DNA from: Selaginella moellendorffii
Taxonomy: Eukaryota > Plantae > Lycopodiophyta
Direction of reading: 5' to 3'
DNA length: 64,000 nt
Assembly (NCBI RefSeq): GCF_000143415.4
Contig: NW_003314271.1
Span: 620,001 to 684,000 of the forward strand
Shown: positions 1-64,000 of the stretch, piece after piece
Numbering within the stretch: the first letter of the stretch is position 1
How the letters are laid out: every line of letters starts with the position of its first letter
The notes under the pieces: generated by a model
What the model saw: the letters and a program-made list of their open reading frames with translations, nothing else
What the model was told of the DNA's origin: nothing
Database searches by the model: none
Position numbers and translations under genes: made by a program

Positions 1-293
1 AAGCTTTCAACAAGCTAAAATGTTGTGGGAGTTTAGAAATGTCAATATGTGGGCGATCTCTCAAATGTTTTTTTCTTGTTGGATCTCATTTTTCTCATTT
101 AGATCTTCATTCTACAGGACCTCTCAGTTTTCCAATGGTTCGATTATTATTCTTCTCATTTAGATGTTCACTTGCATGCTCTAGTGTTCACTTTCTTCCT
201 CACATAATAAACACATAACAAGATTTTATTATGTGCATCAAATAATGAGCATGGCAAATCTATAAAAATCTTACAACTAGAAAAAGCGTCCTG

Positions 294-3200
294 TTAGTTT
301 TTCTCTGGACAAGCAGCACGCAAATCTTCCTGGACCACTTTGATACTCGGCCTCTCCGAGCGCTCCAAAATGCAACTTAGCGCCAGAGCCAAAACATCGT
401 CGATCCCCTGCGGTGGCTCTTGATCCCTGTCATAGCCAACCAGTGCCTGATCGTAGCACTCCGGACCCCTGCCTTCCGAGACGAGCAGCTTCACCCAGTC
501 CGTGAGGTCCACAGCTCCAGAGTTTCCAGAGATGATGTCTCCGGCACCTTTGCCCGTGACAATCTCCATCAGGATCACACCGAAGGCGTATATGTCCGCT
601 TTGAGAGTTGGCTTTGGCTTCCTGGCGTGTGCAAGCTCGGGAGCGCGGTATCCCAGCGCTCCCGCGTTGAGAATCTGGTTGGCTGTTCCAGCGGGTGTCA
701 TGAGCCGGTGAATGCTGTAGTCAGACAGCCGCGCTACGAGAGAAGATCCATCCAGTAGGACGTTGCTAGCTTTCAAGTTGCCGTGAGGGAGCTTGTGCTT
801 GGTGTGCAGATACGAAAGTCCGCGCGTAATATCGACTGCAATGCGCACTCGCTGTGACCATTCTAGTGGTGGAAATCTTCGACCACTTCTTTCTGCGTAG
901 AAGAAATGGATAGGTAAGGAAATGCGTAGAAAGGGAAAGGCGGAACTTTTACCAGTAAGTCGATCAGATAAACTTCCAAAGCTGAGGTAGTCCGATATGA
1001 CGAGCTTCTCGTGTTCTCTCGGCCCCCAGTAATAGCCTCGGAGAGGAAGTATGTTTGGATGTTGAATGGAACCAAACTTTCTAGCTTCACGAGTGAATGC
1101 TGCTTTGTTCTTGGCAAGTCCTTCTCGCAGCCACTTGACTGCCAGCATGTGTCCATTTTCGAGCGTTGCCTTGTACGAAGTACCATGGCTACTGCGACCG
1201 AGAACTTCAGCAGGCGCGCTCGACAGCTCTTCCGGCGTGAAGACAATCGAACTGTCAAGTAGAAAGAGATCTCCAGCCAGCTTATCGGGAGAACGGGCCT
1301 TCTGACTGGGAGCACGTTCGAGTGATGACGGACCTTCGTCGAGCAGCGTTGTTCGACTCTTGCTTCGCTTTCTTGTGAGCAAGCCTTCCTGTTTCTTCTT
1401 GGTGTCCCGTCCGTCACCTTGCTCCGGAGAGCCAGGGACGTTTCCTTGTTGAGGTAGAAGCTGCTCCCTCGATAAGCTCACTGAAGCACCAGCTTTAGCC
1501 GCAGATGGAGGCCCGAACTCCAACCGGTGAGGACTTTTTACCACGTCACGTTCATCCGAAGAATTTTTGTCAGCTGCTTGCAATCTGGAGTAGACGAACA
1601 GAGCGATCGCAATGATGATGACTGTTGCTGCTACACACCCCCCAATCAAGCCGGCCTTCACTGCGGATGATAATCCTTTGCCCCGCCTGGACCGCAAGGA
1701 CGGGATTCCAGCCCCGCTGCTTCCAGGTACTACAAGTCCGGCATTGCCCGGGAAAAAAGACGACAGTGGAAATCTTGATAGCAAGTTTGCTGGTATATGT
1801 CCCGACAAGTCGTTGTTTGTCAGGTTCAATGTCTGTAATGAAGATGGAAGCTGTGCTGGAATCCGGCCACGAAGATGGTTAGATGAAAGATCCAAATTCT
1901 CCAAGTACCTCAACCGTGAGAGCTGACTGGGAATGCCTCCAGTGAAGTCGTTTCCTCCCAGGTTAAGGACGACTAGTCCCGAAAGAGAAGCAATTTCTTG
2001 GGGGATGGAACCATTGAGACTGTTGAAAGATAAGTCAAGGACTTGTAACGGGGAGAACAAAACCGCTGGGGGAGTGGAAGAGATGGAGGTGGGCGACAAG
2101 AGCTCACCGGGGATGGCGGAAGAGGAAAGGAAGCTCACGACTGGAATCCCACCCACGAGATTATTGTTTGCGACTCTGAAAATGGTTAGAGACGGGGAAT
2201 GAAAAAAATCACCAGGGATTTCACCATCGAGATTGTTGGAGCTGAGGTCTAACGCGGTCAGTTTGCGGAGGGATGCGAGAGTACCGGGAATAGGACCAGA
2301 CAAGGCGTTGTGAGATACGTTGAGGTACATTAGTCGGAGGAGGTGTGCTGTTTCGTTGGAGAGAACGCCGTCAAAAGAGTTGCCGCTGAGGTCGAGAACC
2401 TGTAAGCTGTCCCTCCAGTCTTTGATCACGTCCAAGTTCCCGGAAAAATTATTGTTGCTGAAGTCTACTATGGCGCAGCTTCCCAGTCTTATCGGCAAAG
2501 TACCCGAGAGGTTATTCGACGCTAGCCTTAAGATCGATAGACTGGTGGCTGCCACCATTCCAATAGTACCTGCAAGAAAGAGAAGAGTGAGAAATATAAA
2601 CGACAGAAGAGAAGCAAACAACGTAAACACTTACCGGAAAGATTGTTGAAGCTGATGTCAAGCTCCTCCAGCACAGATTCCGTGGCGAGAAGCGCCGGAG
2701 GTACATATCCCACGAAGGAATTGTTCTGGAGTCTCAAGACACGTAGCGAGAAGACAAACGAAAACGACGGAAGCTTCCCCGACAACAAGTTGCTGCTCAC
2801 GTCCAGGATTTGCAGCTCGCTCGCAAACAAGCTCGCCGCGTTCTCGGGAGCCAGCTCGCCAGTAAACCTGTTGGAGCTGAGATTTACCGAGCTGATGCCT
2901 TGCGGGAAAACAAATGGAGCACCCTGCTGCCACGGGAGCAACCCCGAGAGCTCGTTGCAGCTCATGTCGATCACTTCCATGCGGCTGAGACCCATGAGCA
3001 CGGGATCCACCTCTCCGGAGAGCCTGTTCTGGCGAAGATCCAGCCGGTGCAAGCTTTCCAAGCTGCTCATCTCTCTCGGGATCACACCGCTAAACGCGTT
3101 CCACGAGAGGTTGAGCGAGACAAGCTGCCGCAACGAAGTGATCGATGGAGGGATGCCACCCGAGAGCGAATTGCCGCTTAAGTCGAGATCTCCGAGCCGG

Positions 3201-3706
3201 ACCATGCTCGCAAACATATCCGGGACCGGCCCCTCGAGCTTGTTTGACGAGAGAGAAAAGTTTACCACGCTGCGCAGGCCGGCAAAGGAGCTCGGGATGG
3301 ATCCCACGAACTGGTTGGCCGACAGATCCAAAAACTGGAGAGCATGGAGCTCGCCCAGATCCTCTGGAAGCTTTCCACCCAGAGAATTGTTGCCGAGAAG
3401 CAGCGACGTGAGCCTGGACAGCCTGCCGATCGTTCCAGGAGAGATTTCTCCCTGGAGCTGGAGATCGCCCAGTGCCAAACCAGTGACGCTGCCATTGGAG
3501 CACACTACCCCGTGCCACTGCGAGGGGCAGCCCGACGGATCCACCCTGTTGGCAACCCAGCTGCTCCTGATCAGCCCCCCTGGATCGCCAGTGACCCCAT
3601 CCCGAAATTTCAGCAGCGCCGAGGCATCGTCCGCCAAGGAATCCGCCCGCCAGGAGCTCGACAAGACGAGAATTCCCACGACGAGCGCCAGCATTATCCT
3701 TCCCAT
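294..3706 (-). CDS. LRR receptor-like kinase of the SIRK1/GHR1 (LRR-III-related) type, probably catalytically atypical; 3 exons
   Basis: Signal peptide MGRIMLALVV..., LRRNT (CPSQWHGVVC), many LxxLDLSxNxLSG repeats, and a TM helix (GLIGGCVAATVIIIAIALFVY). Kinase begins SPDKLAGDLFLLD...TPEELSSAPAEVLGRSSHGTSYKATL and has HGNLK instead of HRD and DYS instead of DFG. Short introns at about 2633-2568 and 951-893. Confidence 0.93.
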
Positions 3707-4494
3707 CGCCCCGAGCTGCTGCCTTCCAGCCAGATTTTCACCTCATCTTCTCCCAGCTCCAGAAATCATGAGCCCACAACACTGGAGAAAATGGGGCCCC
3801 TGGGCGCGTGCCGGGGCCCCATCCGCTTGAATCTAGTGCCTGCTCCTCATTGCCGATCGAAGAACACACCCCCAGCTCGGGAATTTCGGCGGATTCTAAG
3901 CCGAATCGCGACCTACATTGCATCCTAGATCCAAGCCAGCTCCACAATCCATACCGGGGAGGAAGAACAGCGGCACCTCCTCGCGCGCCACGGCTCCAGC
4001 CCTAACCCTGCGGCACCCAGAGCTTCGAAGCCGGGAATATTCGTTGCCACTGTTGGAATATGCTCTGAAAGCGACCAAAGGTTGGAGCGCATTTCTTTCT
4101 TAACAGCTAGATGGCAACTGAGGATGTTGATGTGCTTATTCTTTTTACGATGCTTTTCTTTCGAGTTCATTCAATGCATCGCATGATAGATGGAACGATA
4201 GAAATTTGTTTAGATTGGTCGTGCTAGTTTTCTTTGGAAGAATATGACGATCACGATGTTCTTCCTGTTCTTCACTTGGAGGCGTGATGGCACGGTGCAA
4301 ATTATATCACGCAGAAGTAGAGATCGATCTATATATAACTTTCGTTTAGATTTCTCTTTCCGTATGTGCTGTAACTGGAGTGGGTGATGAGTAATTGGTT
4401 CCTGTAACGTTTTGAGAGATCTCTCTCCAAAATGCTTTCGCTCGCCAGTAAGTTGCTAAAATGTGCTGAGAGTTTGGAAGAACCTTGCCTTAGA

Positions 4495-6815
4495 TCACCA
4501 GATTGGCTGCTGGTGCTGGGGCGGAGGCAGCCACGATTCCATCTCTTCCTTGTGTATCATCCTGTTGTAGGTTTGAGTCTCTGCGTTCCAGCTGCAAATC
4601 GGGCACTCGTCACTCGGGGCACCCTGGAGGATCTGGCACAAACATCCCAAAGTTACTCGAGAGTTTCGAGGGAAAAAGGCAAGAGATAATAAACGAACCC
4701 TGAGAACACACTGCTCGCAAAACGCATGGTTGCATTCCAGGCGAATGGGATCCACGACGAGACCTGTAAAGTGAAAAACAAAAAGTGAAACGTTGGGACC
4801 GGTAATAAAGCGGAGTAACTTTTTACACTTACGAAAGCAGATGCAGCAGTTGCCAGAAGCGTCGTACTGTCCATTCGCAATCAACGATGAATTCGGAGGC
4901 AATCCCAAACTGTTTCGAAGCTGAGATTCCAGGAAACGCTTCTTCATCACTTCTGGATCGCTGTCAAACAGAATCATCTGATCTGAGTAAACGTTCACAG
5001 TACATATAAATTCTTGTACCAGTCACGGGTATAATCGAGAGGAAAGTCCGGTGAGAGCGGTTTAGTCAGGTATCCCCCTCCTAAACACAGAAGAACAAAA
5101 ATATTACGAACTAACACCAGAAAGAAGCTGCCAATCAAACCTCGAGGGAACACTTTGAGCTCTCGCAGTGGTACCGCCAAGTCCGGATCATTAAAGAACT
5201 GCTTCGTAGTATTCTCGGGTGAAAGTAGATCGGAAACGGCTTGCGCCTCCAATTTGGCACGAGTTTTGGCTCGGACCTCGGCCATTAGCATCTCAAGCTT
5301 CTTCATAGCCTTTTTTTCTTCCTCGAGTCTCCGATCCGCATCACTGCCTATAATGCTCGGAGCTGGATCACAGAGTGCACGGTCACATATCAGTCCTTGA
5401 GCCAAAAGAAAACAAATACTTAACGTTTAGCTTCTTCCTTGGCTGGATGAAGCAGTTTCTCCATCTGCTTCCTGTGAAGTCAAGTTTCATTAGGTTCGAG
5501 CTGGAGAAGAGACAATTTCAACAGGAGAATTTACGTACTTGTTCATAGGCTTGGATTTCTCGCGGTATGGTTTGACGAGCACCCGCGCACCACAGACATG
5601 GTGAGGATTTCCTTCGGCCAGAATCATCCTCACCGTCTCAGCGTACGTGAACGTCACAAACCCAAACATTCGCTTGTGCTGGGTTGGAATTCTCACGTCT
5701 TCCACGGGACCGTAAGCTCTGCACGGTAAAGTTTCGTATCGCTCCTCTTGTAACGAAGGAATTAAAGACAACGTACCGGAAGTGTGTCGCGACGTCCTCC
5801 TCGGAGAAATTGCTATCGCATGGAAACGTGAGATAGATTTGTCTGGAGCAAGGGCTTGGATCGTTACATTCGTCCAGATCCACCTTGTGAGCGCTGTATT
5901 TTGGAACATCCTCCGCGAGCATGAGAGCGTGCTGCCGATGGGGCCTGGGAAAGGAAAGAAAGAAGCGATAGAGATTGACGCTCGCAAAGGAGGAAGAAGA
6001 AAATGCCCCAAGCAAACAAGAAATTGCGAAGAATCGAGAAGGACTGGATGAAAACTAAGCTACGATTAGAGAAAGAAGCATACCTCGAAGCAGAAATGGC
6101 GCTAACAAGAAATGCGAAGAATCGAGAAGGAATGGATGAAAACTGTGAAAACTAAGCTACGATCGAAGAAAGAAGCATACCTCTCGACGACGGTGACGCT
6201 CTGGAACTTGCTAAGAAGCTTTGTGAGGGTGTAGCTCGGCTTCGCGTGGCGCTGGCTCTCGGAGACATAGCCATCGGCTTCCAGCCAGCGCCCATACTTC
6301 TCGAAGTAAATCTGCGGCAGCGAGGAGACGGAGATGGGAACGCCTTTGCGCGAGCGCAAGAGCTCCTGGAGCTGGAATTCCAGGCGCTCCATCGACAAGA
6401 ACTGATCTTTCGGCGGGGAATCCGACTGGAGCAGCGCGGAATCGTGGATGAAGCGGCAGCTGCTCCCGTTCTTGCAAAATCCCTTGGCAAAATACATGCA
6501 TGGCTTGGGGGGATCCTCGTCGGGCGCCGGAACCGCGATCTTGGCTGGAGCTTTGCTTCTGGAACCATTGGCCTTGGTAGCCGATGATCCACCGAACTCG
6601 CCGATGCCACCGATCGTTGCCAGATGATTCTCGTTGCAGAAGAGCTCCTTCTTGGCCTTGGCGACGGTCGATTTGAGCTCCGGATCCGTGCTAAAGGCGA
6701 GGCTAAACATATCCGAGTTCTTGAGCAGCAGATACCCCATCACTCGATTCACATTCTCCCCATCGATCGCCTTGACCCTGGCGAACACGATCTGAGCCGC
6801 CTCGCACGAATCCAT
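4495..6815 (-). CDS. CCCH zinc finger + OST-HTH/LOTUS + RRM protein with a spliced C-terminal C3HC4 RING finger
   Basis: N-terminus [35 protein letters not shown] finger ([19 protein letters not shown]), LOTUS-like segment ([27 protein letters not shown]), and RRM (RQIYLTFP...RMFGFVTF). Phase-matched ~60-nt GT-AG introns connect it to the RING ([24 protein letters not shown]...ECPIC). Confidence 0.8.
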
Positions 6816-7240
6816 CGCTCGATCGCTGGAGGAGAGGAGCACGCGCCGCTGCTACTGCGATGGCGCCGTCGATCAATCCGGGAGCTCGAGCCTCGAAATA
6901 TTTCGATCGATCGATCGAAATAATCACCCCTCCTTCCTATCACTCCGCAAGAACAAGAACGATCGCTCTGACAAAGCTGCGCGTACAGACATAATGAAAC
7001 GAGGTCGTGCGTAGCGTGTTAACAAAACTACCGCTGCCTCTAGATTTGGCGGGACTTTCAAAAATACTAAAATAACCTAATATTCAAATAAATAATAGGA
7101 AAGAAGAATGCAAACAGCGTTCCTACAAAACTGCTAACTGGAAGATCCACAACAAAAAAGAAAACTCCGACAAAACGAGGACGTCCAAATAGTTGTACGG
7201 TGAAATAACTCGGTGGTACGGCATTAGAACTTCTCCCCCT

Positions 7241-8895
<1,655 letters not shown>

Positions 8896-9038
8896 CTAGG
8901 TTTCTTTTCGTACACGAAAATGTCCGTACATAAATATTCGTGTCCGTACTTAGAACCGTCTTGGTACGGGAATTATCGTACGTGCGTACGTACTCCATAC
9001 GAACACAAGAGTTTCTCATGAAAGTATGAGTTGTTCTC

Positions 9039-12000
9039 TCACGAAGTTTGCCTGGAGATGTGCGTTGGCCAGAACGTAGTCAGAGAGAACTTGATGGCGG
9101 CGTCGCGGTTGAAAGGATGGTAGCACGGGCCAAGCCGGACGCGATAGAACGGGCCATAGACCTCGCCATCCAGCACCACGTCGAAGGCTTTGCCGGGCTC
9201 CCCAGCCTCCACGACCAGCTTCCTCGTCCGGAGCGTACACATATCGCCCATGAGCTCCTCCAGCGCTCGCAGCCTCCTCCTCTTGGAGTCCGCGGCCTGG
9301 AGCACGCAAACGTTGAGCACCTCGTCGCTCGGGTTACAGTCGAGGCGCCTCTCCGCCGGCTTTGGAACGTTGATCGCCATGAGCGCTACCAGCGAGAGTG
9401 GGATGTTCCGCTCGCCTCTCTCGGACCCGTCCAAGCCGGCTGGCCGGTATCTAAGTCGGGCTTTGAGTGTGTAGCTCGAGACGAGGTCCTCGAGCCGGTC
9501 GGCGTCCTCCAAGTGGTCTTTGGCTGGGCTGCGGGGAACGCACTGGTGGTGGAGCACCTTCTTGTGGGACTCGGACGAGACTGCCACTGCTGGAACTCCA
9601 ATCTCAGCTCGCGTGCAAAATGGTATCGTGGTGAGGAACTTGTTGCCTTTGTCGTCCCTGTACCAGGCCTCGCAGTTGAAGACCGTGAGCTTTAGAACGC
9701 AGCCAGCTTCCAGGACGTAGTTTTCGATCTGTCGAGTGAGCATCGAGCTTGGAAGCGCTTCCGACCTGTGAACTAAGTTGCTGCTACTGCTGCTTTTCTC
9801 TGGAAGTTGAGCCAGAAATTTGTGCTCGCTTTCAGAGACATGAGGAACGACTGGAAGCTTGCTCTTGATGGCTCTGTAGATCATAGCATCGTACCACAAG
9901 TCGCGCTGAGCAATGTACGTTGCCAAGAGGTTGGATCTCCCGGCAGGCAGGATGCAAAAGAGAACGTCGAGCATCTGTGCCGAGCTTGTTGTTTGCTGTC
10001 CTCCTGCTAGAACACCTGCTACTACCAAGTTGACGTATCCAAGAAGCGTGGAGTGTATGGTTCCGTCGCCACCTCCGACTAGAATTCTCACGACCTCTGA
10101 GGTGCTTCTGACTGACTGCAAAGACTTTCCTTTGCTGCCGAAGGGACTTGTATCCAAAGCTTCTCTGATTGCTATTTCCACTGCTGATCGAGAATACTGC
10201 GCTGGCATTGGACCTGGTGCATCGGACGTCTCGTGTACTTCGAGAGGATTAGGCCTCCATTTTGGCTCAGTATGTAATATGAAAAACTCGAGAGGGAGAA
10301 GCCTGAGAAAAAAACAACAGCACAAAACAGGATTATTTGAGAGAGATTGAAAATGTTAAGTTTTACCTGGCGGCTGTAAAATCGCCAACTTCTTCTTTCC
10401 AGCTCATAGTCGCTGCGGAGATCTGTCCCGATTTACAGGCTTGAACGATTTCATTCCACGCATCCGCCATCGTCTGCCTTCTGTGCTTTACTGCGTTCTC
10501 TACTTCCATTTGGCTGGCTTCTTCTTGAACTTCTATAAGCCGGTCATGAAGCGTTGATATCGTAGAAACCGGCAGCTTGCACACGACCATCTCCTTGACG
10601 TGAACACCAGAAGTTTTCAGCATCTGGCACACTTGAAGAACTTTCAAGAAGTGCAGCCTAGCAGCGTCATCGTCCGAACTTAGAGTTTCTGCTCTCTTGC
10701 AGTCCACCAAGCTCTGCAGGGCGAAGCTTCTAGCGCTTTGAGGATTGAGAAGCAGATAAATACGGCCCCTTGACTCAGTATTCGAGCGGCTCCCTCCAGA
10801 CTGCGAGGAGAGTCGGATGTCATTTAACAAGCACCGTTTGTTCATGGCATGACCTGCAACACGCTTTTTGAATTTGACAAAAAAAACTATCCAGGAAACC
10901 AAAAACTTACCAGGAGCTTTCTTTTCCAGAAAAATGCTATTCAGCGTCTGTAAGGCATGGTATCCCACTGGATATGACCAGAACGTGAAACACTGGACGA
11001 CGTCTTCCAGCTTCTTCAGCGGCTCTTCAGGAACCAGCGTCTGTCAGCACTGCTATATAAAAACGATAAATCTCAAAAACGTAAAGCGCAAAAACTAGAT
11101 GCAAGCAGACCAACGATGAGGAAGAGTTGACGAACCAGAGACAGGACTTGGCGGAGCACAAACAGTAAGCACAAGACTTGAAGCTCGTGAGCAGGGGTCA
11201 CTATAGTGGTCTTGTCAATTGCAATTATTTCCAGGCACTTAAACAAGGCTTTATGCAACTTTTTAGCGCGGCCACGCAATGCATGATCTTGCAACCACAG
11301 GTAAATCCATCCGGAAGCTGTGATGTGCAAGGCTTTCAGAAAAAACTTGGCAGAAAAAAAAGAAAGAAAAAGAGCTTACCAATCAAGCTGTTGTCGGAAG
11401 CACACATGCTACTTGACATAAAAGCAGCACACAAAGCAAGTATTGTAGAAATACTTTTCGTGCGGCTCGTTTTCAGCAACTTCAATATGTGTGTAACCTG
11501 GACAAAGAGAAAAAAAAACATTGAGATAAAAAACCTCGACCTCTAAACTCACTGTGTGTCTCCAGCTTTCTGCCGCGCTCTCCAAATGCTCGGGAACATA
11601 ATCTATCGCTTCGACGATCCCCGGCTTTTCAAAATCAACATCCTGGAACAAAGCTAGCAGTAGAGCTGTGTTTAACAAAGCAGCCATTCCGTTGTCTTTG
11701 ATCTCTGAAAAAAAAAACGAAGTGACACACAGTCAGAAGAAAAAAAAAAGTGAAACAATGAGACAATCGAAGTCTCTTACTGACCGAAAGATGGTGGTCT
11801 TTGAGGCGGCGTTCTAAACGATCTTGTGAGCTGAGGAGAGCCAGGAGAGACTAACTTTCCCTCACTTGTGCGATACTGTAGGCCATACGTCCACGATCTT
11901 CGCGAAGTACGCCTCTTTCCAATGCGTTGGCCATCACCAGCCCTTTCATCCGGCTCCAGCTCGGCGACCCTTTTGAAGAGAGCTTCCAGATAGTCTGTGG

Positions 12001-12299
12001 CGGCATTGGGCTGGCTCAGTGCTTTCCAGAACGCAAAATACCTATGCTCCGTCACGAGAGGAAGAGGCGGCCTCTCAGATCTTCCCCAGTGAAACAAACC
12101 CTTGTGATGATCTGCACTGGCGAGAGAGGAAATTCGAGAAATCCACGAGCAAAAGAAAAGAACCTGAATCATCCGTGACGAGCTTGAGAATGGCGTCTAC
12201 TTCGCCGCCGCCGAGCGCGTGATGCGAGTGCTCGTGCCCCAGAATCTTTGCAAATGCCTGAAAGCTGTCATGAAAACTCCGCCATGGAATGGACGCCAT
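9039..12299 (-). CDS. Atypical diacylglycerol/sphingosine-kinase-like protein with a long uncharacterised N-terminus; multi-exon
   Basis: DAGK-type motifs in order: LLLNPQSAR (NPxSG-like), RILVGGGDGT, ILPAGRSNLLA (PxGxxNxLA), and VVLDGE near the C-terminus. The upstream exons from ATG 12299 join through phase-compatible short introns, but their exact structure is uncertain. Confidence 0.65.
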
Positions 12300-12465
12300 A
12301 GCCTACCTTCGCCATTTTGGCGCGAGCTCGAATTTGAAAATTTAGGGCAAGAGAAATAAGAACGTGGTCGTTTTATTTGAGCCACATGGCCCAGACAAAT
12401 GGGATCCAAGGACACAACCATTATTTACCGTACAGTGTGTGATCCTTGTTCTTAAGATCACTCGA

Positions 12466-14144
12466 CTATATCATATCGTGCTCGGACGAATGCGTTGAAG
12501 CGCTTGGGAAAAACTCGAGAGAGCCTCGCCGGCTGAGAATCAAAGCCAAGAGCAACGCGATGAGAATGATCCACAGAATCACAACAGTCCTCCAGCCTGA
12601 AAGAACAGAAAAAAAGAGATTATCCCATAATCGAAGAGCTAGAAGAACAAGAGCAGACCTTGTGGTGTTTGACAAGGTGTTACGCGAGCACTCGAGTCTC
12701 CAGAAACCGAGAGTAAAGCCCTGAGAAGAAGAAAACTTGATAGAAAGAAAGCAAAAACAAGAGGGATACCTGTTATCGGGAGAGAAATCCAATGCCGTGA
12801 CGAAGACCATATGTGCACGCTTGATCCGCTGTAGAACGCTCAGCTTGCTCGCGCTCAGGATAAACACCTCACCTTCGGAGCTTCCACTGCAAAAGAAAAC
12901 AGGAACAAAAACATTAGCAGTACTGAAGAAGCTTGAAACAACGTTACATTGCCAAGAGCTTCCCGTCGGGACTGATCGTCAGAGCTGATATGGGTTCATT
13001 CGCTAGTTTCCTCGATCCAACTTTTTTCCACTTCGTATTCCAGGTTGTTATGTAGCCTTTGAAATCTGCCCTGAACAGAAATTCGAGCTCTATCAACCAG
13101 AGAGCAACGAGGAAACAAGAAAAGCTTATGAAATAGAAAAGCCACCTTCAGCTGAAGTAACGTAAAGGCAAGGCCTCGCTCCGTCTCTGGAGAAGCAGCA
13201 GAATCCAGCTTTGTTTAGAGGAAGCGCAGCAGCAGGAGATGCCGTTTTCAAATCCCAGATGCGGGACGGACCAACGTCATCGGTAGCTGCTAAAAACGAG
13301 CCATCCAAGCTGAAACACATAACACAGAGAAAAAGAGCTAAGCAGCTACAAAGACAATCGACCAAAACCTTACCTGAAATCCAAGTCCTTGATCGATCGG
13401 TGCGCATCAGATCTATCGAGAACAACTTCCAGAGACGGCCACTTGAGAACTTTTAAGTGTCCATCCTGTACAAGTTCGACTTAGAATCCTTCAGTTCAAA
13501 GCTTAGCAGCTTCTTACCTGACCCCCCACCGCAAACAATTTCCCATCGGCACTAAACTTCACGGTTCGCTGCTCGCCTAGATCTTGCAATGGCTTCAGCT
13601 CCCGCTCGACATTTTCTAATCGCAAGTTCTTTCCACCAGTCAGCCTCAGAAGCCTCAACTTTCCATTATGCCTTCAAAGGAGAAAAACGTGAATTAAGCT
13701 CAGTAGCAAGGAAAAACTCCAGGAAACGCTAAAAACTCTCTAAGAACTAAACGAAGAAGAGCGAGCAAAGTACCTCTCGGTCGCTGGAAACGAGCAGATA
13801 AACTCCTTTCGATTGGGATGCATAGCCATGGCGCAGGCCGTATCATCGTCCGTGAAGAGCGTATCGAGCTACACAGACGAAGCAAAGAGCTAAGAGAAAA
13901 TGTCACAAATTTTGGATCGATCTGAGGAGCTACTAACCGGCTCACTGAGCTCTCTGGAATCGGCATCGTATCGAGCGAGAACCAGAGTGTTGCGCAAGCC
14001 AGAGGACGAATCTCCACCTCCGCCGCCGCAGATCGCATACGAGATCCCATGCGCGACGGATGCATCTGTGCTGTCGGCGCTCGCCCAGGCCGCGCAGAAG
14101 AGCGGCGTACCAAATTTCCTCGCCTTGTTGCTCGTGGAAGCCAT
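12466..14144 (-). CDS. SEC12-like (Sar1 GEF / PHF1 family) WD40 protein with a C-terminal TM anchor
   Basis: Motifs FGTPLFCAAW, GGGGGDSSSGLRNTL, FSLDGSFLAAT and AHMVFVTALDFSPD. C-terminal TM VVILWIILIALLLALIL. About 9 short exons. Confidence 0.88.
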
Positions 14145-14439
14145 CGCTACGAAGAACCCTAGCCCTAAAACCTTGTTAATTTTTTTCTTTGGTTTGCAGC
14201 GTGTCGTCGGCGCTCGATGGCGGCACTGTACTATCGATCTGGAGCGATATTTTGGTGAGTCTTCTTGGCTAGATCGATATTTCACATTGTTCTTGCGATC
14301 CAGAGATATTAATTGTGTTCGCGAGAATGCTGCTCAGCGCATTGGACACGGACACGAAAACGATTTTTTTCGCGAATTCCTGGTAGCTCTTTCCCTTTCC
14401 TCCACTGATCGTCGCAATGTGTCTCAGTTTTCCACTGGA

Positions 14440-15250
14440 TTGATGAGTGATTTCTTACTTGCTTGTCATCAGACGAAAGGAACGACTTCTTCCAAACGAA
14501 AACTGTTGATTGATGAATGAAAGATCATCTAGCAAGAACACCATCTTAAACAAGAATTTCCACGGCAGACTCGCACTTACCAGAAAGCTTAGAAGAATTG
14601 CAAATCATATTTTCCACGAGTTCTTCACTGGCACATTGATCGAAAAATGGTCGGATCAACGATGACCACTATCTTCTTCTTTGAAGATCATCATCTCCAG
14701 GAAGGCTGCAATCACTTCCACTGTAGAATAATCTTCAAATGCGTAGCATGAAGATCCACAAGGAAACATTGGGGATCTGCATGTCCATAGGTGTTGTTCT
14801 TTTTTCTTTTTACACAAGTGTGAAACAGGAATCAGTGCGTTCTTCACAAGATGGTCGTCCTTGATTCCCTAGCAGCCATTTTAGATCAATGCCCCCATGA
14901 ACAACTCATGGAAGATATGACTTGCAATTCCTTTTAAGTGTTTTGGTAAGTGGGACTTAGTGGAGTTCTTTGTTAAAATGTCTTCTTGCTGGATGATCTT
15001 CCAGGAACTCATTTATCAATCGACATAGCGGCCATTTTAGATCAATGGCCCCACGAAGAACTCGTGGAAGATATGACTTGCAATTCCTTTTAAGTGTTCT
15101 GGTAAGTGGGACTTAGTGGAGTTTTTTGTTAAAATGTCTTCTTGCTGGATGATCTTCCAGGAACTCATTCATCAATCGACAATGCCAAAACCTTTGTTAT
15201 CAATTTCGCCTAAAAGTCATTCCTCTCGAGCAAGTAAGCTAACATCATGT
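14440..15250. repeat. Diverged inverted repeat plus a ~155-bp tandem duplication in the divergent SEC12-like/Egt1 intergenic region
   Basis: 14872-15024 and 15030-15181 are near-identical direct copies (gccattttagatcaatg...atcaatcgaca). 14505-14651 is a diverged reverse complement of the same unit. Confidence 0.8.
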
Positions 15251-15598
15251 TTTTTGCTTCTTCTTTTAAAAAAGCGTCCTTCTCCGGGATGAAACAGCAA
15301 TCAGTGCGTTCTTCTGTCCATGGTTACGAACAAGAGACAAGTAAGCAATCAATCTCTAGAAGGTTCTATATTCCTTGCTCAGGAATTTCCTTTTCAAAAT
15401 CATAGGTAGCGTTCAACTTCCGAAAAACTGAAAGGCCGGTGTCATGTACATAACAGAGCCCTCCACGATTCCATGGCCATGCATGACTGGCCAGCAACCA
15501 CTTGTTCCAAATTAGAAGCTGCCACGGCACCACCGGGGCTACGATTGGGGATTTTAAGCTTCGCAGTTTGAAAGTTTTCGCGGAGTTTGGATCGCTTC

Positions 15599-17988
15599 AT
15601 GGCCAACGTGAGCAGTATCGTAGATGGTTTGCGGCGGAGCGAACGCAAACAAATTCCCTTCCATCTGCTCTACGATCACAGGGGCTCGGAGCTCTACAAG
15701 AAGATCACGGAGCTGAAGAGCTACTACCCTTTCGAGGCTGAGAAGGCTTTGTTCCAGAAGCATGCACTCGACATTGCTGGACAGATTGCCCCCGGCAGCT
15801 TGATTGTCGAATTGGGATGTGGTGTTGCTGACAAGACCGCTCTTCTCCTCAATGCGATCCTCTCCAAGCATCAGAGGTCTGAGGTTTCTTTGTGTTCTTT
15901 GTAACGTTCCTATCTTTTTCTTCTTGCTGTTCTTGATCGTCCTTGGCTTTTGTGCTTGCTTCTCCAGGTGCCATTACGTTGGTATCGATGTCTCCCGGAC
16001 TGCGCTGGACGAGGCCGAGTCTTCAATGGAAAAGAGCGATGATCTCGAGCTGGAGCTTGTTCATGCCGATTACTTGGAAGGGCTGGAGATGGTTCGAGAG
16101 AAGTATCCAGACAGACTCATTTGCATCCTCTGGCTTGGAAGTAGCATCGGGAACCTCTCGCAATCCGAAAGCGGTGACTTCGTTGGTCGAATGCTCAAGA
16201 TAGTTGGGTCCCGGTGCCAGTTTTTTCTCTGCGTCGGTGAGTATCTCTCTCTCTTCTCTAATTTGATCACGGTACGTTTTCTCCATTTGTCCAGACCTGT
16301 GGAAAGATGAGGCCACTCTGCGAGCAGCTTACGAGGATAAGCAAGGCGTTACTGGAAGTTTTATAAAAAATGGCATGAAGCACGGGCTGGAGCTTCTCGG
16401 GCATTCCGTATCTGATGACGAGGTTCACGAAGATTGGGAATACGAGGTACAGATCAATAGCATGTCCCGCCAAGTTGAGATGTACGTTCGTTTTCTCCGA
16501 TCACTCTGTCTAGTCGATCACGACATCGAAATAAGGTTCGCAACTCGACACTCGCTAAGTTGACATGTGTCGTCGTTCTCTTTTTCCATTTTTGTTTTCT
16601 TCCTTGGCAGTAAAAACGAGAGAGTCCTGGTCGAGATCTCGAGAAAGTTTACAGTAGAGGACGTATTGCAGCTCGTCAGTCAGCTCGGCTTTGTTTGCCA
16701 CGCCAGGTGGACGTCGAAAAGCTATGGCTGCTTTATGATGCTTTCTTGTGAGGAGGCCGCAATCAGGTGTTGGACGGACACAGACAAGCTGTTCAAAGGC
16801 GTCGGTGATTGGATGTCCCAACCGATCTCATATCGTCACCCATATTGTTTCTACTAGTAAGTGGCGAGTCGTGAGTGATTTTTGGTTGACAAATGCTTTT
16901 GGTGTTGCAGTGGCCACGTAACAGCTTTCACCATCATCAAGCTGCTCAAGGATGAGCCGGACACGGGTCTCAACCTTGTCTTCTCGCGCGGAATAGATCC
17001 CTGCATGTTGGACCCCAGCCGCTGTCACAAGCATCCGGAAACTCCAGCCCAGTGGCCGGACAAGGAGACGCTCAGGAAATATACCATGGATGGCCGAGCC
17101 CGAGTCCTGGAGTACCTGAGAGACGGCAACCCGGACGTGCGATGCCTCTGCCTCGTCCTCGAGCACGAGCGAATGCATCAGGAAACCATGGCCTACATGC
17201 TAGCCCAGGAACGCAAGCTCCAGTTCGAAGCTCCTCTTCTCATTCCTCCTCACGAGCTCGGGCTCGCGGACGGGAACGGGACTTCAAAGCCGGCAGCTAC
17301 CGACGTCTTCGTCTCCAGAGGCTCCGTCGTGCTGGGAAGCGATCCAATTCCCGGAGTCTTCCGCTTCGACAACGAGGAGCCGTCTTACAAGACTCAAGTG
17401 GAGCACGACTTCTGCATCAGTTCCATGCCAGTTTCGATCGGGGAGTTTATGGTCTTCGTCCAGGACGGGTGCTACAACAAGAGAGAACTCTGGCAGGAAG
17501 ACGATTTTACGTTCCTGGAGAGGAGTGGTCACAAGTTTCCTGCAACTTGGTCCTGCTCCCAGGGGGACTATTACGTACACTTTCCATACAAGACGCTCTC
17601 CTGGATCGAAGCTCGTCACCAGCCTGTTTACGTGAGCCTGATGGAGGCCGAGGCTTTTTCCAAGTGGATGTGTTCCAGAGTGATGACCGAGGCTGAGTAT
17701 CAGCGAGTTTTGGACGAGGAGTTTGCGAGGGAGGAGCAGAGGGTGAAGCATTTGAAGGATGGAGGATGGGAGTGGACGAGTTCGCTACTAGCACCGTTTG
17801 AAGGGTTCACGAGCATGGAAGAGTACCCGGAGTATTCGACGGACTTCTTTGACGGCTTGCACTACGTCCTCAAGGGGTCATCTCCAGCAACACATGTCTC
17901 ACTGCTGCGGGATTCCTTCCGAAATTTTTATCAGCGGCAGTACCCGTATGCTTTTGCCAAATTTCGGCTGTGCAAATCGTCACAGTGA
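15599..17988 (+). CDS. egt1: Egt1-type bifunctional ergothioneine biosynthesis enzyme: N-terminal EgtD-like histidine N-methyltransferase fused to a DinB + FGE-like sulfoxide synthase (EgtB-like); 5 exons, 703 aa
   Basis: Exons 15599-15876, 15968-16236, 16295-16535, 16611-16856 and 16911-17988 total 2112 nt, in frame, all GT-AG. MT motifs: LLYDHRGSELYKKITELKSYYP, VELGCGVADKTALLL, LWLGSSIGN, AYEDKQGVT, VEM, VEISRKF. Sulfoxide synthase motifs: RHPYCFYYGH, RGIDP...CHKHPE...WP, iron motif HERMHQE, FDNE, WEWTSS, YPEYSTDFFDG, FRNFYQRQYPYAF. Confidence 0.92.
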
Positions 17989-18839
17989 TTCCTCCTATAA
18001 AATTACTCCTATAAAATAAAGGAAGAAGTTTTCCTGTTTATATTTTATGTTTTATGCAAAAAACAGAAAAAAACAAAAATATTTTAGAATCACAAAACTT
18101 TAAAAACTTTTACAATATTATTTTAACTTTTACATTGAAAACCTTAGATATTATTATCTTAAACTATTTCATAAAATGGTATAGTTTATCTCAGATGCTA
18201 AATAAATAACAAAATGTTAAAAGAAATAATGAACTCTTTTTCACTTTTATATATAAACTAAGGTTTTATTTTTATATTCTACTTTCATATTTCATGCATT
18301 CAAAATGTTACTTATATAACTATGATACAGATTAAAACCAATCCAACTGCTATCAAAATCCCATTACACTAATATTAATATATAGCACCATAACTATACA
18401 ATGTAAAATAAAAAAATATAACTTTTAATATAATTTAATAGCAATATATTTGTGATATTTTTTGTCAGCCAAGCTACCGAACTATCCAATTCACTGCTTT
18501 GTCAACAGAATGAACAGGTCTTGGCAAGCAAGGTCACCACCATAAACGTAGCGTGTTTCGTGCCCCTTGCCATAACTCAAATCCGAATAGCACCTCAAGA
18601 GAAACTCCAAACTCCAATCTTCCAGCCAGAAGAGCTTCGGCACCCTGCAGTGTGAACTTGTTGGGGATTGGTACTAGTCCTGATGTAATCATCGTGGCTG
18701 AGCCTCTTCAAGTCTTCCCAGTCCCGGAGGAACTTCCACAAGCCTTTGTCACACTTTTAAACTTCGTTACCAACGAAAAAATGAGGACTCTATGAACAAA
18801 CCGCTATGAACAAAAACAAAAGACGCAACGGACCGCCAC

Positions 18840-21800
18840 TCAAACCCACCTCTTTGACAGCTTCCCAACGCCAGCGCCATTTTGGATCAGAATCCCCGAC
18901 TGTCGAATAGAGCTCGGCTTGGAACCTGCCAACTCCAAAGACACGAAAACGATTACCAATGCAGCTAAGTACAAACATGGAAAAGCTTACCTCGCTTCGC
19001 AAGTTCCTCCGAAGCCACCGCCGCCGCCGGAATATCCGACAATCTCCGTAATCCAGCCATTGACACTGACGCTGCGCTGGGGAGCTTCTTCTCACTTCGT
19101 GGAGGCCGAGGTATTTGAGACAATGAGCTACAAAAAAAAGAGAAAGCAGTGTTGCCAAAGATCAATACCAGCTACTGTAAGGCTCACCGTAGCTCGTTGG
19201 CATTGAGACCTGGCCTTGAGCTGTTTGTTGCTGCTCTCATGGTCTGAGATTGGTCGCTGGCCACCGAGAAAGAATCCTGGGACGCCTCTCCTTCAGACAA
19301 GTCCTCGTAGTTATTCTCCATAGCTGGCCAGTTCCCCGGTACGTTGTTCTCAAAAACTACGAAGGCGTCGCCGTCCACGGACCTGCGAGGCGTTTCCAGC
19401 AAAGTAACATCCGGTATATCTTCGGCAGCAGTTTCATCTTGACTCGGAGCACGACCAGCCTGTCAAAAGTAGATTAAGGATGGCAGTCACTCCCAGCTTC
19501 AATTACCTCCATACTGCGCAATTCGACAGATCTCCTACTCCGGGCATCAATGGAGCGAGTGGACTGAGACACTCTTAGTTTCTGTTTTTCCAACTCCATG
19601 CTGCTACGAAGGACCCTCGAAGCTTGCAAGCGCTCTATTTCTGCATCCTTTTTGGCCAGTATCTCTTTCAAGGACACTATCTGAAAATATCAACCGTGAA
19701 CCAAACTCTATCCATCTGGTTTGCCAAGAATGTACCTGCTCCTTGTATTCTCGAATTCCGCTCGCTTCTCTATTCGAACGTGCGGCACCAAGCTCAACAC
19801 TTGACACCCTCTCTGCAAACTTCAATGTACTTATTGTCTCCCCGTATGAATCATTGTCCGGGTTTATATGGACAAACATCAGAGCTTTTGCTTGACCACC
19901 TGTTCACGTCGGATATACATATAGATATCAGCAACCATGAGAACCTTACCCAGAGAATGCTGAAGGAGTTGTGTTAGCTTGCTATTTCGGTAAGGGATGT
20001 GCGTCTGCTTTTGAGCCAAAGCTGCAATAACATCCCCTAAAGCCGATAAAGACTTGTTGATATGTTGCGCCTCCTTCAATCTGTCTCCAGTCGCCTCCGA
20101 CTTCTCCACTCGCTCACTTCCCGCGAGATCAACTAAGTGGAGACAGCCACGGAGAATGCAGCCCTTTGCAAGATCCGTGCCTTGCACATGCACAGTCAGT
20201 ACACTGCATAGAAAGATCCACGGGAATTTCATTACAAAAACAAATAAAACCACTGACCTGTGAGATCGACTGCTGCGTTCATTAAGAGCTGTAGCTCCTA
20301 CAGCACGGTTCCTCTGTCCGACAGCCATGATTTCTAGCACATCTGAGCTATTTGCAACGGGGATCATAACAGCATCAGGTACGTGCACGCCATTAAGTGA
20401 CGAAGAGCTTCTTATGCCAAGTCTCTTGCTCACACCATCAGCAGCCAGGAGATCTCTCACTTGTTCATTGTAAATCTCAATCATTTGCACCCCAACTTCG
20501 TAGGCAAAAGCGTCCCTCCTGCTTTGACATAATTGAAAAAGATCGTTTAGTGCTCGGTAGTTAACCCCCCAATCTTGTTTTGCAGTTGAACTTGGCCCTG
20601 TCTGCATCAATAGACGTTAATACACAAATCTTAACGGAGCTCACACCTTACCATAGTATATGTTTTTCCAGAACCAGTCTGTCCATACGCAAAAATACAG
20701 ACGTTGAAACCATCAAGCACCGATCGAATCAAAGGCTGCGCATCCAGAAAAACCTCGTCTGCATGCACGTGTCATTGTGACTATTGGAGCAAAATATAGA
20801 ACGTACCTTGTGGAGCTTGAGGGCCATAGACCTTGTTAAAATTAAACATCTTATAAGAGTCTTTTCCCTTTGTCGAATTTGCGACCATGATTTCCCCGTT
20901 TTGACCAACAAAATCAACGCAAGTCCCTTGATCTTTCTGACCAACAAGAAAAGGTCTAACACGGCAGTAAACACGAATATTTCCTGCAGGTAAATGGTAT
21001 TAGAAGAGAACTAATGGAGCACTGTATACCCTTCAAGTCCTGTACTTCATTATACAGCTTGCGATTCTCTGCAAGAACGTCATGGTACGCTTGAGCGGCT
21101 TCTGTTAGTCCTGTTAACTCATTTTCTGAAAGGGAACTAATGTCAGAAACAAGAAAGATTTTAAAAACTCATTACCAAGTCTAATAAGCTGATCTTGCCA
21201 ACATTTCTGCATTTCGAGCGTTCCTGTTCTGATAAGTCCAGAGGTATGCTTCAGATTCTGAAAACAGACGTAATCGGAAGATACAATCACCAGCTATTAA
21301 TTTGACGTACCTGAAGTGCATTGGACTGAAAAGAGATTATTTGTTTGTACCGCTCTTCGCGATTCTTGAACTCATTTCGTTCAAGAGAAACACTGGCTTC
21401 AAAACTCCGCATCTGACTGAAAGAATCTTCAAGTTTCGCATCCATTTCCGAAAGCTTTCGCTTATATTCCTCCATTAACTTCTCATTTTCAATCTCCATT
21501 TCGTACTTCTTCCTCTGATCAGCTTTCATGACTTGAAGTTCATTTGTAAGAATCTCGATTGTGGTCTGCTTTTGATCTCTGTCCAGTACCAGCTTCTCGG
21601 TGTCACCTTCGTGTATCCGTTTCTCTTCCTCAAGTCTTTTGTTCTCCATCTGCGGAGCAAATCTGAGACGGTACGTAAAAGCTATACATAATTACCTTGG
21701 TTTGTTGCAATTGTTGAGTAACAAGCTGTCACAAGAAACAACTCAGTAGGCTTGCACAGCAGTAAGCATATACAAACCTTTATTTCCTCGCCTGAACCTG

Positions 21801-23404
21801 CAGCTAATGCCTCCAGCACCTTAGCCCTCGATGACAGCTTACATTCTCGCGCCATCAGATCTTTGTGCAAAGATTTTAGCTACAAAAAATGATGGTTACT
21901 TAAACACTAAGAAAACAGCGGCTGTCTTACCTTCTTTACTTGCTCTCCCTGTAAACGAAGCCGCCGTTCAAATTCATCCGTCACCTTTTTTATCATATAC
22001 TCGACGAGCTGAATGAACGAAGATTATCATCATGAAACGGACGTCAGCAGCTCTTTTAAACACTTACGACTGGGACTTCATCAGGTTGCTTGTCACTAAT
22101 AATAGACTTAACCAGGCTCGGAAGTGACTGCACGGGTTGGCCCTGAATCGTAAAGTTTGTCAGGAACGAGGGAAACAAAATGGAAGCGCATGAACCTTCA
22201 AATTAGGATTAGTATCCAGGTCCGATGCCTGAATGTCTTGCACTCTCTTCACTTGAAGAACTTCTCGGAACCTTTGGCCAATCTGTTGTAAACGAGCGGC
22301 AGTAGAATCTGTAAACAACGAATATATTAAATTCCAATAACCCAGAACGTTACTCACCTGGCGAAGCAAAGGCTGACATCAGATTTTCGGAGTCCAAGCC
22401 AGTATCATATCCTTGGTAGAAACCATTGAGTGAGGGAGATCTATCTCGGTAACCAATAGGGGAGCCTGCCTCGTATGCTACAGAAATATCAGTAGCCTCC
22501 GGTACATCTGCGCCAGGAATTGCCCAACGTTTCCTCGTATGGCTGCTTTTCGGTGTTATTGCAGGCTCGTACATGTCTTCCAGCCCCTTCACCGGACTCT
22601 TTGTACCAGAAAGCTTGTGAACACCATACTTCCAAGGACTGAATCCCTTGCCCTCTCTCTGGTCGTGATATGCCTTGAGCGCCAGAATGCAGTCCACCAC
22701 TTTCGACAACGTCCCAGACGATAAACTACCCTGAAAGAATCCCCGATAGCACGTGACTAACAGGCATGATTAAACAAACACACAAACAAAGAACGCACGA
22801 TCACAAACCTCAGCTAAGTCGGATGCTTCAAAACTTGGTAGCCGGAGATCTTCCACAGCAACCAGAAAGTTTCTCACGTTTTCAAAATACTGATACGCTG
22901 ACAGGGCAGCATCGGGTGGGCTGGATGGAGGAGGACTCTCCACAATCTGGCACGCGAAGCGTGTGTTAGCTAAACAACGTATAAGATCCACGCACGACAT
23001 AAAATCACCTTTGGAATAATGCCCGGATGTATCTTATTGAGAAGGTTGCAAAGCACCATTCCATTCCTCAAGGAAAACTTGAGCTCTTCTTCGCTAGGCT
23101 CATTGGAAATGCCCAGGCCCCCAAGCATCTCGTGTAGCCATCGCGCGGCCAAGAATCGCCTATGCGCTGCGGTAAACAAGAAAGAAAGAATCATGCATGA
23201 GAAGTCTATAGCACCAAACGAGAAGACTCCATTCTAACCTGCTTCCTCCGCTCTGCGCGATGCCATATGGATGTCGCTCAATCCCTCTTCCATCGGATCC
23301 TCCACGAAGAAATCTCGCGACTGCTGTCTGGAAATCTCCCTTTCCGAAACCACATTTCCACTGCGAGGGGAAGCTCCGCCAAACAATCGCCTCTCCGGTG
23401 CCAT
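18840..23404 (-). CDS. Kinesin-14 with a calponin-homology domain (KCH/KIN14 type); many exons
   Basis: CH domain ([24 protein letters not shown]...[13 protein letters not shown]), coiled coil, and motor motifs ([43 protein letters not shown]). Ends ...KRWV*. Confidence 0.95.
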
Positions 23405-23910
23405 GGCTGGAAACATCCGAGCTGATCACAGCATGCCCCGGTGTGTCCTTCGCCAAATCACGGCATACCTTGCAGCAGCTGGAATCCGTGGAAAAGCCGC
23501 CGGCCAATTCAACAGCGCTCCAGCGGATCCCTGTCCCGCGGATTCAAACCCTAGGAGACCGGCCGCTACGATCACACCACAATTGCCGCTCGACTCGTCG
23601 CCTGCTGAGAATGCACCTCCTTCCCCCTCGATCGACAGGCGCTAGGGCTTTTCCCCGCGCAACGGCAAACTTCTCCTCCCATGAAGAACACAAACCATCA
23701 TCGACAGTCCCTCTTCTTCGTTCTCGAGACAGGCTCGGTCCCGGACCAAGAGCGTACGGAGCCGCTTTCTAGGTCTGGTAGATTTACTAGAACGTACGGC
23801 TCGTCTGCCGAACCTGGTAAGCGCCGCCCGTTGGCCGCTTTTAAATTTATGCCGCTATTTCGTCACGGGAATATTCCTCGAGATGCTCGTGAATTAAAAA
23901 TCTCTTCCTC

Positions 23911-25504
23911 TCACGAGAGTTCATTATAGATTCTCTGGCACTTCGCTGAGAGGATCTTCACCGCTTCTGTGAAGAGCACCTCGGGTGGAAGAGCTCCAGT
24001 CGATTCAACAGTGACTGGAGGAGCAGCAAAAACTTTGGCATCAGATCAAGCAGAAAAAAACGATCGCGTGACCAAAAACTTACAGATGAAATGATCTTTC
24101 ACACGCCTGAGCTGAACTCGCTTCTCCCAATCGTCTCCTCGTATACACTCCCTACACAGCGTGCAGCTCCTCGGTGCCGCTACTCTGGCTCGTTTTCCTG
24201 GCAAAGAAGAACATCAGCTAGAGACTAGAGACGAGCTTATAAAACAACACAATACCTCCCATGATGTCCTCTATGTCAAACACTTTCATGGGACATTTCT
24301 GGACCAGCTCTTCCGCAAGTTCGTCTTCGATCTCTTCTAGCAAGACAACCTGTTAAAACACTTGTTAGAAAATTATGGTCGTGATCATGTACGCAAGTAG
24401 CTGTATACCTCCGGAAGCATCCTGTACGCGGCTGTAGCAACGGGCGACCACTTCGCGTGCGTTTTTCCGATTCCTTTGACGGCGTGAGCTTCCAATTCAA
24501 TAGCCTACGAAAGCATTGTCATCCAAAAATGAGAATAAAAAACACGCACGAAGCAAGAATACTTTACCTGACCTGGTCTAAGCTTTGCCAATAAAATGTC
24601 CTTGTACCTTGGAGCGATATCGTTTTGAATCGTATCCTGCCGGCAGCTAAACGATGTGTAAGTTTTGTTTGAGTCGTCAGTCATAGAATATAAGCTTCCT
24701 CCAGGAAGCCATTTGAGCTGGTCAGACTTTACTGCAACCGGAAATTAATCAATCACAGCGAGAGGAGATACGAAAGTAAAAAAAACCTGAAGCATTGATC
24801 ATGCGATCTCCCTGTCGCGTGCACTTCACTTCTAAGGAGAAAACAATAGTATTCTTCTCGGTCGCTACATCTTCGTCTGGAAAAATACTTTGCGTTGCCA
24901 AGAAGAAAAGGGAAGAAAAAAGAAGAAAAAAGAAGAAAAAAGAAGAAAAAACGTACTAGTTTTCTCGTTGAAAAGTCTTGGATCGGCCTTGATTGGAACC
25001 AAACCCAGGCGATGAGCGAAGACCTCGTCTTGAATCACCGACGTGTTATCTTTGATGAGAACTTTCTCAATAGCCATGGTTGGAACCTACAAAAGAAGGA
25101 GAAAAAAAAAAATAGTTCCACAGACTGTGCTCGAGAAAATATTAGAAGAGAGTATTTCTCTTACCTCCGCGATCAAAATCCTCCGAAAGGCATTCGCAAG
25201 CGCGGCATCGATGCCAATCATATCAAACTCGAGATCGTCCTCCGTCAGAGACTTGATCTCCACATGGAAGTTCCGCCGGAAATCGCCGAGCCGGAGGCTG
25301 TTGTCATAGTTGATCGAAGAATACGCCCCAGAGTACTGGACAGTCTCTGTCTATCGGTGGATCGATCGATCAATGCAAGAAAAATGGCTAAGAAAATCTG
25401 CCTAGAGAGAAGCAGCGACTTACATACGAAGGCGCATCCGACGCACAGATGACGCGAGTGCGCTGGAGCTCCAAATGCGCGGGCAGCCCTCCGCCTTCCC
25501 CCAT
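23911..25504 (-). CDS. RPAC1: RNA polymerase I/III shared subunit AC40 (RPAC1/RPC40), intact copy
   Basis: Starts [18 protein letters not shown]. Contains [39 protein letters not shown] and [10 protein letters not shown]. Last exon [21 protein letters not shown]...ELS*. Confidence 0.93.
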
Positions 25505-25564
25505 TTGTGGGGTTTAGGGTTCTTCACAATGCCACTCTGTTTTCTAGGGTTCTTGGAAGGAGAA

Positions 25565-26570
25565 ATGCTAGCGACATCAGTGCTTCCGGCATCCGCAGAT
25601 CTTGCAGGATGCTCCATGCGAACAAGTCGGCATGGCAAGGGACGATTTGCGAGCAGCAGGAAGAAGAGATTGCGCGCTGCTTGATGCGCTGCCATGAGAG
25701 CTATCCAAGAATTTCGGGGTGATGGCTGGAGCGGTCCAAGGCTTCGAGCTACTCACTAGATTCAATATCCTAGACCAGGTAAAGAACAAGACGTCGTTCT
25801 CTTCTCGTCTTTCTTTCATCTATTTGTTTGTTTCCTCCTCCTCTGTTCTAATTGTCTCTTTCTTTCAGCACAGAAGCTTTCTCGCAAGCTCGTACTCTTC
25901 ATGCTTTCGTGGCCCCTCTTCATGTATTGTTGAAGAGATTTTCCTTCTTTCTCTACTCGCTCACTAAAACACATCAACGTTTTTTTGTTCTTCAGTCTCA
26001 ACCGAGTCTAAACCGATTTTCCATGTTTGTTTTGTCCCTAAACAGCTCTTCGTCGGCGTCCCGCTACATCGCTAGTTCTACTGGCCAACTTCTAATCCTC
26101 GGCCTTGGTTTTAGAACAAACGAAGGGGTGAGTGGAGATGGCGATGCCAAGTGATCATTCAAGCAACACCAGAAGTTTTTATATTCTTTTGCTCGTCGTT
26201 TCCTTGTGCTTCTTTTCTAGAGATCTTTTACGAGCTCCTTGGTACTGCTCTTCATAAGCACAGTGTGCTTCTGGCCTGAGTCCCCCATTGGAACGATATA
26301 GCTCTGTCTGTGATGTGTTTTGGTGACGGTAAGTAAATCCATTCCAAAAGCTTATGGTTTTTTCTTTTCTTTTCTCTCTGGAGCCTGATTCTCGCGCTGA
26401 CGTCATAGTCAGGCTTCCGAAAAACCGACAGCAATCTTCGTCTGTGGAACAAAAGACAAAAGCCTTTTTCTTTCGTAACACTTCTAGCGTTCCGGGTCGA
26501 TCTATTATGCTTTGGATCCGCTAGATACTCTAGCTCAGTATCTAGCTCGTATCACTCATCTCGCTAGCAA
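25565..26570 (+). pseudogene. Degraded phytol kinase (VTE5-like) copy
   Basis: Colinear with 27884-29153, including near-identical intron text (ctagaccaggtaaagaacaagacgtcg). Has deletions and frameshifts in most exons. Confidence 0.85.
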
Positions 26571-26787
26571 ACATGCATTTCATGATGACAAAAGCATGAT
26601 TGAGCAGATATAGCTCCAGAGAAACAAGCTTTTCCAAAGACAAATTCTCCATTTCACCTCTCCACTACTCTCGAACACATAGCTGGTCTTAGGATTCGAG
26701 GTACAATTCTTGATATTTGTCATGTCGACTTTCTTAATTGTTACTGTAAATATTCCCTCTAATTGACCCTTTGAGGATTATCCCATT

Positions 26788-27092
26788 TTCCCACTTGGTT
26801 CTAGCTGTAGGCGAGGAATCTGATCTTCATTTTCACAGGGTACCGGCGACGAAGTTCACGGCAAGCAGCAGTGGGAAAGAAAGTACCAGCCACTGTGGCT
26901 CAAAGGAGGGGGTAACTTGGAGCTCTATCCAGAGTATATCAAACACTTGCGCAAGTTTATCATGTCGCTTGAGAAAACCAGTGGAAGGAACCGAAAGTCG
27001 GAATCCGAAATCGAAGTATCCAAAAGAACTCTTCTCATACCTTGTCGATATCAAACCAGTATGTTCTCTCGACGGGATACATAACACGCAAG
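26788..27092 (-). pseudogene. ABHD17-like hydrolase fragment
   Basis: Deleted homolog of the intact exons at 51086-51545 (agccactgtggctc..., tcaaaccagtatgttctc...acataacacgcaag). Confidence 0.8.
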
Positions 27093-27830
27093 GATTTTTA
27101 CCGCTTCTGTGAAGAGTGGAAGAGCTCCAGTTGAATCAACAGTGACTAGAGCAGCAAAACTTTTCGCATCAGATCGAGCCAGAAAAGAAAAACAAAACGC
27201 CAAAGACATACAGACCATAGATCTTAGACCTTACAGACCTTCGAATGTAAACTTCCTCCAAGGAGCCATTTGAGCTGGTCAGATTTTCCTGGAATCGAAA
27301 AATTAGTCCCAGCGAGAGAGGATACGGAAGTAAAATAACCTGCATGCGATCTCCCTGTCGCTTGCATTTCACTTCGAAGGAGAAAACAATAGTATTCTTC
27401 TCAGTCGCTACCGGAAAAGTCCTCTTTGGCCTTGTCGGGAACCAAACCGAGTCCATGAGCGCAGAGCTCGTCTTGAATCACCGACGTGTTCTCTTTGCAA
27501 CTAAGAAGAAAAAAATAAGTCCTTCAGACGCTGCTCCACACAGAAAAAAAGAAAGAAAGAAAGAGAGAAAGTAGCGACCTTCCGCGATCAAAATCCTCCG
27601 AAAAGCATTCGCAAGTGCGGCATCGATTCCAATCATATAGATCGCCCTCCGTCAGATATTTGATCTCCACACGGAAGTTCCGCCGGAAATCGCCGAGCCG
27701 GAGGCTGTTGTCATAGGTAACCGAAGAAGTACTGGACTCTCTCTGTCTATCGGTGGATCGATCGATCAATGCAAGAAAAATCGCTAAGAAAATCTAACCA
27801 AGCTCCAAATTTCCCCAATTTTGTGGGGTT
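27093..27830 (-). pseudogene. Degraded RPAC1 duplicate
   Basis: Colinear, deleted copies of RPAC1 exons and introns (cggaagttccgccggaaatcgccgagccggaggctg; gagaaaacaatagtattcttctc). The start-codon position reads ATT rather than ATG. Confidence 0.88.
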
Positions 27831-27883
27831 TAGGGTTCTTCCCGGTTCTGAAAGAGATCCATGGCGCGGTAAGGCGAGCAGAA

Positions 27884-29153
27884 ATGCCGGCGTCGCTTCT
27901 TCCCACATCGGCCGATTCCCAGTTTCAAATGCAGGCGTGCAATCGATCCGGCGCGCTATGCATGCTCCATGCGAACAAATCGGCATGGAGAGTTTCTTTC
28001 CGCAAAGAATGGGGCAGGGGACGATCTACGAGCAGCACGAAGAAGAGATTGCGCGTTGCTCGGTGCGCCGCCATGAGCGCTATCCAAGAATTCCAGCAGG
28101 ATTTCGGGGTGGTGGGAGCGGTGGTGGCTGGAGCTTATCTCTGGATCCAAGGCTTCGAGCTACTCACTAGATTCAATGTCCTAGACCAGGTAAAGAACAA
28201 GACGTCGTTCTTCCTTTCTTTCATCTATTTGTTTGCTTCCTCCTCCTCTGTTCTAATTGCCTCTTTCTTTCAGCGCAGAAGCTTTCTCGCAAGCTCGTCC
28301 ATATGACAACGGGTCCACTCTTCATGCTTTCGTGGCCCCTCTTCAGGTATCAACGAAAGAAAATCCTTTTCTTTCTCGAGAGCGCATCAATGTTTTTCGG
28401 TTCTTGAGTCTCAAACCGGTTTGTTTACAGCTCTTCGTCGGCGTCCCGCTACATTTGTTCGCTAGTTCCACTGGCCAACGCTGTGCGTCTTCTAATCCTC
28501 GGCCTCGGTTTGAGAACAAACGAAGGGGTGGTGAAGTCGATGAGTAGAGATGGCGATGCCAAGTGAGTGGAGTATCATTTAAACAACACCAGAAGTTTTT
28601 ATTCTCTTGCTCATCGTTACTTGTTCTGCTTTTATAGAGAGCTTTTACGAGGTCCTTTATACTATGTAGCGGTGCTCTTCATAAGCACAGTGTGCTTCTG
28701 GCGTGACTCTCCCGTTGGAATGATAGCTCTGTCTGTGATGTGTGGCGGTGACGGTAAGTAAATCCATCCAAAAGCTTTCTTTGCCTGATTCTCGCGCTAC
28801 AGGGATTGCTGACATAATAGGCAGGAAGTTCGGGCGTGAAAAGCTTCCATACAATGAGAAAAAAAGCTGGGCCGGAAGCACAGCAATGTTCGTCTGTGGA
28901 ACAGCGCTCTCTTTCGCGTGAGTGTTTTTCGAAACAAAAGCTTGGCCTTGAGTGACTCTTCCATCGTTTCAGGTCGATCTATTACTTCACGTATCTGGGC
29001 TTTTATGCCTTGGATCCGCTCGATACTCTAGCTCGTGTCACATTCATCTCGCTAGCAGCAACACTTGTGGAATCGCTGCCAATCACGTCGTCTTTGGATG
29101 ACAATCTCATGGTCCCAACGACGGCCATGCTGCTCGGCTCGATCTTATTCTGA
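27884..29153 (+). CDS. VTE5: Phytol kinase (VTE5/FOLK family), chloroplast transit peptide likely; 6 exons, intact
   Basis: Spliced product contains KLSRKLVHMTTGPLFMLSWPLF, ELLRGPLYY, GGDGIADIIGRKFG, KLPYNEKKSWAGS and ESLPITSSLDDNL. All five introns are GT-AG with matching phases. VTE5 versus the FOLK paralog is not fully resolved. Confidence 0.88.
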
Positions 29154-29900
29154 AGTAAGAGGTTCGTGACTCCACTTTCTCACATTTTATTTTAAGCAAC
29201 GGTTAAAGCGAAACAAGCTTTGATGCTAAGCTGCCATGCAACTGGGCCGGCAGGACAGCAGTGTTTGTCTGCAGAACAGCTCTCCCTTTTGCGTTAAGTG
29301 TCTAAGCATCAATACTTCAGGGATCCACTCTTGCTCGTCTCGGCTGGCCGTCAAGTCCACTGTCGGACCACTACGAAAGTGAAAACAAGGAAATGATAGT
29401 TGCGACCGTGCACGTCATGGCGCCCATGGCCAATCCAAGACCAATGAACACCAGAAAGTTATTAGCCATCTTCATGTCGTGCCTGTTTCTTCAACCTACA
29501 AACCTTCCGCTGAAAGAAATGCCAAGGACGCTGTTAATAGGGCCACAGTCTTTGATGAAACCTTAATGAAATACATTCATGAAAAGCCTTGATTCACGGA
29601 GGTCAATTGCGTACGACCGGGTTTGCTTTTGTGATCTTGACTTGGTCCCAACTAGTCACGCTGGTCGTTTCCATCTCTTGACGAAATAAAAAGACCCTTC
29701 GAAAACATATCAAATGGACTTGCTGAAAATGCGACAAAACGGAAATCAAAATGATAAGCTGATTTCTTCCGGTGGCGCAAAATCTATGAGAATCACAAAC
29801 ATAAAAGGAAAATACACTCTCTTATCCACACATGATGTGCAGTCTGCCATCACTTATTTAGACAATTGTCTTAGCATGAGACCATGGGTTAATGGATGAT

Positions 29901-30737
29901 CTAGTGTTTTTCTTTCTTTTCTATTGTAATTAAGAAGTGAAAAGTATCAATCAAACCACAATATGTAAAAGCCAATAAGAAAAGCACTATAGAATAGCTC
30001 CAGAGAAACTTTTTCAAAGACAAATTCTTCAGTTTATTACTAGCAGAACTACTTTTTTGTAGATGCACAGAGGTCACAGTACAACATACCAGCTTGCCGT
30101 CACTGTTGGCTGCGAGCGTGGCCATTTCCACGGCCTCTCCGTTGCTATACCTGCAACTCAGCTTGCCTCCCTCCAAAGAGCAGCTGGCTTTGGGATCCGA
30201 GGTACATGTCTTAACATCCAGGGAAGTATTGTCATTCTGTGTACTGTCCAATTTCTTGCAGTAGGCCACCAGCACGCCAGTGGCCTGGTCATAAGAAGTA
30301 GGAGTGCAACTATCAAGAAATTTATTGCAGGTGCCGGAGCCATCGTTTATGTTGCAACACACCATGCTTCCATCATTGTTTCCTGCATAATTCTCCATAT
30401 CAACGGGGAGGGAGTTGTCATTGGTACAAGAGAAGATTGGAGATTTGCTTGATCCCTGTCCCTGGAGTTCGCAATTGGCCACTCCACCACACTCGTCTGT
30501 GCTCAAACTTGAATTGTGTGTAGAGCCATTGACCATTTTGCATGTTGCTTTCAGGACTTTGTTTCTATAAGAGAGGGGTGTACAACTTTTCAAAAAGCCT
30601 CCGCATGATGAATCACAACTCTACAAGAACCCAAATCAAATTTCCTGGCCGCAGAAGAATTTTCTTTGGTGTGAGCTTACCACGAGTAGAAATGTGTTGA
30701 TTACAAACACCAACAACGTGCACACAAGCTTTGGCAT
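29901..30737 (-). CDS. Secreted Cys-rich cyanovirin-N-homolog (CVNH)-like protein, copy 1, with a hydrophobic C-terminal tail
   Basis: Signal-peptide exon 30737-30681 (MPKLVCTLLVFVINTFLLV), 60-nt intron, then two internal repeats FLxSC...VLxAxC...SL...(A/G)NxDGxxVCC that resemble the cyanovirin-N half-repeats. Tail contains FLWSYSIVLFLLAFTYCGLI. Confidence 0.72.
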
Positions 30738-30910
30738 TGTGCTACGATAGTTAAGGTGATTTCTAATGTTCATTAGAAAAAATTGTGATGTCTTTGAGCT
30801 TTGTTAAATCCGGAATGCACACTAAAGGACGAAATACCATGTCTTATTTCTTGCCACCACAAGTTCTTTTGTTGACAATTGTGCATTATTTTATTCTTTT
30901 TTTTCAAAAG

Positions 30911-31155
30911 GTGAAGAACAACGCCTCGAACTTTCGGGAGCCTGGTTGCCAGGTCCACTGTCGGGTCACTTCCCATGGACTTTTCATAGAGCACCACATC
31001 CTCTTCTCTCGAGCCATAAGCACTGATAGGCAGCTTCCACGTCCGCGTACGTGTTTGCTTCACTCGGCTGGAAAAAGATGGACAGTCCAAAGTGAAAAAC
31101 TTAACCAGAGCTCATGGTCAAGTACAAGAACAATGAAAAACTGCAAAGTTCCTGT
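30911..31155 (-). pseudogene. ABHD17-like hydrolase fragment
   Basis: [32 protein letters not shown] is a decayed copy of the nucleophile exon. No other exons are present. Confidence 0.82.
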
Positions 31156-31380
31156 AGAGCATAAAAGAAAATATTTTTCCACGGCCACCAGCTTTCCTAA
31201 GTTCCATCTCTCGGAGCGTATGTCCAAAGTGATGGAAAGACAAGGTGCTTCTAGTATGCCAGCTGTGATCTTCATGTAAATTTGCAAATATTTATGTAAA
31301 AGCCAAGAATAGCTCTAGAGATCAACAAGCTTTTCCAAAGACCTTTATTGTACTGAATGTTTTTATTATCTTCCTTCTGC

Positions 31381-32055
31381 TTAAACTGGTGCTGGTGCAG
31401 AACTGCAACATGCCACATTTCCATCATTGTTGCTTGCCAGAGTGGCCATTTTCACGGCGTCTCCGCTGCTATAGTTGCAACTCAGTTTGGCTCCCTGCAA
31501 AGAGCAGCTGGTATTGGGATCTGAGGTACACGTCCTAACATCCAGGGAAGCATTGTGATTCCATGTAGTGTCCACTTTCTCGCAGGAAGCCCACAGCATC
31601 CCGGTGGTCGGGTCGTAAGAAGTAGGAGTGCAACTGTTGAGAAATCCACCGCAGGTGCCAGACCGATTACTTTTCCTGCAACACACCATGTTGCCGTCGT
31701 TGTTGCCCGCATATTCCTCCATATTGACGCCGAGGGAGTTGTTACCGGTACAAGAGAAGGTTGGAGCTGATTGGCTTGATCCAGGCTGCTGGAGCCTGCA
31801 ATTGGCCACTCCACCGCACTTGTCTGTGCTCAAGCTTGACTCGTGCTTAGAGCCATTGACCATTTGGCAACTTGCTTTCAGCACATTTTCCCAATAAGAG
31901 ATGGGTGTACAGGTTTTCAGAAAGCCTCCACATGATGAATCACAACTCTACAAGAAGCCAAATAAAGTTCTTTGGTCTCAGAAGAATTGTGAGCTTACCA
32001 CGAGTAGGAATGTGTTAATTACAAACACCAACAAAGCACACACAAGCTTATGCAT
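31381..32055 (-). CDS. Secreted Cys-rich CVNH-like protein, copy 2
   Basis: Signal exon MHKLVCALLVFVINTFLLV and intron, then SCDSSCGGFLKTC...VLKASC...YAGNNDGNMVCC and a second repeat GGFLNSC...LWASC...LASNNDGNVACC. Confidence 0.72.
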
Positions 32056-32699
32056 TGTGAAATTGCTCCAAGATGGTCTACGTGGTGTTCTCTCGTTAGT
32101 TTTAAGTGATATCTTTGATCTTTCTTAAGGACGAAATACTAAAACTATTTATTAGTTCACACGTGATTTGGCATACCAATGTGCATTTTGTTAAAGAGCG
32201 AGTGGTGTAAATAAAACATGGATATGAACGAGAATAAGAACTTGGCCAGGAGCACAACAATGCTCATAGCTCTGGAAACACCAAAAGCTTGGTACTTCCA
32301 ATGTTTCACTGTTACTTTACGCGTCTGGGATTATATCTCAGAGGAATTCAGCAAACGAACGGCTCACGAGATCGTCAAAACAGCTTACTCTACTCTGTCG
32401 GCCTCAATGCATCTTGGTGGGTGCCACGAAACCCTGTAAACAGCTAATGAATGAATGAATGAATATCCCCAGGATCCACTATATCCTTTAAAGCTCGTCT
32501 CGCTACCATCAACACTTCTGGAACCCCTGCCAATCACGTCGTCTTTGGATGAGGTCCCAATGACGGTCATGCGGCTCGGCTCTATCTTCATCTCGACGCT
32601 TCGTGGCTCTTCTCATAACAAGATATAAAATTTCTTTGAAGTGAGCAGCGTAAAAAGCTCTTGCAATAAGTGGTGGTCTACCTGTAAGAACTGTTTCAT

Positions 32700-33438
32700 A
32701 AAAATACAAGCGTTTTTTCTTTCTCGTTAGTAAGACCGGGTCCTTTCGATCCCTTGCCCGTTCCTTGGGCCACTGGATTTCTAAAGAGACATGATAAACT
32801 TCTGATATACTCTGGATAAAGCTCCAAGTTGCAGTGACCCCCTCCTTTGAGCCACAGTGGCTCGTACTTTTCCTTGCAAAGATCCCACAGCTGCCATGCG
32901 AGCAATCCACAACTTCGTCGCTGGTATCCTGTGAAAATGAAGATCAGATTCCTGACCTACAACTAGAACCAAGTGGGGAAAAGAAGAAAGAATAAAGAAG
33001 AAACTTTATCACTTACGTGAATGATGAGCACGGGACAATTCACGCGTCTTATCTTTTCAATGTTCTGCAAGGAACCGAAGGTAGGAAAATCAAATCAAAG
33101 AACTCTCTTCTCATAATCAGTATGTTCTCTTGACGGGGTACATAACACGCAAGCCGGAAAGGATTGGACTATGAAGAACAACGCCTCGAACTTTCGGGAG
33201 CCTGGCCGCCAGGTCCACTGTCGGGCCACTTCCCACGGACTGTCCATAGAGCACCACATCCTCTTGTCTCACGCCATAGTCTCGCTCCAAGCACTGATAG
33301 GCAGCTTCCACGTCCGCATACATGTTTGCTTCACTCGGCTGGAAAAAGATGGACAGTCCAAAGTGAAAACCTTAACCAGAGTTCATGGCCAAGTACAAGA
33401 ACAATGAAAAACTGCAAAGTTCCTGCAGCTAAAAGAGA
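32700..33438 (-). pseudogene. ABHD17-like hydrolase copy, 5'-truncated at a copia fragment
   Basis: Near-identical to 51060-51828 but with frameshifting deletions and a lost splice donor (VKRTY*). Homology stops at ~33438, where retroelement sequence begins. Confidence 0.85.
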
Positions 33439-34470
33439 TGATGATTTTCTTGTGAAATCTCACTTTTCCAGGAACAAGAATGATCCGAATCTCTACTTTA
33501 AACGAATGGGAGATGAAGTGATTTACATCGCTGTGTATGTAGACAACACCCTACTCATTTGCAACAGCCTTGTTTTCCTAGCTAAAATCAAGGTGGCTTT
33601 CTCATCTCATTTTGAGATGAAAGACCTTGGTGAAGCTCGCTATTGCCTTGGCATCCAGATTGATTGCAGACAAGATGGCTCCCTCTTTCTGCATTAAACC
33701 AAGCATGTGGAAGATGTCCTGCAACGATTCGCCATGGACTCTTGTGCGCCTGCACACATGCCAATGGTTGCTGGCTTAAGACTTTCTAAGGATACGTCTC
33801 CTTCTACAGACTTAGATAGAAGGAAAATGGCGAACGTTCCTTACTGAAGTGCTGTGGGAAGCATGATGTACTTGGACATGACTAGACATTGCCTTCTCAA
33901 TGAGCATGGTAAGCAGGTTTCTCAACAATCCAAGCCATGCACATTGGCAAGCAGTAAAAAGAATCTTTTGGTACTACTTTTGGCTTACTTTACATGCCAA
34001 AATTCACAAGCTTACAGGGCTACTGTGATTCGGACTGGGCTGGCTGCCCAGATTCACGAAGATCACACACAGGCTATTTTTTTTAGCTTGCATCAAGCAG
34101 CTCTTTCTTGGAGCAGCAAGAAACAGAGTGTTGTGGCTTGCTCTAGTTGCAAAGCTGAGTATATGGCCGCTAGCACTGCTTGCAAGGAGGCCATCTGGCT
34201 TGGCTGTCTTCTAACAGACATGGAACACTCTTTTCCAGGTTCAATAGCGATCTATTGTGGCAATTAGGGCTACATTGCCTTAAGCAAGAATTGCAAGATC
34301 AACTCAAGAACAACATTATTTTCTTCGAGACTAGCATGAAGATGGAATCGTCAAGCTTGTGTATTGTCCTACTCAGGACATGCTTGTTGACGTTCTGACC
34401 AAGGCACTCTCCCAGCCGAAATTTTCTCAGTTTCAGGTTGCACTTGGCATCTGCGAGAGTGTTAACGTGC
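33439..34470 (+). mobile_element. Ty1/copia retrotransposon RT-RNaseH fragment (degenerate)
   Basis: DPNLYFK...IAVYVDNTLLI (YVDD motif decayed), FEMKDLGEARYCLGIQI, ALSWSSKKQSVVACSSCKAEYMA, CPTQDMLVDVLTKAL. Contains stops and frameshifts. Confidence 0.92.
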
Positions 34471-34599
34471 CAAGCCGTACAACGTACAGACAGACACCAG
34501 TGCCAACTAGGACGCCAGGAGACGTGTTGTTTTTTGACTAAAAATCTCATGAATAAAAATTCATTCAATAGTCAAATACAACAGTCTCGGCATGAATGC

Positions 34600-35184
34600 C
34601 GTTCTCTCAGTCAGCAGGCTGCTAAGTTCATTCTTGTTTGATGGCACTCTGTATTGCTGACATGGAGATGGCACACTCCTCCATTGTTGAAGCTTCACAG
34701 CTCTTAGTTGCAACACATGACTATGGGGGTCATTTAGCCGCAATGAACACCAGCAAGAAGATACTATGCGTGGGGTACTTTTGGCCCACACTCTACAGTG
34801 ACAGTGCCTAGTATGTTCAACACTCCCAACCATGTCAACAATTTCAGACTGTTTGTCTACATGATAAACACCTACTATATCCAATTCACCCAGAAGGACC
34901 GTTTATGCAGTGCAGTTTGGACTGTTCAGGACTTTGTGCTCTAGCCTCTAACATGCACACCTACATTTTCATGGCTATAAATAGCATTACTAAATGAGCT
35001 GAAGCAGTTTCTTCTCCGGTTTTTGATCAGCAAACGACTGTTGACTTTCTGTACACACATATTTGCTGTCATTTTGGAGTTCTAAGGATCCTACTTTCTA
35101 ATCGAGGATCACACTTCTTAGGTGCTATTGTTTTTGAGCTGACAACAAAGCTTGGGATTTCTCATCTGACATCAAGTTCCTACT
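34600..35184 (+). mobile_element. Ty3/gypsy integrase fragment (degenerate)
   Basis: Around 34715-34800 translates HDYGGHLAAMNTSKKILCVGYFWPTLYSD (zinc-binding HHCC region). Downstream GVLRILLSNRGSHF resembles the catalytic core. Cut off by the LTR at 35185. Confidence 0.65.
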
Positions 35185-38100
35185 TGTAGCGCATTTGAAT
35201 TTGGAGCCAAACTCCAAGCCCATTGCGCTATGAAATGAGAGTCCGATACAATCCCACGAGCATCAACTCCCTGTATCCAGCATCTGCATGCAAAATGGTG
35301 TTAGATGGAGTCTGGCACAATTTTGGCATACTGGTGATCTAACGTGAGGAGGAGGGTACCCTACCGACTAGAGTAGTGTGGAACTTGGGTTTAAACCTAA
35401 ATCGGATGCAAAACAAGAAGTGACACAAACCCCCTATTGAGGAACACATGCTTTGGACTTTCACCCCAAGCCTCTTTTGGGACAAGCTCGAAACTTACTA
35501 AATATGGAATATCCTTCTACATTCTGTAGACATGCCAAATGAGTGAATCTAAACACTTTCCATAAATAGCATTTAGGATCGAAATGAGACTAACACAAAA
35601 GGCATGATACGGTAAGCTATCATCTAGCAAATATTAAGGGACTAGTCTCAGTATCAAGGGAATTCCTAACACTAGCAAGTGCAAGCCAATAACATGAGTT
35701 TTCCCGTCACCATGTTAAGTATGCTTGACTTAATGACAACTTAGGATTTCCTTCTTTAGTGCCCTTTCAGTATAAGTGCACATGTGCTGACTAGTTTCTC
35801 AACTAGCTTGGGTGGAGACTATAAAGGGAACCAGCAGTACCAACCTTATGCCGTCGTGGCAGTAAGGAAAGAGTGTCTATAAGGACTGGCCGACAAGTAT
35901 CTTTCGATACCCGAAGCCACATTCGCGACACTCTCCCCACCCTTAGGGAAGATCAATGTCATCGTCGATGCATACCCAAGTTTAGCAAACCGTCAAGGAA
36001 ACAACTCCGAAAGTTAATGAAAAGCACACTATGTGGGAAACACACCAACTTAAATGAGTTATAGAATGACCTCTCCTTTACGTCTAAAGACGTTAAGACT
36101 CAGACACCCTCTGGCCGTCGCCGATAAGGAAATGACTAACAGAGTTAGCCACCCTTGTTGCTCCGAGTACCATTCAACTTACAAAGGAATGATACACCAT
36201 GCCTGTAGGGATATAGGGAAAAGGCCAAGCCCAACTTCCCCTGAGCAAGAAATCAACCCCGTCGGGAAGATTTAGACAACTATTGTAAACTGGCAGATTA
36301 AGTTGTTTACATGACCACGCCCCTTTTCAAAAATGAGTCATTGAGAGAGAGGCGGGGACTTGTGATCAGTCTATAATAGTTATCCCCATGGTTATGGATT
36401 GAACCCATGCACCGAAGTGCCAAAGTCAACCTACCAAAATTGACCCAAGTACTAACGAGAGAAACAAAACTTTCATTTATAAAAAGATATTACTTTATTA
36501 ATTAGCAAGATTTATTACAAGATTTACAAAACTATTCTTTATTACAATTCTTATACTCCGTGACAAGCTCACAAGCATGTGTAAGATTCCTAAGAGGCTC
36601 CCAAGTTGATTCACAAGATAGATAACCTTTCCATTTACCTAAATATTCTTTGGTTCAACCACCATGTGCCTTACGAAACAAAAGAATAGCCTCAACCTCA
36701 TACTCCAGTTCACCATCAATAACATCTGGAGCTGAGCAAATCCCTAGAGCAGCCAGGATCCTCATGATATGGGGGTAGTAAACTGACATGAAACACATGA
36801 TGAAGTCTGAACATCTCTTGTGGAATATCCAACTGAAAGGATACATCACCAAGTCGTTTCAACACCCAATAGGGTCCAACATATCTCAGTAATAGTGTTC
36901 GAGATAAAGATCCCTTAATGTTCAAATTCCGGGAAGATAGCCACACTTGATTTCCCACTCGATAGGATACATCCCGTCAATGCTGATCCTTATCACGTCG
37001 ATACCTATCCTGAGCTTTGCCCATCGCCTCAGTTGCTCTAGACCAACTTTAGCATAGCTGCTCCACATAAGTCTCAACAGCCAGAACCAACACTTCGGAC
37101 ATTAGTTTTGGTACAACAATCTATTGAGGCACCCACAAACATTCCCTTGCAATATCTCCCATTGAGAACAGCCAATAGTGTTGTGAAATGTGTTGTTATA
37201 ACAGATTTCTACTGTGTCCAAATGCTCAACTCAGTTGCGTTGGTCTGCCACAACATAGTACCGCAGATAATCCTCAACTTGAGCATTCATACGTTCGGTT
37301 TGCCCATCAGCATGAGGATGATAAGCCGTACTAAACTTCAACTTGGTACCAAACAATTGGAACAGTGTGCCCCAAAACTTCCCCGTAAATCTCAAATCTC
37401 TATCCAAGATCATCTCTTCGAGAAGACCACAAACCCACAGGACTTCATGGAAAAAGAGCTTTGGTGCTTGCTTTGCATTTACTATTTCCATAGTTGGAAT
37501 CAAGTATGCAATCTTTGACAATTGATCCACAACCACTATCAAAGTATCATAACCTTTAAACTTCGGCAAACAAGTGATGAAATCAAGTGTCACACTTTGA
37601 AATGGCCATGCTGGTGCTGGAATGCACTACAACTTTCTAGCTTGCTTCTCAATTCTACACTTACATTGCTTGCATACAGGGCAAGAACTAACATACTTTG
37701 CTACATCACCTTCCATACCAGACCAAAAAAATCCCTTTTTCAATGAAGCCAGAGTCTTTCACTTTCCACCATGTCCCGTTGCCGGAACATCATGATGTTC
37801 CTACAGAAACAACTACTGCAGATCCTTAGAGGGAAGATACAAACTTTCTTTCTTATAAAATATAAGTCCATCCCGAATTGAGAAGTGAAGTTTCGCATTG
37901 ATGCAACTTTCACTGCATCATTACTAGGGTTCTACTTCGACAACTCCACACGGTGCAAGATTGCTTTTGCCAATGGATCACTTCCATACAAAACCCAAAC
38001 ATCCTCCAACTAGTCTGAACTGATTGCTGATATTGCCCAGAACTGAGCCTGGCGACTCAATGCATCCGGAACAATATTGTCTTTACTAGATTTATATATG

Positions 38101-38267
38101 ATTTCAATATCATATTTAGCAAGCTTCTCTTGCCAACGAGCCTACTTCGGCGTAAGCTTAGGCTGTGTAACAAAGTAGCTCAGTGTGTTACTATCTGTAT
38201 AAACCTTGGTGTGTCCACCCAAGTAGTGTTTCCAGTGTTCCAAGGCCGACACTATAGCAAACATCTC

Positions 38268-41200
38268 TGTAAGCGATTAATTTTTCCATTCTACTTTAGT
38301 CACTTAACCACACTTCTGACCACTTGGAGGAGTCTCATTCACAACCTCCATAAGTCCAATTCAGGACTTGGGACTTGCTAGCCCCAAGAGTGGCATCCAT
38401 GCCACTCCACCCTTGCATCTGGTCCAAGTGCTCCACGTGTCCGATCCCATGATCGACACTCAAAGGTACCACCGACATAGCAGCCTGTTATGCTAAGGCC
38501 ATGCCCAATCACCTTTGCCACACCTGTAGTCCAATACCACTTGCAACACAGTCTTGTCTCTCCAAGACTGAGCCAACCATCCGTGAGTGGTCATCCCAGA
38601 TCCACTCCTTAGCATCCTTAGGATGCCCACCGACAAGGGGAACAGCCTTCCCCAATATCCCTCTGTCTGTCCCCATTAAGTCCCTTTCTGCCCTTGGCCG
38701 TGTTTGCCAACATTGCCACTGGATCGAGGCCCACAAGCCTAACCACTAATTCCCATGGTCCTCTGGGACTTCCTCACCACATGACCGTATCCTTGGCCAC
38801 CACACCAAAGGACTACTCCTTTTCCTTTCCACAGTCTGGGACTTTGGGACAACACTTCAGAACACTGTGGCCTTACGCGAGCCACTTGGGTACTCTCCCC
38901 GCCTTCCGCCTTTGGGTGCTCTAGCCATGGGCTTAGAGCGAGGTTCCGTTGAGCCATGCCTGGTATCCAAGTAGGTAGTGCCACCCACACTTGGACTGGG
39001 AGCATCGGCTAGTCGATCTCTTGGGGGAACTAGAGCCGGCTCTTGAACACTTCACCAAGCTACCCCGCTTGTCGGTCCGTATTCACTTTAGTCTTGGACT
39101 TCCCAGTGGTCAGTTCATCACCCAACACTGGGTCTGGCCTTCCTGGGCCAAATTGGCCTTTCCTGGCCAAATTGGCTCCATTGCAGTCCTCCCCCTCACT
39201 ATACTTTTGGAGCTCACCAAACCCCCTAGGGTCTGGGAGACAAACGCTTTGGGCTTTCACCCTCTCAGACTCGAAGTCGGACTTGAACTCGGACTTGGAC
39301 TCGAACTCGGACTTGGACTCGAACTCGGACTCGAACTCAGACTCAGACTCAGACTTGGACTCGGACTCGGGCTCGGGCTCGGGCTCGGTCTCGGCCTCCC
39401 CCTCGGTCTCGGTCTCGATCCTGGTTTTGGTCTCGGTCTCGACCTCGGACTCCATCTCGGGTCCTTCTCGGACTCCATCTCGGGTCCATCTCAGACTCCA
39501 TCTTGGACTCCATCTCGGTCCATCTCGGACTCCATCTCGGGCTCCGTCTCGGTCCATCTCGGACTCCATCTCGGACTCCGTCTCGGTCCATCTCGGACTC
39601 CACTTCGAACTCCATCTCGGACTCCATCTCGGACTCCACTTCGAACTCCATCTCGGACTCCATCTCGGTCCATCTTGGACTCCATCTCGGGCTCCATCTT
39701 GGTCCATCTCGGACTCCATCTCAGACTCCGTCTCAGTCCATCTCAGACTCCATCTCGGACTCCGTCTTGGTCCATCTCGGACTCCGTCTCGGTCCATCTC
39801 GGACTCCATCTCGGACTCCGTCTCAGTCCATCTTGGACTCCATCTCGGACTCTGTCTCGGTCCTTTTGGGTCCTTTTTTGGAGCCTCGCTTATTGCTCGC
39901 TTTGTGCTTGTTCCTCGAGCACTTTGTTGAGAGTTCCACTCCCGCTCTCGACCTCTCAAGTCGGAGCTTTTAGTCCAAACGTGTTATGCTCGTTTGGCTT
40001 TCGCTTCAGCCACTACCACGTGGCACCCTTTCCGGCTCCACTTTGGGGCCTAAGGATTTTGTGTCTCACAACTCCACCACCCATAGACGAAGTTCGATGT
40101 CCTCATCAAACGGTAAACCATTCTATAACGTAACACCCACATGTGTTACTATTTCCACCCTTGGCACCTAGCCAATATTTGTCAATGGTTTGACATTGAA
40201 GGCTTACCATGCCTTCTCCATATTCGTCAATGGTTTGACACCAAAAGCTCACCATGCCTTGCCCATCCTCTAAGGAGCATAGTCTTTCCAACATGGAGAC
40301 TTATTCGACCACCTGGGGTCGTTTGCTCCCTTTTATTGGTTCAATTCTTGCTAAACCTATTAGAGACATCTTCTTTAACTCAATTCCCACTATTCATACT
40401 CGAGTAGTCTCAGTTCCCATTGATATAACCTTTGCACTTTGGAACTTTTAATTTTGACTTCTTGGAGTCAATTTCCTAGGTGTCTCCAACACCTTGCTTT
40501 GCACCTTTTGTGCAATTCCGCTTCCCCATCCTAGGGAGTTCTCTACTCGAGGGCACCATCATCCTCTTTTCTATTTTGTGCCACCATTGGCCCTACGTTC
40601 CAATTATCATTATTTGTGCTAGAGCTGTCCATGACCCTACCCTTTGGCTTTGCCGCTCCTCACTTGGAGCTTCTACTTCACCATGGGAATCTATCCTTAA
40701 AAGTCCACTTCCCTTCCCACAATCCATTAGCACCCAACACATTAGTGTTCTCGGCCTAACTTTGCCATTTGGTTTCTTTCCCATGATTCCCATGGCTCTT
40801 TTCTTAGCCATTAGTCTTTTGCTCCTATCCTTGATTGTTGCACCTAATAACATCGGATCATTACCTCCACTCTCGAGGTATCCTCTTGATTCCATAGCAA
40901 AGACTTTACTTTGCCAAGTCCAAAGGGTGCTCACCCCTAGTACGTCTCTTTAGCATTTCCTGCTGTGGCCTCTATCCACGGCCCAACTTTTGAGACCCTC
41001 CCTTGGATATTTTATAGAGACTACTTTCCTCGGACTTACTATGCCATAGCTGTGACATAGCTCATTTCCCATAGGTGCTCTTCCCACTTGGTCACCTTGA
41101 CTAAGCCACACCATTATCAATAGTTCAAATCAACACTTTGAACTAAGGATCATATCCCTTAACCCAAACAAAGACTTTGTCCTTGTTTAGCCACAAGATC

Positions 41201-44200
41201 ACCTAGTGATCTCATCTTGACCCCTTAATAAGTCTATCAATAGGGACTAGGTCTTCTAGACCCTTCTAAGTTGTTGACTATGACCCCGGGGGCATCCCCC
41301 ACACTTGGCAGTGCGCCCAAGCCAGCCCTTCCGGCCAAGGATCCATAGCAATTGAGACTGGGTGTCCCCATCTCATTCACTAAGTCCTTAGTGCCCTTTG
41401 CACCAAAGTGTTCAAGTTAGATATGCCGAGCTTTCACTCTAAGAAATCTAACCATGTATCACGACTCTGGGGCATCCCCCGCTTTGCGGTGTGCCCAAGC
41501 CAATCTCCTCATTGAGAGTCCATGACCACTGAAATATGAGTGTCCTCATATTCCAAACCATCACCACGCCCTAGCGATTTGGGACTTGAACCCAAGCACT
41601 AGAGGGTCGGGACTCGAACCCAACCTCCGTATATGCATCTACGGACGGCATCACCCTAGATGCCTGGCGTGACTCATCACGCCGGTGCACCAACTTATAT
41701 TTAAAGCGCGCTACAGATCACAGCTTAGGAACCTAGTTCCTCCACACTGCCAAGTCCTTTCACTTGACAAGTCTGTGATTATGCATGGACTCCTCCATGC
41801 TTGGCCCCATGGCCCACCCTTTTTGAAGTTATCACCTTCAACTAGGGTATTTGTTCCCCCGACTTGCCAATCTCACTTAGCAAGTCCTCCGGCCACTGTA
41901 ACATGGTTCTTGCATAAGCATGGAAGTCCTTGACCATCAACTTTCATTCAAAGCCCTCTCTTTGAACACTCGGGAATTATTTCCCTAACCTTGATAGCCT
42001 TGCCTCATGGCAAGCTTCAAGACCACGCTTCTGCTGCGCCACTTTGATTTCGTGCGTTCCATGAACCATTTACACTTGGCCTTTCCAAGTACTAAGCTAC
42101 CTAGAATCGTCTTTAGGAACTTTTGAAGGAACTCTGTCCCTTAGCTTGCTAAGGCCTCCCTTTACATAAGCTTTCTAGTTGCCATATAGTCTAACATGGA
42201 CAACTCCATATTTTAGACTCTCTATGGCATCACGGTTGCTAGCAACAACACCCTCGAGCCCCCATTTGATTCTCCACTCCCAGTTGGCATAACTAGCCTT
42301 GGTCATGCCCTTTTATTCCTATGGTTCTGTTCTATCCCCTTACTATTTGCTTTTTGGCTTCACACCTTTCCTTTGGTTATTCGCCTCTAAACTAGGAGGA
42401 TAGCTTTGCACTTTCTACCATGCCTTAGCAAGTATTCTTGGGGATGAACCTACCCGACAGCCTAGGGAATGGTTCTTCAATCCAGGTATGCTCACCTTAT
42501 AATCCCACATATTGGGATTAACGTTATTGCTTATGGGCCCTTACATGCCCATCACTAGCCTTGCCAAAATTCCATTTTTGGCTTTGTCCAATTCGGGTAG
42601 ACAGTCTTCACCCGTCTTCGCAACCTTGGACATTTGGATAGCACTTTCCATCCATCATTCACGAGGGACTTAGTCCCTTGGGCCTTATCTATTGCCCTTG
42701 CGACACTAAACACCACCTCCTAGTGTTCTAGAGCGTTTGGGTGTTTCAATGATGGTCTCCTTGACAATATGCATTTCCTTTTACGACATTGACTCACTAT
42801 ATCGCAACATAAGCAATTTATCCCCTGTAAGGGTATATCTAACTTTCTTATGCCATTTAGAAGTTTTGGGTAGCTACCTTCTACCCATTTAATCAATTAT
42901 CTTTACACCTCTTGCTTAGTTGCCCCATAGTTGTCAAGTCCTACAACTCATTGCTTGGTGCTTCCACACCTCCATCATTATCTGGGTCACCACACTCCAA
43001 CCACATGCCTTCCAACTTAGGCCATGCTATTCCCACTTCTGTTAAGATTCCCGTGGCACATTTGAGCACCAATAAAAGTCGGACTAAGGAACAGTTCCGA
43101 TACCAAGTTGTAAGCGACTAATTTTTCCATTCTACTTTAGTCACTTAACCACACCTCTGACCATTTGGAGGAGTCTCATTCACAACCTCCATAAGTCCAA
43201 TTCAGGACTTGGGACTTGCTAGCCCCAAGAGTGGCATCCATGCCACTCCACCCTTGCATCTGGTCCAAGTGCTCCACGTGTCCGATCCCATGATCGACAC
43301 TCAAAGGTACCACTGACATAGCAACTTGTTACGCTAAGGCCATGCCCAATCACCTTTGCCGCACCGGTAGTCCAATACCACTTGCAACACAGTCTTGTCT
43401 CTCCAAGACTGAGCCAACCATCTGTGAGTGGTCATCCCAGATCCACTCCTTAGCATCCTTAGGATGCCCACCGACAAGGGGAACAGCCTTCCCCAATATC
43501 CCTCTGTCTGTCCCCACTAAGTCCCTTTCTGCCCTTGGCCGTGTTTGCCAACACTGCCACTGGATTGAGGCCCACAAGTCTGACCACTAAGTCCCATGGT
43601 CCTCTGGGACTTCCTCACCACATGACCGTATCCTTGGCCACCACACCAAAGGACTGCTCCTTTTCCTTTCCACAGTCTGGGACAACACTTCGGAACACCG
43701 TGGCCTTACGCGAGCCACTTGGGTACTCTCCCCGCCTTCCGCCTTTGGGTGCTCTAGCCATGGGCTTAGAACAAGGTTTCGTTGAGCCACGCCTGGTATC
43801 CAAGTAGGTAGTGCCACCCACACTTGGACTGGGAGCACCGGCCAGTCGATCTCCCGGGGGAACTAGAGCCGGCTCTTGAACACTTCACCAAGCTACCCCG
43901 CTTGTCGGTCCGTATTCACTCTAGTCTTGGACTTCCCAGTGGTTAGTTCATCACCCAACACTGGGTCTGGCCTTCCTGGGCCAAACCTAGCCAAATTGGC
44001 TCCACTGTAGTCCTCCCAAACGCTTTGGGCTTTCACCCTCTCAGACTCGAACTCGAACTCGGACTCGGACTCGGACTCGGACTCGGACTCGGACTCGGAC
44101 TCGGACTCAGACTCGGACTCGGACTCGGGCTCGGGCTCGGTTTTGGCCTCCCCCTCGGTCTCAATCTCGGTCCTGGTCTTGGTCTCGGTCTCGGTCCCGG

Positions 44201-44568
44201 TCTCGGTCCTGGTCTCAGTCCCGGTCTCGGTCCCAGTCTCGGTCTCGACCTCAGACTCCATCTCGGGTCCTTCTCGGACTCCATCTCGGGTCCATCTCGG
44301 ACTCCATCTTGGACTCCGTCTCGGTCCATCTCGGACTCCATCTCGGACTCCGTCTCGGTCCTTTTGGGTCCCTTTTTGGAGCCTCGCTTATTGCTCACTT
44401 TGTGCTTGTTCCTCGAGCACTTTGTTGAGAGTTCCACTCCCGCTCTCGACCTCTCCAGTCAGAGCTTTTAGTCCAAACCTGTTATGCTCGTTTAGCTTTC
44501 GCTTCGGCCACTACCACGTGGCACCCTTTCCGGCTCCACTTTGGGGCCTAGGGATTTTGTGTCTCACA
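38268..44568 (-). mobile_element. Nested non-autonomous LTR retrotransposon inserted in the RNaseH region of the chromovirus
   Basis: LTRs 38268-40070 and 43109-44568 (TGTAAGCG...TCTCACA). 5-bp TSD ATCTC at 38263-38267 and 44569-44573. PBS-like TGGTATCGGAAC and PPT-like ATGGGTGGTGGAGT on the minus strand. The ~3 kb interior has no pol ORF. Confidence 0.93.
39262..39860. repeat. Hexamer-based tandem array (GACTCG / GTCTCG / CTCGGACTCCAT) inside the nested element's LTR; shorter array at 44040-44360
   Basis: Directly visible 6-mer and 12-mer periodic repeats that generate overlapping low-complexity ORFs on both strands. Confidence 0.95.
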
Positions 44569-47500
44569 ATCTCTTTCTTATATTTTGGCCATCTTCGTTG
44601 AGTTTCATCCAATTTCTTGGAATAGAATGCAATGGGACAACCATGTTGCCTTAGCATAACACCAACTGCTTTGTCACAATCTTGCTGTAACACGGCACCA
44701 ATAACATAGCCAAATGCATTACAATGCACTTTGAAGGGTTTATCAAGATTTGGGATCCTGAGAATAGGAATCGTAGTCAAGATCTCCTTCAATCATACAA
44801 AAGCACACTGACAAGCTGGTGTCTAATGAAATGGTATACTACTCTTCGTCAACTCAGTCAATGGAAGAGCAATTCTTGCAAAATTGCAGACAAACTTGTG
44901 ATAGTATCCTACCAATCCAAAAAAGGAACGAACATCTGATACAATGGTCAGAACTTCCCAGGAGTTCACCGCTTCCACCTTCTTTGGATCCACCTCAATT
45001 ACACCACCACCAACTATATGTCCGAGAAAGTTTACAAGCAATTGTCCAAAAGCGCATTTACTTTCCTTAGCATACAGTTTGTGTTCACGCAACTTCTGAA
45101 ACACCAACTCCAAGTGTTTCAAATGATCCTCCAACGTTTTATTAAAGATTAGAACATCGTCGATATATAAAACAACAAATGTGTCCAAATAATCTCCAAA
45201 TATTCTATCCATCATAGTGCTGAACGTTGCCTGAGTATTACATAACCTAAATGGCATGACAAGGAACTCATAAGATCCATACCGAGTCTTAAAGGTTGTG
45301 TTCTCCACATCTTAATCTACCACCCATATCTGATGGTACCCAAACCGCAAATTAAGTCGCGTAAAATACTTACCCTTTAAGAGCTGGTCAAACAAGTCAT
45401 CAATGCATGACAAAGGATAACTATTCTTGACCGTGATCTTGTTGAGTGCCTGATAGTCAATGCACATCCTTATGGTTCCATCCTTTTTCATAACAAAAAG
45501 AACTGGTGCTCCATGAGGTGACTTGCTTGGTCGGATATGACCATTGTCAAGAACCTCCGTGAGTTGCTTCTTGAGTTCAACCATCTCCTTGATGTTCAAA
45601 CGATACAAAGCTTTTGTAAGTGGTTTAGAACCCGGAATAACCTCAATCCGATTATCAACCTCACAACTAGGAGATAGCTTTGGCGGCAAATCCTTCGGGA
45701 AGATATCCTAATTCCTCGCCAACAACTCCAATATCTTCTATGGTATAAGATCAACCCTGTCACCAATTTGAACTAAGTCACTAACACCCTTAGGTTCCAT
45801 CACTTGAACCCAAAAAGTCCGACATCCCTTCTTAGCTGCTTTTTGAGTGGCTCTCGCAGTTAGGAACTTAGCATCCCAATCCTTTGAGGAGCACTTTTGC
45901 AACTGGATGGACACATCGGGATGTCCTTCTAACTTCAATATGACACAACTTTGTCCAACACCATAAATCCCTTTAATATATTTGTTGAAAAAATCCATAC
46001 CAAACACCATCTGAAAATTTGATATTTTCAACACTACCAAGTCCACTCTTTCTTTCCACTTGGATATTTTTATTGGAACATCACTCACAAATTTTCTGGC
46101 TACTTGCCCACCTTCTGCAAACCAAAAGTGTATGGGTGGCATTTGCTCAACATTCAATCCTAACAACATAACTAAGTCTTTGGATATCACATTGTGCGAA
46201 GCTCTTATATCAATCATCACTCAATGTCCGTAGATAAAGCCTACCAGATACATCAATGGATCAGTGTTTGCATTAACCAACTCGTCAACCCCTTCAGCTT
46301 CACCACCACCATTTTCCCTCATGACATTAACACAAGACCTTGTCTTATGCTTGTTGGGACATTCCGAGGACCTATGTTTTGGCTCTCCACAATGGAAGTA
46401 ATGACCCATACTACCCGTTTCGCTAGGAGTAGGTTTTGCAGGTTGCTATTGCTTGTACCCACCAGGAGGAGGAACAGAGGGCCTAGGACCAGAAGAAACT
46501 ATTAGTGGTCTCCAACCATTACCACCTTTGTTAACCATTGCTTCTAAGCCTCTAGAATAAAACCTTTCTTCCACCCTTTATTTTCGATCACCTTGTTTAT
46601 TCCCATATTTCTTATTCTTGTTTGAGGTACCAGTATATGGTTATTGATATTGTTCTATGAGTGAGTGACTAAAGGCAACTTATTATGCTACCTCCTTACA
46701 CTCTAGGTATGTTTTCAGTTTAAACTTCAAAATCTCATTTCAAGAAAGTGAACTTAAACCCTCTAGGAAATAATTCTGAGCATCTTCGTCACTCATATTT
46801 GCAATCATAATGCGCTTTTGAGCAAATGCATTCGCTGCAGCTCCGTGTGAAGTCTCAGACCAAGATCATCCGGCAAGTATTCTTTACGGATATGAGACCG
46901 CATCTTGGTCCAACTTCTAGTCTATCCTTTTTCAGCATACACCTAGCGCCACCAAGTTTTGGCATGATCGGTGAGAAAGGATTGCACGCACACAACTTTC
47001 GTATGATTATCTACGTCTGCCACTATGAAATAGTTTTCCATATCGTAGACCCAGTCTTCCAAAACTTAATAGTCCCGCATGTCTTTGAAGTTGGGTGGTT
47101 TCAGAGGCTTGAACTTTGAAACTCGTGCAACTAGAGGTGGTTATAAAACTTCATTGTCCTCAGAACTTAAAGAGGAGTCCAGTTGCTTAGGTTTAGTTGG
47201 TTTAGCTGCCTCAGCTTCTTTCTTCCTCTTCTTGTTCTCCTTCTTCAATTTGTGAACTTCCCTTCACAAATTCTCAATTTTGATCTCTTGAGCCGTATGC
47301 TACAGTGCCATAGCATTTGGCTTTTCCTCTTCTGACTCAGCCTCAACCTCTTCCACAGCATCTCTAGCCGGAGTTTCCTCCTCTCAATTCGCCCGCTTAG
47401 AGGTTTCAGTGTCATCAGCACGGTTCCTTTTCACCATCCCACTAGCTGCATGCATGCCTCTATCAGTAACTAACAACATTCTTACCGAATAGTGCAATCC

Positions 47501-49160
47501 AACTAATCCTACATATATCGTTTTGGATCTACTTGAAAAGTCTCTGTGTATGCAACTTGAATTAGAAAATCTGATAAAAGTTGGATAAAAATCATTGAGA
47601 CAATTCCTCTAATACCAAATGTAGCGCATCTGAATTTGGAGCTAAACTCCAAGCCTGTTGCACTATGAAACGAGGGTCCGATACAATCCCACGAGCACCA
47701 GCTCCCTGTATCCAGTACTTGCACACAAAATGGTGTCAGATGGAGTCTGGCACAATTTGGCATACTGGTGGCCTAACGTGAGGAGGAGGGTACCTCACTG
47801 ACTAGAGCAGAGTGGAACTTGGGTTTAGACCCAAGCCGGATGCAAGACAAGTAGCAACACAGCCAACACCATTGTTTTCAGGCCAATCTCTACATTCTAT
47901 AGACATGCCAAATGAGCAAATCTAAACACTTTCCATAAATAGCATTTGAGCTAATACAAAAGGTGTATTTGGCAGACACGGTAAGCTATCATTTAGCAAA
48001 TATTAAGGGACTAGTCTTAATATCGCAGGGGTCCCCAACACTAGTAAGTTCAAGCCAACAACATAAGTTTCTTGTCACCATGTCAAGTATACTTGACTTA
48101 ATGACAACTTAGGATTTCCTTCTGTAGTGCCCTTTCGGTTTAAATGCACATGGTAATCATCTCAAGAGGTATTTTCTCTATGTTAGTTCCTTCTATTTCA
48201 TTGTTTGTCTAGCCTTTAACGCTTGGGTTTTGCAATTTCGAGGCCTGATACTATGTCGGGAGGATAGTGTTTCGCTCCTGTGGGATGCCAAATTATAGGA
48301 ATGTCCATTATGATTCTCTTACGAGATAAGTTTCTTTCCTTTTAAGCACGGTTATTAATTTAGTGTCATGAGATAGAATTTCTTTGATCAAATCGCTATG
48401 CATTCTTGTTGCTTTCAGCCTGCCTCATATGGCTCTTGTTTATATGTATCTTTGTGTTTCCTTGACATCTTTGATACTTGTTTTAGCTGCCTTACCTACG
48501 TTGAAAGAAGGCCAAGCCACTTGGTCCAAGAGTAGGGGTTGGTTCACGCTGACAGTTGGCTGCCTTGTTCAGTCCTTTTGGCCGGACAACTTATCCTTTT
48601 TGACAGGCTATTACTTGTGTCTGGATGTCTTGGGAATTTTCCATCTTTCTGTGTTCTTGTGAATTTGTTTTCTATTCATCTTTGCCTCGGAGCTTGGCCT
48701 TGAAATCTGTCTCAAAACATTCTTTGTCAACCCTCTTTTGGTTGAGACGTCTTCCGGTTTCTCCTTTCCAGCATATTTCTTTTTTGCAAGGGATGCATTT
48801 TGCCCAGTGAGAGTCGCCAAACCAGTACAGCTATGATATGGGAGTATGGTATAGAACCATATATAAGGGAGAACTAGGGTAGAAAAGATGCTCTAGAAGG
48901 GCAATGAAGTACATCTTTCTAGTGATGTCTTTGATCTTTGTTATCCGGAATGCACACTAAAGGACAAAATACTGTGTCTTAGTTTGTAACATGAAGATGC
49001 ATTATTGTTCTCTTTTTTTCCTAATCAAACCAATCCAATTTTTTTTTAAAATTATGAATATGCAAGAAATTCTTGCCCTATGTGTAAATCTGAGGTACGG
49101 CACTGTTATAACTCTTTTTTCTTGAAAGTCTAGCGTTCCATGTCAATCTATTACTTCACC

Positions 49161-49456
49161 TATAATGCTTTATTTCGTTAAAGTGGGACTTTTCATTATC
49201 CCACTTATGGTGTGTGGCCACATGCCATTTTTATAACAACAATAAAAAATTGAAATTTTAACTTTATAATTTATAAATTAAAAACTTTTCATATGATTTT
49301 GTGTTATAATATTGTGAAATATAAAAAAATAAATTAAAAAACTGATAGAAATATTAATAAATATTAATTAAGTACTAGGAAATGGCATGTGGACACATGC
49401 TAATTAATGTCCCACTTTACTGAATAAGTCCCACTTTAACGAAATAAAGCATTATA
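49161..49456. mobile_element. MITE with perfect ~30-bp terminal inverted repeats and a probable TA target-site duplication (Tc1/mariner-Stowaway-like)
   Basis: tataatgctttatttcgttaaagtgggactt at 49161 and its exact reverse complement ending at 49456. AT-rich interior with sub-terminal inverted ccacatgccattt/aaatggcatgtgg. Sits at a TA of a phytol-kinase exon remnant. Confidence 0.85.
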
Positions 49457-49755
49457 TAGAAGGAATTACCTTATGCCAATCACGTCTTTGATCCAACCAT
49501 GCTTGGCTCTATCTAAATTGAAACGCCATAAAATCGAAATGGGAATTAAAACGTTTACAAGCTTTCTCAAGCTCCTGCTCTCGGAGCGTATGTCCAAAGT
49601 GATGGAAAGACAAGGTGCTTCTAGTCTGCCAGTTCTGATGTCATGAGACGTGTAAATTTGCAAATTTTATGTAAAAGCCAAGAATAGCTCTAGAGATCAA
49701 CAAGACCTTTGTTGTACTGAATGTCTTTATTATCTTCCTTCTGCTTAAACTGGTA

Positions 49756-50400
49756 CTAAGTGCAACATGTTATACTTCCATCATTGTTGGTTGCCAGAGT
49801 GGTCATTTGCACGGCCTCTCCACTGCTATAGTAGCACTTCAGCTTGTCTCTCTGCAAATAGCAGCTGGTTTTGCGATCTGAGGTACGCTTTTTAACATCC
49901 AAGATAGCATCGCCATTCCATGTAGTGTCCACTTTCTTGCACCAAGCCAACAGCTTCCCGGTGTCCGCTTCATAAATAGTAGGAGTGCAACTGTTGAGAA
50001 ATCCACCGCACTGAGTAGTTTTCCTGCAGCACACCATGTTTCCGTCGTTGTTCCCCGCATATTCCTCCATATTGACGCTGAAGAAGTCGTTACGACAAGA
50101 GAAGATTGGAGCTGATTGGTTTGATCCAGGCGGCTGGAGGCTGCAATTGGCCACTCCACCGCACTCGTCTGTGCTCAAACTTGACTCGTGCTTAGAGCCA
50201 TTGACCATTTGGCAACTTGCTTTCAGCACATTTTTCTTATAAGAGATGGGTGTACAGGTTTTCAAAAAGCCTCCACATGATGAATCACAACTCTACAAGA
50301 AGCCAAATCAAGTTCTTTGGTCGCAGAAGAACTGTGAGCTTACCACGAGTAGGAATGTGTTGATTACAAGCATCAACAAGGCACACACAAGCTTATGCAT
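49756..50400 (-). CDS. Secreted Cys-rich CVNH-like protein, copy 3
   Basis: Signal exon MHKLVCALLMLVINTFLLV and intron, same two-repeat layout. One conserved Cys is replaced by Arg (DVKKRTSD versus DVRTCTSD). Confidence 0.72.
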
Positions 50401-51085
50401 TGTGAAATTGCTCTAAGATGGTCTAGGTGGCGTTCTCACGTTAGTTTGAAGTGATATCTTTGATCTTTGTTAGATCCGGAATGCACTTTAAGGACGAAAT
50501 ACTAAAACTATTTATTAGTTCACACGTGTTTTGACAATGCATACCAATGTGCATTTTGTGACATTTTATGAAGAGCTAGTGGTGTAAATTAAACATGGAT
50601 ATGAACGAGAATAAGAACTTGGCCAGAAGACACAACAATGCTCATCTCTGGAATAGCTCTTGAAACACCAAAAGCTTGGTCTTTAGTGATACTTCCACGT
50701 TTCATTGTTGCTTCACGTGTCTGGGATTATATCTGGCTCATGAGACCATCAAAACAGCTTACTATAATCCGTTGGTCTCATGCTTCTTCTTCTTGGTGGG
50801 CACCACAAGACCCTGTAAACAGCGAATGAATGAATGAATGAATATCCCCAGGATCCACTATATCCTTCAAAGCTCGTCTCACATTCATCTCGCTACCATC
50901 AGCACTCTGGAACCCTTGCCAATCACGTCGTCTTTGGATGATCTATCTTCGTCTCGACGTAAAGAGCTTCGTGGCTCTTCTTATAACAAGATATAAAATT
51001 TCTTTGAAGTGTACAGCATAAAAAGCTCTTGTAATAACAGGTCGTCTACCTGTTTCATAAAAATACAAGCGTTTTTTCTGTCTCG

Positions 51086-52467
51086 TTAGTAAGACCGGGT
51101 CCTTTCGATCCCTCCCCCGTTCCTTGGGCCACCGGATTTCTCAAGAGACATGATAAACTTGCGCAAGTGCCTGATATACTCTGGATAGAGCTCCAAGTTG
51201 CAGTGACCCCCTCCTTTGAGCCACAGTGGCTCGTACTTTTCCTTGCAAAGATCCCACAGCTGCTTGCCGTGCGAGCAATCCACAACTTCGTCGCTGGTAC
51301 CCTGTGAAAAATGAAGATCAGATTCCTCACCTACAACTAGAACCAAGTGGGGAAAAGAAGAAAGAATAAAGAAGAAACTTTATCACTTACGTGAATGACG
51401 AGCACGGGACAATTCACGCGTCTTATCTTTTCAATGTTCTGCAAGGGACCGAAGGTAAGAAAATCAAATCAAAGAACTCTCTTTTCATACCTTGTAGATA
51501 TCAAACCAGTATGTTCTCTTGACGGGGTACATAACACGCAAGCCGGAGAGGATCGGACTGTGAAGAACAACGCCTCGAACTTTCGGGAGCCTGGCCGCCA
51601 GGTCCACTGTCGGGCCACTTCCCACGGACTGTCCATAGAGCACCACATCCTCTTGTCTCACGCCATAGTCTCGCTCCAAGCACTGATAGGCAGCTTCCAC
51701 GTCCGCGTACGTGTTTGCTTCACTCGGCTGGAAAAAGATGGACATTCCAAAGTGAAAACCTTAACCAGAGTTCATGGCCAAGTACAAGAACAATGAAAAA
51801 CTGCAAAGTTCCTGTAGCTAAAAGAGACAGTATAAAAGAGAATATCTACACAGAAAATGCCAGGCAAATAGTTATAAGAGGAGAGAATTCTATCGTACCT
51901 TTCCACTAGATGCTCCGTAGCCTGAATAATCGTATCTGCGCGAGGAAGAAAAAAATTCAAAAAATACGAAAACGAAACCAGTCAATGATAGAAACTTGGG
52001 ACAATAATCAATGAAACAATGGAAAAACAGCGAAAGAACGGCAGTGAGAAAGAACTCGAAAGAACTCAAACGAAACAAAGAGAAGGAAAAAAAAACAAAA
52101 AATCTCCAAGCACAGATCAGTGGAAGAGAGGAATTCCCATCCAAAAATCGAGATTTTGGGCTTACCCCATGACGTTCACCCGGAGATGGACGCTGAGCTC
52201 CACCAGGAGCTCATACATTTGTCCCAAATCCGCCGCATTCCCATGCGAGTAGAGCAGCGTGAGGCGCGCGGCGGAATGGTGGACGTAGATCCCCACAATG
52301 TCTTGCCCTCGCTTCGTCTTCATGCTCACCACATCGACGTGATCCCGGTTGAGAACATCCGAGAGGACCAAGCGGCCAGTGATCTGGTCCCGGATCACTG
52401 CGTACGACGGAGGCGTCGGGGGAAAGAAGGCAAACCTAGCTGCAACTGTGGATGTCACACCGCCCAT
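51086..52467 (-). CDS. ABHD17-like alpha/beta hydrolase (protein depalmitoylase family), intact; 5 exons
   Basis: [17 protein letters not shown] (possible myristoylation site), [29 protein letters not shown]. Catalytic triad in [13 protein letters not shown] and [13 protein letters not shown]. The C-terminal end is uncertain. Confidence 0.92.
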
Positions 52468-54013
52468 GGCTGAGAATCCACGAATTTGCTGGGAATCCTG
52501 GGAACAAGACGACGATTCTTGGGGCAGCCGCAGCTACGCGATCGCTGGAAATTCCGCCATGAGAGGAGCAGTGAGTGCTACATTGGGGAAAGGGATCTGG
52601 CCCAGCGCAGCGCCAGACCTAGGATAGTGCCCTACACAACGCAAGACGCAAGCAAACAAAAAGAAACACCATGCCAAGAATATGCGCCTCGGTTTAAATA
52701 AGAACACAAATTTTCTTATGGTGGTCAAATACAAGTCAACGAGAATTGTGTTGGGTCTTGAGTTCTTTGACCAATGACAATGACTTCGTCTTTTTGCCAA
52801 ATTGTCCAGTGATCACACAGTTTCACTGAGGTAGTGAATCTCAATTTATCTTTTGGGTGAAGAACAGATTAAAGTGAATTACTTTCAAAGGTAACTTTTT
52901 CCTCGATGATGAAAGGAAAGTTTAAGGAAGAGTTTAAGTGCGTATCCACGACAGCCATGCACAAGATGTTTCTACTATTTACTCACGTGAACATGACATG
53001 ACACACTTATAAGAAGTTTTTAAAGTGTACAAACCTTTGAACGGGTTGTTCAAAGCGAGTGTGTAATGACAATAGTGAATGGGAGCATTCAGCAAGATGT
53101 TAAGAAGACTGGGTGGCAAGTATTCCACCTGAAGATATCAAGTTTGGCCGCCAGAGAAAAGGAGGCAGCAAAGATTGTATCTATGCATCTGTAAGTTTTT
53201 GGTCATGGAAATTATCTGCATTGAATCAGCTACGGCTGTTTTGCTCTTCACAGAAGTGGTAAGAATCCTTGGTCTATATGGACTTTGCGTCAGCGTGTAA
53301 GCGATTTTAGAGATGCTTAGGTTCAAGTTTCCCTTGAGAAGTGGATGGCTTTTCTCCGTATGGATAGAAACCATGCAAACGCTGTGACAATTCCTCCAAA
53401 AGAGAAAAGGAAAGAACTCCTCCATAACCCAGGCCGGCACCAGCTGAAAGAGGAGATTGAAATCTTTCACGGAGGGCACCATATAAATGCATCTGTAACC
53501 TCGAGCTGAAGCTCTTAGTACACGATACTATCCAAGCCAGAATTCTTCTCTCAAACCGACACTTGCTGAGTCTTTACCACCTTCTTCTGTTTTGTAAATT
53601 CGTCCTGACAAACAAGGAATTCATGCCATGTGGTGGGAGGCTGATGAAGCTCAGCTTTGCAAAAAAGAAACAGGGAGGACACCTCGGGTTGTGTTGCTTC
53701 GAGCTGGCGGATAAGTGATTTACCCTAAGAGGAGGTTGCGGTCATGATATCTGGTCTTCTCGTACCTTAAAGGTTAGCCTGCACTGTTTTCTTTTCTCTC
53801 TTTTTTTTGTTGGGTAAGTCTCTAGCTAACTTTTCAGCTCAAAGATGGAATCTTATCTCTGCACGGGTGCCAAACCGTGACCATGCGAATTAGGAGGAAC
53901 AAAATCGGATCTCGCTAATGTCACGTAAACAGCGAAAGAATAGCCATTGCAAAGTTATCCAAAACTCTAGAGGAAGTGAGAGAGAGAGAGAGGTGAAAAA
54001 AGCTTGATAAACT

Positions 54014-55447
54014 TTACATTCCAAGAACCAATGTCCCGGGATCACGTAGCACCAAACTATTCTCTAACTTTTCTTGATCCGGGCACGATCCATCCAGGGA
54101 AACCCACCAGGTCTTGACTTGGCGATCCAATCCACCACTCACAACCCGGGCTCCAGCCCCGATAGACGAGGAAGAACAAGCAGCCATAGACACCGATTTC
54201 ACCGGGCCTTGATGCCCCTTGATCACGCACAAGCACGAGTGGATCGCTGTGAATCTCTCCCTCGACCACACGCGGATCGTCCTATCGGCGGATCCACTGC
54301 AAAGAAAGAAATGCCCATCTTGGATGCCGCTGGAAATCGCCAGGCACAGCACCGCCATGCAATGCCCCCGCAGGGCATCCACCGCCGCCATATGCATCGC
54401 CGTCTCCTCGCGCTCCCACACCACGATTGATCGATCGCTCGACGCCGAGTAGAGGTAGCCCGACGAGGAATCTAGCGCCAGGGCGTTCACTGACGATTTG
54501 TGGCGCTCCAGGACCGCGACGAGCGACAATCCAATCTGTGCCTTGTTCTTCCCTCCCAAGAAAGAAGAACTCTGGGAATTAGAACAGAGCTCCCATGCTT
54601 TGATCTTGCCATCGGCGGCAGCGGTGTAGACAAATTGCTGCGCGGCGGCCACGGCATTGATCGCATCGTCGTGGGCCGCGCGCACGGAATTCAGGCACTT
54701 CCAGTCAGCGGCGCGCCAGATCTTGAGCGATCGGTCCCAGGAGGCCGAGAAGACGAGATCTTTGGTGGCGGCCAGGCACGAGACCGCGTCGGCGTGCTGG
54801 ATCCAGAGCTTCTTCCGGTGGCGGCGCACCTGGATGTAGCTCGAGGGGAGGATGGATCGCGAGAGGACGTCCTTGACTGTGGGAAGAGTGTGGCAGAGCT
54901 CGATTTCCTCGCTAATTATTCCCTGTTCTTGGCGATGGCGCTTCTTCTTTCGCCACACACGAATCTTGCCGTCCTGGTGGGCGGTCAAGACGCGATTTTG
55001 ATGCTCCAGAATGGCTTTGATGCTGCCCCCGCGTGAGCCCACGGCCTCGAATTCTTTAGAAGCGCAGGGATTTTGGTGGATTCCATGGCTCTCGGTGCCG
55101 ACGAGGAGGAGCTCTGGGCTCTCTGTGGCGCAGAGGGCGGTGATGCCGGATTTGGAGGCGATGGCGGTGGAGGGCAGCGACTTGTAGGGGAAGTTCTTGA
55201 AGACGCAGCTGGTGTAGAGACACAGGAGCGCCGAATCGACGCTGCTACCGCGTTGAAAGGACGAGACCGATGGGAGGCTCGAGGCAGAGGACTGATGCGA
55301 ATAAGAAGATCTGATGGAGAGTTTAAAATCGATGGAAGACGAGGAATTGGAACATCGGGAGAAGGAAGAAGTCGAAGAGCAAGAAGCTGTTGACGATTCT
55401 AGCGAACTTGCCTGATCAGCTGCGCTATTGCAAAGCCCGAGCTCCAT
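54014..55447 (-). CDS. Intronless WD40-repeat protein, JINGUBANG-like
   Basis: TAHQDGKIRVW, YIQVRRHRKKLWIQHADAVSCL, SASWDRSLKIW, AHDDAINAV, GHQGPVK. Ser-rich N-terminus. Confidence 0.88.
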   Translation of the reverse strand: MELGLCNSAADQASSLESSTASCSSTSSFSRCSNSSSSIDFKLSIRSSYSHQSSASSLPSVSSFQRGSSVDSALLCLYTSCVFKNFPYKSLPSTAIASKSGITALCATESPELLLVGTESHGIHQNPCASKEFEAVGSRGGSIKAILEHQNRVLTAHQDGKIRVWRKKKRHRQEQGIISEEIELCHTLPTVKDVLSRSILPSSYIQVRRHRKKLWIQHADAVSCLAATKDLVFSASWDRSLKIWRAADWKCLNSVRAAHDDAINAVAAAQQFVYTAAADGKIKAWELCSNSQSSSFLGGKNKAQIGLSLVAVLERHKSSVNALALDSSSGYLYSASSDRSIVVWEREETAMHMAAVDALRGHCMAVLCLAISSGIQDGHFFLCSGSADRTIRVWSRERFTAIHSCLCVIKGHQGPVKSVSMAACSSSSIGAGARVVSGGLDRQVKTWWVSLDGSCPDQEKLENSLVLRDPGTLVLGM

Positions 55448-56748
55448 TTTCGGCTGTAAGGAGAGACCCTTTTAGCAAAATGGAGCCAGGAGAGCGATTC
55501 CGCGGGGTCAGCACGCGAAGTTCATGGATGATCGGATTTTTCGTTTGGTCAGCCAAGCGAGAGAGAAGGAGATGGAAGGGAAACTTCTATCAACGGTCGT
55601 ATTTAAAGAAAGGAGATATGAAAGATCCGGTTGTTCCACGCGGGCATCGTTCCAGCTAGAAGGCACTGTGACAGTGCCTTTTCTTTTGCTTATCTTATCC
55701 ATACTTTTCACTAAATTGATTGATTCATAGTTTAATCCACGAAGGCATTAGGCATTCCTCGAGAAAGTGTCCCTTGATCCGCTAAAGAATCGTTTCTTCT
55801 TTCTCTACAACAAACTAAACAATTGATTCGACGGTAGCTTTTGGTTTGCCCGACCGGACCAACGAACAAGTTGCGCTTAAAAAACTTGGAAGTCTTTTCG
55901 CTACAAGGGATTTGTTTTTCAAAGGAAATCTTCCCAGTCGTTGATCGATGATCGATGGGCCGCCGCCTTTAAAACACACACTTTCCTGGTCGATTGAACG
56001 ATAATCTATAGACTATTAGCTGTGATCTCATGGAGGGTCTCATCCGTTATATGTTTTGTAGCCATCTTTGGACTAGCAAGCAAATCATTCTTTTTGCTAC
56101 TTTCCTAACACGCCAAAGATCCATAGCTGTGTACGCGGGGAGCCATTCACGACCACGATCGATCATATTCTCTGTTTTTCCAATTCTTTTTGTTCACGAT
56201 CATCAAGCGCGATTGTACCGGGCCGTGCTAACTTGCCGGGCGATCCAGAGAAATAAAGTGGTGACGTTTCCTCTCGCGGATAAGATTGGAGATTTCAAGG
56301 CCCAAAGGGTGAGTGGGGCGCTAGCAGGAAAGCAATCGTTCCCCTCAGTGGAATCGTGGTCCCCCAAGCAAAAACTTCCAGAGCTGCGAGACGAAATCCC
56401 AGCCGTCCGATTTCTACACTTTCTTCTAGAGCGCGCGAAAAAGTATTCTAAAGCGCGTAGCATACCCTTAGTGTATCATATCATATTTGTCTGTTTATAT
56501 ACGAGAATATTTAAAGCGTATAGACAAGCTATCACGTTAGTGACAGTAACTTTGGAGCTAGCTCTAGCAGCGTATAAAAAATGCAAGCTATCTGTATGTC
56601 ACAGCAAGCAAAGAAACAATCCACCTGATGCGAGCAAATCACGAGAAGCAAAGATCCAAACAAAAACAAAAAAAAAAAAAAACTAAGAAACCACTCACCA
56701 AGCCAGGAAAAAAGGAAGAACAATGAGCGCGGAGGAAAGGATCGAGAG

Positions 56749-58930
<2,182 letters not shown>

Positions 58931-59079
58931 CCGCGAGGAGACCTAGAACAAACACAAACAAACCCTAAAGCGCCATAGCCTAGTTATATTCCATTTTTGA
59001 CCTTTTTCTCCCTTTTGATACTGGTGTTTGGCGCAGCGGCGCGAATTGACAATGGCAGAGGAGAGGCGCGATTCATTCC

Positions 59080-60904
59080 ATGGATCACCCCAGGAAGAAT
59101 TTCACCCCAGCGGCCGCATTCGCGGCGTTTGGATTCGCGTGCGTCTCGCTAGGGCTTTATGTCGCGCTGCTTCCTCCGGAATATCTCGATCGCGGCTCTC
59201 TCCCTGCGGGATTGTGGGCGAGAGCTCCGGATCTCTCTTCCGCGGAGATCCTCTTGCGGCGGGTTGCTGAGAATGGGACGCAGGGATGCCACAACGTATC
59301 CACCGCAGCTGCTGTCTTGTTTGGGATTCCTCGAGCGGAGGATGGAGGCGAGATTACGCTGGCCGCGGATGAAGTTCACAAGTTCTGGATCGTTTCGTAT
59401 GCTGCCGATGGATCCAGGCGATGCTCGGGGGGAGATTTCTACGAGACCGACATCTCAGGTACTTTTCTTCGCGCTTTTCTTTCACAGATTAGAATTTTCA
59501 AGGCCAAGCTCTTTTGTTCTTGAGCTTGTTTCCTTCTTGTTTCTCTGGAAGTTGCTTGCTTTCTTTGCTAGCGTTTAGACTTCGTTTAGATTCCCGAGTC
59601 TCTCATTCCATCTTGTTTGATATGGTTTTCCTGATAGTACCTTGTGTGTGTGATTGCTCTTTCGCTGCAAATTCCTTCCATTGATTAAAACTTTCGATTG
59701 GTATCAAGCAGGTCCGACTTGGAAATCACGTCCACCGGTGACGGACTTGGGAGACGGCGCCTACCTGGTGGAACTCAAAGTCAATGGCGACTTCGCTAGA
59801 AGCTACAACTTCACGGTCAGTCTTGTCTACACGAACTTCCACGGGCTGGATCACGTCCCGAATAAGTGGGCCTTCAAGAAAGAGATGTTCCGCCTGCTCA
59901 TCAACTTCACGGCCGGGAGTCGTCGGCGTAAACACCAGCTCCACACTTGCGCCGCCAGCGACTTAAGATCGACGACTTCACCACCATCCCAATGGCAGGG
60001 AAGATGGTCCAGGACCAAATTCAACAGCTCATGTCAGCTAGACAAGAACGGCCGCTACCTTTGCTTGGATCCAGCCGAGCAGTGCGACGAGAGCCAGTGC
60101 TCCGGAGCCATCAACAGCCTGGAGAGCAACGGCTGGGTCTACTCCGCGCACTGCAAGTTTCGGATCTGGAACTCTGCTGAGGCCTGGCAGTGTCTCGACG
60201 GGAAGAAGCTCTTCTTTTGGGGGGACTCGAATCACCAAGACACCGTCCGGAACCTCCTCAACTTCGTCCTGGGACACCAGCTGAAATTCGTGGATAGGAT
60301 CTTCGTCGCCAACTTCACCAATCCAGCAAACCCGTCGCAGGTGGTCCGGCTGGCCTCGATTTTCAACGGGCACCCGGATCCACATCACAACTTCCTGGGC
60401 CTGGGATCGTTGTATGTTCCTCAGTACCGCGATTTCGTCCAGTCAGTAGTCCGCCAGGGTGGTATGCCGGACGCAGTGATCCTCAACTCGGGCATCCACG
60501 ACGGCATGAACTGGAAGACAATGGCGGAGTTCCTCGAGGCTGCCAGGAACGCGTCCGTGTTTTGGAAGGATTTGCTCGGGGACGAGAGCAAAGCTCGGGT
60601 GGTGTTTCGCTCCACGGTTGCTACCGGCCTCGGGTTTAGAGATCTGGGGTCCAATCCACACAAGATGGAAGCTTTCAATTCCATCCTGGGCGAGGAGCTC
60701 GCCAAGGAGCTCGGGGGCTTGGAGCACTTCATGTTCGTGGACGACTATGATATCACTTTCCCGTGGCACTATGATTTCTGCTGTAGCGATGGCGCTCACT
60801 TTGGACAGCCACCGGCCTTGAAGAATTGGTTTGATCGAATTGGACACTTTTACTTTGTGGATCTAATGCTTGTGCATATACTGCTCACTGCTATTTGCTC
60901 GTAA
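59080..60904 (+). CDS. Type-II membrane protein with an Ig/filamin-like segment and an SGNH/PC-esterase-like (GDS...DxxH) domain
   Basis: N-terminal TM (AAFAAFGFACVSLGLYVALL), GGDFYETDISG|PTWKSRPPVTDLGDGAY, FWGDSNHQD, NSGIHD, SDGAHF. Intron 59459-59711. Confidence 0.8.
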
Positions 60905-61099
60905 AACTATGGTCATCTTTCACTAAAAGGTTCATAGATAACACTTTTAAGATTCGAGATCAATAAAAATGAGAGATTTTTTGCTCATACTTGCATCTGT
61001 GATGAGGTAAATCACGCTTGGAATTCAAACTTTCCCTTCTTCAAGATGAGCTTGCATTTGTAACGCAAACTCTTCATCACGGCCCGTTTCTTAGTAATC

Positions 61100-61880
61100 G
61101 TCTTTACCATGGTTTTACTGTGCTGTATTTTCACAGCCTCTAGCAGCACCATGGTGAACGTGCCCCTGGTCACACCTCTCACTGAGTAGCTCCAGCGCGG
61201 TGACCACGTGGCCTCTCCCCAGCAGCCGCTTGACCACCTCTTGACTTGACTTTTTGATGGCCATGACTCGCGAGAGCCATGCCGACATCTTTGGGCCCTC
61301 ACGTAGCATGGCCTCAATACTCTCCGGGAATGCGCACCACCTTTTGCTCCTGAGCGCCACCTTGAGTGAATTTCCCTGTTTGCGATTCCCGCGTCATTTA
61401 GAAGCCCCGATTCCTTGACCAGAGCCATGGCATAGGCGTCTTGCGAATCTGGCCGCCACCTTTTCGCCGGGGTCGAGGCGCACGCCCGCGAGCTTGGCGC
61501 GCTTGAACAGCGAGAGGGCATCTTTCAGATGCGTGGTTCATTCGAAGAGCATCTGGTGCGCTTCCTCGGGATTGTCATGCAGATCTAGCACCGCGGCAAC
61601 TTTCTCCTCGTAGCCGCAAGCATTGTCGTGCTGGAAAGCGCCCGAGCAGTTCACTCGCATCAGCGTTGTTCGCCTTTGCTTCCATGTGGGCGAGATGGAA
61701 GAAGCTCACGGTGTAGTAGCGGATCAAAACCTTGTACACCTTGGGATCCAGTGCGCTGCTCGGGTGCTCCTCCAGCATTTGCCGGAAGAGCACCTTCACA
61801 GTCCAACGACAGCGTATGGGACGGCGCAATTCCAAGCGCCCCTTTGAAGAAGTCCCTCGTGTAACCCAGCGTTTTCATGG
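61100..61880 (-). pseudogene. Decayed PPR-like gene remnant
   Basis: Frameshifted fragments KVLFRQMLEEH...DPKVYKVLIRYY and DALSLFKRAKLAGVRLDP resemble PPR helices. No continuous ORF. Confidence 0.35.
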
Positions 61881-61913
61881 TACCGAGGTGACGACAGCGA
61901 GCGAGAAGTGGGA

Positions 61914-61972
61914 TGTGTGTGTGTGTGTGTGAGAAGAGAGAGAGAGAGAGCGAGAGAGAGCGAGAGAGAGAG
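61914..61972. repeat. Compound (GT)n(GA)n microsatellite
   Basis: Directly visible, immediately upstream of the E3 ligase gene. Confidence 0.95.
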
Positions 61973-62059
61973 ACTTTAGGGCACCAGGAAGTTTTGAGAG
62001 TTTTTAGGGCACCAGGGAGAGAGGTAGATTCATGGTTTTAATATTAGATTTTTTAGGGA

Positions 62060-64000
62060 ATGGAGATATGGAGGCTCGACGCCGCGGAGCCAATCGTCGA
62101 GCAGGTACTAGCGGCACAGCCATGGGAGGCGCTTCAGCGGCGTAAGCTATTCCTCCTCAATCACGTCGATGGCGAGATCGAGGACGAGGACGGCGACTGC
62201 GCCAATGGCTTCATCCTCGCCGATCCAATACCCTCGCCCTACCTCGGATCGCTGTACGTCGGCGCTTGCAGCGGCCGCAAGCACAAGCGCGAGATCGAGG
62301 TCGCCGATCGCCAGCCGGAGCACCAGATTCACGCCAGCGATGCGTGGTTCTGGTGTAATCTCTGCAACAAGGAGGTTTCTTTGGAATCCCTGGCGCTCGC
62401 GAGCTCCTCCGGGTGTTCTTGCCTCTTTTGCCGCGGCTGCCTGGAATCGGTGGTGTCCAGCGCGATCAAGGACGTTCTTCGCAGGAATCCTCCCCAGGTT
62501 TTGGATCCCGGCCCCAGCAGCAAGTCTCAATCGAAATGCCCCAAGCTGATGATCGATCTCACGAAGGATGACGACGATGGCGACGACGATTGTAGCATCG
62601 TTGGCGAGGTAGCGTCTTCTTCTTCGTTTTCTTCTTTGTGGGACTATCTCCCATGTCCGTCACCATTCTGCCGGGGGAAGTTCCGGCTTACAGACATCCA
62701 GTCCGTCTCTCCGGATTGTTTCGCCCAGTGGGAGGCAGCAGCGAGCGATGCTCTCGTCAAGAACAGTGGCTCCTTCGTCAAGTGTCCGGGTTGCCAGGTC
62801 GTGATCGAGAAAGTCGAGAGTGATTTGCCTCCGGGGCTGGCTCTTTCCGGGGTGCCGGAGTTTGACAGAACGGTTCCTTTCACCGAGCTCGACGACGATG
62901 GCAATCGTCTCTCTCGCCGCGCCATGGTGGACAAGGCCGTGAATCGCTTCCGGTGCGTGGTTTGCAGCATGGACTTTTGTGCTGCGTGCTTGCAACGCCC
63001 CTACCACCTGGGAAAGACTTGCGAGGAGTTCTCGCTCGAGAAGAAGGCTCTGCGGTGCATCTACTGCCATCAAGTGTGTCGGCACGAGATCAAGTCGCTC
63101 GTCGGTGGGAATGATGTTGAGAGTTCTTCGGTGAAGGATATACGAAGTCGGCTTGAGCAGGAAGGGGTGGACAGTGGATGGTGCGTGGAGAAAAGTGATC
63201 TTGTCGCGGTGGAGAGGTTGTGCGATCGTGTCTGCCAGGAAATGGAGTGTAGGCAACGGTTGAAACAAGCTTGCACGCGCAACTTACACTGCGGACACCA
63301 CTGCTGTGGAGTGAGAGGTGAACGAAATTGCCTACCTTGTCTAGAGGTACCTTGTTAGGATTGCCTTGTGTCCTTGTGTGTTCTTCCTCGGTTTTATGCT
63401 TTTGGTGGTGGTGGATGCTTCCTTCTTGACGTTCATTTTTCTTCGTGTTTGTTTCCTTGCTTCGAGTTCGTTGAGCTCCTGATTTTGTTTTGTGCTGATG
63501 TAAACGACTGTTTTTTCTTCGTTTATCTCCTCGTCTCCAGTTTTTCATGAATCTATTTCACTTTCTTTTTTGGCAAAATAGTTCACACTCTCTACTTCTT
63601 CCTATACAGGAGGAATGCCAGAAGCAGAAGCTCTCGGGAAAGGCATTGGCGTCTGCTGATGACTTTTGTGGCATTTGCTTGGTGGAGGCGCTTCGTTCGG
63701 CCCCTTCAATTCTGCTTCAGTGTGGCCACATTGTGCACTTGCATTGTGCCAAGCGACAAATCCAGCAGGGATGTCCTGGCCCTCAAATCTCATTCGGGTA
63801 TTTAAAGTGCCCCCAGTGCAAGCTTCTTATGAAGCACAGTAAGCTGGACGCGGACATGCACAAGCATTTGACGACAATGGGCCAGGTAAGCAACACGCTG
63901 GTTTTAAACTTCTTGGAACTCTTTCATTGTTGCGTTTGCAGATCAAAGCCAGAGCAATCAAACGTTTGAAACTGGAAGGAGTTTATGACAAGCTCAAGGC
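62060..64000 (+). CDS. Multi-zinc-finger E3 ubiquitin ligase: RING1/IBR-like N-terminal part plus a MYCBP2/Highwire/RPM-1-type RING-H2 (truncated by the window end)
   Basis: Exons 62060-63346, 63610-63885 and 63942-end. Contains CGHHCCGVRGERNCLPCL, DDFCGICLVEALRSAPSILLQCGHIVHLHC...PGPQISFGYLKCPQCK and IKARAIKRLKLEG. Confidence 0.82.

Follow-up and report, generated by a model that had tools for sequence, protein, structure and literature searches.

Selaginella moellendorffii EGT1 is a native, expressed gene for a putative bifunctional enzyme of the ergothioneine pathway

Introduction

Among the described enzymes close to the gene product studied here are the fungal Egt1 proteins, such as S. 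pombe SPBC1604.01 and N. crassa Egt-1, in which an EgtD-like methyltransferase is followed by a DinB domain and then by an FGE-sulfatase domain. Bacteria have EgtD and EgtB as two distinct proteins, and the mycobacterial EgtB, with gamma-glutamylcysteine as its substrate, depends on EgtA and EgtC as well. A homologous iron-dependent sulfoxide/selenoxide synthase domain, again composed of DinB and FGE-sulfatase parts, is found in OvoA and SenA. In OvoA, the C-terminus is formed by an unrelated methyltransferase, and free histidine is attacked at C5; SenA, a stand-alone enzyme, uses a selenosugar.

Both the Selaginella gene and ergothioneine synthesis in non-flowering plants have already been published: Kock et al. 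(2026, Plant Biol 28:1343, April 2026; PMC13358676) named Smoe_440291 of Selaginella moellendorffii as EGT1 in their Dataset S1, together with Mp3g17070, Pp3c20_13320, and others. According to that study, EGT1 occurs in streptophyte algae, bryophytes, lycophytes, ferns, and gymnosperms and is absent in angiosperms, and LC-MS revealed ergothioneine solely in those sterile cultures whose species possess EGT1 together with EGT2 (PMC13358676). The ergothioneine-containing cultures included Klebsormidium, Spirogyra, Physcomitrium, and others, with Selaginella outside the assayed set; no ergothioneine was detected in Thuja callus although both genes are present (PMC13358676). Smoe_232064 and Smoe_413706 were given as the EGT2 candidates of Selaginella (PMC13358676). 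A review from November 2026 cites the plant ergothioneine result (PMC13765261).

Here, we analyzed a 64-kb stretch of S. moellendorffii genomic DNA (the window). A first-pass annotation, made from the letters alone, had described an intact Egt1-type gene in it and had asked whether homologues from non-seed plants were already reported, which is the case, as the listing of the Selaginella gene by Kock et al. shows.

Gene structure and transcripts of EGT1

We enumerated all GT/AG pairs around the proposed exon junctions. The five-exon model of the first-pass annotation was recovered as one among the open GT/AG solutions, namely the one with canonical splice contexts, and it joins positions 15599-17988 of the forward strand into a stop-free protein of 703 aa (Table 1). 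Over the first ~400 residues, this product is identical to the printed Smoe_440291, including the peptides that run across all four junctions, and it agrees with Smoe_440291 at 9 of the 9 visible sites that separate it from the other allele. The locus is identical with the published plant EGT1 (PMC13358676); the two-domain order agrees, and the Marchantia orthologue has intron positions in common with it.

Assembled RNA contigs from four runs, belonging to four different studies, were placed on positions 15400-18200. All four coding introns appeared in these contigs as GT..AG skips of 91, 58, 75, and 54 nt, so that each of the predicted junctions was seen in RNA. Long contigs bridge junctions 1 and 2 with 122-255 letters on the shorter side, and at junctions 3 and 4 the shorter side comprises 20-28 letters. 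Intron 3 was retained in a minority of the RNA contigs (two contig records are unspliced there), and spliced EGT1 RNA predominated in every one of the four runs. Some runs carried variant letters equal to those of the second haplotype described below.

At the 5' end, an RNA contig reaches 78 nt upstream of the joint at the 5'-UTR intron, the last 30 nt being the part that was matched to the window. The 5'-UTR exon contains an upstream ATG at 15320, which opens a uORF of 15 codons spanning the UTR intron. The protein itself begins straight at the methyltransferase domain, without an N-terminal extension.

Table 1 Features of the EGT1 locus, in positions of the window
Feature	Position	Strand	Description	Basis
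5'-UTR exon, 3' end	15311..15340	+		End of RNA contigs, matched to the window sequence by eye
5'-UTR intron	15341..15405	+	65 nt, GT..AG	Contigs from 15406 continue upstream as the letters of 15311-15340
Remaining 5' leader and coding exon 1	15406..15876	+	Coding part 15599-15876 (ATG 15599; aa 1-92 plus 2 nt); opens the EgtD-like domain and contains Tyr25, Tyr42, and the SAM-binding loop ELGCG	Domain scan, RNA contigs
Intron 1	15877..15967	+	91 nt, phase 2; position common to Marchantia, Ceratodon, and Closterium	RNA contigs, intron mapping
Coding exon 2	15968..16236	+	EgtD-like domain, including LGSSIGNL with Asn155	Domain scan, EgtD alignment
Intron 2	16237..16294	+	58 nt, phase 1; position common to Marchantia, Ceratodon, and Closterium	RNA contigs, intron mapping
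Coding exon 3	16295..16535	+	EgtD-like domain, including Tyr195, Thr202, and Met245	Domain scan, EgtD alignment
Intron 3	16536..16610	+	75 nt, phase 2; present in Marchantia and Closterium, not in Ceratodon	RNA contigs, intron mapping
Coding exon 4	16611..16856	+	End of the EgtD-like domain (Glu271, Ser273), linker, start of the DinB-type helix bundle as far as FY/YGH (the slash marks the junction)	Domain scan, structure alignments
Intron 4	16857..16910	+	54 nt, phase 2; position common to Marchantia, Ceratodon, and Closterium	RNA contigs, intron mapping
Coding exon 5 and stop	16911..17988	+	EgtB-like sulfoxide synthase: rest of DinB and FGE-sulfatase fold; His347, His430, His434, Tyr650	Domain scan, structure alignments
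3' UTR	17989..18048	+	RNA contigs stop at ~18048	RNA contigs

Domain architecture and conserved residues

When each exon was scanned alone, exons 1-4 matched Pfam Methyltransf_33 (PF10017; IPR019257, EgtD-type) colinearly at profile positions 3-85, 90-176, 180-245, and 258-295 of 304, with E-values from 5e-25 to 8e-5, and exon 5 matched FGE-sulfatase (PF03781) with an E-value of 9e-20. Exons 4 and 5 each encode a part of the DinB region, which, including FYYGH, aligns to EgtB-IV and OvoA structures, and orthologues of EGT1 carry PF12867 (DinB_2). An N-terminal Methyltransf_33 domain is hence followed by DinB and FGE-sulfatase, which is the Egt1-type order. The first-pass annotation had called the gene an EgtD-EgtB fusion arranged like fungal Egt1, and the exon-by-exon profile search bears this out, with the FGE-sulfatase/EgtB part on exon 5. 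Every motif named there was located in the 703-aa product: VEM (243-245), VEISRKF (270-276), FYYGH (343-347), RGIDP (371-375), HERMHQE (430-436), and YPEYSTDFFD (650-659).

Among the NCBIfam models, the N-half matched both EgtD and EasF. Exon 1 scored 78.5 bits with EasF versus 77.3 bits with EgtD, whereas exons 2-4 scored higher with EgtD than with EasF. Exon 5 remained below all the curated cut-offs, reaching 191 of 420 bits for SenA (NF041186), 167 of 360 bits for EgtB, and 122 of 400 bits for OvoA (TIGR04344). We rejected an assignment to OvoA because the domain order is reversed, in addition to the low score, and an assignment to SenA because EGT1 is fused to an EgtD-like domain and its score lies below the cut-off.

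The overall identity between Selaginella EGT1 and fungal Egt1 is ~25-29%, and the plant protein is shorter, with 703 aa compared to 800-950 aa. The two have the FYxGH, RGIDP, HxxxH, and C-terminal Tyr motifs in common. The nearest bacterial EgtB shares 33-38% identity with the C-domain of EGT1.

The reference residues in EgtD and EgtB are given with the roles and numbers of the structural literature (e.g., histidine pocket, iron ligands, catalytic Tyr), and the EgtD numbering fits chain 4pim_A, which is offset by a 2-residue tag. The nearest solved structure of the N-half (residues 12-302) is EgtD (4PIM), with an E-value of 2.5e-27. Counted along the alignment, Tyr25, Tyr42, Asn155, Tyr195, Thr202, Met245, Glu271, and Ser273 correspond to M. 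smegmatis EgtD Tyr39, Tyr56, Asn166, Tyr206, Thr213, Met252, Glu282, and Ser284. At the histidine-pocket positions, Met245, Glu271, Ser273, Tyr25, Tyr42, and Asn155 are identical to the aligned EgtD residues, and the match of Met245 and Glu271 to Met252 and Glu282 is the one that had been suggested for the histidine-binding Met and Glu of the mycobacterial enzyme.

For the C-half, the nearest structures are EgtB, EgtB-IV, and OvoA (E-values from 1e-25 to 1e-27), and structures of OvsA and SenA (8K5I) also align. With the DinB part included, the top PDB matches are EgtB-IV and OvoA structures. His430, His434, and Tyr650 align to His134, His138, and Tyr377 of M. thermoresistibile EgtB (4X8B), and His347 lies within the FYxGH motif that is common to EgtB-IV (8VIG) and OvoA (8KHQ), in agreement with the iron-ligand histidines and the catalytic Tyr region proposed in the first-pass annotation. 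Together, the folds and key residues match those of bacterial EgtD (4PIM) and EgtB (4X8B, 6O6L, 8VIG), namely the Tyr, Asn, Met, Glu, and Ser that bind the substrate in the N-half, and the three His ligands and the Tyr in the C-half, while the two bacterial proteins are fused into one in Selaginella EGT1.

Genomic context, alleles, and intron positions

EGT1 is flanked by genes for an LRRNT_2/LRR receptor kinase, a WD40 protein, and a kinesin with a CH domain, all of them plant genes. This confirms the plant flanks described earlier (a KCH kinesin and a putative SEC12-like gene, the latter corresponding to the WD40 gene) and extends them by the receptor kinase. On the second haplotype, scaffold GL377579.1 carries an eEF1A-like GTPase, a CCCH/RRM gene, the WD40 gene, EGT1, the CH-domain kinesin, and an RNA polymerase subunit in the same order as in the window, and the two are collinear over 22 kb with 97-98% DNA identity. 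With EGT1 situated between the same plant neighbors on both haplotypes, the chimeric assembly that had been considered as a possible source of error does not apply.

The second allele, SELMODRAFT_441187, differs from the window product at 20 of 703 residues, and the full open frame is kept in both. For the allele pair, dS was 0.044 (19.5 synonymous changes at 455 sites) and dN was 0.0125 (20.5 non-synonymous changes at 1653 sites). The resulting dN/dS of 0.28 indicates purifying selection on EGT1 between the haplotypes.

The exon structures of orthologues were mapped by exact protein-to-genome matching, and an intron was counted as shared if it occupied the same alignment column in the same phase. 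By this measure, Selaginella EGT1 has 4 of its 4 intron positions and phases in common with Marchantia polymorpha, 4 of 4 with the zygnematophyte Closterium, and 3 of 4 with the moss Ceratodon. The one fungus compared, Hyaloraphidium, shared none of the intron positions. In the trebouxiophyte chlorophyte Symbiochloris, tblastn indicated at least 10 exons with many introns at other places; its boundaries near plant introns 1 and 2 are offset by ~3 residues and were not counted as shared. The short introns of 54-91 nt and the GC content of the gene agree with those of the flanks.

Phylogeny of the C-terminal domain

A maximum-likelihood tree of the C-terminal domain was calculated from 88 sequences and 423 columns (LG+C20 PMSF). 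Selaginella grouped with the lycophyte Diphasiastrum (98/94), within the streptophytes (99/97) and within the green lineage (99/90), on a long branch of 0.76 changes per site. The sister of the green clade was a set of protist-like fusions (98/96), which bear almost no names and of which only one stems from MMETSP. The fungal Egt1 sequences formed a separate clade (100/100), which also included two sequences from eukprot: a Trinity transcript and EG_transcript_2714, the latter taken to be from Euglena. Green, protist-like, fungal, red-algal, and some unnamed proteins came together with a support of 91/79, and the named bacterial EgtBs stayed outside this group.

Placement of EGT1 in a Viridiplantae orthologue group is supported by these sequence comparisons, and the C-domain tree is close to the species tree. 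EGT1 is at least as old as the ancestor that Zygnematophyceae share with land plants, and it probably dates from the ancestor of all Viridiplantae. The first-pass annotation had offered two origins, an ancient gene lost in seed plants or a domesticated horizontal transfer. The old, vertically inherited gene is upheld by the shared introns, by the tree close to the species tree, and by the position of Selaginella next to Diphasiastrum in the streptophyte clade; a recent transfer is not. The proposed loss has to be shifted, since the gymnosperms Cryptomeria, Taxus, and Ginkgo have EGT1 and the loss therefore lies in angiosperms, not in all seed plants.

Metagenomic fusions annotated as 'dimethylhistidine N-methyltransferase', which are 40-48% identical, were considered as bacterial donors and rejected: genes of the E2F, Tom37, sacsin, and DPE2 types on the same contigs show that they belong to picoeukaryotic green algae. 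Separately, we noted stand-alone 'FGE' proteins of 350-400 aa with 43-48% identity, which are candidate last exons of eukaryotic EGT1 produced by prokaryotic gene finders. A 368-aa ORF in the window is a comparable case.

Proposed function of EGT1

The results above show directly how EGT1 is built, expressed, and spliced, which domains it encodes, that its key residues are conserved, and that it is native and vertically inherited. On the whole, we consider it highly probable that S. moellendorffii EGT1 (Smoe_440291) is a native nuclear gene, vertically inherited in the green lineage, which encodes a putative bifunctional enzyme of the ergothioneine pathway. The reactions of EGT1, its thiol donor, and the production of ergothioneine in Selaginella are what we infer from this.

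The N-terminal EgtD-type SAM-dependent methyltransferase would trimethylate the alpha-amino group of histidine and yield hercynine. The C-terminal EgtB-type non-haem iron enzyme, with three His ligands and a catalytic Tyr, would then, with the help of O2, attach a thiol to the imidazole ring at C2, giving hercynylcysteine sulfoxide. By analogy with fungal Egt1, the thiol is most likely cysteine, and the pathway is presumably the same as in fungi, i.e., a cysteine-dependent route of two enzymes, EGT1 and EGT2. Thiol donor and regiochemistry are both predictions, as the sequence alone does not fix them. EGT2, a separate PLP-dependent C-S lyase whose gene lies elsewhere in the genome, would carry out the final cleavage to ergothioneine. 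Consistent with the earlier remark that the window holds no Egt2/EgtE lyase, none of the peptides of the EGT2 candidate Smoe_232064 is encoded in the 64 kb.

Alternative explanations

Considering that ergothioneine genes are classically known from fungi and bacteria only, and that the domain order is that of fungal Egt1, EGT1 could be suspected to stem from a contaminating fungus or bacterium, from a chimeric assembly, or from a recent horizontal transfer to Selaginella. However, GL377579.1 holds the gene among the same plant neighbors along 22 collinear kb at 97-98% identity, its four introns lie at the positions and phases of Marchantia and Closterium and at none of those of Hyaloraphidium, and they resemble the flanks in length (54-91 nt), as does the gene in GC content. 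The protein also grouped with Diphasiastrum inside the streptophytes, with bacterial EgtB and the fungal clade (100/100) lying far away. Synteny on both haplotypes, conserved introns, and phylogeny together exclude contamination, chimerism, and recent horizontal transfer, and we assign practically no probability to such an origin. A native gene might still be a decaying or non-functional relic that is transcribed while active enzyme is no longer made, and the 20 amino-acid differences between the haplotypes, the long Selaginella branch, the partial retention of intron 3, and the upstream ATGs in the leader could be read in this way. We regard this as very unlikely given the full open frame on both haplotypes, the dN/dS of 0.28, the intactness of every catalytic and binding residue checked, and the predominance of spliced RNA in all runs.

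An intact enzyme of Egt1 architecture could also perform other chemistry, forming the betaine of another aromatic amino acid (EasF, tryptophan/tyrosine type) or a selenium or C5 adduct (SenA-, OvsA-, or OvoA-like), so that the product would not be ergothioneine. The slightly better score of exon 1 with EasF, the higher score of exon 5 with SenA than with EgtB (all below cut-off), the top PDB matches to EgtB-IV and OvoA once the DinB part is included, and again the long branch would be in line with this. On the other hand, exons 2-4 favor EgtD over EasF. Structural work on EgtD reportedly showed that changing Met252 and Glu282 turns the enzyme into a tryptophan methyltransferase, and precisely this pair is kept in Selaginella as Met245 and Glu271. 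OvoA has the reversed domain order and a different methyltransferase, and SenA and OvsA act as stand-alone enzymes and depend on selenosugar genes. Furthermore, ergothioneine is present in plants with EGT1 orthologues (PMC13358676). Taken together, a product other than ergothioneine seems improbable, and we retain the reading of EGT1 as a hercynine- and hercynylcysteine sulfoxide-forming enzyme as the preferred one.

Evolutionary and biological implications

Beyond the published description of plant EGT1 (PMC13358676), our analysis adds an RNA-confirmed gene structure, intact catalytic residues, synteny between the alleles and purifying selection, intron positions conserved as far as zygnematophyte algae, and a tree that fits vertical descent in the green lineage.

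With regard to deeper ancestry, a single EgtD-EgtB fusion in early eukaryotes might be the source of green EGT1 and fungal Egt1, and also of similar two-domain proteins of marine protists and of red-algal and Euglena relatives. We put this forward tentatively, as somewhat less probable than even: it rests on the moderately supported grouping at 91/79 in the C-domain tree, a set that includes unnamed 450-aa proteins of unclear origin. If true, the fusion would be older than the split of the eukaryotic supergroups, and eukaryotes would have possessed ergothioneine synthesis ancestrally, so that it would not be a speciality of fungi and bacteria. It would then have been lost many times, including in angiosperms, animals, Chlamydomonas, and Saccharomycotina.

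The synthesis of ergothioneine by plants themselves overturns a long-standing textbook view and bears on stress biology as well as on the foods that supply this antioxidant.

Genomic surroundings and haplotype differences

The window's gene content around EGT1, the Egt1-type EgtD-EgtB fusion gene, is ordinary for a plant, with long ORFs encoding a receptor kinase, a GTPase, a kinesin and a WD40 protein (see table). Immediately upstream of EGT1, a unit of ~155 bp is tandemly duplicated (14870-15177), and its copies contain near-identical ORFs. In contrast, the other haplotype (scaffold GL377579.1, of which L005 is a stretch) carries one copy of this unit (L005 9431-9582), which aligns to both window copies. 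A further ~1.1 kb (25697-26859) is without counterpart on this allelic scaffold. Within this stretch, 26042-26353 shows 79% similarity to a neighbouring GL377579.1 segment (L005 21493-21843), suggesting that the ~1.1 kb represents a repeat or small transposon.

Features of the window at and around EGT1
Feature	Position	Strand	Remarks
LRR receptor kinase	294-3706	-	long ORF; LRRNT_2, LRR and kinase domains
eEF1A/HBS1-type GTPase	7241-8122	-	long ORF
ORF pair in ~155-bp duplication	14881-15012 and 15037-15168	-	43 aa each, near-identical
uORF of EGT1	ATG at 15320	+	15 codons; crosses 5'-UTR intron
5'-UTR intron of EGT1	15341-15405	+	65 nt
CH-domain kinesin	19879-20610	-	long ORF; motor domain
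WD40 protein	54014-55447	-	long ORF

Leader and splicing of EGT1

The EGT1 leader (15311-15598) contains several upstream ATGs in addition to an intron. Together with the uORF, these features could mediate translational control of EGT1. Within the coding region, intron 3 was left unspliced in some RNA contigs (16506-16638) from run X3 and also from X5, with an X3 depth across the intron of 325 unspliced versus 1041 spliced. The unspliced contigs represent either intron retention, or library-borne DNA or pre-mRNA.

Copy number and relatives in other organisms

While two EGT1 copies occur in several plants, namely Ceratopteris (P0218/P0219), Ceratodon (P0001/P0152) and Cryptomeria (P0171/P0172), a single locus, represented only by its two alleles, was seen in Selaginella. 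The Ceratopteris copies (KP509_17G012400 and 17G012500) adjoin each other as a tandem pair.

Precomputed domains of the protist protein P0213 (eukprot gene19627, 1208 aa) place Methyltransf_33, FGE-sulfatase and an aminotransferase class I/II domain (PF00155) on a single chain. P0213 is a possible three-step thio-histidine fusion. In the C-domain tree, the iron domain of this protein clusters with OvoA-like sequences (96/91) on a long branch.

On two metagenome contigs from ENA and JGI, namely L001 (6001-8532) and the one encoding P0194, an intron-free EGT1 has an E2F gene on one side and a CBM20-GH77 gene of the DPE2 type on the other, with the same gene order in both. Both contigs probably derive from picoeukaryotic green algae, and the range of EGT1 therefore probably reaches such chlorophytes.

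What the first reader, a model, noticed from the sequence alone, without database searches (positions are those of the whole stretch)
62060..64000. Plant gene with a MYCBP2/Highwire-type RING: candidate RING-Cys-relay ligase fused to RBR-like zinc modules
Seen: RCIYC...VCQEMECRQRLKQACTRNLHCGHHCCGVRGERNCLPCL...DDFCGICLVEALRSAPSILLQCGHIVHLHC...GPQISFGYLKCPQCK...ARAIKRLKLEG. From memory this parallels the C-terminal region of animal MYCBP2 (CGHPCGGV..EEHCLPCL..DDMCMICFTEAL..APAIQLDC.H.FHLQC..GPRITFGF..CP.CK..KAL.RLEYEG). Established: in MYCBP2 this RING is followed by a tandem-cysteine domain that relays ubiquitin and esterifies threonine, and PHR ligases are studied in animal neurons. Here it is preceded not by RCC1/PHR domains but by a RING1-like (CNLC...CLFCRGC...CPSPFC) and an IBR-like (CPGC...CVVC...FCAAC..PYH) module. 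Inference: a compact RBR/RCR hybrid, implying possible non-lysine ubiquitination in a plant.
Basis: partly seen in the sequence, partly recalled or inferred. Interest (0 to 1): 0.8.

Follow-up and report, generated by a model that had tools for sequence, protein, structure and literature searches.

The report
Plant RING-Cys-relay ligase with RBR-like head
A spikemoss (Selaginella) gene encodes a 689-residue ubiquitin ligase that joins the first two zinc modules of an RBR ligase to a complete copy of the two-cysteine "relay" machinery so far studied only in the giant animal neuronal protein MYCBP2, and it belongs to a large, apparently unstudied family found across eukaryotes but not seen in seed plants.

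Summary

- **The gene.** The window is Selaginella moellendorffii scaffold GL377575.1. The gene is LOC9631257 (XP_002968113.2, 689 aa, "uncharacterized"). Three exons lie in the window; the gene ends 506 bases beyond it.
- **The RING.** Exon 2 matches the MYCBP2 RING at E 1e-16. The next best RING scores 0.01.
- **The catalytic domain.** The tandem-cysteine domain lies beyond the window edge and is intact. The C-terminal 290 aa of the near-identical allele match the MYCBP2 RCR crystal structures at E 7e-56. The fold match is Z 13.3. Both relay cysteines (C576, C630) and the active-site His (H641) are present and nearly invariant in about 180 relatives.
- **The N-terminal half.** It is a genuine RBR-type RING1 plus IBR. 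The profile matches HOIP and RNF144A at E 4e-8, and every fold hit is an RBR ligase. There is no RING2/Rcat.
- **Expression.** The gene is transcribed and spliced as modelled. An out-of-frame alternative donor is also used.
- **The family.** It is not a MYCBP2 orthologue. It belongs to a large eukaryote-wide RING1-IBR-RCR family (986 representatives at E 1e-30 or better). Green-lineage members form one clade.
- **Prior knowledge.** No seed-plant member and no paper on the family were found. Some databases auto-label relatives "highwire-like" or "RCR-type".
- **Not shown.** Activity and hydroxyl (non-lysine) specificity are inferred only.

Earlier scan notes cover only this same stretch.

The parts
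62060..63346 (+). Exon 1 (aa 1-429) of LOC9631257, starting at the ATG at 62060.
   Evidence: ORF. 429/429 identical to XP_002968113.2. Transcript contigs cover 62100-63318/63347.
62165..62227 (+). Conserved acidic N-terminal motif VDGEIEDEDGDxAxxFIxADP (aa 36-56). Function unknown.
   Evidence: Conserved in all embryophyte homologues in alignment A1. Coordinates.
62354..62671 (+). RBR-type RING1 (aa 99-204). Zinc ligands are C99, C102, C119, C121, C124, C127, C199 and C204. A disordered acidic insert lies between the sixth and seventh ligand.
   Evidence: Profile A3 vs PDB: RNF144A RING1 4e-8, HOIP RBR 4e-8, HOIL-1, ARIH2, CUL9. VIA Z 9.2 to RNF144A RING1, 91 of 94 residues aligned.
62783..63022 (+). 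IBR domain (aa 242-321). Ligands are C242, C245, C299, C302, C307, C310, H316 and C321, all invariant in the family. A long conserved insert (GVPExDRTxPFTE..PLSR) lies between the first and second zinc-binding halves.
   Evidence: Pfam IBR_1 at aa 288-322, E 0.008. Pfam IBR above its cutoff in family member P0020. HOIP IBR stretch matched by the profile. RING1-IBR spans of HOIL-1, RNF216 and ARIH2 at Z 7.4-7.7. Invariant columns.
63056..63067 (+). Invariant CxxC (C333, C336) directly after the IBR. PHR-like proteins share it.
   Evidence: Invariant in A1. Present as CRFC upstream of the knuckle in P0018, P0189 and P0190.
63095..63211 (+). Land-plant-specific insert (aa 346-384, SVKDIRSRLEQEGVDSGWCVEKSDLVAV). 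Absent from protist relatives.
   Evidence: Alignment A1, columns 650-690. No PDB sequence match.
63233..63618 (+). Pre-RING zinc knuckle (aa 392-432, C-x4-C-x7-C-x5-CGHxC-x8-CLPC-x4-C). It spans intron 1, and its last Cys is in exon 2.
   Evidence: Seven Cys invariant in the family. pLDDT 86-94 in the model. The same motif is in PHR-like P0018, P0189 and P0190.
63347..63609 (+). Intron 1 (263 nt, GT..AG, phase 0). An alternative out-of-frame donor lies at 63318.
   Evidence: Joints 63346|63610 and 63317|63610 in contigs of public runs. The frame consequence was computed.
63610..63885 (+). Exon 2 (aa 430-521).
   Evidence: 92/92 identical to XP_002968113.2. Transcript contigs cover it.
63667..63819 (+). 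MYCBP2-type RING (aa 449-499). Ligands are C449, C452, C467, H469, H472, C475, C496 and C499.
   Evidence: E 1e-16 to MYCBP2 RING in PDB against 0.01 for the next RING. All eight ligands invariant.
63886..63941 (+). Intron 2 (56 nt, GT..AG, phase 0).
   Evidence: Joint 63885|63942 in all four runs.
63942..64000 (+). Start of exon 3 (aa 522-540, the linker helix after the RING), cut by the window end. The gene continues to window-equivalent 64506: exon 3 runs to 64120, intron 3 is 64121-64178, exon 4 is 64179-64506. That stretch carries the tandem-cysteine domain with C576 (64104) and C630 (64324).
   Evidence: L002 is identical to the window over 6941 bases and continues it. Exon structure reproduces P0024 exactly.

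Best explanation
The window holds the 5' three quarters of Selaginella moellendorffii LOC9631257, an expressed gene for a 689-aa transthiolating ubiquitin E3 ligase.

Domain order: RBR-type RING1, IBR, CxxC, a plant-specific insert, a pre-RING zinc knuckle, a MYCBP2-type RING, a linker helix with a helix-turn-helix, and a tandem-cysteine (TC) domain.

Most likely mechanism, inferred by homology with the MYCBP2 RCR module:
1. The C-terminal RING docks a ubiquitin-charged E2.
2. Ubiquitin passes as a thioester to C576, which sits on a flexible mediator loop.
3. It is relayed to C630 in the zinc-bound TC core.
4. It is discharged onto a substrate nucleophile with the help of H641 and E592. The aromatic pocket (F631, F636) that favours threonine/serine hydroxyl groups in MYCBP2 is kept, so the acceptor is probably a hydroxyl group.

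The RING1-IBR head has no catalytic RING2. It most likely serves as a second E2~ubiquitin or ubiquitin docking and regulatory module. This step is the least certain.

The gene is not a MYCBP2 orthologue. It is the green-lineage member of an ancient family spread across eukaryotes that shares the RING1-IBR-RCR architecture.
For: Identity and structure of the gene:
- Searches give the gene identity, exon structure and continuation beyond the window.

RCR module:
- Residues 400-689 of the allele P0001 (99% identical to the window's protein) match PDB 5o6c/6t7f at E 7e-56 over chain positions 8-259 of 263. C, E, C, F, F and H align to human C4520, E4534, C4572, F4573, F4578 and H4583.
- Chain numbering is confirmed by VIA chain_range 4379-4630.
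- C4520S is a published catalytically dead MYCBP2 mutant (PMC12664034).
- Fold: Foldseek E 1.8e-18 to 5o6c, with only the two RCR entries at E 0.001 or better. VIA Z 13.3 with 195 residues aligned, next 4.3.
- The mediator loop is low-confidence in the model, as expected for a flexible loop.

Family-wide constraint:
- Upstream Cys 187/190, downstream Cys 180/181, His 175/177, Glu/Asp 159/186, aromatic after the second Cys 169/181.

RING1-IBR head:
-, and Pfam IBR above its cutoff in family member P0020.

Architecture and size of the family:
- 179 of 192 held family proteins have the RING1-IBR module upstream of the RCR.
- 986 representatives at E 1e-30 or better.

Expression:
- Spliced contigs in four runs from four studies.

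Vertical descent:
- Embryophytes form one clade (99/94) that is sister to the green alga Cymbomonas (100/98). PHR-like proteins lie apart (85/95).
Against: - No biochemical data exist for any member of this family. Thioester relay and hydroxyl selectivity are extrapolated from one animal enzyme.
- The position aligned to human F4586 is variable in the family. It is W644 in Selaginella and often Q, R or A elsewhere.
- The Glu is D, H or Q in about 40% of relatives, so chemoselectivity may differ.
- The AF2 models are of moderate confidence (pLDDT 73-74). The whole-module superposition has a large rmsd (8.3 A), which reflects uncertain domain orientation.
- An out-of-frame alternative donor has contig depth as high as the productive junction or higher. 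A large share of transcripts may therefore not encode the RCR part.
- Allele comparison shows only weak purifying signal: 9 nonsynonymous against 5 synonymous codon differences.
Confidence: 0.8

Rival explanations
1. It is a working relay ligase, but the RBR-type RING1-IBR is the main entry point. RING1 binds the E2~ubiquitin in the open RBR manner and hands ubiquitin to the mediator-loop Cys576, so that the RING-TC unit plays the part of the missing RING2/Rcat. The family would then be an RBR whose catalytic domain was replaced.
For: - RING1 and IBR are conserved with all zinc ligands in embryophytes. They are kept upstream of the RCR in 179 of 192 relatives.
- RBR-specific profile and fold matches.
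- The CxxC right after the IBR sits where an Rcat would begin.
Against: - The C-terminal RING keeps all eight ligands and the MYCBP2-like sequence. In MYCBP2 this RING alone suffices with the TC domain (5o6c/6t7f constructs).
- Some family members have degenerate RING1 ligands (P0012, P0020 and P0015).
- PHR-like proteins work without RING1-IBR.
Confidence: 0.2
2. It is an ordinary RING E3 that activates E2~ubiquitin for direct transfer to lysine. On this reading the TC region is only a structural or substrate-binding zinc domain and the conserved cysteines are zinc ligands.
For: - Pfam sees only a sub-threshold zf-RING_2 hit in the whole protein.
- The TC domain is very rich in Cys and His, so a given conserved Cys could be structural.
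Against: - The two cysteines align exactly with the two non-ligand catalytic cysteines of the solved MYCBP2 structure.
- They are as invariant as the ligands, and so is the catalytic His.
- The upstream Cys lies in a loop that the model leaves disordered, as in MYCBP2.
Confidence: 0.08
3. The locus mainly yields a truncated RING1-IBR protein of about 435 aa through the out-of-frame alternative donor, or an NMD-targeted transcript. The full-length RCR protein would be a minor product, and the truncated form would act as a regulator or decoy.
For: The joint 63317|63610 is seen in all four runs, with contig depths of 49.6, 276.8, 47.3 and 10. The annotated joint has 38.1, 155.6, 0 and 5.6. The predicted stop is at codon 436.
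Against: - Contig depth is a poor measure of isoform abundance (tool caveat).
- The full reading frame is intact in both haplotypes.
- The C-terminal half is the most conserved part across plants and protists. That would not hold if it were rarely made.
Confidence: 0.15

Closest known systems
MYCBP2 / PAM / Highwire / RPM-1 RCR module (human residues ~4378-4640; PDB 5O6C, 6T7F)
   Same: - The RING, linker helix, helix-turn-helix and tandem-cysteine domain align end to end (E 7e-56, about 37-39% identity, Z 13.3).
- Both relay cysteines, the His, the Glu and two of the three pocket phenylalanines are conserved.
- The CxxC plus CGHxCxGVRGExxCLPCL knuckle before the RING is also shared with PHR-like proteins.
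   Different: - It is 689 aa rather than about 4,600 aa.
- It has no RCC1-like, PHR, DOC, B-box or Myc-binding regions.
- An RBR-type RING1-IBR sits in their place.
- It falls in a separate clade from PHR-like sequences.
- The third pocket position is Trp, not Phe.
- It occurs in plants and protists, not in neurons.
RBR ligases (RNF144A, HOIP/RNF31, HOIL-1, ARIH1/2, RNF216, parkin)
   Same: - The RING1 has the RBR-specific C-x-C/H-x2-C-x2-C core and a terminal CPxxxC pair, followed by a helix and an IBR with the FCxxCxxxxxH(x4)C signature.
- The profile E-value is 4e-8 and the fold Z is 7-9.
   Different: - There is no RING2/Rcat and no RBR catalytic cysteine.
- The IBR carries a conserved insert of about 50 residues.
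- Catalysis is expected from the RCR module instead.
Auto-annotated relatives: Physcomitrium patens XP_024395653.1 ('E3 ubiquitin-protein ligase highwire-like'), Anaeramoeba and Cavenderia 'RCR-type E3 ubiquitin transferase', Dictyostelium DDB_G0284853 ('mycBP2/Highwire-like', PMC6743453)
   Same: The named moss, Anaeramoeba and Cavenderia proteins belong to the same family and have the same architecture. The Dictyostelium protein is known here only from its TC-motif peptide quoted in the paper.
   Different: These are database labels or a passing mention. No paper found describes the architecture, the catalytic residues or any activity.

Membership tests
RING-Cys-relay (RCR) E3 ligases | RING domain of the MYCBP2 type with eight zinc ligands | tested here: met
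   E 1e-16 to MYCBP2 RING against 0.01 for the next RING. All eight ligands are invariant in the family.
RING-Cys-relay (RCR) E3 ligases | Linker helix and helix-turn-helix between RING and TC, followed by a tandem-cysteine zinc domain | tested here: met
   The alignment to 5o6c is continuous over chain positions 8-259. Model helices at 122-148, 152-158 and 162-172 are followed by a zinc-rich domain. Z 13.3 over 195 residues. The TC part lies outside the window but in the same gene.
RING-Cys-relay (RCR) E3 ligases | Upstream catalytic cysteine on a flexible mediator loop (human C4520) | tested here: met
   C576 aligns to chain position 143 = C4520. It is Cys in 187 of 190 relatives. The loop has pLDDT below 50.
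RING-Cys-relay (RCR) E3 ligases | Downstream catalytic cysteine with His/Glu and an aromatic pocket (human C4572, H4583, E4534, F4573, F4578, F4586; residue roles recalled from Pao et al. 2018, a paper not held here) | tested here: met
   C630, H641, E592, F631 and F636 are conserved, and W644 replaces F4586. In the family the Cys is 180/181 and the His 175/177. The Glu and the last aromatic position are variable.
RING-Cys-relay (RCR) E3 ligases | Demonstrated thioester relay and esterification of Thr/Ser | not testable with these tools
   This needs biochemistry. No data exist for any non-animal member.
[quoted passage not shown] | Giant protein with RCC1-like, PHR, DOC/APC10 and B-box regions upstream of the RCR | tested here: not met
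   The protein is 689 aa. Pfam finds only sub-threshold RING hits in P0024. PHR-like P0018 shows ANAPC10 and B-box, and P0190 shows SPRY. The tree separates PHR-like proteins from this family (85/95).
RBR (RING-between-RING) ligases | RING1 of the RBR type | tested here: met
RBR (RING-between-RING) ligases | IBR domain | tested here: met
   Pfam IBR_1 at E 0.008 here. Pfam IBR at 30.3 bits, above the 24.3 cutoff, in family member P0020. HOIP IBR stretch matched. Fold spans RING1-IBR.
RBR (RING-between-RING) ligases | RING2/Rcat with the catalytic cysteine | tested here: not met
   After the IBR there is only an invariant CxxC, then the knuckle and a canonical cross-brace RING. No Rcat match appears in the Pfam or PDB profile searches.

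The most novel reading that the evidence does not exclude
RCR ligases are not an animal neuronal oddity. They are an ancient class spread across eukaryotes, and their commonest form is a compact RING1-IBR-RCR enzyme.

In this form an RBR-type E2~ubiquitin docking head feeds, or allosterically controls, a two-cysteine relay that esterifies hydroxyl groups.

Non-seed land plants (mosses, lycophytes, ferns) keep this enzyme and seed plants lost it. Ester-linked, non-lysine ubiquitination would then be a native plant and protist activity. The RCR module and RBRs would also share an evolutionary origin.
Probability: 0.3. Interest if true: 0.8.

Novelty: new variant of a known kind. Interest (0 to 1): 0.66.

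Why it matters
The RING-Cys-relay mechanism is treated in the literature as a class with a single studied member, the animal protein MYCBP2.

This gene shows that the complete catalytic module, with its active-site residues under strong conservation, exists in a small protein of land plants and in hundreds of protist lineages. There it is fused to an RBR-type RING1-IBR head.

That has four consequences:
1. It provides small, tractable RCR enzymes of about 70 kDa for biochemistry and structure.
2. It provides a genetically easy model, Physcomitrium patens, for asking what hydroxyl-directed ubiquitination does outside neurons.
3. It gives a natural experiment on how RBR and RCR parts cooperate.
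4. It raises an evolutionary question: why is the gene absent from all seed-plant proteomes searched?

Tried and rejected
- **Pfam** on the window exons and on the full protein gave only sub-threshold RING and IBR hits. Pfam has no model for the TC domain, so it leaves about 90% of the protein unannotated.
- **Single-sequence PDB search** of exon 1 gave only marginal RNF144A hits (E 0.1). A family profile was needed.
- **Pao 2018 and Mabbitt 2020** are not held in the library. Residue roles other than C4520 therefore rest on my memory of those papers. C4520 itself is confirmed as the catalytic mutant site in PMC12664034.
- **One paper search** was badly posed and returned nothing relevant.
- **Human MYCBP2 upstream of residue 4378** could not be obtained. 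The pre-RING knuckle was compared with PHR-like proteins of unknown or protist origin instead.
- **The plant-specific insert** (aa 338-395) has no PDB sequence match. I had suspected a SAP-like motif, and this is untested.
- **Minus-strand ORF debris** at 61012-61880 has no Pfam hit.
- **Horizontal transfer from animals** is rejected, because the green-lineage sequences form one clade nested among protist RING1-IBR-RCR proteins.
- **A pseudogene or unexpressed model** is rejected, because the frames are intact in both haplotypes and spliced transcripts exist.
Full report
**What is in the window.**

The + strand from 62060 carries an ATG-initiated ORF of 429 codons that ends at a GT donor (63347). 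Two further exons follow, at 63610-63885 and from 63942 to the window end.

Exons 1 and 2 are 100% identical to RefSeq XP_002968113.2 (P0024). This is "uncharacterized protein LOC9631257" of Selaginella moellendorffii, 689 aa.

The fetched locus L002 comes from GL377575.1 of GCA_000143415.2. It is identical to the window over 6941 bases and continues it. The gene ends at window-equivalent 64506. Exon 3 runs to 64120, a 58-nt intron follows, and exon 4 covers 64179-64506.

A second copy, LOC9631788 (P0001), is 680/689 identical. It has the same neighbours, a poly(A) polymerase gene and a 524-aa gene, and is the other haplotype.

**The MYCBP2 resemblance is real and specific.**

- Exon 2 alone, searched against all PDB sequences, finds the two MYCBP2 RCR entries at E 1e-16. 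The next RING domain scores 0.01.
- Residues 400-689 of the allele P0001 match 5o6c and 6t7f at E 7e-56 over chain positions 8-259 of 263. That covers the RING, linker helix, helix-turn-helix and the whole tandem-cysteine (TC) domain. The window's own protein P0024 differs from P0001 at 9 of 689 residues.
- With the entry's numbering (chain range 4379-4630), the alignment pairs the residues as follows:

| Human MYCBP2 | Selaginella |
|---|---|
| C4520 | C576 |
| E4534 | E592 |
| C4572 | C630 |
| F4573 | F631 |
| F4578 | F636 |
| H4583 | H641 |
| F4586 | W644 |

- C4520S is used in the literature as the catalytically dead MYCBP2 (PMC12664034). The roles of the other residues are recalled from Pao et al. 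2018, which the library does not hold.
- An AlphaFold2 model of aa 385-689 has pLDDT 74, and the mediator loop is disordered, as expected. Foldseek finds only the two RCR structures at E 0.001 or better (1.8e-18). VIA gives Z 13.3 with 195 residues aligned, and the next hit is Z 4.3.

It is not met. The TC domain lies outside the 64000-base window, so this rests on the continuation of the same scaffold.

**The N-terminal half is two thirds of an RBR.**

- A profile of aa 90-345 and its homologues (A3) hits RBR ligases specifically in the PDB. HOIP scores 4e-8, with separate RING1 and IBR stretches. RNF144A RING1 scores 4e-8. HOIL-1, ARIH2 and CUL9 follow.
- The model of this part has pLDDT 73. 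All 50 listed structural matches are RBR ligases. RNF144A RING1 gives Z 9.2, and the RING1-IBR spans of RNF216, ARIH2 and HOIL-1 give Z 7.4-7.7.
- One family member passes Pfam's IBR cutoff.
- RING1 uses C99, C102, C119, C121, C124, C127, C199 and C204.
- The IBR uses C242, C245, C299, C302, C307, C310, H316 and C321, all invariant in the family.
- After the IBR comes only an invariant CxxC. There is no Rcat. The protein is therefore not an RBR, although it contains RBR parts.

**Between the two halves.**

A 39-residue insert (aa 346-384) is found only in land plants. A cysteine-rich knuckle (aa 392-432) follows it and is invariant in the family.

The CxxC and the knuckle are also present in PHR-like proteins. 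In P0018 the knuckle reads CGHPCGGVRGEKQCLPCL, and that protein carries DOC and B-box domains. P0190 carries SPRY. Human MYCBP2 upstream of residue 4378 was not available to me.

**The gene is expressed.**

In four public runs from four studies, contigs join 63346|63610 (three runs) and 63885|63942 (all four runs) at GT..AG borders.

A second joint, 63317|63610, uses a donor 29 nt upstream and appears in all four runs. Its contig depth equals or exceeds that of the annotated joint. It shifts the frame and would end the protein at residue 435, before the RING. Contig depth is a poor measure of abundance, so this is recorded as an observation to follow up.

**It is a member of a large, old family, not a plant curiosity and not a MYCBP2 orthologue.**

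- An exhaustive profile search of 1.84 billion representatives found 986 proteins at E 1e-30 or better. The best 150 all score above 395 bits, and most cover the profile from RING1 to the C-terminus.
- Conservation at the aligned catalytic columns:

| Position | Conserved in |
|---|---|
| Upstream Cys | 187/190 |
| Downstream Cys | 180/181 |
| His | 175/177 |
| Glu or Asp | 159/186 |
| Aromatic after the second Cys | 169/181 |

- Named plant members come from the lycophytes Selaginella and Diphasiastrum, the mosses Ceratodon, Physcomitrium and Sphagnum, and the ferns Pteridium, Psilotum, Ceratopteris and Adiantum. The green alga Cymbomonas also has one.
- Named protist members come from Physarum, Protostelium, Cavenderia, Anaeramoeba, Hemistasia and Platysulcus.
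- No seed plant appeared in three word-based searches of a collection that includes NCBI nr and UniRef. This is evidence for loss but not proof, because the searches are limited by length and by shared words.
- A tree of the RCR modules puts embryophytes in one clade (99/94) that is sister to Cymbomonas (100/98). PHR-like sequences, including a sponge MYCBP2-like protein, lie apart (85/95).
- Descent in the green lineage is therefore vertical.
- The stramenopile Platysulcus has both types. Both architectures are thus older than animals.

**Mechanism.**

Shown here: the domain content, the conservation of the relay cysteines and the His, the fold similarity, and transcription.

Inferred by homology:
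1. E2~ubiquitin docks on the C-terminal RING.
2. Transthiolation passes ubiquitin to C576.
3. Ubiquitin is relayed to C630.
4. Ubiquitin is discharged, probably to a hydroxyl group.

The role of RING1-IBR is open. I favour a second docking or regulatory module. A rival reading has it as the true E2~ubiquitin entry point, with the RING-TC unit replacing Rcat.

Caveats: the third pocket position and the Glu vary in the family, so chemoselectivity may differ. The models have moderate confidence. The allele comparison gives only weak selection signal, with 9 nonsynonymous against 5 synonymous codon differences, although coding DNA is four times less diverged than the introns.

**What is known.**

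In the held library, 71 papers mention RING-Cys-relay, and none of the 40 listed deals with a non-animal enzyme.

One Dictyostelium paper mentions in passing a "mycBP2/Highwire-like protein", DDB_G0284853, with the TC-motif peptide CFGTTHFCDTCHD (PMC6743453).

Databases auto-label some relatives "highwire-like", "MYCBP2" or "RCR-type E3 ubiquitin transferase". The Selaginella protein is "uncharacterized".

The similarity is therefore visible in annotation. The architecture, its breadth across eukaryotes and its presence in non-seed plants appear to be unstudied. Subscription journals are largely missing from the library, so a prior description cannot be excluded.

**Verdict.**

I file this as a new variant of a known kind: an RCR ligase with an RBR-type head, in plants. 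The earlier scan notes found all concern this same stretch, and none was found on other DNA.

Noticed in passing
window 63318 (alternative donor) joined to 63610: An alternative GT donor lies 29 nt upstream of the annotated one and is used in all four runs. Its contig depth is as high as the annotated junction or higher. It shifts the frame and predicts a 435-aa RING1-IBR product without the RING or TC domain, or an NMD target. Low-depth contigs also retain intron 1.
   Followed up: partly
window 63095-63211 (aa 346-384): A land-plant-specific insert with a conserved motif (S-V/I-K-D/E-L..L..E.VD..WCVEK..L..V) lies between the CxxC and the knuckle. It is absent from protist relatives and has no PDB sequence match.
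   Followed up: partly
window 61905-61978: A compound (GT)n(GA)n microsatellite lies about 80-150 bases upstream of the start codon. The read tool skipped it as a repeat.
   Followed up: no
window 61012-61880, minus strand: Several overlapping ORFs of 70-170 aa in different frames lie in the intergenic space, and none has a Pfam hit. They may be debris of a decayed gene or chance ORFs in GC-rich DNA.
   Followed up: partly
window 59080-60904, + strand: The upstream neighbour encodes a 524-aa protein with only a weak NXPE4_C-like hit (E 2e-4, below cutoff). A poly(A) polymerase gene lies further upstream on the minus strand. Both neighbours are syntenic in the other haplotype (L001).
   Followed up: no
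P0190 and P0049 (Platysulcus tardus, EukProt): One stramenopile encodes both a PHR-like protein (SPRY ... B-box-like ... knuckle-RING-TC, 1516 aa) and a RING1-IBR-RCR protein. PHR-like C-terminal halves therefore also exist outside animals.
   Followed up: partly
ESM Atlas clusters: A diatom-rich cluster combines an FBA (F-box-associated) domain with a RING and aligns structurally to aa 439-689. This hints at further RCR architectures.
   Followed up: no
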